A stretch of DNA of 64,000 nt from Piromyces finnis finn (Eukaryota > Fungi > Neocallimastigomycota). The notes below the pieces were generated by a model, which was given only the letters and a program-made list of their open reading frames with translations, did not search any database and was not told the origin of the DNA. The stretch spans positions 372,001 to 436,000 of the forward strand of contig MCFH01000016.1 in assembly GCA_002104945.1 (NCBI GenBank), read 5' to 3'. Positions 1-64,000 of the stretch are shown one piece after another. How positions within the stretch are numbered: position 1 is the first letter of the stretch; each line of letters begins with the position of its first letter. The position numbers and the translations under genes are program-made.

Positions 1-3000
1 TAAGTAATAAATTTTCAGAAGAAACATGGATTATTCTTTTAAAAGTTTTATTAGGTATATCAGATTATTTATTAAGAGAACCTCTTGGAAAACAAAACTC
101 TGATATTATTAATAATTCGGTTATGGCTGATAAATTATGTGAAAATGTGATTAGAGTATGTACTAAGGAAATATAATACTTGTTTAAATTTTTAAATTTA
201 TTTTATTTTTAATTGTATAAAAACAAAAATAATACATTATATAAAGGTATTAATAGAATCATGGTTAAGATCACAAACAAAAAGAACTGACATGTGGGAG
301 TCATTAAAAGTACATCTTATATAGGATTTGAATTGCTTTTAATTTTTTTAGAATAAACCCAATTTTAATATTTTAATTAATGGTTTATATATTAAATTTA
401 CACAAAAATATAATTATATATAGAAATATTTTAAAAACTGGACTCACAGAATTGGTGTCATAGAACAATGGAATGCAACTATTTTTGGATTAACACAAAA
501 AGTAATCAATATTTTATATGGTCCAAAATACGGGAAAAATAATGTTAATATTGTTATGTACGTAAATTAAAGTTAATTTACATATATTTATTTATGGTTA
601 ATCTGATGTTTAAAAATTAATATATTTTGTATTATTTGTAATGAACTCATAACATATAGAAATGGCAGTATAATTTCACTTGATTTATCATCAGATTTTG
701 TTATTTATTCATGGGCTCAAATGCTTTGTATATAATATATATTAATTATTAAATAATCAAGGAGATTTTAATAACAAATTATTATCTAATTATTATAGAT
801 ATTGTTGGTGATGTTACAAGTTTAAGTCCAAATAATTTCAATAGTTTTTTAACTGTAGGATAGATATAACTTTTAAATAAAATATAATAATATATTAATT
901 TATTATTTTGTTTTAATTAACTTAGGGAATATCTAACATCGTTGATTTATTCCATACAATTGATAACATATGCGAAGATGAAGAAGTAGAGAACTTAATA
1001 AATAATATAATTATATTAATATATTAAAGGTTTAAAACAGTAATACATTTTGTTAACTATATTTTTCTTTATTAAATAAATAAAAAATTAAAGATGAATA
1101 GTAGTTCACCAGATGGAAATACTTTACTTAATTTATTTAGTAATTATCTATTTAATGCAATATCAATACAAAAAGAAAATAAAGAGTATGTATAATAAGA
1201 TATTATTAAATATTTAAAAACATATTACCCTTACTACATATAAATATTTAATCTTAACCATATTAAAATAAAAAAAAGGTATAATAAGGGAATGTCAATA
1301 GCTTACAGTATACTCTGTAAAATTATTTTTAAACCACAAAAAAGACTTCCAATTAATCAAATATATTTAGATAGAAGTTATACACTTATTTCACAGGTAT
1401 TCATTTATTATATATTTATTACATTTATTTTTTTATTAATATTTAAAAATATTGTTTGAATTCCTTTTAAAAAAGGGGTTGAATTCGGATTTTTTATCAG
1501 TAACATCAATAATAAAGAATAGTAGAACATTATTCCAACAAGATCTAAAAGGAAGTAGATTATTATTCCCTGATTATATTCATTCATTATTTAAACTATT
1601 GCCAAAAATATTTGCGAATAATTTGGTAAATAATACGAAAAGTCTATATATTTTAGTTTTTTAACATACTTGAAATAAATCATTTATTAATTTAAAATTA
1701 TCATAATAAAGATAAAGAATGAAATAAAAAACGTAGATGAAGATTTTGATTATTTAAGATTATCATGCTATGTTATACTATCAAATATATATTCATATCC
1801 AAATCACTTCTTCGAAATTCCTATTAGAAATGAATTACAAAATAATGATATATTGAATGGAAAACAAATTTTTATGTTAGAAAAAACTCATAATGAGGTA
1901 ACATTTATCTATTCTATTCAATATATTTAAAAAGTTACTTCTTATTATTATATATACTCACACAAAAAATATTACATATAAAAAGTGTTTTAAATTGTAT
2001 AAAGTAGTAAAAAATTCAAATGAAAAATTAATATTTGGATCAGTAAATATCAAAATAAAATTTATTCATATATGTTACTTCAATAAATTGTACATTGTTT
2101 TTATTATACTAATTATAATATTAAATATTATAGTTAAAACCTATCATTTTGGAAATTCTATTATCATCTTTACAGTATGAGACGAATGAAGATAATATGA
2201 ACTTTTTATTATATCTCATTTATTGTTATACCTATGATGATATCAAAAATACAAAAGGATTATTAAAAACCGTAAATGAATCAATAATTAATACAGTAAG
2301 TTAATTTTTTTAAAAATAAGTTTTTATTTACATTATGTATATTTATATTATTTAATAGTAATATAACAAATAAAATATCATTTTTAGGTAATATTAAAAA
2401 AAGATTACTCTCTAAAACTTACAAAAGATGCATTAGACACGCTTTTTGATTTATCATTATTGCACAATTTTGCTACTGATGTAATCATATTACTATTTAT
2501 TAAGTCCAAAATTTAAATAATTATTAATATATTAACAAAATATTTTATTCATTTATACAATAATGAAGTATGAACCTCAAGAATTAATTATGAAGTTCTG
2601 TGTTTATATTGATATATTATTAATGGAAGATAATATTGTGGTATAATATTTTATAATAGATAGATAATGTGATTAATATACAAGATATAAATATATATTA
2701 TAAATATTAATATATAATTTTTAATATTTTTTATTTTACATCAATAACAATAAATCCATATAATTAATAGCCATATCAATATATAATATGTAAAGCTTAT
2801 GAAATTATTTTAAGTTGGATAATTAATGGAACTTGGATAACTAAATATAAATATTGTTTAAATTGTGTCATTTCAATTTTAAGTAAAGGAATCTATTATT
2901 CAAATAAACAAAATTTTGTAAATATGCCAAATGTAATAAATTTAATTAATATGGAAGGAAAAGATGTTTTAGATGAATCCCTTTCAGAATTCATTAAACG

Positions 3001-6000
3001 TAAACTAATTAAAAGAAATGGTATTCCATTAAATTTACAAAATTCAAAAATAACAACTAAAGACGGTATAAGTACTAGCACAGAAGATGGTGGTGTTGGG
3101 GTACCAACCTTTGCTATTTTAAGTTCTGCATTAATGATTGAAACTGTATCAGAAGTATGTTTAAATAAAATTCTTAATTTTTATGGTACATTCCCACCCT
3201 ATGGTAATAATACTAGTGTATGCAATACAGGAAGCTTATGGGAAGAAGATAAAGAATTAATAGAGTTAATAAAATTAAAATATAGCAAAAATAAGAATTT
3301 TCAACTTAATAATAAAAGTAATGACGAAATAATTCAATTATTCTTAGAACAAGAAGATGACAATGACGTTATTCAATATTATAGTTTAAATAATGAATCT
3401 ATTATTGGTATTTTATCTTTACCTACATGGTATGTAAATATGAAAAAGAAAGTTTTTAATAATAAAAATAAACCTGTTATTAAATCATGTTCAACCAACA
3501 ATGGTATGGGAAATAACAACAAAACAAATTCTAATTATAAAAAATCAAACTCAGAAATAATAAACAGAAATTCATTATCCGATAATGTAGTGGAACTTAA
3601 CTATGAAAATTCAATTCAATATAATGCTAAAGAGTGTTATAGCCCTGAACATGTTGTACTTTTTGAATATGATAATCCAAATTTCCAGTATTATCCTCTG
3701 GCTCGAAAACAATCTCAAACATCACTCTATGAGGTTACTATAGAGTCTCCTATAAATAATGTTGAAAAAAAAAATAATTCAAATGATTTACAAAATCTAA
3801 GAAAAGGTTCTTCTTCACTGAGTGAGGTAAATTTACTTTTAATTCCTAAACAAAAAGAAAAGGAAGAATTAAGTAGTCCAGATCATTTAAATATTCTTCC
3901 AGAACAGCAATCCAATACTAAAAGTAGGATGAGGGAAAGCTTCTACTCCACTAAAGGAATTAAAAGTATGGATGAGAAAAAAGATATTAATAATGATCAT
4001 TCCATAAGTACACCAACAAAAAACGAGGAACTTAAAGAAAAATTCGTAGCATTAATTGTTAGAAATTTTTCTGGAAAATATTCATGGATATCATCATTAA
4101 AATATGATAATAATGAGATTTTTAAAAATATGAATAATTCTAGCAATGTTGAAATAATGACTACATTAATAAATGAATTTAGCGAATCAAACACTAATCT
4201 TACAGACAAATTGTCAACATTAAATAATAAAACCAAGAATAAACAAACAATCAGTAATAGTATAAGTAGTTTAATACTAAATGAAGAAATGGTAAGATTC
4301 TTTGAAAATAAAAAGGATAATGAATTATTATCAAGTAATGATATTAATAATGAAAATAATAAATACAACGATAATAATAATATTAAAGAAAACAAAGAAT
4401 TTAAGATATTGAAATGTTCCTGTTTTAATGAATCAGAATTACCAAGTAATTATGATATTATTAATGATGGAAATAAAAAAATTTACAATAAGATTGAAAG
4501 TATTTCAGAAACATTATCTAGTAGTGAAGAAAAAATGATGAATGAACAAAAGAATAATAATAAAGAATTTAAAAAGTATTGTTATATTATATAAATATGA
4601 TATATATTATATAAATATATTAAATTATTTTTTAATCATAAAAATCATTAGAATAAATAAAATAGAAATGCCTAAATGCAGAGAAATGAACAATTCAGAA
4701 GAGAAGTAATTTAATTTAATTCTACATTTTTACATAAGATAAACAATAATTAAAATATGCTTATTTAATGTATTAAATTAGGGATACCAATATAAGATTA
4801 CACTTAATTCACAATAATTTAATATCATTAGAGAATTATAGCTCATTAACACCACTAAAGAAGTCTGTTAATTTATTTAGAGATCTACGTAAATTAGATC
4901 AATTTTCAAGGTATATATATAAAATTTTCTATACCTTTTCATTTTAATATTAAAAAAGGACATTTAATATAAATATGAATGATATATATTTAAAATATTC
5001 TTTTAAACTTACTAAATATTTTGATAGTCGAGACAAGTTTACCTTTTCAGTATTTTATGTCGCTAATGAAGATAGTACTATAAAGGATATATTCCATCCA
5101 AAATTTATTAATAAAGATTTTAAGTCATTTGTATATTCAATGTGTTGGTTAGTTAATCCTCAAAGTCATTCTGGATTTTTTGGAGGATTTGATAAAAATA
5201 CTAAACAAAATATACCATATTATTCCAATGATAGTGTGGAAATGATCTTGCATATACCATATTTCATAGATAATAATGAATTTTGTAAAATGGATTCATT
5301 CTTATCAGATTCAAATGCTAGTGGTAAATATATCTAAATTACAAATTATCAAATAATATTACAACTATATGTAATACTAATAATATTTATAATAATTTTT
5401 ACTTATTATCCTTTATTTAAGAAGATGGATTTATAAATGGATTTAAAGAGTTTACGAAAAAAAATAATATATATATTATTTGGATGGGAAAAAATAATAT
5501 TAACGCTAATAAGATATTAAATAAGCTTTACCAAAATGGTTTAACAGCAAAAATATATTACATTATATATCCATACAATTATACTAAAGGATTATTTAAA
5601 ATAAAAATCTATAAAGCTAAGCAAAGCAAATCAACAAATACTATAAGAATAAAAAGAAACGAAAATATAAAGAAACAGGAAGGTGAAAAATCCCGTATAT
5701 TCCATAATTCTAGAAGTTATGAGATAATCGATTTGAATGGCAAATCAAAAAATACAGTAGTTAATGAAAATGAGCAAAAATCAAAGAATTTAGAAAAAGT
5801 TTGTGAAGAAAACTCAAATGAATCTATAAATAGTGAATTAACAAATTTAAATGATAATAACTATGGCAATAACAGCAATAATGATACCAATATTAATAGT
5901 ATTAACAGCAATAGTAGTAATGATAATAATGATAATGATAATGATTGTAATATCATTAATAATAATAATGAAGATATAATTAATATTTACAACAATAATA

Positions 6001-6833
6001 ACAATAATGATAATAATAACAATAATAATAACAGTAATACTACAAATAATTATAATTGTAATAATGAACAATTGGAAACCTGTAGCAATATAAATAATCA
6101 TAATAAACAATTGATTAGTAATATTGTATCACAAAGTAATATAGACGAAATTCTACAAAGTAGAAATAATTCTTCAATTGTTATTAACAACGATATTCAA
6201 AAGAAATTATCTCTTCAAAATCAAATAAACACAACACATATTGTTTTCCGTCCTGTAATCATTGAAAATAAACAATCAAAAAAACAAAGCAATAATAAAG
6301 ATTCCCAGGGTGTATATATACCAAAATCGGATAAACCTAAACATGTAAAATTTTATAATACATATTTTCTAATAATACTCATCATCATTATGTTAAATTA
6401 AATATATATTTGGTAATAATTAGACTATAGGTCCATTGATTGATGGAATGATTGTTAGACAAAATTCTCTTGGATTTTTGATAAGAACATCAATAATTAA
6501 TTATTCAATGGATAAAATTAGTTTATATTCAAGAGCGTAAATATATATAATTAATATTAAATATATTTATAGACGATAGCAATATAATATTTTTTTGCTA
6601 AAAACATATAATTAATAATATTATATATTAACTTTTAAATTTTTTATATATAGAACCCTACAAAGGAAAAAACTAATTAAAACTTTATGTTCAAACTATC
6701 AAAATAATGTTTCTATGTCTCAGTATGTTATATATATATATATATTAATTTTTTTTATTGGTCCGAATATTAAATAACTTTTATATATATAAAATGATTA
6801 GGTATTATTCATCACTTTTATAATAAAATATCA
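1..6833 (+). CDS. RalGAP/tuberin-family Rap-GAP domain protein, multi-exon, 5' end outside the window; closest by eye to the RalGAP beta subunit
   Basis: Spliced exons read WTHRIGVIEQWNATIFGLTQKVINILYGP, PDGNTLLNLFSNYLFNA, FSVFYVAN..FKSFVYSMCWLVNPQSHSGFFGGFD..IPYYSNDSVEMILHIPYF (4975-5337) and GPLIDGMIVRQNSLGFLIRTSIIN, ending QRKKLIK..QYYSSLL* (TAA 6831-6833). These resemble RalGAP alpha/beta motifs as I recall them. ORFs 2924-4594 and 5484-6401 are internal exons. Confidence 0.72.
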
Positions 6834-6835
6834 AG

Positions 6836-6866
<31 letters not shown>

Positions 6867-7368
6867 CTTTCTATTCTATATAAATGAACATTTTTTAGTT
6901 TTATTTTATATTATTATTAATCCATATAATAATATAAATTTTAGAAAATGAATATATAAATACATTATTAAAAATGTTTATAAAAATAACAAATAATTAT
7001 ATAATTGCTATTAAGATTTTTGAACATAATTTTAAAAAAAAAAATTAAAAAAAAAAAAAAAGCTGATTAAATAATGTAAATACATTTAATAAAAAGATTA
7101 AAAAATCATTTTGAAAAAAATTTAATTAAAAAATTAAAGTTTATAGTTTATTTAAAATATAATATTAAATTTTATTTTATTTAAAACAATAATAAAGGAA
7201 TATGAATATAATATAAAATAACATTTAGGTTTCTTTGCTGTATTAAATATTTATATTTAAGAAATAAAGAAAATTAACAAAATAAATATAATTAATTGAT
7301 ATGCTAATAAAAAATAATAATTATTGTTAAAGAAAAACAAGTATTTTTAATTAAAAATATTATATAAA

Positions 7369-10300
7369 ATGTCTGAAATAGAGTCATTAAATAATAATGA
7401 AGATAAAAATGATGAAACAAAAAAGGAAGAAGTATATAACACCGGTTTAGGTGCCCAAGGAAATATCGAAGTATTCATCATCATTATATATCAATAATAT
7501 AGTTTTTTTCATGATTATAAATATATAATATATTCATTAATTTATCAATTTAAGGAAACAATATTTTCTTTATTATATATTATGGTAAAAGAAAATTCAT
7601 TTCCACAAATTTTAGCTATTATTTGTCTTATTGTTGAAGGTTTTTATATTGTCAATATAATTTAAAAAATATAGAAAGTAAATCAACAACAAATTATCTA
7701 ACTATTAACAAAATGATTTCTTTAAATTGTGATATTGTGATATTTATTAATTAATTAAAAATTTTGTATTTACAGATTATCAAGTTTTAAACTTTGTATT
7801 TAGAACAGAATGGTTTCCAACTATGCCACATATTGTACCAATTCTTGTAGATGTGTTATCCTTTGAAATGGCCTCAGTATCTGCATTTCGTAAATTAACT
7901 ATACTATATATAAGTTAAAATAACAATGATTTAATATATTAAAATAAAAAAAAAACAATTAATTATTAAAAGGTGTCTTAATGGTTATTATGTTTATTTT
8001 TGTTATTGCTGTTATTTCATCTGCTGGTATATACAATGATTATAAATTTTACAAATATATATTTTATATATTATTATTCCTATATTTCATATTATTAAAT
8101 ATTTTCTATATATATTAAAATATTTTACTAGTTTATGTTGCAATCAGTTTTCACGCTGGAAGGTAAACATATTAAAGAAAATAAGATGTATTTCATATTC
8201 TAAATCACTATTATTATATTTAAAAAAAAAAAAGATTCAAGTCTTTATGGCCAATTTTGGTATATTTTTTCTTTGAATAATTAATAAAAAATATAGAATA
8301 ATTGAATACTTTCAAAATGATTTTTCTATTTAATATTAAATTTATATTACATAAACATTTACATATATTATTTATTATAATAATTATAATATACTTGTAG
8401 ATTCTGAGAAATATTACTACTTTCTTGATGAGGTTTTTAAATTAGAAATTTTTTATTAATATAATAAGGATAGATAATTTTCAATAATTATTAATATTTA
8501 AATTAATATATATATAAACTAAATAAAAATAGTATTTTCTATATTCCAGGTAAAAATATATATCATATAATAATGAGTGAATAATACTTAAATTATATAG
8601 TTAAATAACCATGTCATTATATCTTTTAATATGAATTATATTGATTAATAAAATTTATAATAAAAAAGGTGTACACATTTTTATTGGATTTATTGTATGT
8701 TCCAATGGATATTTAGTAAGATTTGAAGAAGAAAAATGTTATACTCCAATCCACCTTCCATTGTAATAAAAAAATATAAATCACTAGAATAGTGTTAATG
8801 TTTTAATACTAATTCACTAAGCAATATTATTATTATAAATAAATATATTTATAACTAAAATAGTTTCATATGTTCAATTATTGGCTTATGTCTTTTTATT
8901 CCATATACAGTTCTTGTATGTTATACAAATAATCACTTATATAATTTTTTCACCATTATATAATATAGATATATAATAACAATTAAATATTCATAATACA
9001 CAATTACAAAAAAATAAAGATGTCGTCAGTATTTGTAGATCCATTACCATATAATAAAGGAAATCCATTAACCAAGGCTAGTGGAAGAGAAGATTTAATT
9101 TACTGTTTGTATAGATTAACATTGGTAATAATAATAATAATGTTTAACTAATATATTTAATTAAAAGAATTTAAAATTATGATAACTAATTTAATATTAT
9201 TTTCTCTATTTAAATATATATTTAAATAATATATTTTTGTATATATAAAAATTTAAAAATTAGATTGTAATTGAAAATTCAACTAAAGTATTGTGGAAAA
9301 GTTCTGCTCCATCACTTTATTTATTATGTATTGGAATTATATATATGGATTTTAAGGTTTTACGTCATCAACCTCTCCATAATGAAACTTTCAATCGAAT
9401 TCGTGCAGGAATATGGCTTGGGATTTTCTTATCTACATTCCCCGCAATTATATGTACATTAATGGATGAACCACCAAAATCAGATTGGCCCTGGATTATA
9501 TCTTTACTATTAAATATTCCAGGATTTCTTTCAGGATTTTTTATGTCTATCAAATTTAATAAATATATTACTTCTGGTATTTATAAGAGATTACGCGAAA
9601 AGAAAGAACATAATGATTTAATGATTGAAAAAATGAAAAATAATGAAATTGATCCAGAAGATATAGAACATGAAGATGTAATGAGATCCTTGGAGAGAAT
9701 TTGTAAATATAATAAGATTTAAAATTGTATTTATTTTTATAATAAAACTTTCTATAGATAATGTATACTTAAAATTATATTTTTTATATAAATTTTAAAA
9801 TTATATCATCAAAAACAATTAATTAAATTAAAAATACAATACTAACCAAAATTACATTACAGCAACAAACAAATTCACTCGTGAAAAAATAAAAGTATTT
9901 AAATGTGAAGAAGATTGTGAATTAGTGTGTAGATTTGTAAGGTATACATATATTATTAATATTTTCATTAATATATTTTATATTTATTTTAATATAAATA
10001 ATTTGTTTTAGAAATAATCGAAACCCAGAAGCTTATTTATTAATGAGAATGTTATTTGATGAAGGGTAAAATAAAAAATATATATTTTAAAAAATATGGC
10101 AATTTATAAAAATATATTTAATTAATTAATACCATATATTATATATTTATTTTTTTCTATAAAGAATTAAACAATATCCAAAAGATGCATTTGTTAGTAT
10201 ATTAAATTACAAAAAAATAACGTTTTATAATATGAATTATTCTATTTAAATATATCAAAATATAGCATACTAATATTTCAATATAAAATTTTTAAAAAAG

Positions 10301-13300
10301 GTTTTCATTCAATACTGTTATTATCTTTTTTCAATGCAAAATTTTAATAAAGATTATAGTCTTCTTGATGATTCAAAAAATTGCGTCACACCATATCAAT
10401 TACTTGAAAGAGCAGCAAAATTAAAACCAGCATTTGATAATAGATTTTTCATTTCTTTTGCTGCACAAACTATGGAACAAATAAAAAAGAGTAAAGAATT
10501 AGATTCATCAAAAATCGATATGTTAGTACATATTTTTTATTTCTTTAATTTAAAAGATATTATAATAGGTAATTAATAACTAACATTGCAATATTATTAA
10601 TATATTAATCTACTATAAATTTATATTTTATTGGTTTATAGTTCAACCTTTGTTGAATTAAAGACATTGGAAAGTAGTGCAATAAAGTTCCATTTAAATA
10701 CTCTAAGCGAATTTAAGTCTTTGTTTAAGAAGTTGAAAGAAAGTACAAATCCTAAAGATTGCATTAATTATACTTCAAGCTTAAAAAAAATCAGTGAAGT
10801 CCAATCTTTAGCAGATGAACAATACAGAAAATTGTTAACTAAGTTTACCGGAAATAAAGATGTTCGCCAAATGTATTATTTGTTATTGTCTGAAGTATTG
10901 GTAAAGGCACAATATATATAAAATGTAATATAATTATTTATATTTTTTTTAATAAATGAATAACAAAATTATAAAATTATTTATATTTTATTTAAAATTA
11001 ATTATAATTAAGAATCTTCCCGAACAAGCTGTAATTATTACAATAAAATAAATTTACAATTAATTAAATTTAACTGTTTGAATTATTAAAATATAATATT
11101 TTTTAAAAATGATTTCATATATAAGGCTAAATATCACTTTGATGAAAAAATTTTAAAAATGGTAAATGACAAAACTAATAATGAAAATACTGAAATATAC
11201 TCAAAAAATGTATGTATTTTAATTATTAAATATTATAAACTATATAATAAAAAGTATTTAAGTAAAAAAAATAAATTAATATATAAAAAATTTTACTTCA
11301 ATATTATTATAAAGAAATTAAATAATCGTGAGATTATTAATAATAATGATGAAACTAACCAAGAAATTTCCAAGGGATCAACTCTTAATGATTCAAAATC
11401 TAATAACAAATATGATCGTGAATTAATCAAAGAATTAGGATATAGGTATTCTATTTATTTTCTAAGTATTAATTATTTTCTTTTTTTTTTCTTCCTCAAA
11501 ATATATCATTAATATTACAATCAATTTATAACAAAAATACTACAGAAAAAATATGAAAAAAGTATTTATTAAACCAATTGACAAATATACTTTCTATTTC
11601 GACATTATTATTTACATAAACTTTCTTATACTATCAGTTGGGTAAAATATATTCTTTTAATTTTTCAAGTATAATATACATGCTAATGAATTTAATAATT
11701 AAATGAATATATATATAATAAAATACAATTATATTAATAAGTTTTATTATTAATAATATTATTATTAAAAAAGTTCTATAATCATTATCTTTTTATCTCT
11801 TAATATATCAAACAATTTAAATGAATTTGAAATTTCTTTGAAATCCTCCTATTTAGTTGAATCATTATGCGAAAAGTATAGAATTATGCATTTAAGTGCA
11901 ATATGTAATAGAAAAGATATATGGAACGAAAAAGTACTAGAAACAAAGCCATTCCTAGAGGATATAAATAATAATTTACTAGATTCCTTAAAAAGATATT
12001 CATCTTATGATCCTACTGATAATAATATAAATTTACTATACTCTGATCAAATTAAACATGTTAAAGAAAATTTTAATGTTTATCAAATAGGATATATGGT
12101 AGATAGAATGAGTACTTTTATTGAAACAACAGGTAAACTAATGAATTATTAAAAATAAGTTATCAAAACATAAAAAAAATAAAAAAAATAGTTAGATACT
12201 AAATAACTTAATTATAAATAACTACTATTGTAGAATATGATTTTAATAATACGCAAAATTTAATATTTGACACACCATTAAGGTAAATATATAGTATTTA
12301 TAACATTAGAAGATTTCATATTAAATATTATTTAAATAAATTAATTTATATATAATATTTTTATTTTAGATTCTTTATAGGTTTGTACTTTTCTAAGAAT
12401 AAATATTGAAATAATTTAACTACAATGAAATAATAATTAGTTAAAAATCTTTATTATACATAATTATTTATGGGATATAATTAGATAATGAAAAAGAAAA
12501 CTTCAATACTATTTTCCAAGAAGTATCAAAAATTGAATTAAATGAAATAAATAATAAATTTAATCTAGAAGTTTATATTATAATTTCTGTAACAAGTTTT
12601 ATAACAGTTTTGTATATATGTGCTACCTTCTTTTGTATATATTTTATATTTATTATATATTTATTATAATATTATATATATATAATAGTATTAATAATTA
12701 TAAAATATTGTTTTATTAATATTATATTTATTTATATATTTAATAACACTATTTTGTTTTGTAGCACTTAATCCACTATTAAAATTAATTAATAAAATGC
12801 AAATTGAGGTACTGAGAATGTTTAGACATATTCCTACAGAATATATTGATAATCTAATTGCAAAATTTGATGAACAGACAGAAATTATATATTTAAATTT
12901 TAATGTTGCTGATGATAACAAATCTATTAATAAAAAGGATGAATATTCATTAAATTCAAAAAATTCAAAAAATAAATTTCGTCGTTGTTACACTTCGTTA
13001 GTGATTTTTATTTTATGTGGTGGAATAGTATTCATACCAACTTATGTAAATATATAAATGTGAAAATATGTAGTAATTACACATAAATATTAACATAATT
13101 TTATAATTTATATATTATTATTGTATTTATAATTATACAATAGGTTAATATACCTAATCAAACTAGTTTGATTAATTTAATTCATAATGCAGTAAGTACT
13201 AAATACTTTATCCATTTAAATATTAAAAAACAATAAGAAAGAAAAAAAATAAATATATTTTTATTTATGATATCAAAAATACTAATAATAGTTTTAAATT

Positions 13301-14440
13301 AACATAAAATAATTATAGTCACAAAGACTACAATTGATTAAATCATCATATATATTTACATTGGAAACTAAAATTCAAGATAGAATGACATATTTACCAG
13401 GAGAAAGCGAAAGATTATTAACTGCATCTATTGATAGTTTGAAAGTTAGTATACTAAATAAATTAAATTTTAAAATAAAGAAGTTATTAAAAAAGCGTTA
13501 TATATATAAAATGAAAATAATTCTAGAAAATTCAACATAATATTCGATATGGAAAATACAAAGCACCACCATCTATTAAGATTGAAGTCCTTAAGGATTT
13601 AATATTAAATCCTTCTTGTAAACGAGAAACCCAAGAAGAATGTGATACCAGAGAATTTAATCAGGAGATAGGTATATTAATTTATTACTATTATATTAAT
13701 TAATAATAACATTATATTTTACATTAAAAAAGAAAACTTTGTAATATATAATACAGAATTAATATTTTTTAAATATTATAATTATCTTGAGCATATCATT
13801 AATATATAATTCATTTATTTATAATAATGATCATTTATATAAATAAATAGGATATTCTAAAAATATAGCAGAATTACCGTTAGATGATTTAATTAATTAC
13901 TATATTAGAGTTTCAGAGGCTTATATTACCAATAATCAAAACAATAATTTTACTGACTACTATGACACTCAATCTTGTTGTCAAACTATTCAAAATATTA
14001 ATGAAGATAAGGAAATTCAACTTCAACAAAAACTTCAAGAAGACATTATTTATGGACTAGAAAAATTTGATCATATAATTATTGAAGAATTAAAAGGAAA
14101 AAATACATTATGTATTGAGCTTACTATAATTTTCATAGTTGTATGCTTGATTATAAATATAATGGTTTACAGAGTAAATATTAAATCTGTTATGAATGAA
14201 AAGAAACATGAAATGAACGATTTAATCACATTAGCATTTATGATACCTAGAGATGTTATCAATAAAGTTTCTCTCTATAAAAAGTAATTTTTTTTCTTTT
14301 TCTGTTTTTTTTTTTTTTTAAGAAAAAATAATATTATATATAAATAACTAAAATAATGATTAAAAATAGTATAATAACTAATCATTCTATTCCATTAATA
14401 AACTAGGTTTATTGAAACTGGTGAAACTAATGACGATTAA
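7369..14440 (+). CDS. Multi-exon polytopic membrane protein, TmcB/TmcC (tiny macrocysts)-like
   Basis: ATG at 7369 (MSEIESLNN). Many short GT..AG exons encode an N-terminal TM bundle (ending FNRIRAGIWLGIFLSTFPAII..WPWIISLLLNIPGFLSGFF), a helical TPR-like part (AYLLMRMLFDEG; ADEQYRKLLTKFTGNKDVRQMYYLLLSEVL), further TM pairs and a terminal LAFMIPRDVI..FIETGETNDD* (TAA 14438-14440). The family is assigned from architecture only. No PAS domain was recognised. Confidence 0.55.
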
Positions 14441-15493
14441 GATATAAATTATCAAAGAAATGAATATTATTTACATAAAATCAATTTTTTATAAATTAAT
14501 AGCCATAAAAATGAAAAAAAAAAAAAAAAGTTTCCTTAAACTTTATATTTGATTTTTTATTTATAATTAATATTTTGTTATTCTTTCTTATTATTAAAAC
14601 ATTATAGCAATTCATTATTTTTATATTGGTTCAAAACTATTAATAATATAAAACTATTAATAATATTTTAATAACAATTAATAATGTATTTAATATCTTT
14701 GTTATTGAATATACACCAAAAATTTTACTCATAATAAAAGCATAATCTTTAACTAAATATTATTTTTAAAAGAAAAACAATCTAAATTTTAATTTAATAT
14801 TAAATTATGTAATATATAAACATAATTTCCTATAAAAACCTTTAATAATGACTTTTTTTTTGTTCACTTTTATAATGTATTCATTTAATTAAACTTATCA
14901 TAATAATTAATAATAAAAAGTGAAAATGTAAAAATTTAACAGATAATTTAAAATCTTTATATACTACTAAGCTATAGAAAAACAAAGTAAATATTAATTC
15001 ATTAATATTTAAATTAGTACTAATTTTATTAATAAAAAAATATTTCTAAAATATTTCCTGTTTCAAAGCTATTCTATATTCTATAGTTTTGATAGTAATA
15101 ATGCTAATAACCTTTACAATTTTATTAATTATCAATTATTAGTAAACCAAACCCTTTATACAATATTGTAGAAATTATTAATTTATAAAATTTTAAGTTA
15201 ATAAATTATATTACATATAATATATAAATGGAAATTATAATCCAATTCAATATATATTAAATTAAAATTATAATATAAAAAATAATTAATATATTAATTA
15301 ATATAACTGAATTAGGAAGGTAATTAATTTTATATACTATGATAGATAAGTTTTTTATTGGTGAAAAATAAATAATATATAATTTAAAATTTATAATTGT
15401 AATAATAACAAAAATAAAAATAAATTAAAACCATACGATTAAATTTCTATAAATGTAACAAACATTATTTTTAAAAATGTATATGTATTATAG

Positions 15494-15627
15494 TACTTAC
15501 TAATATTGTTAATAAAACTTTATATAATTTATCATTTCATTTTCTTTTTGCTATCGCTATACTTACTAATATTGTTAATAAAACTTTATATAATTTATCA
15601 TTTCATTTTCTTTTTGCTATCGCTATA
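15494..15627. repeat. Perfect 66-bp tandem duplication in intergenic DNA
   Basis: The unit tacttactaatattgttaataaaactttatataatttatcatttcattttctttttgctatcgcta occurs at 15494 and 15560. Confidence 0.92.
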
Positions 15628-18600
15628 ATGTGCTGTTACAATAATAAAACAATAATTAAAATCTTTCTTTATATAATGTAGATAAATATTAGAAATAATA
15701 AAGACATAAGTAATAATTTAAACCATGTTTAATAATAATTAAATAGTAAATTTTCAATTTTTTATCGTTAAGTGTATAATAATTATGAGGCATTTGATTA
15801 TCTTAAAAGAGTCATAGTTACACTATGACTATTTACCCGCGCTAAATATGAATCATTTTGAATTTTAATATGTATCTAAATACTGAATATAATTGTTATC
15901 CTTTTTTATTTCAATTTATAATATAGTTAAAATTTTGAACAACAACAATAACAGTTTTTATATTTTTTACCTAAATTTACGGTCTCAAAACTAACAAAAA
16001 TAAAAATAGTGTAATTTAATTTATTCATATTTAGACATATTTAAGTGTTTATGATAAATACTTAAATAGAGCTAGTATATTAAAATAGAAAATTAATCTA
16101 TATAAATTAGGAAATCATTAAGTATAATACAATACACAACACAAAATATTATACAATTTTAAAAAAACTCTATAAAAAAAATAAATAAGTCTATGTAACT
16201 CAAAAAATTCAATTAACCATTATATTTAATTGGTTAATATGGTAAATAATAACTATTAGATATCTATTAATAATGAAATAATCCTTTTAAGTTATACTTA
16301 ATTATTACTATTTTGATGATTATTAAATACATATTAGTAATATAGAATAAATTAATATTCTATAGTAATTAAAATAATTAAACATATCAAGTAATTAATA
16401 ACATAACTATTATTACAGTTTTATTATTATAAAAATATACAATTTTTAAACTTGTAATATTAAATGTGTTTGATTTTAACTTTATATTATATATATGTGT
16501 AAGATATTAATAAATTAATTTATACTAATCTTTGACTTTTAATATAATGTGACTCGGTTTCGGTAAAATATCAACAAAATGTTAAAAATAAAGAATAAAC
16601 TTTAAATAATATTAAATAATGAAACAAGTAGGTAAATAATAGTAATAAATTAAATTTAATTAATTAAAAGCAATAGAGTTAGTTAAAATATTAATATCAT
16701 TCACATATTATAGTTGTAAATGATATTAATATTTTAACTTATTACAGTAGTTTTCGTAACATTAATAATCATAAAATAACAACAATAATAACAATAATAA
16801 TGATTAAATGTATTTTTTTATTATTATTATAAGCTAATATTAATAACTATATTATAATAATATATAATAATATTACATTAAATTAGTATTTTAAAAATTA
16901 TGTTATAATATATAAAGTAATTTAATGCATATAGAAATAATATATATTGATTTTTTATTGCTAAAAATACAATAAATTCTCTTCCTTTGACATATAGATA
17001 AGATACTATAAATGTTAAATAAGTAAATTTTATATTAAAATAATAAAATCATTAAAAATCATAAAACTTATAAATATTGACTATATATTAATATAATAGT
17101 AATTTTCATATAATATTACTAATACTTTCGTGTTTTAATTATAATTCTTCAAAGATTGACTCGAAGAATACTTATTGATTATCATTCTTTTTAATTAATT
17201 AAATTTGCAAATATATAATTAATTAAAAAAATAAAAAATTAATTTTTTAATTAATAAATCAAAAGTAAAAGAAGTCAATCTTGTTATTTAAAATAACTTT
17301 TTTTTTTTTTTAAAAAAAAAATAGTATTTTTTATTTATCTTTTATTTATTTTATATTGTTTAATATATTATTCAAAACCAAAACAATCATATAATACAAA
17401 GTAAGATTATCGAGAACATTTTAAATTTTAATAATTGTTAATAAAAGTGAAAAAAATTAAATAATAAAATTTATAAAGTATTTATTTAAATGAATCACCT
17501 CTATATATATCATATATATTATCATTTATAAATCTTTTAATGTATTAAGATATTTAATATATAATTTGAATTTATTTAATTTCAATAAATAGTTTTAAAT
17601 ATATTCTTTCTTTTATACTTACTCGGCTATATTCACTTTAATTTAAATATATATAAATGAGTTATCGAAATACCTTTATAAATACCACAACATATTGTTG
17701 ATTAAATAATTATTCATGGGTTTATTAACATATATTAAAAGCTGTTTTAGTTACTTATATGTTCTTAATTTTATATTTAGTTTTTATTATATTTATTATA
17801 ATATAGTTATATAGATTTTATAGCAAAAGTTCATTTATTATAAATATTATAAATATTTATTATATACGCGCATTCCTTAATTATTTGAATTGTATTTTTT
17901 ATTTTAAATAATTAGTTTTTTAATTAAGTAAAAAAAGGAAATAATTAATTTAAAAATTTTATATTAATATTATAATTTTTTAATTCAATTCAATTATAAT
18001 ACTAAAATATATTACAATATATTCTTGTTTTAACTTGAAGTTTTTTCCATATAATAAAAGAATATTTATTTCATTTAATAATACTAAAAATAATTACATT
18101 ATTCTTTATGATAAAGGTCAACTTTTTTTTTTTCTTTAATATATATATAAACTATATAAGCAGTACAATTAATTAAATGAATTACTAAATTACAAATATA
18201 TATATTATATGCAATACCTAGTCATTTTTTATTATGTTGATTTAGAATAAAATAATTTATTATTAAGAGTATTTTAATATATTGTTGAAATATATAAAAT
18301 AAAATTAAATGATATATTTATATTTAAAAATAAAATAATGGATAAATTTAATAATTAAAAAGTTATAAAAAAAAAATAATTTATCGAAGGCATTTCATTA
18401 TAATATAAAAGTCAGTATTTTTCTTTTTCTTTTTTTTTTCTCTTTGCTTTTTTAAGGTTGCTAATTTTTATTATTTTTTTTATTTATTATTGGAAGGAGG
18501 TTTAAAATACTATAACATATAAACCGAACTTCCATTATAAACGGGGAGAATTAAATTATTAAATTAAGTAATAAAAAAAGAAGTTAAACTAATTAGAAAA

Positions 18601-20056
18601 ACAAAACAAAACAAAATTTTGTATATATAATTTTTATTTTAATAATTTATATAAAAATTAAATTATTATCATTATTTTAATTTTTTACAGTAATATTACA
18701 CTTAATGTTAGTGTTTAATTATATATCAAATAATATATATAATTAAATAAATTTAACGTAATTTTGATAAAAAAACACACACCATTTTTATATTAAAACT
18801 ATAGTTTTAAAAAAGTATTTATTTATATTTATAATAAGTATAAGTATAGAAATACTCACAAAAAAATACTTTATTAAATAAAAGTATAAAAAAATTTTTT
18901 TTTTAATTTTTAAACACTACAAAATATAATCTATCTTATTTAACTTAAAAAAAAATAAAAAAATAAAAAATTACATATTTTTAGTAAGTATTTTATTAAA
19001 ATATCCAATTTTCTGTATATAAAAACCATTCTAACAAATTATATATTATAAAGGAACAACAATTATTAAGCCTTCCCTTTTAAAGAGATCATAATATATA
19101 TAAAGTATCTAATTTTAGGTATATAAAAATATTTTATTAAATTATTGGTCATGAATAATTATTTGTTTGATAAAAAAATAATGATATTATATTATAATAA
19201 ATATATAATAGTAATTGAAACATTATTGATATAAAATAAATAAATAAATAAAAAAAAAACAAAGGGTAATACTATAAAAAAGTTCTAAAATTGAATAATA
19301 TTTTTTTGTTACCCTTTTTAGTTTTTTTTTATGGATAATTTAATATTTATTTTTTATATATATATATATATAAACTTTAAATTTTAAAATTCATCGTAGC
19401 ACAAATTATTTATTACTAAATTGATAAAAATAAAAATTATATAGATAGTATTACAATATATTTATATATATTGTTTAAAATTAATAATATATTGATAAAT
19501 ATATATTAAAATTTTGAAAGAAAATTTGGACTATTTATATCAATAAAAGATTATTTTTTTTTCTTTACAAATATTTTTTGAAAAAAAGAGAAATTTACAT
19601 CGATAATAACTAAATCTCTATTAACATTTAAAAATAAATACTTATTAGTATTATTTTTTTTAGATAAATAGACTTTAGAGAGAAAATAAAATAATAAAGT
19701 CTTATTTAGAGGGAAAATACAACAATATAGTTATTTATATTATTTTATTTATAAAAGTAAGTATTAATATATATTATATAATTTATATCATAACAAAAAA
19801 GTATAAAGAAATTCTATGAAGAAAAACAATTTATTTAAATAGAAAATATAAGATAGAAACAATTAAATAATAATAATATTTTTTATTAGTAACATAGTTT
19901 TATAAATATTAATTCAATTTTTTTAAATTATTGAATATGAATGATTAAAATTTCAAATTTCATCATTTTAATTTATTTTATTTGATATTTATAATTATAA
20001 TTAGCTTTTAGTAGTATATATTTTAAGTTTCTCTTGTAATAAACTTAATTAAAAAA

Positions 20057-23000
20057 ATGACTGATGCCTATGTTACTTTAGTTACTTCTGATAACTATGT
20101 CTCAGGGGCTGTTACTTTAGCTCACTCATTGAGACTTAGTGGAACCAACAAAAAAATTGTTTGTATGGTAACTCCAGAAGTTTCATCCGGAAGTAAGGAC
20201 TATCTTTTAGATCCAGATCATTTATATGATGAATTGATTTCTGTTGAGCCATTTAATTCTTTTGATACTGCCAATTTAAGTCTTTTAGGTAGACCAGAAT
20301 TAGGTGTAACTCTTACAAAAATTAATGTTTGGAATATGTTACAATTCCGTTATGTTGTTTTTATTGATGCAGATGCTATGGTTTTAAGAAACATTGATGA
20401 ATTATTTGAACGCTTGGAAAGAGCTGATACTGGTGTTAATGCTGAAGTATTTGCTGCTGCTCCAGATACTGGATGGCCAGATAACTTCAACTCTGGTTTA
20501 TTTGCATGTAAACCATCTATCGAAACCTATTCCAACTTAAAGGCTTTGGCTCTTTCTGCTGGTAGTTTCGATGGTGCTGATCAGGGCTTATTAAATCGTT
20601 ATTTCAAGAATTGGGCCAATACATCTTATGGTCGTCTTTCTTTCACCTTTAATGTTACTCCTTCTGCATATTACTCTTACGCTCCAGCTTATGCTGAATA
20701 CATGAGTAATATCAAAGTTGTTCATTTTATTGGTTCAGAAAAACCATGGAATTGGAATTTACGTTTTGCTGATGGTAAAATTATGCCAAGAGGATTTACT
20801 TCACATCAATTTAGAGAACTAGCTATTCAATGGTGGAATATCCGTGATGATTTCGATACTTTTAAGAGAAATGGTTATAAAAAAATTGAATATGTTCCAC
20901 CAACTCCACCACCAGAACAACCACAATATAATGAACCACCACATGAAGAATATCATCAAGAAAATTATCAAGAATATCATGAACCACCACATGAAGAATA
21001 CCATGAAGAATACCATGAGGAATATCATGAAGAATATCATGAACCACCACACGAAGAATATCATGAAGCTCCACGTGAAGCTTCCTATGAACCACCACAC
21101 GAAGAATATCATGAAGCTCCACGTGAAGCTTCCTATGAACCACCACACGAAGAATATCATGAACCACCACATGAAGAACAACAATACATTCCACCACCAC
21201 CACCAGAACCAGAACCACCTCATTGGGAATCTTGGTCAACTTGGCATCCAACTGATAATGCTTGGCAAGATCCACAGCCAGTCAATGACTACAATTCTCA
21301 AAAAGTAGAAGACTTCTCTCAATCTCAATACTATCCAAACTTTGAGGTAGTTACTCCACCAGAAAATCGTGAAATTCCAAAGGAAGAACCATTTACTTTT
21401 GTTGATTGTCCAAAGCCACCACATATTCATGATATTATGGAAGCTTACGATAATAAACAAAATGAACCAGAAAATGTTTCTGTTTATGAAGAAGAAATCG
21501 AAGAAGAAGATATGAAGAACGCCGAAGAAAATTACTACTCATTTGATAAAGTAAGTTTTTATTTAATGAAATTCTATATTATTTATATGTTTATTTTTTA
21601 ATACAATTATATTAATTTTTTTTTATTTTATATATATTATTAAGGCTCCAACTAGTGATTTATCTAATTATAAGGTTGGATGGGACTTTGGTGAACTTAA
21701 TGGTTTCAAGCCACATAGAGAAAAAATGACAGAAGAAGAAAAAGAAAGTAATAGATTATTTATGAATCTTCCAGGTATTAGGGTTAATTATTTATATGAA
21801 ACAACTAGAGATTCAAATGACTTCTATAGACCAGAAAATGATTATAAATATGATCCATCTATTAATGGATCATTTGCAGAATATGGTAACTTAACTGAAA
21901 AACCAACTTATGAAGTTGCTTCTGAATATGGATCAGAAAATCAATCCTTTGTTCATGAACCAAATAGTTATGTAAGTGAAACTCATGAATCTGAAGCCGA
22001 TCTTGATAATTATGATTTATACGGATTTTCATATCTTCCTAATCTTCGTAAAAAGAAATCTGAATCTAGTATGTCTATTACTTCTGATACCCCATCAGGT
22101 CACAGAATAATGTCGAGACGCCGTTCAATCGCCTCTTCTGTTTCTATGGACTTTGAAGACTTCCAATTTAATAAAAATACTTTTGGTATCGATAATGATG
22201 ATCCATACAATTATAATGGTGTTATTGATGATAATTTCCATGATGATTTGTTTGAAGATGTTGATGTTTATGATGGCATGTATATGGATCAACAAGAACC
22301 ATATACTGATGAAAACGCTAGTTATGACATTCAAGATGACTTACAAAATGAAGGTTACTTCCCAGAAGAATTTGATGAATTAAATAAAAATAAAGTTACT
22401 GATACAATTAAAATTACAGAGGTTACTAATGAAATATCTCTTCCAGAGAATAAAAATACTGTAGTTGTTTCTGATACTTATATTACTAAACATAAAGAAC
22501 CAGAAACTGATGTTGAAGTTGAATCAGAAATTAATGCACAACCAAAGGAAGTTACTGTTCCAGAACCAAAGGAAGCTCCAAAGACTGAATCTAAGAAATC
22601 CAAGAAAGAATCAGTTACTTCCCAACCAAAGGAAGTTACTGTTCCAGAACCAAAGGAAGCTTCAAAGACTGAATCTAAGAAATCCAAGAAAGAATCAGTT
22701 ACTTCCCAACCAAAGGAAGTTACTGTTCCAGAACCAAAGGAAGCTCCAAAGACTGAATCTAAGAAATCCAAGAAAGAATCAGTTACTTCCCAACCAAAGG
22801 AAGTTACTGTTCCAGAACCAAAGGAAGCTCCAAAGACTGAATCTAAGAAATCAAAAAAAGAATCAGTTACTTCTCAACCAAAGGAAGCTATTGTTCCAGA
22901 ACCAAAAGAAGTTCCAAAAACTGAATCTAAAAAATCTAAGAAGGAATCAGTTATTTCTCAACAAAAGGAAGTAGTTGTTCCTGAACAAACAAAGTCAGTA

Positions 23001-24314
23001 TCTAAAGTCTCTGTAGATCCACAAGAGAATGAAGTTGAAATAATTGAAGAAATTGTTGAAATTCCATATGAACAGATAACTCAAACCAAAAATAAAAATG
23101 AAACACAATTAAATGCAGTTTCTGAACCTCAAATAAAGAAAACTTCATCAAAAAAGACAACTATTAAAAAGTCTAGCACTAAAAAAACAACATCAAAGAT
23201 TGTAAAGACTCCAGAAGAAGAAGTAGAAGTTATTGAAGAAATTGTTGAAATACCATACGAACAAAAAATACAATCAAAGAGTAAAGATTTACCAGTTTCT
23301 AATACTGAAAAAGTTATAACCAAGGGACCAAATGGCGAAGAACAAGAAATCGAAGTTATTGAAGAAGTTATTGAAATTCCTTATGATTCAAAGAAGGGTG
23401 GTTCAGAAGATGAAGTTGAAGTTGTTGAAGAAATCATTGAAGTTCCATATGATCAACCAGAACAACAAAAACTTGTTTCTAAAAAGGTTACAAAACAAGT
23501 TATAAGAAAAAATCAAAAAACAGGTAAGGAAGAAGTGGTTGAAGAAAATGTCATAGAAAATTTAAGTAGTAATACTAATGTTCATAATGCTGTTGATAAC
23601 ATTGAAGTTAAAGAAGAAGTTATTGAAATCCCATCTAACAAGCCAAATCAACAAAAGGTTATTTCAAAGAAGGTTACAAAACAAACCATTAAGGTTAATC
23701 CAGTAACTGGAGATAAAGAAATTGTTGAAGAAGTTGTCAGTGAACCAATTAAAACTAGAGAAGCTCCAAAGGTTGAACAACTAACTCAACAAATTTCAAA
23801 GAAATCAGAAATAAGCAAGCCAATTAAGAAAACATCTTCTTCAAAGATAACCATTTCATCATCAAAGAAAGTTGTTTCTGGACCAACTAAAACAGTTACT
23901 ACCACCTCAAAGTTTAATATCACCAAAAAATCTATAAGAAAATCACCATCAGGAAAAATTTTAGAAGTTAAGAGTTTACCTGTTAATAATTCAGTATCTA
24001 ATACCAAGGTAACTCGTACTATTGTTATTAAGAATAAGAACGGTGATGTTGTTGAAACTAAGACACTTGAAGGAACTCTTGATGATATTAAAAACCAAAC
24101 TAGTAATTTAATTGGTTCCGGTGTTGTTCAAGTTTCTGATGAATCAAACCATGTATCTACAAATATTAGAAGAACTGTTATAAAAAAGAATGCTAAAGGC
24201 GAAATTTTATCAACAGAAGTTAAAAACATAAAGGATGAAGATTCTTTAGATAATATGAAAATTCTTTCATTTAATCAAAAAAACTCCTCAAACACCCTTT
24301 TTCATGAGCAATAA
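20057..24314 (+). CDS. GLG/GYG: Glycogenin (GT8) with long repetitive C-terminal extension; exons 20057-21550 and 21645-24314, about 1387 aa
   Basis: AYVTLVTSDNY, LTKINVW, FIDADAMV (DxD), FAAAPD.GWPDNFNSG, SFDGADQGLLN, YSYAPAY and HFIGSEKPW are canonical glycogenin motifs. A phase-0 intron (GTAAG at 21551, TAAG ending 21644) joins the two ORFs in frame (..FDK/APTSDLSNYKVGWDF..). Confidence 0.9.
20927..21187 (+). repeat. Coding His/Glu/Tyr-rich repeats (PPHEEYH, with a duplicated 16-aa unit) in glycogenin
   Basis: Repeated (gaaccacca)catgaagaatatcat units; EPPHEEYHEAPREASY occurs twice (48 bp). Confidence 0.9.
22539..22990 (+). repeat. 84-bp (28-aa) coding tandem repeat, five copies plus a degenerate sixth
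   Basis: QPKEVTVPEPKEAPKTESKKSKKESVTS starts at 22539, 22623, 22707, 22791 and 22875. Confidence 0.95.
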
Positions 24315-26679
24315 TTAAAATAATTATCAGATTTATTTCCATACAAAAATCAATTACTATAATATATTCATTTTTAAAATTATTTATGTCTTTTATTTAA
24401 ATAATATTCAGTAGTTTTATTATATAATAAAATCAGCAATCCTACAATAATTTAATTTTTAATTTTTCACAATGATATGATAATAAGAAGTTATCGAAAA
24501 AAAAAAGTAGAATTAAAGAAATCTTTAAGAATATTTATTATTATTTTAAAATCAATTTAGTATGTACAAAAAACAGCGTTAGCTATTTCCTCTATTTTAT
24601 TAATATGTTTATAATATATAAATAATACCACTTAAATGTAAAAAAAATTATATATTATATGTCAGTTATTAATAGCAATTAAATCAGTAAAACATTACAA
24701 TGATTCAATTAGAGGAAAGAGAACCAAATAAATTTGTATAAATATAATTATCCAACAATATATTTTATTATCAATACAATCAAAAAAAAAAAAAAAAAAA
24801 TTAAAAAACAAAAAATCAAAATAAAAAAATCAAAATTAAATATTTCAATCAATCAATTTTCTTCATAATTAAAAAATAATACAAAAAAAGTATTATTTAT
24901 AAAAGTACCATTATATTATTAAATATGCCTTTTTTTTTCAATAAAGAAAAAAGTCACAATATATTTAAAGAACTATTACTATATTAGTTATTAAAATAAT
25001 ATATATGAATAAGTTATTAATCTACTATTTTTACAAAGCTTTAAATCAATATTATGAAGAATCTATACCTAAAATAAAATATATTACATATAATATATTT
25101 TATATAACAATATAAAAAATAACTTTTATATAGGATACTTTTTTTATTATATTTAAAATAAGATTATGTTCTATATACATCTTTTTGTTTATCTATAAAT
25201 CGATTAAACAAATAGTTAATAATCATATATAAATCAAAACCAATATTAAATATAAACAAAATTATACTTTAATATAAGAAAAATATTGCTTATGTTAAGA
25301 AAATTATACATTCAAAATAATCAAATTATTTTTTAAAAAAAGAAAGATCAAAAAAATCTCAAAAAAAAAAAAAAAAAAAAAAAACCAAAAAACCAAAAAA
25401 CCAAAAAAAGCAAAAAACAAAACAACAAATATAACTCAAAAAAAAAAAATGTTTAAAAAAAATCCAGAATTAATTTATTTTGAAATAATATTTTTTTATA
25501 AAAGATATTTTTAAAATATTTAAAGGGTTTTTTTTTTTAACCTTTTTCAATTATAGATACAAAAAATAGATAGTAGAAATATAGGATAATTATTTCATTT
25601 TTTTTTTATAATAATTTAATCCCCTCTTTTTATATAATAATATATATAAAAAGTTTATTACCCATAATGATAATTAAAAAAATTCATTTTATTTTTTATC
25701 CCTAAAATATACTTTTATTCATTTGTATATTTTTATTAGAAAAATCTTTTTTATATAAAAAAAATAATATTATAATAATTCCCTAATTTTTTTTTAATTT
25801 CAACGCTTTTTTTTTTTTTAAAGTAAATTCTTTTTATTAAGATACAAAGAAAAATTAAATATTAAAAAAAACTTTTTATTTAGTAAATATAAATATAAAT
25901 TCAATATATATAAATAAAATTTTTTTATTAAAAAAGAAATTTAAGTTTTTATTTCCTTCATTTCTTTTTTTATCCTATTTATTTATATTAAAAAAAAATA
26001 AGTTTAATAATAACTTAAAAATTAAAAAAAAAACTAAAACAAAAGCAATTTATAAAAAAAGTATATATAATTATTTAAGAAAAAATTAAATTACGAAAAT
26101 TATTAAAATAAAAATAAAATAAAAAGAAAGAAAAAAAATAAAATAAAATAAAAATTAAAAATAAAAACTTAACAACAAAAAGAAACATTTTGAATATGAT
26201 TTTGTGTAACCTTCTTTTTATAGCAAGTTAATTGTTATTTCAAAAATAATTTTTTGCCAATGAAAAGTTTTATATATATAAAAGAGGTGGAAAAGGACAT
26301 ATTTATTTTTTATGTTGGTTTATTGTTTTTACAGTATTATAATATAGTAATTTTACATGTGTATGTGTATATAAAACTAAAACAAAAATACTTTATTTGT
26401 TTGATTTATTATTAAAATATTTAAAAAATAATGATATATGATATAATAAAACATAAATAAAATAAAAAAAAAAATTAATAGTATATTCCACTAATATTTT
26501 ATTAATTTATATACTTTAAAAAAATTGTAAAAAAAAAAAAAAATAATTAAATAATTAAAAAGATTGTAAAAAAAAAAATAATAATTAAATAATTTAGTTA
26601 AAGAAGTACAATAAAATACTAATTAAGAGTTTCATTATTATTATTAATTTTTTTTTGTGGGTATTATTATTTATATTAT

Positions 26680-28203
26680 TTATCTTATATATTGATCAAA
26701 GCTATAAATATCAACAGGACTTAGAAGAGTATTATTTGTTAATATATTAGATGACATATTTATTAAATTATCAGCGTATGATGAGGTATGGGTTATACTA
26801 TCACGATTTCTTTCATTATTATTTGATATATTAGGTTGAGATGTTCTAAATATATTAATCAATTGATTTTTATAATAGGTTTCGCATTTTTTGCATAAAA
26901 CAATACAGTAGTGTAAATCTTTATTACCAATATAAAAGGAAATATTATCAATACACATATTGCAATAAAGATTATTACAATATGAGCAGAGAGCAAAGTT
27001 ATTTTCTCTTACACGTTTTTCAACTTCTACTTTATCAAAAGATATTAAAGAATTATTATGAGTTTCATTAATACATGTTTTACAATAACTTTTAGTACAA
27101 TTTTTTCCAGAGCAAACTACTAAATTTTCATTATCATCTTTACATTTATTACATACATAATAATCACATTTGTCACAAGCCTTGTATAAATATCCTAAAT
27201 TTTGACATATAGTACTTTGTCCACATGACATACTATTACAATAACGACATTGAAGAACCTTTTTAGGTTGATTACATGTATAACAATAATCACAATTACA
27301 TGTAGTACAATTTAAACCATGTGCTCGGCAATCACGACATGTTGGATCACCTCCACATGATTCACAAGTCCAAAGTGGAAGGCATTGATCACAATATTCT
27401 TTTTTACATATTTTACAATGAGATAATTTCTCTATATCTGTGACATCAAATTTTAATTTTTTATCTGAACATATTTTTGATATTTTATTACATTCATGAC
27501 ATATCTTCATGTCTAACTGTATATCCTTCCATTGTTTATTAATTTTTTCAATTCGTTCCACAGAAATATTTTTACATCCATAAAAAAATAAATATTTTAA
27601 ATGTGAGAAATAATCTAAAATGCAGTATGTGTATTCTGACGATTTTTCTAATGTGTAGTCTTCTTGATTTTCTTTATTCTTACTACTTTCATTTATTGCT
27701 CTTTTCACGTTGTCATTCGTAGTTTCTTTTTCTTCTGTTGCTTTATCATTTTTTTCTATATTATATGTTATTTTTTTGACATCATCATACTTATATGTTT
27801 CGCAAAGAATCGAAATATCAAAATTTGTACCTCTAAGATCTAAAGTTATTAAATTATTTAAACTATTACTATTAATAATCATTGAAAAACATTGTTTATT
27901 AAAGCAACTCCATATCTTTAAATACTGAATTTGATTTTTTCCTCTTTTCAATACAATTTTATAGATTGTTTCCCAATCCATTTTCTCTTCATTTTTTAAT
28001 CTGGAAATCACTGAAATACTATCTTTAGTATATCTATCTGTAAGTTTTTTTACCTTTTCTTGAAAATTGACTTTTTTCCATTTTTGAGAAAGTAATGGAT
28101 CAAATGTCAATGTATACCATAATTTACATACTAATGAACATTTTAATAATTCTTTATCATTTAATTGTTGAAAAACAAAAGGTAAAATAACTTGTGGAAT
28201 CAT
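26680..28203 (-). CDS. F-box protein with LRR-like middle and Cys-rich multi-zinc-finger C-terminus, apparently intronless
   Basis: N-terminal MIPQVILPFVFQQLNDKELLKCSLVCKLWY is an F-box. LITLDLRGT and LKYLFFYGCKNIS are LRR-like. A long run of CxxC pairs follows. Confidence 0.85.
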   Translation of the reverse strand: MIPQVILPFVFQQLNDKELLKCSLVCKLWYTLTFDPLLSQKWKKVNFQEKVKKLTDRYTKDSISVISRLKNEEKMDWETIYKIVLKRGKNQIQYLKIWSCFNKQCFSMIINSNSLNNLITLDLRGTNFDISILCETYKYDDVKKITYNIEKNDKATEEKETTNDNVKRAINESSKNKENQEDYTLEKSSEYTYCILDYFSHLKYLFFYGCKNISVERIEKINKQWKDIQLDMKICHECNKISKICSDKKLKFDVTDIEKLSHCKICKKEYCDQCLPLWTCESCGGDPTCRDCRAHGLNCTTCNCDYCYTCNQPKKVLQCRYCNSMSCGQSTICQNLGYLYKACDKCDYYVCNKCKDDNENLVVCSGKNCTKSYCKTCINETHNNSLISFDKVEVEKRVRENNFALCSYCNNLYCNMCIDNISFYIGNKDLHYCIVLCKKCETYYKNQLINIFRTSQPNISNNNERNRDSITHTSSYADNLINMSSNILTNNTLLSPVDIYSFDQYIR

Positions 28204-28496
28204 TCGTTTCTTTTTTTTTATTTAATCTTTTTATATATTTATATATAAAACTTTAAAAAAAATAGTTATTTTATATTTCTTATTTTTTATTTTTATTAAT
28301 TATATAAATCATTATATGTTATTTAAAAGTTCATTTATATTTTAATGATAAAAGCTACACAATATTCTAAAATGCTATAATGAAAGTTTTTATATTAAGT
28401 TATTAATAAAAAGGAAAAATTAATAACCTAATGAAAAATAAGTATGTTTCTCTACTATTTTATGTGTGTTAGAATTTATTGTAAAAAATAATTTAT

Positions 28497-28536
<40 letters not shown>

Positions 28537-29207
28537 TTATAAATATATAAAAAAAAAAAAAAAGGAAAGAAAATAAGATTCTTTAACAAAATAATATAAA
28601 GGATAATTAAATCTTATAAAAATAACAAAATAAAAAAATAATATTATAATAGTATTGATATGTAATATATGTAATATATGTAATATATAATTAATAATTA
28701 ATATTAAGCTTCCTCAAAATTATTTTGCTATTTATAAGCATACATTATTGTTAAAATAAGCTTTTTAACTTTTTTTTTTTGAAAGAAAAAAAGAATTATT
28801 AATAAATTAAAACTTTTTTATTATTGGCTATTTGAATATGAAATAATTTAAAATATATTGAAGTTTTATTTTAAAACAAAAATCATCAACAAACCACAAT
28901 ACTTATTTAATTTATTAAAAATAATATAGCCAATTAGTCGTAAAAAAAATTAGTAATACTTTCTAAATTTATATTATTTTTATTATAAATTTTATTAATT
29001 ACAAAAAGAGGTAAACTATTTTTAGAAGAGATTATTATGAAGTTTTATAATATTAGTGTACTTAAGAAAAAGTGAATAAAATTATTATTTAATAATATTA
29101 AAATTAAATATAGTATAAAATGTATATACATAAAAAAGATATTATTTATGTACATATGACATAAAGATTATTTAAAATTTATTTTAAAAAAAAAGTTAAT
29201 AACCTTT

Positions 29208-31875
29208 TTATTTGTTTAAAAATGGATTGTTATTATTATAACCACTAATATTTTCTTTGTTTATATTTATATTATAATTATTCGAATTGGTTCTATATTG
29301 AATTTCTGGTGATGAGTCATTCACATTACTGTCAATGACAATTATATTATCACTATGATTATTGAAATTGTTTATTATCTCATTTGACACATTTTTATAT
29401 TCCTTTTTTATAATGTTGTTATTAATATTATTGATATTAATACCATTGTTATTATTATTATTAGTAGTAGTAGTACTACTACTACTATTATTACTTTCAT
29501 ATGATATAATATTATTGATATTATTGATACTAATAATACTATTACGATTATTTTCATTATTTTGTTGATTTTGAGATAATTCATTGTTAGAAATTTTATT
29601 TTTTAAAAAACCTCGATGATTTTTAACGAAGTTTAATTTATTCCTTTGAGTTTTTTCACTTTTTTTTTGCAATTCTTTCTTAATAAAATAATCATGAACA
29701 TCCATTTTGCATATTGGACATTGAACTGATGATGTTAACATCCATAAATCAATGCACTTGTAGATAATTTTTAATTTATATATAATATATATAAATATTA
29801 TAAAAAATTATAATTATATTAATTAAAATACAATATACATTATATAATTATATAAAGGTCTAAATATTATAATAATTAAAATACTTCTTTATGAAATTCA
29901 TGGCCACAAGGTAACTTTCTTAGTTCATCATTTAATTCATATTGATCTATACAAATGGCACAAATTTCAGCTGATGATGAGGTTTCTGGGTTAAATGAAA
30001 AATGACTATTAACATCCGAATGAGATGAAGAAAAAGAGGATTTTATAAATGTTAAACCCTTTTTATCTTCACCATATATAAATTGGCTATGATTTTCATT
30101 GTGTTCACTAATATCATCATTTTCATTATTAATATGATCCATAACATTGTTATATTTGCATTCATCATTATTTGAAACATTATTTTTATTAATAAAATTG
30201 TCAACATTTTCATTTTTTATAAGAGAATTATTTTTCGATAAATCTTCATTATAACTATATATTGGGTTATTGTCCTTTCCTAAAGTTTTTTTTTTTTTTT
30301 AACATATATAAATAAATAATAATGTATAAAAATTAAATATATACAAAACAAAATTAATAATTTACCATTAAACTTTTTATTTTGATATTTTTTATTTTTG
30401 AAACGAAAAACGGGGCATTTGTCTAAGTCTTCTTTACTCAGTCTTTGTTGAGTATTATTATGACCAAAATTAATAAATCCCAAAGGTAATGGATTCAATG
30501 TAGCATTAAATGTGTTTTCTCTTTCAATAGTTTCGACTGCATTATTTCTTCTGTTATATAATATATAATTCAAAGAATAGGATATAATAATTAAAACAGA
30601 CATAAATCCAATGACTCCAAGAACGATCCATAAAACCAATAAACCTGGGCTTTCTTCAACTTCTTCTTCTCCTTCTTCCTCATAATTACTAAATGTATTT
30701 GCCCTAGAAAAAATTTCATGAATTTCATCTTTATTCCCTTTTCTTTTTTGTTGTTGCTTTATTAAATTAGTGTATATCTTCTTTTGAGTTTTCTTACTAT
30801 ATGAAATAGTAATAAATATTTCATGTATATTATTTTTAAATACTTCATTTATTATTTTTATTTTTTCATTATTTCTATAATAATTTATATAATATATTCA
30901 TATATAAAAAATATATATATTTTATTTTATATTAATATTAAAATATTAGTATTAGTATTAAATTAAAAAAAAAAAAGTGAACTGAATTTATTTTGATGTT
31001 TTTACTTGAACTCTCTTATATCAGACATTGTATAAAAACAAGGTGTTGAGAGCCTGGCATATGATTTTAAATAAATATTTTTTGAAAATTCTTTTATCCT
31101 TATATCATTTGAAATATAATTTCTGTAGCTATTATCCTTTAAATTTTGTAACTTAAAGATAATTTTATTAAGCATAATAGTTGGTGTATAAAGAAGAATT
31201 GCTTTAAAACCTTTTGAATCTAAATTCTTTAAGGTATCATCTTTTAATAAATTTAACGGAATAATAGCAATAAAATTGCTAAAGTCCTTAACCTGTAATT
31301 TCTCATTTTTATTTTCTATTTCTTTTAATTGCTTATCATTAATATTTAAAAAGTTGCCCTATAAATGAAAAATGTATTAATATAATTAAATTATGAATAA
31401 TTTATTAATATGAAAAAAAAAAAAATACTTTTATAGATTTAGGAATATTTAGTAATTCTAAAGGAGAAAGTTGGTGATTAACAATAAAATTATAGTTTAA
31501 TATTTGTTTATCCCATAACCAATTTGAACAGTTTAATTCTTTTCCCACATTTTGTAAATCAAGTTTTATTGTTGTTTTTGCTTTTTCTTGGTTATTTTTT
31601 TTAATTGAATTTGTATCATTATAACAAATAATATTTGATAAAATAATGTCAATATTATTTAAGGATGAAATAGGAGAAAATTGAGAGAGTTTTTCTCTTT
31701 TTTTATCTAAGTGATTAAAAAAAAGAAAGGTATTTTCTTTATTTTTAAAACCAATTCCTATTTCAAAATTTTCTTTTAATAACTTTTGTTTTTTTGGACT
31801 ACAATATATTGTATTTCTAAATAAAAAAATCCATAAAAATATAAACAATGATAAATTCGAAATCTTTAAATTCAT
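29208..31875 (-). CDS. PA-TM-RING-H2 E3 ubiquitin ligase (RNF13/GRAIL/RMR-like), multi-exon
   Basis: Signal peptide at 31875, a PA-like lumenal exon near 31330-30985, TM LLVLWIVLGVIGFMSVLIIISYSLNYILY, and RING-H2 CAICIDQYELNDELRKLPCGHEFHKE/CIDLWMLTSSVQCPICK split by an intron. Confidence 0.85.
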
Positions 31876-32251
31876 ATTTAAATATATATGGTATAAATAA
31901 TTTTTAAAGACATATTTTTAAGGAAAAAAAAATCTGGATAAAAAAGGCACTTAAATCATAATTGATTTTAATTATTTCATTCTAAATAAAAATGTATGAA
32001 AAGATTATTAATTTATATTAAGTATATGAAGTATTTGAATATATATATTATCACTAAATAGACTTTTTTTATTGTTCCTTAAAATTTAGATTAAGTTTAT
32101 AATAATGAAATATTAAACTTTATCAATGTGAATTACAAATTATTTTACTTTGATATTTTCTAATTTATTTATGAAATAACACATTTTAAAATTTGAAATA
32201 AAAAGTGTGATATATTTTTTAAAATAAATGTTATTATTATATGTATTATAA

Positions 32252-32392
32252 ATTGATAGATAATATATACAACAAGAGTACATATGTAAAAGAACAAAAG
32301 ATATTTTCTAATTTAATTCTATTGATAGATAATATATACATCAAAAGTACATATGTAAAAGAGCAAAAAATATTTTCTAATTTAATTCTATT
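32252..32392. repeat. 69-bp imperfect tandem duplication in the divergent promoter region between the RING ligase and LSH genes
   Basis: attgatagataatatataca..gtacatatgtaaaaga.caaaa.atattttctaatttaattct starts at 32252 and 32321 with a few substitutions. Confidence 0.88.
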
Positions 32393-32510
32393 CTTCATTT
32401 GATGTACAACTCCATATTTAAATTAATCTTCTTTTAGATTTTAATTTAATTAAATAATATATTATGTGATTATACGAAACTTAAAAAAAACAAGATTTTT
32501 TTGTGTAACC

Positions 32511-32542
<32 letters not shown>

Positions 32543-32955
32543 TTTTTTTTTTTTGTAATGTTTTAAATTTATAAAGTGGTCATTTAAATATTATAAAGGT
32601 TGTTTAGAAATAGTAACAGTTGTAGTAAAATCAATAATATTTTAAAAAAATCAAAATTTACAAATATATTATATATTTTATATTACAATTTTATAATTAA
32701 ACAAAATAAAGACCCTGTTCTCTATTGATAAAAAAAAATGGTATGTTATTTTTACTCTTTTTTTAAAAAGAAAAAAAGAAGAAAAAATAATTCAAACTGA
32801 TATTAATATATTCTCAAAAACATTTTTTTATAAATAAAAAAAAAAAAAAAGATCGAGATTAAAGGTAATTACAATAATTAGAAATTTAATAGTAATAAAA
32901 AAAAAACAATTAATTAATTAATTAATTTATGTTAATATTCATACTTCTTAAATAG

Positions 32956-36854
<3,899 letters not shown>

Positions 36855-37111
36855 ACTACACACACAAATGTTATTCATAGAGTTGAGAAAATAAATTATA
36901 AGTAAAATAATAACAACAACAATAATAATAAGTATTAATATTTATACTGCTTTTTTTTTTTTTTTTCTTTTGAAACTGTGGTATATTAATTTTATTATTG
37001 TGGTTACTTCAAAGAATAAGAATTTATAAAATTATAAAGTGTTGTATCTGTATATATAATTAATGTTATTTATAAAAATGTTTTAAATTAGATATTTTTA
37101 AAACACTCTTG

Positions 37112-37148
<37 letters not shown>

Positions 37149-37254
37149 TAGTTATTACTAGGATTCTTTATAAATTTCTAGTTAAGAAATACAATTATAA
37201 ATAATAAACAAGAATAAATAAATAAATAAATAAATAAATAAATAGATAAATTGA

Positions 37255-39662
37255 TTATGCCTTTTGATGTTTTTTTATAAAATCACGACCACTGGCAAAT
37301 GTTTCACGATAGTGTAAAATTTCTGTTACCCAATCATAACTTTGTTCATAGTCTCTACAAAGTTTTTCTGATTCTTTATAATCCTTATTTTCTAATTGCA
37401 TATACATCCAAATTGAAAATTCTGGTAAAAGAATGTATCGACAAAGTTTATCAATAAAACTTAATTCATTCACACATAAAGAAGACATGATTGTATCGCT
37501 TTCATTCGTTCTTTGACTATCAGGTAAATTTTCTGAATTTAGTTTTTTTTTCATTCTTCTTGTAACATGTCCCGAAGATGATGGTATATTATTATTTTCA
37601 TTATTAACTTGATTGTTATTATTTTCTTTTAATTTCATTAACTTGTCTTCACTAATATCTATTATGATTGGTAAATCATCTAATATTAATGTTTTATGAA
37701 CCAATGCTAATTTAAATTGATCAATAGTATATTCAATTTCTGTATTGCTTAAAAATCCCAAAAACGAACTTTTTATTAATTCTTTATATGTTTTAATTGA
37801 ATTTAATTCTAAATTAATAAAATCTTTATAACGCCATGAATATTTTTTTAGAAACTCTTGTGCTTTTGGTATAAATTCTTTAATATAATTATTTAATTCA
37901 TCTTCCTATATATAAAAATAAAAATATTGAAACACAATTAAAATTTTAATATAAGATATTAAATATTAATAAAATATATTATATTAAATTTTATTAAATT
38001 TTGATTAAAATTTGTATATTTAAATTTACCTTAAAACATCGTAGATCAACATCGTCCTTTTCTGATCGTTGTTCCCCAAGCTATCAAATTATATTTTTAA
38101 TAGTTTTGAATAAATAATATTACTATTTTTTTTTAATTTATATTTATTTACTGAGTTTTTTATGTACCTCTACTGTTAAAAATTCTGGCTGGTATTTGGT
38201 AAAAAATTGTTTTCTTTTCAAAGTAAGCTTATAACCAGTCCAAAATAATAATTTATAAGTTTTATTTGATTTTATGTAGGATAGAATTTTTGCTGGATGA
38301 TACCTTCTATCATATTTATAATATGCTAATACTCCCTCACCAGGTATCTTAAGTCTACAAAATAATAAATATTATAAATTATTTCAGTTTCTTTATCATA
38401 TAAATTTGATATTCTCAATACTTTTATTTAAAAAATGAAATTACGTTCTATCCATAAATATATCATCATCATCGGAAGAACTAAATATGCTATCAATAAT
38501 TTCGAATGGATTTTTATTTCTAATGTTTTCTATATTATCTAATACAATATATATATATATGTATATTAATATCTTTTTTTTTTTTTTTTTTTTAGGTTAA
38601 TTATATTTAAGTCAAAGTATTATTATTGTTGTTGTTATGAAATAATAATAACCTCTATTATCCTTTTGTGATAATTCCTGAAATGATTTATCGAATAATT
38701 CTTCCGCCGTTGGTATTATATCATCATCGTCGTCGTCATCATGTTCCATAAAATAAGATACTTTCTTTTGAGGTGTTGAATGAAATATTTTTATTTTTTC
38801 CTTTTCACAACTTTTTGAATTTTCAATTTTCTTTTTTCTAGGCCGACCTCTTTTTCTTACAACTTTTTTTAGCTCAGAGGATTCTTGCTTATTAACATTA
38901 TCTGTTGATGTTTTAGTATCACCACGATCTCCATTAATAATTGTTTTATTATTATTGACAACAATTTCAACATACATATCATCTCCATTTTTTAGTTTTT
39001 TTATTAATCCACTATTATTGTCAATTGTTTCTCGTTTATTATTTTCATTTTGTTCGTTTTGAGAAAGGCTTATCATTGAATAAGTCGTACTTGATATTGA
39101 AATTATACTATTATTGTTATTATCTGAAGAAATACTTTGAGAATTAATAACATAATTTTCAAGTTTTTCAATTTTTTTATCAATAATTTCCGGTGAATTT
39201 AAACTTAATTCGACTTCTATATCTGAATAAAAATCATTTAAATTATTATCTTTTATCTTTTCATCTTCTTTAAAATTTTCAAATATAATAATAGAATGTT
39301 AATAAGTTTTTAATACTTTTATACTTTTATTATTATTCTTTAAAAAAAAAAAAAAAAAAACTATTTAATTACTATAATCTTGGTAATTACATATTTAAAA
39401 ATCCAAATAATTTATATATTTTAATTTTAATAATATTTTATTAAAAAACGAAACATTCCTTTAAATATATATATATATATATATATTTACCATTGCCAGC
39501 TTTTTCACTTTCACTTTTATTTTTAGTAATGCTAACAACCTTGGATATATTATTTTCCACATTATTATTATTATTTGTATTAATTTCTTCTGAAATACTA
39601 GAAACAGGGGTTATGTCTGATATATTATCTGAAAATAAATCAACATTATCAATATTATCCAT
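37255..39662 (-). CDS. AT-hook plus Tudor/PWWP-like chromatin protein with a MUM1/PWWP3A-like C-terminal helical domain, multi-exon
   Basis: AT-hook KRGRPRKK near 38850. An exon at about 38350-38170 reads GEGVLAYYKYDRRYHPAKILSYIKSNKTYKLLFWTGYKLTLKRKQFF (Royal-family beta-barrel pattern). The C-terminal SWRYKDF..YILLPEFSIWMYMQLENKDYKESE resembles the LLPEA..DYK.AE signature of MUM1 as I recall it. Confidence 0.55.
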
Positions 39663-40053
39663 TTTTACACTTTTTCTCTATATTAACTTGTTTCTAATAT
39701 TTAATCCTTTACATTTTAAAATGAAAATACATATAATTATTATACATTTTATTTTTATTTTTATTTTTTTTAATTTGTAAAAGATGAATGATTAATTTAA
39801 ATTAAAATCATTAATATATAATTTAACAGGAAACACGTGATATGAAATAAAAGTTTTATACAAATATATTAAATTTACATTTCTGATATATTATATTTAT
39901 ATCTTTTTTATACTGTATTTATTGCTGTTTTTTTTTTTGTTGTTGTTGTTGTTGTTTTTATTTTTTTGTACTGTAGTTGATGTTTATTTGCAATTAAATA
40001 CTATCTTCAAAATAAAGAAAAATTGTATTTGAAATTCCTTCAATCACTTTTAA

Positions 40054-41460
<1,407 letters not shown>

Positions 41461-41865
41461 ATCCCTTTTAACCACATAGAAATAAATAATATTTTTTTTT
41501 TTTTTTAACGGCATCAAATATTTTTAAACTTTATTATTAATTTAATTAAAATTATAATACATGTAATATAAAAAATTAAAAATAAAAATAAAAAAATATG
41601 TTTCAATAAACACAAATGAATAAAAATTGGGTATAATGTATTCTAGTAATTTTAATTAAAGTAAGAAAACCACTATTATACTAAAGTATAATGATTGTAT
41701 TTGACTTTCCAATGAGACACCGAGCCAAAGATCAGAATTTTATCATGGGACAAAATTATTATCTCCATTGGTTGCGCTGGCCCTCCTGGCCTGTCTTACT
41801 GTTTCTTCAGCATTGACGTTCTTGAATGTTGCTTCAAACCTTTTGAGCATTGACCATTGCTGACC

Positions 41866-41876
41866 AATAGCAAAAG
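41866..41876. repeat. Left copy of the 11-bp target-site duplication AATAGCAAAAG flanking element B
   Basis: Identical to 47748-47758; followed by gca and T16 (41880-41895), the poly(A) of B. Confidence 0.85.
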
Positions 41877-41949
41877 GCATTTTTTTTTTTTTTTTAGACT
41901 AGGAAGAGAATACACATCTTTTATTTATTTACTTATTTAATTAGTGATA

Positions 41950-44900
41950 TTACATAATATTAGGTGATAATACATATTGATAATGATATAATAAATAATA
42001 AATAAAAATAATAAAATATATATAAATAAAAATATAAATATAAAAAAATATAAAATAATTATTTAAGTTGCATAAAAGTTCAATGAACTCTGCAATTTGT
42101 ACTGTGTGGGATTGGTCCCTACCTAATAAATTAAATGAAATAAAAAAAAGAAGTAACATCAGGTATGATAGTGTGGTGTCCACTAAACTCTCCCATGAGT
42201 TCATAATGTTTTCATTCGAATTTGAGGAAATACTAACATTGAACCTTGTGTACGGAACACTGAGAATGTTCCTTTGCCATATTGGTACGACGTCGGCGCT
42301 CTTGATTACGTTAGGTGTCTTACTAAACCTATCAAAAAGTAGCTTCATAGAGCTACTAATGATAGGGATTGTTTTAGTAAGAAAAGCCGCGAGACCCTCT
42401 ATATATGGAACATGAGACCCCGATGAACTGTAAAGCTGTTCATTCAAATGTCTTTGTTCCGCCTTATCGATTTGTAGCTCATCATAAGCTAAAGTTCCAC
42501 CAAGAAGGAACGTAAAAATATAGTTATAAATTGTTTTTCTTACTTCCGTTTCGGGGAGTAAGTATGTGATGAATTGATTCTTATATTTATTGTAAAAAAG
42601 GGTAAAAAGATCGTCAAGAAAGCTAAGTGAAGAAGCTCTGTATTCAGAGAATGCAGAACATTCTAATATCCAATGGTAAAAAGATTGTTCGTCATATCCG
42701 CAACATGGACAGACACGAGGGCAGTCAGGAGTAACTCTATTACTGGCAATAGCAATTCGGGTAGTATTTTCATAACCGCATCGAATACGAATAATCCAGG
42801 TAATTCCTAAATTTAAGTGAGGTTTGTTGAGACCGATATGCATTAGGCGATTTGAATTAAGGAATTTGTTGTTAGTATATCTGAGGGCTTTACTTCCATT
42901 ATTTAGGCTACTATTATTCCAATAATATTCTCTAATATCTTTAGTACTTTTAATATTTATTTTCATAAGCTTCTTATGTAGTGAACAAGATTCTTTGGCC
43001 CAAGAGTAATGAGACATGGGAAGAATAGATCGGACGAGATCTTTAATTATACAATTTGATTTTCTCCATTTAACAAAGCATTTCACTTGTTGCGCAGCAT
43101 AAATACCTGAAAGGGTAGGGATCCTCATATCTCTTGTAAGAGCATACAGACTAATAAATGAATTTCATTCAAAAACAAAATCTTTGTTATTAAAACTTTT
43201 ATTGTGAAAGCTATTGACACTCCATAAAACAGCAGTATTGATAAGAGATTGGACTCTTCTAGTTCTATTTTTGTTGGAACCAAGCAAAGGAGCATAATAA
43301 GAGACTTTGCTTAAAATATAAGAATGAATTACTATGTTTTTTAAGCCAATAGGAACACAATTGTTGGTGAGGAAGTTCTTAAAAGAGAATAAAGATTTCT
43401 GAACTTTTTTGTACATATTAGACAGAATAGGAGTCAAAGAAAGATCTTCGTCGAATGGGATTCCAAGATAAGTATAGCAAGAAACCTTTGGAATCGAGTA
43501 CATACCGATGTAAAATGTTGGGTCGACATAACTAGGGGATCTATTAAAGTTGATAGGTTTAACAACAATAGTTGCACATTTATTTATTCCAAAAGACATT
43601 TCATTTAAATTTGCCCAATCAAGGACTAGATTGAGCATCTTTTGAAGGTTCTTCTTACTAGGAGCAATCAAAACAATGTCATCAGCGAAAAGGCCACCAC
43701 AACAACGTTTATTACCTAAGCTAACTCCAAGCCTTTCACATTTATTTAAAATATCATTGATAAAGAGGTTAAACAGTATAGGAGAAAGAGGACATCCTTG
43801 TCTTACACCACGGTTTATAGGGAATTCATTGGAAAGCATATCCAAGAAACGTGCACGAGCTTTAGAGGTAGAGTAGAGATTATTGAGAAAATCAAAACAT
43901 TTACCACGTATACCTAATTTATATAACTTTGTAAGGATATTAAAAATAGGAACTGAGTCGTATGCTTTTTTAAGGTCTAGAAAGGCGACATAAGTGGCTT
44001 TTCCTTTAAATTTTCTTCTTTGACAGATTTCTCTAATGGAAATAAATAAGCTAATACATTCTTCTTTATTGCGAAAACCAAATTGCTCAGGTCTTATAAA
44101 ATTATGAGAAAGAGCATACTTTGAAATTCTATTAGTTACAATTTTTGAAATAATTTTAAGACCTACATTGATGAGAGAAATACCACTATAATTATTACAG
44201 TCTGAAAGATCGCCTTTCTTTGGAATAGAAACAATGGAAGCAGAGTTCCATTTCAAAGGAAAGGAACCATTCCAGATTTTATTAAAAATTAATTTAAGAC
44301 AATTTCCAGCAGACTTATGTTCTTTCTCCAGTTCTTCGTTACAAATGAAAGCTTTGAAAAATTCAATTGGGATACCATCGGGACCTGGAGCCTTGTTATT
44401 CTTCATTGACAGAACAACATTTCTAATTTCCTCAATAGAAATGGGACCATTTATATCCCATGCTATTTGAATTGGAAGGCTCTTTCCCAGTAACCACGAT
44501 TTAAGCTGTGATTTGTAACATCAGATGCAAGATTTTCATAATGTTCAGCCCAACATTTTAATTGTTCTTGAGGAGTAAATAAATCCTTGCCATTCTTGTC
44601 CTTAATAGTTGAAACATGGGAGGACGAATAACTTGGTTTGGCAAGTTTTTTAAGGCCTTTCCAACCTTGTCTAAAGCTTTTATCAATAAAATGTTTACCG
44701 ATAGAAACAATATTAGCTTTATAGAGATTGGATCTGAATTTGCTCTTAACCTTTTTGATGGTATTACATAGATTTTGGTATATGGAGAACTGGTTAAGAT
44801 AATTTTCCATGTCAGCGCAATCTGAAAGGGGCTTAATATTTTTGTAAGCCAGGTGTTTTTCATGTGATAAGTTTTTGATGTATTGAGGGCAATGGAATGC

Positions 44901-46336
44901 TGGACCTTTTAAATCTGCAGGCACAATGGCTTTTATTTCTTTACCTATAGTTTTGGAAGTATCTAAAAATCTTGAAACCATATCGTCAGCCGAAAGGCTA
45001 TCGCAATTAGCTTCAAGCTCGGAAGCTAGAACAGCAAAGCGATTACTAGTAAGAATGTCAGAACACTTTGTGTTACAGATATGACTTGACCACTTAAAGG
45101 TCTTCTTAGGCTTTTTGAAACCATCCAAAGAGTCATTTTTACAAGACACAAGGATCGGTTTGTGATCAGAAACATCGTGGAAAACTTCACAAACTGAAGA
45201 TTTGTTTATGTGTTCTGTCATAGCTTTGTTGTATATAATATGATCAATGCATGAAGATTTAGATCCTTTTTCCCAGGTAAAATTATTACCAGTTAACTCA
45301 GCCATAGTCCAATCCGGGAAGTGTTGTGATATATAAGATTTGATTTTAATAGCTGACATATTAAAGTCTCCTACAAGGATAGCTGGGTGGTTGAATTTGT
45401 TATGCGTTGTTAACCACTTATCAAGTTCATCAAAGGCAATTAATCTAGCATCCGGCCATCTAGTTTGCGGGAAGTAAATATTACCGATGGTACATCTCTG
45501 GTTCCAAAATGACAATATTGTAACTGAAATGATGTACTTGATGATTTAGTATAAATCTTAGATTTTGGGCCGTTTTAGCCAGACTTTTTAGCCAGAAGAA
45601 ATTTGACCTCAGGCAGAAGTTTAGCCAGGAAAATTTCCTTATATAGAAGAGGTTCAGGAGTAAAGGAACAAGAATTATGAACACCAATGTAAAGTCCTCT
45701 CATACCTGGAACTTTAGGATTAGCACGTCTGTGTACTGGTTTATAGTTCGGTAGGCATGGGGAGGAAATTGCATTACCACAGAGGAATTGGCTGTTACCT
45801 ACTTCTTGAAGACAGACACATACAGGTTTGAAAACAGAGATGAAGTATAAAACACCGTCCTTTTTCTCAGGGTTCCAACCATTGATGTTCCAACAAGTAC
45901 ATAAGTTGAAAAAGGAAGCATTAGAGCTTAAATGACTAAAATAGAAATCGTCAGAGAGTGGACCAGTAGTAGATTTGATAGATCGTTTGTTTTTGTATGA
46001 TCTATTGTTTTTGAGCTTATCAATGAATTTCCAAGATATTTTACTAGAGATTGGGAGTTTTTCAGAAAGTGAGTGTATAAGTAACATGGCTTTAAGCGGA
46101 CATTTTCCATTGACTTTTAGAATGAAATAGGTACCGAGTGATTGTGAATATTTTTTGGTGAGGGATTGAAGAATATCATTGAAAGGTTGAATGTCCTTTA
46201 AAAGAAATTCCATTAGTCGTTGTTTTGACCATGAACTAAGATCATGGATAAAAATTAGATATGATTTATTGGAGTTAGATCCGAAGAAACGAAGACCACG
46301 TCGTAAGGTAGGTACAGTACAATTGGTATTGTTCAT
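41950..46336 (-). pseudogene. Element B ORF (RRM-like N-terminus, APE endonuclease, RT, CCHC), disrupted
   Basis: Broken by a ~100-bp insertion at 45540-45640, a frameshift near 44470 (ERA/LPIQIAWDIN) and an in-frame TGA at 43165-43167. Confidence 0.85.
45540..45640. other. ~100-bp foreign insertion in the endonuclease domain of element B
   Basis: Removing it restores PEPLLY-K-YIISVTILSFWNQRCTIGNIY, collinear with KYIISIYTFSLWNRFKCSIGNVY of element C. It contains three copies of TTTAGCCAG. Confidence 0.7.
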
Positions 46337-47574
46337 TTTGAAAGAACTTATTAAGACAATAGATATTAATAATTTGAAGTATTGATATAATGATATAAAT
46401 AAGATAATGAAATAAAATATATAGTAAAATAAAAATAATAATAGTAAAGACGGATATATTATATAGCTAGTGGATTATTTGTCAAACAATATTTTAAATT
46501 TTATAACTGGAAAAGGGAAAAGTGGCTAAGTTGTTGACAAACTTAGTTCTAACTCTACTGAAGACTTTAAACGGGAAGATAAATTTTGAATATCTATCAC
46601 TTTGGATTTCTGTATTATAACTGTATTTTGAAAGCTCTTTATATTTATAAGAATTGTATAATTTATTGGATGATTATTGTATTGTGTTGATTCTGATTGT
46701 TGAAATTGAACATTCATTTAGGTTGTTTATGTTGTAAGGTAGAGAGATAATAAGAGTGAAAAGTTGTTATATCAAAAATAATGGAAAAAAAGTTGAAGAA
46801 TTTTGGGTAAACATAATAAATTTTTTTTTTTTTTAAAAGATAAAATTGAAACAAGAGTAGTATTTACAATATAAAAATAGAATACTCGATTTTCCAGGAT
46901 AGAAGCTTTGATAATAAAAATGTTAAAGAAAAAAAGGTGTTAATACTTACCATAATAGTCCATAATAAACCTAATTAAGTTATACAGATATATAAATATA
47001 CATATAATATAAAGTATAAGAAATATATATATATATAGAAAAGAGATAGAAAAAGTATACAAAAGAATGTTAGTAGAAAAGAGATTCCTTGGAAAATCTA
47101 GAGTTACAAAAAAATAAGAAATAAAAAAAGATATTACTAGAATCATATAAAATCATAAAGGAAAAATAAAAAAGCCGCGCCCCTCGAAAATAATAAAAAT
47201 AGAAAAAAAAATAAAAGATTAAATATGATTATGTAATGAAAGCCGCACCCCACACGAAACTCAAGAATAAATGAAAGGAATAACAAACTAACTGAAAAAA
47301 CAAAACTATCTGACTAATCAACATATAAAGAATAAAAAAGGAATAAAAGAACAAAGAGAATAAGTAGTAAACTGGGATAACAAATTATCGATGAAAGCTA
47401 AAATAAAAATGAAATCAAGAAATATTCAAAATCAGTATTTAATACTACCGAATCAAACAATTTTAAGTTTAAAATAATATGTTATAAAAGTTGTTAAAGC
47501 AACTACTAAAAAAATAAGTTGAAGGTGTAAGGGATATATGATATAACAACTAACACTCAAATTATCGACTCTGT

Positions 47575-47747
47575 TCGCTCAGTACCATGAGCTTAGTCCT
47601 AATAATATTTCCAAATAAAGACTAACCAAGCATCCATTGCGCAATACTTGGATTTAATTCTTTCTACTCTCTCAGTACCATGAGCATGAGTAGACCCCCT
47701 TGAGAAACTACATTTATTAAATAAATGAAGGCACGTACCCAAGTGGG
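47575..47747 (-). ncRNA. Structured 5' leader (module X) at the 5' terminus of element B
   Basis: 173 nt ending exactly at the TSD. Consecutive predicted hairpins: CAUUUAU/AUAAAUG, UCUACUC/GAGUAGA enclosing CUCA-UGGUAC-UGAG, CCAAGUAU/AUGCUUGG, UUAGUCU/GGACUAA and GCUCA-UGGUAC-UGAGC. Function is unknown. Confidence 0.6.
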
Positions 47748-47758
47748 AATAGCAAAAG
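47748..47758. repeat. Right copy of the 11-bp target-site duplication AATAGCAAAAG
   Basis: Identical to 41866-41876. Confidence 0.85.
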
Positions 47759-50700
47759 ACATGATTTTGGTTAGAAGTTCCGCGGTTACCGTCAAGAATG
47801 GTGTTCCTTCGTTAGTACCAGATTGAATCTGACGCTTACAAAGTTCTTTCCATTCCCTTGAATTGTAATTAATATTGTTAAAACTTCTTCCCCCAAGAAG
47901 GAATTATTATCTTCACTATTGCTATCATTACTAATATTATTATTTCTACTACTATTATTATTATTATTATTATTGTTATTATTACTATTGTTATTATTAC
48001 TATTGTTAATATTATTAGTACTATTGTTACTATTACTATTACTGTTATTGCTATCTCTGCTGACATTATCAATTTCATTATTATTGATAAGACTATTGGA
48101 ATTACGTTGACTGAAAAAATTTAATAGATGGACTATGGAATCATAATGTTTAATACGGATATCTCTAAATGTTGGACAATCTAATAACCAATGTTTAATA
48201 CTTTGAACACCACACTTGCAACATGGACAGTAGTTAGGACAAACTGGATCAACAAATTTAACAGCTTTGGCAACTCTAGCATCCAACTTGTATCCGCTTC
48301 TTGCTTTCAATAGCCAGTAGAAGCCATAGGCAAACTCTGGGTACTCATAACATAATTTAATAAAATCTTTAGTTTCAATAAATTTATTATCATCATAATA
48401 TTGCGCTTTGATTGAATTCCCTTTGAGATCTTTCCAATAAAAGTTTTTAACTGCTTTAACATCTCCATGTTTCTTTAATTTTTTATCAAGTGTCCTACTT
48501 GATTTGCACCACGTGTATTTTCTAAATTTAGGAATGTAATTGACAAGGTATGAGATAATACAATTTGAGTTTTTCCATTTGTTAAAACATCTAACCTGAG
48601 CTAAAGCACATTTGGCTGACAATGGAGGAATATTCAAATCTTTTGAGATAGAGTATAAAGATATAAACGATACAGCTTTATGAACTCCGGCAACCCATCG
48701 TATTCCTTTGTTAACATGCTTCTGAGCAATTCTAGACCTGGCTTTGTTGGATCCAAGTAATGGTGCAAAGTATGAAACTCTGCTAATCACTTGTGAGTTA
48801 AGTACTAGCTTTTTGAAGGGAATAGGAATATTAGGATTTCTTAAGAATTTACTGACTGAGAAAAGCCCTTTCAAAACCTTGTTATTAAGAGCTTTAATTA
48901 CTGGTTTAAGGGACAGATTCTTATCAAATGGAACACCAAGATAAGTATAACAATCAGTAGTTGGAATGGGTTGTCCTGCTAGTAAAATGTTGGATCTCTC
49001 TTGATCTGATTTTCTATTGATTCAGGACGAATCACCATCGTTGAACATTTCTGGATACCAAATTCCATTTCATTATACAAGGCCCATTCATTAACTCTTC
49101 TTAGCATCTTTTTTAAGCATCCTCTTGTTGGAGCACAAATAACTATATCATCTGCAAAAAGTCCACCACAGCATCGAGTGTCACCTAAACTGACTCCAAG
49201 ATCTTCGCACTCTTTAAATATATCATTAATAAAGAGATTAAAGAGAATAGGAGAAAGAGGGCAACCTTGACGGACTCCTTTCTTCACATCAAAAGATTTC
49301 GAGAACTGTCCATCTAATTTGACATTAGCCTTAGATGTTAAATATAAATTTTTGATGAATTGTAAACTCTTACCTCGGATTCCTAAACAATCTAATTTAT
49401 GGATAATATTACCGATTGGGACTGAATCGTATGCTTTCCTGAGATCTAAAAAGGCCAAATATGTCTCTTTATTATCTAATTGACGTCTACGGCATATTTC
49501 TTGGATTGAAATGAAAAGACTGATACTTTCTTCCTTTTTTCGAAAACCAAATTGTTCAGGTCTAATGAAATTATTCTTTAGACCATATTCTGAGATTCTA
49601 GTGGTGACAATTTTGGAAATCAACTTAATACCATTATTGATAAGTGATATACCTCGATAGTTATCACAATCTGTCAAATCTCCCTTCTTAGGAATAGAAA
49701 CAATACTGGATTCATTCCATGAGTTGGGGAAATCTCCATCCCAAATACGGTTGAATAATTTAAGAATAAAATTTAAACCATGAGCATCATTATCTGAAGT
49801 GGTATTACCGGAAGAATTATTATCTGTAGCATTATTAGAATCATTACTTGATGGAATTAATGCTTTGTAAAATTCAATTGGAATACCATCCGGACCTGAT
49901 GCTTTATAATTTGGAGTAGAGAGGATAGCTGACTTGACTTCATCAATACTAATATCTTGGTTGATATCCCACTCATCAAGCATAGGAAGTGAAAAACGTT
50001 TATTCATTGGTTCTTCATACCAATGCTCCAAATCAAGACTTACACCACTTGGATCTGATGCAAGGTTTTCGAAATGATCATGCCACACATCTAGTTGTTC
50101 TTCCGTAGCAACAACTAATTCTCCATTTTTATTTTTAATTGGTTGAGCAATAAAGAAAGAATATTTTCCAATTTTTGCAGTTTTCTTGATCCATTTCCAG
50201 GCCTTCTTAGGATTATGACTCTTCATATACTCACATTCTGTTTTAATCCAATGAAGATATTCTTGCTTCCTAAATTCATTACATCTTTTGTGGATGTATT
50301 CGATGAGCTTACGGTAGATTTTAATTCTTTTAATAAATTCATCTATATCATAAATTCTTTCTTTTTTAAATCTCTTATACAACTTCATTTTGATTTTTTG
50401 AAGATTAAAAATTTGTTGTGAAATATGAAATGAAGACTTTATAACATTATTTGCTGAGGTAATACTGAGCTCGTCTGCAATTGAAAAAGCAGTTGAAGTA
50501 AACTCTTTGGAAAGTTCATCTGTAGAAACATTAGGATCGTTGAATTTTGCTGAAAGTATTTGGAATTTATTATGACTGAGAATAGATTCCTTTTCCTCAA
50601 TACATTTTAATCTATTCCATTTCAGAATTTTCTTAGGAACATTAAAGTCAATAGAAAAATCATCCATAGGAATAATTTACCATTAATAAGAAGTGGCTTA

Positions 50701-52049
50701 TGGTCTGATACAGGATAAAAATTATTTATAAATGATCCTGAGTGAATAAGATCTTTCATCTTCGAATTGATAAGAGCATGGTCAATGTCGGAAGATTGAT
50801 CACCTCGAGTCCAAGAGATAGTAGACCCTCTAAGCGGAAGAATTTCCCAATCTCCTAATCCATTAGTTGATAACCAGTTGGATAATTTTACTTTAGACAT
50901 ATTAAAATCACCAACAAGAATCGATGGATGGGATGAATGAGTTTGTAACCACAAGCGAACTTCTAACTTTGCATGATCAACATAGATGTTGTGATGACTA
51001 TGAGGCATATAAACATTACCAATCGAGCATTTGAATCTATTCCAGAGACTAAAAGTATAAATAGAAATAATATACTTTCCAGAGAAGTTTTCAAGTGAGG
51101 CTTGACATGAATTGTGAAAACCTAAATATAAACCTCTCATTCCCGGAACTGATTCGTCAGCTTTCTTGAAAAAGTGTCTATAGTTTCGCAAAGTAACACG
51201 ACAAGGATAATCTGTATTCGATCCAGAACCATTACCAGTTTCTTGGAAACATAAAAATAATGGTTTGAAAATAGCTGTGAAATAGCTAATGCTATCTCTC
51301 TTTTCGTGATTCCACCCATTGGTGTTCCAACTAAGACAAAAAGAAAAGTTATCAGGCTTGTTGGATGAGGATGAGGAAGAATTGTTGCTATTATTACTAT
51401 TATTAAAGTCATCATTATTAATGGATGATGCATAAGAGGAATAAGTAGAACTATTACTAGATGGCTGTGAAACTGAAGAACTATCAACTATTGAACTGTT
51501 ATCAGAGTTGATAAAACTATTAGAATTAATTGTTGAATGTTGAGATTGAAATTGTGTTTGCTGTAGATCTGGAATATTTTCATGATGGGAAACTTGTTGA
51601 AGATCTTGTTGAAGATCGGATTGTTGATGAGATTGTTGAACTGATTGTTGAAATGATTGTTGAATAGAATGTTGATGTTTATTAGAAATTAAAATTTTAC
51701 GTTTGAGAGTGGAAAAAGTGTATTTGTGATTCCTTCTACTACGAGCTGAAAAGGAAATTGAGGTAACTGAAAGTTTCTTCTTTAACATGTGTAAGATTTT
51801 AATACAATCTTTTGATGAACCATGAACCTTGACTAAGAAAAAGTGATCATTGAAAGTCTGAAAATATTTAACACTAATAACTGAATTAAATTTATCTTCT
51901 AGAATAACCTCGAGTTTTTCCCATAGCATATTTACTGACCATGATCGAATACCACGGATAAAGAAGGAGCGAATATCATCTAAGGGGATACCATAAGACC
52001 GGGTACCACGTCTGATATAATTCTTGTCTTTAATATAAAGGACTGACAT
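47748..52049 (-). pseudogene. Element C ORF (RRM-like N-terminus, APE endonuclease, RT, CCHC), frameshifted
   Basis: Frameshifts near 50680 and 48980, plus an apparent deletion or frameshift near 47930 relative to A1. The C-terminus is cut off by element B. Confidence 0.85.
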
Positions 52050-52645
52050 GATAATAAATTCTAATTAAAAATATTGAATATAAAATAAATACTAATAAAA
52101 ATTATAAATATAACGTATATGGAAAAAAAAATCTGTCTCTCTCTCTCTTCTTAAAAGTACTGGATAGTACAAAAATTGTTACGATGCTTTGTTTAAAGTT
52201 TCTTTTTTTTGAATTCTAGTTGTAAATTTTCTTTAAAAATTCTAGTTTTGGTTTGTTGTTAGTAAATTCGAATCGCTTTTTGACACTAAACTTGTTTGAC
52301 TTTACTTTTCATTAAATATTTAAATTGGTAAAAAATTTGAATCAAGAATGTCGACACCAGAAAGCTTGTGAATAGTATTTTTACATGATGTAGAGTGAAT
52401 CAGTCTCTTACAAGAAACAATACAACAATAGCTACATGAATATAAAAATACAATGCAAATGCTAAAGTTGACTACATTGGATTCTTACAAGAGAAGAGTA
52501 GTACTACATGAATACATGAATAAAAGAAAAAATACAGCAACAAAATGTATTACTCTTCTAATTAAATACTATACAAACTTACCTGAATATCAAACATTCA
52601 ACTTATTCATCAAATACTCAATTCGATGAATAAAATGTTTTTTAA

Positions 52646-52938
52646 TCGCTCAGTACCATGAGCTTAGTCCTAATAATTTTCCCTTAAGACTAACCAAGCA
52701 TCCATTGCGCAATGCTTGGATTTAATTCTTTCTACTCTCTCAGTACCATGAGCATGAGTAGACCCCCTTGATAAACTCCATTATTAAATAAATGAAGGCA
52801 CGTTCCTAAGAGGGCACCAAGCATCCATTGCGCAATACTTGGATTTAATTCTTTCTACTCTCTCAGTACCATGAGCATGAGTAGACCCCCTTGAGAAACT
52901 ACATTTATTAAATAAATGAAGGCACGTTCCCAAGAGGG
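52646..52938 (-). ncRNA. Module X at the putative 5' terminus of element C, with a ~122-bp tandem duplication of its 5' part
   Basis: Near-identical to 47575-47747. The units 52694-52814 and 52817-52938 are tandem copies separated by 2 nt. Confidence 0.6.
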
Positions 52939-52998
52939 AATTTATGGATAATATTACCGATTGGGACTGAATCGTATGCTTTCATGAGATCTAAAAAG
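52939..52998 (-). mobile_element. 60-bp C-family reverse transcriptase fragment abutting the 5' end of C
   Basis: Matches 49394-49453 (FLDLRKAYDSVPIGNIIHK region) with one mismatch. Confidence 0.85.
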
Positions 52999-53890
52999 TT
53001 TAAAGAACATATCATCAATCATCAATATTCACATTCACTGAATTATTAAGAATTATTGTTAACTGAATTATTAGAGTACCTTCAAAAATTCTCACTCACT
53101 TAAAATATTATTATAATGAATATAATAGGTTTAACAATAATTTATTTATCATCTTCCAACCCATCTACTCTCTAACCCTAATCATAAAGCCCTATATCTA
53201 TCCCTTTTTATATGATATTTTCCCCTTTTTTTAAAACAATTTTATTTTACTTTTATTTTTATTTACAAAAATAATTTTTGGTTTATATAAAATTGAATTT
53301 TTGATAAAATATATAAAAATAAAATAATTTCTTTAAAAAAAAAAGCAGTATATTTTTTCATTAGATTATCAAAATCTAATTGTTGAAAAAAAAATTATAC
53401 TAATTAAAGTTTTTAGTTTTGTTTTAATCTACTAAATTTATGTGCTTTTTGAGTTATTGACGCTAATAAATAATTAAAAATTCTATTAAAACTATGAATT
53501 GTAATAAATAATAAAATAAAATAAAAAAAAAGAAATAAATATTAAAAATTGAAAAGAACATTTGTTATTACTATAAAATAACAATTTAATTATTAAACTA
53601 TTTATAAATAATGAAAAATGAAATATTAAAATATGTTATCTGAAAATTAAAATATAAAAATTAATACTATAAATTTAAATTCATTTTAATATTATTTAAA
53701 ATTAAGCTATATACTTCTTAATGTTAATAATATTAAATTATCAATTAAATTATCTGGTGTATTGGTATTATTATTACATAATAATTAATAATAATACCTC
53801 TAAATATACGTTTATATTTATATATATAATATTATTTCAAGTAAATTTTTCATACTTTACTTAAAATATATATTTAGAATAGTAACTTGT

Positions 53891-55642
53891 TTAGTTTTCT
53901 TCATCGTCAACTATATCAATACTAACTTCTTTTTCTAAAGTCTTTTGTGGCTTTGATGGAATATTAGCAACATTTTCATTATTAACTTCTTTTTGTTCCT
54001 TCTTGGAAAGACTACGCTTAATATTTTCACTAGTAGCATTCATTCCACGCTTAATATTTTCGCCAGTTGCACTCATTCCGCGTTTAATATTTTCAAAGGA
54101 TGCTGGAGAAACTTTCTTTAATGCAAAACCACCAACACAGAGAATAGCAGCAGCACCAATTACACTACCAGTACCAATAATTCCAACAGAATTGCTCTTA
54201 TTTGCTTCTTCAATAGAAGCGTTAACATTTTGTTCTTGTTGAGCAAGAGCTTCTTTTTTCTTCTTAAGAATTTCAGCTTCTTTTACAAGAGCATCTTGTT
54301 CTTTAGTTTTGGCAACTTCTTCTCTAATAATAGCATTTTGTTCTCTTTGGATAGCTTCTTGTTGTCTTCTAAGAGCTTCCTTTTCTGATTGCTTAATTTC
54401 TTCTTCTCTTAATTTAGCATCTTCTTCATTGTTTTGCTTTCTAAATTCTTCAGCAAGTGTTTCCTTTTCTTTTTTAATTTCTTCTAAGTTTTTAATAGCA
54501 TTTTTTCTTTCGGTTTCAGCTTCTTCAGCTTCCATTTTAGCATCTTTTTGTTCTTGTCTATATTTCTCAATTTCTTGCTTAACAATTTTCTCTTCAGCAT
54601 CAATATAAATTAAATATTCATTACTAGATATGTCAGTTGGAATTTCATTATAATATTCAGTTTCATATAATGTAACTGTTTCAGTTTCAGTTATAGAATC
54701 TGAAGTAGTTTTGAAAGTTAATTCATTATTTTCACTTGGTTCCTTAATTTCTTCTTCTCTAGTAATAGTTTGTTGTTGAGTGGTAGTTGGTTGTTGAGAA
54801 GTGGTAGTAGTGGTTGATTGTTGAGAATTAGTAGTTGGTCTTTGAGTGGTAGTTGGTTGTTGAGAAGTGGTAGTAGTGGTTGGTTGTTGAGAAGTAGTAG
54901 TTGGTCTTTGAGTGGTAGTTGGTTGTTGAGAAGTAGTAGTTGGTCTTTGAGTGGTAGTAGTAGTAGTGGTGGTGGTGGTAGTAGTGGTAGTAGTGGTAGT
55001 TGGTCTTTGAGTAGTGGTAGTGGTAGTTGGTCTTCTAGTAGTAGTAGTGGTGGTGGTGGTAGTTGTTGATTTTCTGGTAGTGGTGGTTGTTTTTCTTTGT
55101 GTTGTTGCTACATTAATCTCAGCATCATTATTTGGAACATACATATTAACTGAAGAACTGGGTTTTGAATCGCTACTTTGAACATTGTCTTTAATTTCAA
55201 GACTACAAGCTTCACTGCTAGATATAGTTATTAAACTATCACAACTAACGGATTCCCAAGTAACATCGACAACACCAAGATTTGGATCGGCGATTTTCTT
55301 GAAAAGTGGAAGACTTACATCAATAGCACCTTCAGCACAAGATGGGCATTTATCAATAACTCTACCAATAATACTTTTACCTTCGTGTGTAACTTTAATA
55401 CAAGTATTACAAATTTGAGCTGAATTTGGATTGGCTGCATTTGTAAGAGTTCTATCATATTGAACATAATTCATAGCAACATAATATTGAGTATTAAAAT
55501 TAACAAGACCACAAGCTGGAATTGCCATATCTGATGGACAATCTTCAGCATTACCATAGTAAGTCATTCTACCTCTTCCACTAATAGCGAAAGCACCAGC
55601 TACACTTGTAGCTAATAAAGATAAAGTATTGTATAATTTCAT
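53891..55642 (-). CDS. Expansin/loosenin-like DPBB (RlpA-like) protein: signal peptide, DPBB, Thr-rich stalk, coiled coil, TM and cytoplasmic tail
   Basis: MKLYNTLSLLATSVAGAFA signal peptide; GRMTYY..PACG..YYVAMN..ICNTCIKV..VIDKCPSC..GAIDVS..F..IAD..GVVDVTW; TM GIIGTGSVIGAAAILCVGGFAL. Single exon, 583 aa. Confidence 0.87.
   Translation of the reverse strand: MKLYNTLSLLATSVAGAFAISGRGRMTYYGNAEDCPSDMAIPACGLVNFNTQYYVAMNYVQYDRTLTNAANPNSAQICNTCIKVTHEGKSIIGRVIDKCPSCAEGAIDVSLPLFKKIADPNLGVVDVTWESVSCDSLITISSSEACSLEIKDNVQSSDSKPSSSVNMYVPNNDAEINVATTQRKTTTTTRKSTTTTTTTTTTRRPTTTTTTQRPTTTTTTTTTTTTTTTTTQRPTTTSQQPTTTQRPTTTSQQPTTTTTSQQPTTTQRPTTNSQQSTTTTTSQQPTTTQQQTITREEEIKEPSENNELTFKTTSDSITETETVTLYETEYYNEIPTDISSNEYLIYIDAEEKIVKQEIEKYRQEQKDAKMEAEEAETERKNAIKNLEEIKKEKETLAEEFRKQNNEEDAKLREEEIKQSEKEALRRQQEAIQREQNAIIREEVAKTKEQDALVKEAEILKKKKEALAQQEQNVNASIEEANKSNSVGIIGTGSVIGAAAILCVGGFALKKVSPASFENIKRGMSATGENIKRGMNATSENIKRSLSKKEQKEVNNENVANIPSKPQKTLEKEVSIDIVDDEEN
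54010..54100 (-). repeat. 33-bp (11-aa) coding repeat, three copies, in the cytoplasmic tail
   Basis: ENIKRGMSATG / ENIKRGMNATS / ENIKRSLS; cg(c/t)ttaatattttc at 54015, 54048 and 54081. Confidence 0.9.
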
Positions 55643-58600
55643 TTTACGACTTTTTATTAAAATATTAATAAATATTTTTCTTTTTTAATAAATATTTAAT
55701 CCCTTATTTTCTATTAATTTATATCGATAGATAACACTAAAGGATTTTAAATGAATATTTTATTTGTTTGATAGTTCTATTGTTAATAAAATTTATTTTT
55801 TTTTCTATTTAAAAAGCAATAACTTTTTTTTGAAACTAAATAAATTTTATAATTAAAATTAAAATAAATTAAGAAGTTACTGTTTTTTTTAATAAATTAA
55901 ATATAAATCAAAAAATAAAAATAATAAAATATATTAATTTTTCTAATTATTGTATAACTTAAAATGGAAGGAAAACTTTCTCTTTTTATACTTTTTTGTT
56001 TAAGTAAAAAAATGTCTAATATTTAATAAAAAATACACAATTATATAAAAAAAGCTACTTTCATATTTATTATTTTTATTTAAGTAATATATTTAAATAT
56101 ATTATTAACTTTTTAATTAAATTTAAAAATTGTAATAAAAAAATATATATAATTTACTATATATTCATATTACATAGAATTTATATATATCAATATAAAA
56201 ACAATTAATTGTAATATATTGATTAAATATATATATTGACATTTTTGAAAGTGATTAAAAAAATCTTATTTTGTATTATTATATAAATATCAACTTTAAT
56301 GACTGAATTAAAATTTATTTTAAAATATATTATTAACATAATAATATATTGTAATATATATTTTTTAATTTTATAATACTAAAAAATTATAATAATATTA
56401 AATAGTTTCCTAAAATAGAAAGATATATAAAATAATATGTAATAGAGTTAATATATTTCATATATAAATAAGATTGTATGGTTAATATATATTTCTTAAC
56501 TTTATTTAATATTATACTTGATCTTTAATAAATATACTTTTTTGTTTTTTTTTTGTGTAATATTTGTAATATTAATAATCGGATTTTAAAACATAATAAT
56601 GTATACAATTATTTATTATATATTGCTATTAAATAAGATTTCCCATAACTTAATACAATAAGAAAAACATAATGTATATGGCAAATACATTTTTTAAAAA
56701 TAAATCTTATTGGCAGAATTCTATTAATTATTATTTTTAAAATATATCTATTAAAATTAAAAAATAAAAAGTTTTTTTTACTATTGTTATACAAAATTTA
56801 AAATTTTATTTAACACAATTATGTATACATTTAATGTAAGGAAGTTAAAAAAAAAGGAGAATACAATATTTCAGTTTGAATATAGAATATTTTAGAATCA
56901 ATTTAAAATATATTAATAGTTACAACTATATATTTGTTTACAATCTTTAATATTTTGTACATTAATTTATTCTTGTAAATTGTAAATTGTATTTTAAATA
57001 AGATCAAAAATAGAAAATAAAGAAAAACATGATATTCCTCTAATTCATTAAATATTATAAAACAACATTCATGAAATGATAGATAAAGGTTTAATATTAA
57101 ATTATTTAATAATTCTATTTGAACATCTAAAAACTTTTAATAATTTTCTAAAATATAAAAGAAATCTTTAAAGTCTTTAAATCAATCTTAGCAAATAATA
57201 AATAAAATAATAAAATATTGTACATAATATATTTTAATATATTAATGAGGATTAATATTTTAATACAAAAATTTTAAATAAATCAATTTATACAATGCAT
57301 AATAATATATTATCATATATAATAGAATTTATAATTAAAATTTTACTTTTTCACAATATACAATTTGGTAACTTTCTAGTTCAAAATTAAGAATTTTGGT
57401 AAAAAAAATTGAAGCATTTATGAAACTTCTTTACGCAGCAAAAATGATCTATAACTAAGCAGTATTTCAATACCTATATATTTATGCTATATTTTTTATA
57501 ATAATTAAATAACCTATTTAATAATAATATATATTAAAATCCATTAAAAAACTTTCTATTCTAATATTGTTAACTATCTTTTTATTGTAAATTAAATTTT
57601 AAATGAAGAAAATTGATTTTCAATTTTCAAATGTTAAAGAAATTTACATCTTACAATTTGTAAATGTAATAGTCGTAATAAGCCATTCAAAGTTCTTTAT
57701 CTTGACTTTTCATTGGTACAAGTAACAAATAATAATAATTTTGTATACAATTATAAGTAAAAAAAAAATATTATTGAGAATTGCCATTTTTAGTTAAAAA
57801 GAAACATAAATTAAAAATTTTAAAGTTAAAATATAAAATTTTAAACAATTGTTTTAATTATACCATATCTTTTTAAGAATTACAATTGCATTAGAATAAA
57901 TAATATTTTTAAATAAAAATAAACAAACAACAACAAAAGCATATTGATCATTATGATTACATTTATTAATTTGTTAGTACATATATATAGTTTTGAATAT
58001 CACCATTATTATGGTTTTACTCTAAAAAAATAACTGAAAATTTATCCTCTTATACATAATTTTGCAAGTTATGACATAAATAATGAACCAATAATTTTAG
58101 TTGTTATTACATTAATTAAACGATAGGCTATAATATAAACAAAATAAAATAATGTATTACAATTATTTTTAGTTTTTTAATTCACTATTAATGTTTGTAG
58201 TATAATTCTATGCAGGTATATTGTTAAAAAAAGCCATATAATAATAGAATATATTAAACATAGATTTCAAGACTTTTAATTTAATTGGAAATAGTATTTT
58301 ATTATATATGATTAATATATATTAATTGTAAAAATTAATTAAATCTAATGAATGTAGAATTCATGTCAAGTATTAAAAAACATAAATTCCATATTTGGAT
58401 ATTCTTTTAATCAAATGGGAAGATTTATTAATTCTTAAAAATGTATTTAGTGATAAATTTGTATCTTCAAATAATTGGATAATATTATTGTATTATTGTA
58501 GATTGTATTTGTTTATATATTTAATATATTATTAATTTTAAATACATATATTAAATATATATTAAATATTTATCATTTTAATATTATTTTGAGTTTGATG

Positions 58601-61600
58601 TTTATATTAATTTTTCACTAACTATTACATAATTAGACTTTTTTGGAAATAAATATCTTATTTTTTATTGGATGAAAATAATGTAAATGGATACTATTGA
58701 AAAAAAACTTTAATATTTTAAAAATAATTGGTTCATTCAATTAACATTATTACATTTTTTTTACAGAAAAAAAATAAAACTCTGTAAACTTTTACTAAAA
58801 CACAATAATTATAAAGGATAAAAAGCAATAATTTAAAAATCCAATAATATTATTTTATAACAGTATATCATGTATTTTGTGTAATGATGAGAAATGTATT
58901 AAAAAGAAGGCTTCTATAAATGATAAATGTAATATATTAAAATAACGTAACGTTTTTAACTTTTAAAAAAAAGAAAAGTTTATATCAAAATTAAAAAAAA
59001 AAAAGTCTATAATTATTTTAATGATAATATCATGTTATAAAAAAAAAACATAAAAAAAAAAAACCTATAATATATTTTTTAATATTCGGTAAAGTAATTT
59101 TTTATTAATGGATAATTAAAATATTATTTAAAAAATAAAGTGGATTTTTCTAATTTCCCATAAATAGCATATTGCAACATAATTAATCAATAAAGATTAT
59201 TAAAAGAAGAAATAATTATACGGAATATTAGAAAATAAAATTAAAAAAAAAAAAAAAACATAATAAAGTTCCTAAGCTTATAAAATTGCATTGTAAAATG
59301 GGTTGGTTATAGCATTAAAACTGGCTAATTCTTTAATATTTTCATATTCTTTATTAAATGATTTTTTAAAAAAGTTTTTTTTTCTACATGTCTATATATG
59401 TCTATATACTTTAATTTGATTTTTTAAAAAAGACATATAGACCATTAAGCTTAATGAATTTAATAATTACAAATATAATCGTCATCATTATTTCACGAAT
59501 AAAAAAAAAATACCTTTATTATTTATTATTATTACATTCATAAATATAAAAAAAAAAAGACACTACATTTCATATATTATCAATATTATAATATCTATAA
59601 TTGTTCATTTCCTTTATTAAAAATAAGTTTTTTTTATAATATTTTCTATTATATTACACCATTACATTTTCACAAACTTATTAATTTAGAAGAAATACAT
59701 TTTCTCAAATTTATTGTATGTATTTTCATTATAAAGCTTTTATGTACAACAGTTTTAATTAAAAATATTTTGTAGATCCTAGTACAAAAAATAAACATTG
59801 AACGGAATAAATGGATTACATAATAAAACAATTATTTTATCCTCTATATGTATACAATTTCCTACAACTTATATACATTAATAAAATAAAAAAAGCCTAT
59901 CATTTAAAATAATAATTTTTATCAATTGTGTGGCAAACTTTTATCAAAAATGAATCACAGAAAATTTATATATGTAAATCTAATTAAATATTAATTTACA
60001 ACATATTAAAATATAACTATTATATATGGTATTATATATGGTATAGAATATTAAAGATTTTTAGTTCTTATCTATAAATTGTTATTTAATGCAGTCTAAT
60101 GTAAAATTATAAATACATATTTATACATATTTATGTATATATTTTGAGGATGTAATGTAATACTCTAAATAATAAAAATTCTAAAAGGTTAGTTATCTTA
60201 AAAGAATAATAATATTAAAGAGTGAGCAAGTTTTAAATAGCAACGTTTCTATATAAATAATAAACAACTTGCTTTGAAATGAAATAATATATTTGTTTAA
60301 ATCTATTTAATTATACTCTTTAAAATATTTTATTTTTTTATTCATCTCTTTACCTTATTTTTTTTTTTTTCTTCTTTTTTAATAATCTAAACTCTATTTT
60401 TCAAAGTATTATAAGTGATTTATACTTTTAATAATATACTTTTACTACAGTGAATGAATCTGTTAAATCTCATTTCAGATCTTTGATATAAATAAAGTTG
60501 GAAATTATAAAGTTAAAGTTGGAAATTAGGATATAAATGCTTTTAACTTTTTATCTAATTTTAATTTAATAATCAATAAAAAAAAGTAATATGATACACT
60601 TTATAATTCTCATTTGTTTTTTTTTTTAAAGTTTTTTTTTTTAATATAAAGCTTAAACATTTATATTTTTGTGTTTTTAAGGTATAGTTAAATTTCTATT
60701 TGTGTTTCTTTTTATAATTTTAACATATAAAGAAAAAGATATATTTATTAGTAAAAAAAAAAAAAAGGAATATTGCAATAACTATTTTGATATTTTGATA
60801 TACTTTTTGATCTATTCTATTAATAGTAATATAATAAAAGAATTATAAGATATTTTAAATTTTATATTTTTAATATATTATAATAATATTCAATATTCAT
60901 TTTACTTTTTATTTAAATATGGTTATTTAAATATTAAAAAATATTACTTTTCTTTGATAATCATAATATATGTTAAATCATTCAAATAATTCTTTCTTAT
61001 AATTTAAAAATCTAAAGAAATATAAAAAATAAAAGAGCAAATTAATTTTTATTTTATCATTCCCATCAAGAAAATAAAAAAGATCACAACATATTTGAAT
61101 TTAAAAAAAAATACCTTAATTATATATAGAATTAAACGCCAAAAGAAATGACCGTCAATAATTATAAATGTGAAAAGCATAATTATAATTGTAATATATC
61201 TTATAAAAACACATTTGAATTAATGAAAAAAGTTTAACAAAAAATGTTACTATTACCAGATTTTAAAATAAATTATAATTAAATAAAATTATTTATTAAG
61301 TATTCATTTGCTAAACTATATTTCTGATATTTTTTAGATATCTGCTATAATTCACCTTAAACATTTATCTTTTAGATTTTCATACTGATAGATTAGATTA
61401 TTTATTCAAAAAAAAAAAAAAAAATTACATGAAACTTAAAAAATATATAAATTTATAATAATAACTCAATAACTCTTATTGTTTTTTAAACTTTATGAGT
61501 TCCTAATATTTTAAAGTAAATAATAGTATATGTGAAGAAAAAAAATATATCATAAAAATAAATTTTCTATTTAAACCTTAAATACGTAATATCAATTTTA

Positions 61601-64000
61601 AATCATATATTTATATAAAATATTGTTAATAGAGCTGGAAATTATTAAATAGTATGATTAATTAATTAATATTTTTTAAAGATTTCTAATTCTAGTAATG
61701 AAAGTGGCCATACTCTGTATATTTAAAATGAATCATTTATAACGTTTTTTTTTCCTTAATATTAATGTTCAATTATAAAATAACGTATTTGTAACTGCAT
61801 TCCAATTCCAAAAATTGTGTCGATTAAATAAATGTATATTTTTTATAAAAAAAAAAAAGTTATAAAAAATTATTAAATTAAATTTAAAAAAAAATTAATT
61901 TAATTTTAAAAAAAGTCATACAAAGAGTGATACATAAAAAAACTTTATTTTTAATAATAATTAAATGAAAAAAAAAAAATTAATTTGATTTAAAATGGCA
62001 GTCATCATTTTAATTTTAATTTATTTTTTTTACTTTATTTTGGTTTGTTGTATTTTCAAGAAATTAATTAAAAACTAATAAATATTACTGAAAAAAAAAA
62101 AAAGGCCTAAATAATTATAGTACTTAATAAAAGATATATAATTATATACAATAGATATAACAATAATTCAAACAATGTTTTATTATTGTTGTTGTTATTA
62201 TAAGTATATTAATATATATATATAGTGTTTATTACCAAAAATTATTAAATTAAAAATGACTATTAAAATAAAAGAAATTAAACTTTTTTTCATTATTATT
62301 ATTAAATTTTAAAAACATAAAATAATAAATAGAAAATAAAAAATGTAATATTCAATACTTCTAATGTTTTAATTATATTTATAATAGTATTAATTATTAA
62401 TAACAAAAAATTGTAATCATCATTTGATATAGATTATTTCAGGGCTAATGAAATGGCTGACTTTCTTTCCAATTAATATTTCGATATTCATTTAATTTAA
62501 TTTGAGAAAATTTCTAATAAATTTCTACCTTTGTTTTCAGAGTTCATTATTTGGTTACTTAAATTAATAGTAAAATCCATATTGAAAACCTATCTTAGAA
62601 ACTATATTAAAATATCTATTCAATAAAATTTCAATAAATGAAAATATTCAACGATAATTGATGATATTTGTAGTTTTAATTTCAAATTCTAAGTTCACTT
62701 TATTAATATATTGGAATTATTATATATAAATATTTTTCTTACATATAACTTTCTTATCATATTATATAATGATATAGTAATCAAATATTTCTTTTTTTTT
62801 TTAATTTCGATATTTAAATAATTTTTATATGGAATTTTTAATTAAAAGATATACATAGGATACATTTATTCTTCTATTTTAAAATAAAAAAAAGTAAAAA
62901 GAATAGTATAATATTAATTCTTAAGATTAATATCTTATTAGTATTATTTTAAGTAATAGTATTAGTTAAAAAAGTAGTATCATCCCTATTTTATTAATTA
63001 ACAAAATGAATAATATTTAGTAAGCTCAAGGCAACAACAATCAAAATAATCAATACTAAAGAAATAGTATAACAGATTATATTGTTGATCATAATTTTAC
63101 TTCTTGGTAATTATGCTCTTGACTTTTAAACACATTAGAGGTTGATCATTTTATGTTCTATTTAATTTTTGTTTAATTTATAATATATAAAAATCATATT
63201 TATTAAAAATTACAATATTTCATTTTAATAAAAGATACTAAACATCCCTGCTAATATATTACTTATCTTATTTCTAATAATTTTTATACATTTTTATGTA
63301 TTTCCAAAGTTTCTTTTTATTAAATTAACATTATTATTCTTTAATATTTTGATTTTTACCTTTTAAATCCACATGAAAATCATCCATAAGCTTGCTTGAA
63401 TACTTTTTTACAATTTTATTAATTTTTAAATAATACTATTTTTTTACTATTTTTTTTTTGAACTAACCTTTGAGTTATATTTAAAATTTTAATATAAATT
63501 AAACTTAACCTTTAAATTAATCTCGAAAAAAATAAAAAATCTTAAAATTTATTTAAAGAATTATTTTATTATTGATAATACTAGTACTTTTATAACTTAT
63601 TAGATGTAAATATTTGATTAATTTATAAAAATAATTATAAATTATCATTTTTATCCATATTAATGTATATACCTATAATAGATATCAAAATATAATATTT
63701 ACAATATTTACACTATTTTAATTCATCAATATTATAATATTATATGTTACTAAATTAAGACACCTTGTTAGTCTTTTAATTTTGAAATATTTTCTTCATT
63801 TCGATAATTGTCTTGAATATAAATTCAATATTTAATTTATTATTAGTTTGAAAAATCTGTAAAAAAAAATTTTAATTAGTATATTAATATATTAATAATA
63901 ATATATTTTTCTTATATTTGAAAATCGAAAACCATATAAAGATTATTATTTATGTATTATTTTATCCTTTTCTAAAAATTTGCATAAAATATATTAATTA

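What the first reader, a model, noticed from the sequence alone, without database searches (positions are those of the whole stretch)
47575..47747. Two divergent LINE families share a near-identical, highly structured 5'-terminal RNA module
The 173-nt module X forms the exact 5' end of B, inside the TSD, so it moved with B. It reappears almost unchanged at the 5' end of C (52646-52938). Homology starts at the same CCC and stops at the base of the last hairpin, while the rest of the UTRs look unrelated and the proteins are clearly divergent. On the element's sense strand it folds into about five consecutive stems. Variant positions give G-U wobbles on that strand (CCAAGU/GCUUGG, UUAGUCU/GGACUAA) but mismatches on the other, which supports an RNA-level function. 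I could not fit it to HDV, hammerhead, twister or pistol ribozymes, or to snRNA, tRNA or 5S. It may be an exchangeable leader (internal promoter, new self-cleaving or translation element, packaging signal) or a small RNA captured by template switching.
Basis: partly seen in the sequence, partly recalled or inferred. Interest (0 to 1): 0.82.

Follow-up and report, generated by a model that had tools for sequence, protein, structure and literature searches.

The report
Borrowed folded RNA head on LINE
Two different jumping genes (LINEs) of an anaerobic gut fungus start with the same folded RNA "head"; the fold is real and uncatalogued, and one element has clearly borrowed its head from the other, much as mouse L1 elements swap promoter units.

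Summary
On the minus strand, LINE "B" (47747->41880, poly(A), 14-bp target duplication) sits inside LINE "C" (52938->47748 plus 41865->41492). B starts, at its first base inside the duplication, with a 173-nt module that is 98% (first 123 nt) and 92% (all 173 nt) identical to C's 5' end. Elsewhere the elements differ strongly: RT 61% aa, endonuclease 40-46%, first 140 aa unalignable, UTRs unrelated.

The module is one 123-nt monomer plus a 50-nt tail; C has two monomers. Related gut-fungal LINEs carry the same monomer fold at their exact 5' ends with only 42-56% sequence identity. It has three stem domains plus a likely pseudoknot: 90.8% of cells pair against 41-46% in slid controls, and 23 of 34 pairs change on both sides. 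No Rfam family matches.

An RT tree puts B and C in separate clades. B's clade-mates carry a different monomer type, so B acquired C's leader recently, through a chimeric transcript or a template switch.

What the fold does is untested. Most likely it is a leader acting on its own RNA that doubles as a promoter monomer. Nothing supports self-cleavage.

This scan had already found the 124-nt monomer fold elsewhere in this genome; only the transfer between clades is new here.

The parts
47575..47747 (-). Module X, the 5' leader of element B: one monomer plus a tail
   Evidence: It starts at the first base inside the target duplication.
47625..47747 (-). 123-nt structured monomer of B (P1 with inner hairpin, P2/P2b with loop UGGUAC, P3 with loop UUGCGCAAUG, and a J1 x L2b pseudoknot)
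   Evidence: CM hit of 155.5 bits. Covariation. Independent folds.
47575..47624 (-). 50-nt tail (stems 4 and 5). Stem 5 repeats the P2b hairpin, so the tail looks like a degenerate partial monomer.
   Evidence: (partial model match at 47576-47596). Not conserved in relatives.
41880..47747 (-). LINE B: an L1-like, B-clade element. The single ORF is broken by two frameshifts and one in-frame stop. 16-nt poly(A).
47748..47761 (-). Target-site duplication, 5' copy (tgtcttttgctatt on the sense strand)
41866..41879 (-). Target-site duplication, 3' copy (tgccttttgctatt)
52816..52938 (-). First monomer of LINE C, 98.4% identical to B's monomer
52693..52814 (-). Second monomer of LINE C. It is separated from the first by one extra G at 52815, which gives the 124-nt period. 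It has two broken pairs in P1.
52646..52692 (-). Tail of C's leader, homologous to B's tail
47748..52938 (-). LINE C, 5' part: a high-copy C-clade family. This copy has two 1-nt deletions relative to other copies.
41492..41865 (-). LINE C, 3' UTR and poly(A), separated from the rest of C by the insertion of B
52939..52998 (-). 60-bp copy of C's internal RT region (49394-49453), joined directly to C's first base
   Evidence: 98% identity
40053..41457 (-). C', a 5'-truncated copy of the C family lying 33 nt downstream of C's poly(A)

Best explanation
Module X is the native 5' leader of an abundant L1-like LINE lineage (the C clade) of an anaerobic gut fungus. It consists of a 123/124-nt monomer, present in one to several tandem copies, followed by a degenerate partial unit.

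The monomer's RNA adopts a conserved three-domain fold:
- P1, a terminal stem that encloses an ACGU-containing internal loop and a variable hairpin.
- P2/P2b, capped by a UGGUAC loop.
- P3, capped by a UUGCNCAAUG loop.
- A likely pseudoknot between the P1 internal loop and the P2b loop.

This fold is maintained by compensatory changes in LINEs whose leaders are only 42-56% identical. That part is shown.

Element B belongs to a different clade, whose other members carry their own monomer type, so B obtained C's leader recently as a block of 173 nt. That follows from the tree and the identities. How it happened is inferred. Either a leaderless B copy landed in or just behind a C leader and was transcribed from it as a chimeric RNA, or the reverse transcriptase switched from B RNA to the leader of an abundant C RNA before integration.

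The function is also inferred. The leader most likely works in cis in two ways. As DNA it would be the repeat unit of an internal promoter that travels with the element, like mouse L1 monomers or trypanosomatid Pr77. As RNA it would be a folded 5' end recognised by the retrotransposition machinery or protecting the 5' terminus.
For: - Placement inside the target duplication, and the empty site in other C copies.
- Module identity of 98.4% and 92.5%, against RT 61%, endonuclease 40-46% and an unalignable N-terminus.
- RT tree: B groups with P0017, P0018 and L136/L151 (support 96/92); C groups with L121, L122, L123 and L134 (93/97). Neocallimastix lanati carries both clades.
- B-clade relatives L150 and L151 start with a different monomer type. 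L150's is 42% identical to X and has a P2 of ACUAUCA/UGAUAGU.
- Homologous monomers lie at the exact 5' ends of relatives L123, L125-type, L133 and L150.
- Covariation: 90.8% of cells paired against 41-46% when partners are slid; 23 of 34 pairs change on both sides; 0 of 500 shuffles reach the observed values.
- Pseudoknot: 91.7% paired, with a correlated one-base insertion on both sides in three sequences.
- Independent single-sequence folds give the same architecture in five of eight sequences, partly in two and weakly in L151.
- Monomer number varies: one in B, two in C, and one in another C copy that ends at 52814.
- C-family sequence including the leader appears in contigs of a metatranscriptome.
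- Mouse L1 elements with promoter types mismatched through recombination are documented in PMC6454616.
Against: - Only one B copy could be examined. Its ORF is broken and its UTR is low-copy in the read data, so lineage-level sharing is unproven.
- No promoter, transcription-start or protein-binding data exist.
- The covariation alignment was fitted to the model structure, and only 9 distinct sequences were available.
- The G-U excess on the sense strand is modest, 21 against 9, and the antisense strand folds equally well.
- B's N-terminal domain is unrelated to C's. If the leader were read by that domain, a swapped leader should not work.
Confidence: 0.72

Rival explanations
1. The insertion is a one-off, dead-on-arrival chimera. 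During this single integration the reverse transcriptase jumped from a B RNA to a C RNA leader, so there is no B lineage with this leader and no functional exchange.
For: B is defective and low-copy. A 60-bp internal C fragment is fused to C's own 5' end, which shows that template jumps happen at these 5' ends. B's UTR behind X is about 500 nt longer than the whole UTR of its relatives and has no native monomer.
Against: Contigs from independent runs carry the B-UTR/X junction with small differences at 47509 and 47573. That could mean a second copy, or only a strain allele. This rival is a variant of the main explanation, not an alternative to the transfer itself.
Confidence: 0.35
2. The monomer is a self-cleaving ribozyme that cuts at its own 5' edge and so defines the element's 5' end from read-through transcripts, as HDV-like ribozymes do in R2, RTE and L1Tc.
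For: The element's 5' ends coincide exactly with the monomer's first base in every family. The fold is compact and probably pseudoknotted.
Against: No Rfam ribozyme model matches, even at E<=10 on X or E<=1 on relatives. The strand order does not fit the HDV nested double pseudoknot: the partner of the 5' internal loop lies in a hairpin loop, not after P4. No hammerhead core is present. Tandem arrays of intact monomers pass through RNA, which efficient cleavage at each unit would prevent. Earlier follow-ups in this scan also report no sign of cleavage; I did not test that here.
Confidence: 0.08
3. The module is only a DNA-level promoter made of palindromic transcription-factor sites, and the RNA hairpins are a by-product.
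For: The best-conserved unpaired motifs are DNA palindromes: ACGT, GGTAC(C) and ATTGCGCAAT. From memory, the last is the C/EBP-type bZIP consensus. Both strands fold equally well. The tandem monomer organisation resembles mouse L1 promoters.
Against: Transcription-factor sites do not explain 23 stem pairs with compensatory double changes lying outside the conserved motifs, or the G-U excess on the sense strand.
Confidence: 0.08
4. The module is a cellular small RNA captured at LINE 5' ends by template switching, as in U6-L1 chimeras.
For: The module forms a discrete block with sharp borders.
Against: Homologous monomers are the regular 5' ends of many related LINEs across genera and diverge along with them. 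The only three copies in the 64-kb window all lie at LINE 5' ends. No snRNA, tRNA, 5S or snoRNA model reaches significance.
Confidence: 0.03
5. The near-identity reflects common descent with extreme purifying selection, or gene conversion between the two neighbouring elements.
For: B lies only 5 kb from C's leader, on the same strand.
Against: B-clade relatives have monomers only about 42% identical to X. Variable hairpin and loop positions are also identical between B and C. There is no flanking homology that could drive conversion.
Confidence: 0.04

Closest known systems
Mouse L1Md 5' UTR monomers (A, Tf and Gf types)
   Same: Tandem units of variable number form the exact 5' end of an L1-type LINE, followed by a partial unit. 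Elements carrying a promoter type that does not match their body arise by recombination (PMC6454616).
   Different: The units here are 123/124 nt, not about 200 bp. There is no sequence similarity. The unit carries a covariation-supported RNA fold with a pseudoknot, which as far as I know (from memory) has not been reported for mouse monomers. Promoter activity is untested here.
Pr77 hallmark / L1TcRz of trypanosomatid retroelements
   Same: A short 5'-terminal module is shared by different retroelement families of one group of organisms. Pr77 acts both as an internal promoter (DNA) and as a folded RNA (abstracts listed: PMC3383444, PMC4035085, PMC8190864).
   Different: Pr77 is 77 nt, is not tandemly repeated, and folds as an HDV-like ribozyme. 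The fungal monomer does not fit the HDV topology and no ribozyme model matches it.
R2 5' RNA pseudoknot / HDV-like ribozyme
   Same: A conserved pseudoknotted RNA sits at the 5' end of a non-LTR element. From memory, the R2 version is bound by the element's protein.
   Different: The topology differs, the LINE clade differs (R2 has a restriction-like endonuclease; these elements have APE), and there are no tandem repeats.
U6-L1 and other template-switch chimeras; end-to-end template jumping by non-LTR reverse transcriptases
   Same: A foreign RNA segment is joined to the 5' side of a LINE cDNA within one target duplication. Extra copied sequence is found at 5' junctions, such as the 60-bp RT fragment here.
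   Different: The added segment here is the leader of another LINE, not a cellular small RNA, and it restores a complete LINE-type 5' end.

Membership tests
L1-like (APE-type) non-LTR retrotransposon, for elements B and C | An APE endonuclease followed by a reverse transcriptase in one sense-strand reading frame, with poly(A) and a target-site duplication | tested here: met
   Pfam Exo_endo_phos and RVT_1 hit both elements. Poly(A) and a 14-bp duplication are present for B. The nearest named relatives are annotated as LINE-1 or TX1-like RT.
LINE promoter monomer arrays (mouse L1Md type) | Tandem head-to-tail units of variable number at the exact 5' end, ending in a partial unit | tested here: met
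   B has one unit and C has two, with a 124-nt period. Another C copy starts at 52814 with one unit. The tail contains a partial unit.
LINE promoter monomer arrays (mouse L1Md type) | The units drive transcription that starts within or at the array | not testable with these tools
   Only assembled contigs were available for the RNA runs, so no read starts could be seen.
HDV-like self-cleaving ribozyme | A nested double pseudoknot (P1, P1.1, P2, P3, P4) in which P2 is closed by the strand 3' of P4 and a catalytic C lies in J4/2; a match to the Rfam models | tested here: not met
   No Rfam hit at E<=10 on X or E<=1 on relatives. The covarying helices place the partner of the 5' internal loop inside the P2b hairpin loop, which is a different topology.
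Hammerhead, twister, pistol and hatchet ribozymes | Match to the family covariance model or conserved core | tested here: not met
   No Rfam match at permissive thresholds. Reading the sequence, no CUGANGA...GAAA core is present.
Pr77-type shared 5' hallmark | The same 5'-terminal module on distinct retroelement families of one genome | tested here: met
   98.4% identical on a B-clade and a C-clade element, but only one B copy was seen.
Pr77-type shared 5' hallmark | Sequence or structure homology to Pr77/L1TcRz, and dual promoter and ribozyme activity | not tested
   No Pr77 sequence was compared here. Activity needs experiments.
Any Rfam 15 family (snRNA, tRNA, 5S, snoRNA and so on) | Score at or above the gathering threshold | tested here: not met
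   Zero hits in the window. The only hit at E<=10 is SNORD124 on the opposite strand, at 17 bits against a threshold of 40. ARAGORN found no tRNA.

The most novel reading that the evidence does not exclude
The leader may be a transferable 5' cap module. The reverse transcriptase of these LINEs would habitually jump, at the end of first-strand synthesis, onto leader RNA, either a free monomer or leader fragment or the 5' part of another transcript. That would re-equip truncated or foreign cDNAs with a complete promoter-bearing 5' end. One mechanism would then explain the tandem monomers with their extra junction G, the 60-bp internal fragment fused to C's tip, and B's borrowed leader. It would be a previously undescribed way for LINEs to heal 5' truncation.
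Probability: 0.1. Interest if true: 0.8.

Novelty: new variant of a known kind. Interest (0 to 1): 0.5.

Why it matters
LINEs lose their 5' ends at almost every insertion, so how a lineage keeps or regains a working 5' end is central to its survival. Here a leader that is both a tandem monomer and a covariation-supported, pseudoknotted RNA has moved as a block between two LINE clades in an early-diverging fungus. Promoter or leader swapping, known so far mainly from mammalian L1, therefore also occurs in fungi. The transfer also says something about function: a leader that can be exchanged should not depend on family-specific protein recognition. The fold itself is an uncatalogued RNA family that deserves a covariance model and 5'-end mapping.

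Tried and rejected
- A metagenome scan with the 15-mer GCTCATGGTACTGAG returned 120 loci.
- Two viral-contig scans with 19-20-mers found nothing.
- B-like contigs L136-L146 did not reach a 5' end.
- L147-L149 have only a reverse-oriented L125-type monomer next to the B-like UTR, which is ambiguous.
- The L151 monomer is visible by eye and shares P2 with L150, but scored only 9 bits and was missed by the third model. It is therefore not in the covariation counts.
- MAFFT misaligned the middle domain, so CM-guided alignments were used instead.
- An alternative tertiary pairing between the P1 internal loop and the P3 loop was rejected. The change from X type to L123 type breaks one of its pairs, whereas pairing with the P2b loop is kept.
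- Stems 4-5 of the tail were not recovered in relatives.
- No second, native monomer was found in B's UTR with filters off.
- RNA runs were available only as contigs, so transcript starts could not be read.

Full report
**Layout of the locus**

All relevant elements lie on the minus strand. Self-BLAST, direct reading, ORF listing and Pfam give the following picture.
- LINE C runs 52938->47748 and continues at 41865->41492, ending in a 15-nt poly(A).
- LINE B (47747->41880, 16-nt poly(A)) interrupts C. It is flanked by a 14-bp target duplication, tgtcttttgctatt / tgccttttgctatt.
- Contigs from four public runs continue from 47748 directly into C's 3' UTR (loose ends). Other C copies therefore lack B, which confirms the nesting.
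- A third copy, the 5'-truncated C-family element C' (41457->~40053), follows 33 nt after C's poly(A).
- B and C each encode an N-terminal region, an APE endonuclease, a reverse transcriptase and a C-terminal region.
- B's frame is broken by two frameshifts and one in-frame stop.
- C has two 1-nt deletions relative to other copies (table 4).
- The depth figures suggest that C is a high-copy family, tens of times the depth of B's UTR, and that B is low-copy.

**The observation**

X (47575-47747) recurs only at C's 5' end: 52646-52814 (92.5% over 173 nt) and 52816-52938 (98.4% over the first 123 nt). X begins at the first base inside B's target duplication, so it was part of the integrated cDNA. 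Homology begins at the same CCC in both elements and stops after ...CUGAGCGA. The remaining UTRs are unrelated. The proteins differ strongly: RT 61%, endonuclease 40-46%, C-terminal part 36%, and the first ~140 aa are unalignable.

**Anatomy of the module**

X is composite. Positions 1-123 form a monomer. C has two monomers separated by a single extra G at 52815, giving a 124-nt period. Another C copy in the read data starts at 52814 with one monomer. Positions 124-173 form a tail with two predicted hairpins. The second, GCUCA-UGGUAC-UGAGC, repeats the inner hairpin of the monomer's second domain, so the tail looks like a degenerate partial unit.

The sense strand folds at -49 kcal/mol (z -2.9). 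The antisense strand is equally unusual (z -3.4).

**Relatives**

Word-based protein searches found only gut-fungal relatives: metagenome contigs, Anaeromyces robustus, Piromyces sp. E2, Neocallimastix lanati and Orpinomyces. More distant hits were L1/TX1-like RTs. Scan notes name the organism Piromyces finnis; I did not verify that.

Fetching the encoding contigs gave several full 5' ends. Each begins, directly after unrelated flank, with a C-rich start and a unit of about 110 nt with the same architecture:
- L123:434-543
- L133:723-614
- L133:914-1021
- L125:1001-1108 and its near-identical copies
- L147:4326-4217
- L150:3516-3623
- L151 from about 9101, recognised by eye

These units are only 42-56% identical to X.

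**Is the fold real?**

A covariance model built from the three window monomers found the relatives, and two further rounds refined the model. On the resulting alignment (9 distinct sequences, 34 pairs), 90.8% of cells form standard pairs, against 41-46% when the partners are slid by 1-3 columns. Twenty-three pairs show changes on both sides, and none of 500 shuffles reaches the observed values. All 7 pairs of P2, all 4 of P2b and 6 of 9 in P3 have double changes.

A tertiary pairing between the P1 internal loop (G.UGCC / GUACC / GAUAC) and the P2b loop (GGUAC / GUAUC) is 91.7% paired. It is mostly invariant, but it is supported by a one-base insertion that occurs on both sides in the same three sequences.

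Single-sequence folds made without any alignment give the same three domains in five of eight sequences, partly in two and weakly in L151. G-U cells outnumber A-C cells 21 to 9, which favours the sense RNA only modestly.

Two caveats apply. The alignment was fitted to the model structure, and the sample is small. The tail hairpins are not recovered in relatives.

**Comparison with known RNAs**

Rfam gives nothing at gathering thresholds. At E<=10 on X the only hit is a SNORD124 chance match on the other strand. Relatives give nothing at E<=1. ARAGORN finds no tRNA. The helix order does not fit the HDV-like nested double pseudoknot, and there is no hammerhead core. I therefore do not file the monomer under any ribozyme class.

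**Was the leader shared by descent or transferred?**

A maximum-likelihood RT tree separates two clades.
- The C clade contains C, L121, L122, L123, L134 and a second N. lanati element (support 93/97).
- The B clade contains B, P0017, P0018 and L136/L151 (support 96/92).

N. lanati has both clades, so the split predates the genera.

The two B-clade relatives whose 5' ends were recovered are L150, whose N-terminal domain is 54% identical to B's, and L151, whose RT is 69-70% identical to B's. Both carry their own monomer type. They share the P2 helix ACUAUCA/UGAUAGU, and L150's monomer is 42% identical to X.

B's leader is nevertheless 98.4% identical to C's, including the variable hairpin and the loops. 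Descent with selection cannot explain this. Gene conversion lacks flanking homology. The leader was transferred as a block.

**How the transfer happened**

The data do not decide this. Three routes fit:
- (a) A B copy landed in or just behind a C leader and was then transcribed from it as a chimeric RNA. Earlier scan notes report that these LINEs tend to land in the front repeats of resident copies; I did not test that.
- (b) A template switch from B RNA to a C RNA leader took place during this or an ancestral integration.
- (c) Illegitimate DNA recombination.

The 60-bp internal RT fragment fused to C's first base shows that extra copying at 5' ends does occur. B's UTR behind X is about 500 nt longer than the entire UTR of L150 or L151 and contains no native monomer. 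Because B is defective and low-copy, a one-off chimera remains quite possible.

**Function**

Nothing here measures function. My best inference is a cis-acting leader with two layers.
- As DNA it would be the repeat unit of an internal promoter. The supporting points are its position at +1, its tandem and variable copy number, and the need of any LINE to carry its own promoter. The most conserved unpaired motifs are also palindromic (ACGT, GGTAC(C), ATTGCGCAAT), and from memory these resemble dimeric transcription-factor sites.
- As RNA it would be a compact 5'-terminal fold. This is required to explain the compensatory changes.

The fold seems to tolerate transfer to an element with an unrelated N-terminal domain. 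That argues, weakly, against family-specific recognition by that domain. Self-cleavage is possible but unsupported.

**Relation to earlier work**

Mismatched promoter types produced by recombination are documented for mouse L1 monomers (PMC6454616). A 5' hallmark shared by different retroelement families, with dual promoter and ribozyme roles, is documented for trypanosomatid Pr77. I found no paper on LINE leaders of anaerobic fungi.

Within this scan, the 124-nt monomer fold had already been found and followed up on other DNA of this genome (s1-182122, s1-182138, s1-182147), with the same conclusion that the fold is real and uncatalogued. My independent test agrees. The new element here is the cross-clade transfer.

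**Verdict**

I class it as a new variant of a known kind, with moderate interest.

Noticed in passing
window 52939-52998: A 60-bp stretch is 98% identical to C's internal RT region (49394-49453), lies in the same orientation, and is fused directly to C's first base. It looks like a template jump after the reverse transcriptase reached the RNA's 5' end.
   Followed up: partly
window 52815: A single extra G sits between C's two monomers and produces the 124-nt period. It could derive from a copied cap or a non-templated base at an end-to-end jump.
   Followed up: no
window 40053-41457: A 5'-truncated C-family copy (C') starts 33 nt after C's poly(A), so copies are stacked head-to-tail. It is about 88% identical to C.
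   Followed up: partly
L147:4217-4326 (identical in L148 and L149): An L125-type monomer in reverse orientation abuts the 5' UTR of a B-like element. Its first 75 nt are 94% identical to the L133/L125 monomer, but its P3 domain differs. This may be a twin-priming-like inversion or a mosaic monomer.
   Followed up: partly
window 47625-47747, and relatives: The most conserved unpaired motifs are palindromes: ACGT in the P1 internal loop, GGTAC(C) in the P2b loop and ATTGCGCAAT in the P3 loop. L150 has AGUACU and L151 an AU palindrome at the P3 position. This may point to dimeric factor sites or to loop-loop kissing.
   Followed up: no
window 47170-47260: B's UTR contains two copies of a G+C-rich motif (GGGGYGCGGCTTT) within otherwise very AT-rich sequence.
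   Followed up: no
window 53891-55642: A minus-strand ORF of 583 aa has a DPBB_1 (expansin / lytic transglycosylase-like) domain and an internal 21-nt-period repeat at 54758-55094.
   Followed up: no
L151:3933-4706 and L151:11344-12435: One Neocallimastix lanati contig carries RT genes of both the C clade and the B clade within 8 kb, next to duplicated GH5 cellulase genes.
   Followed up: no
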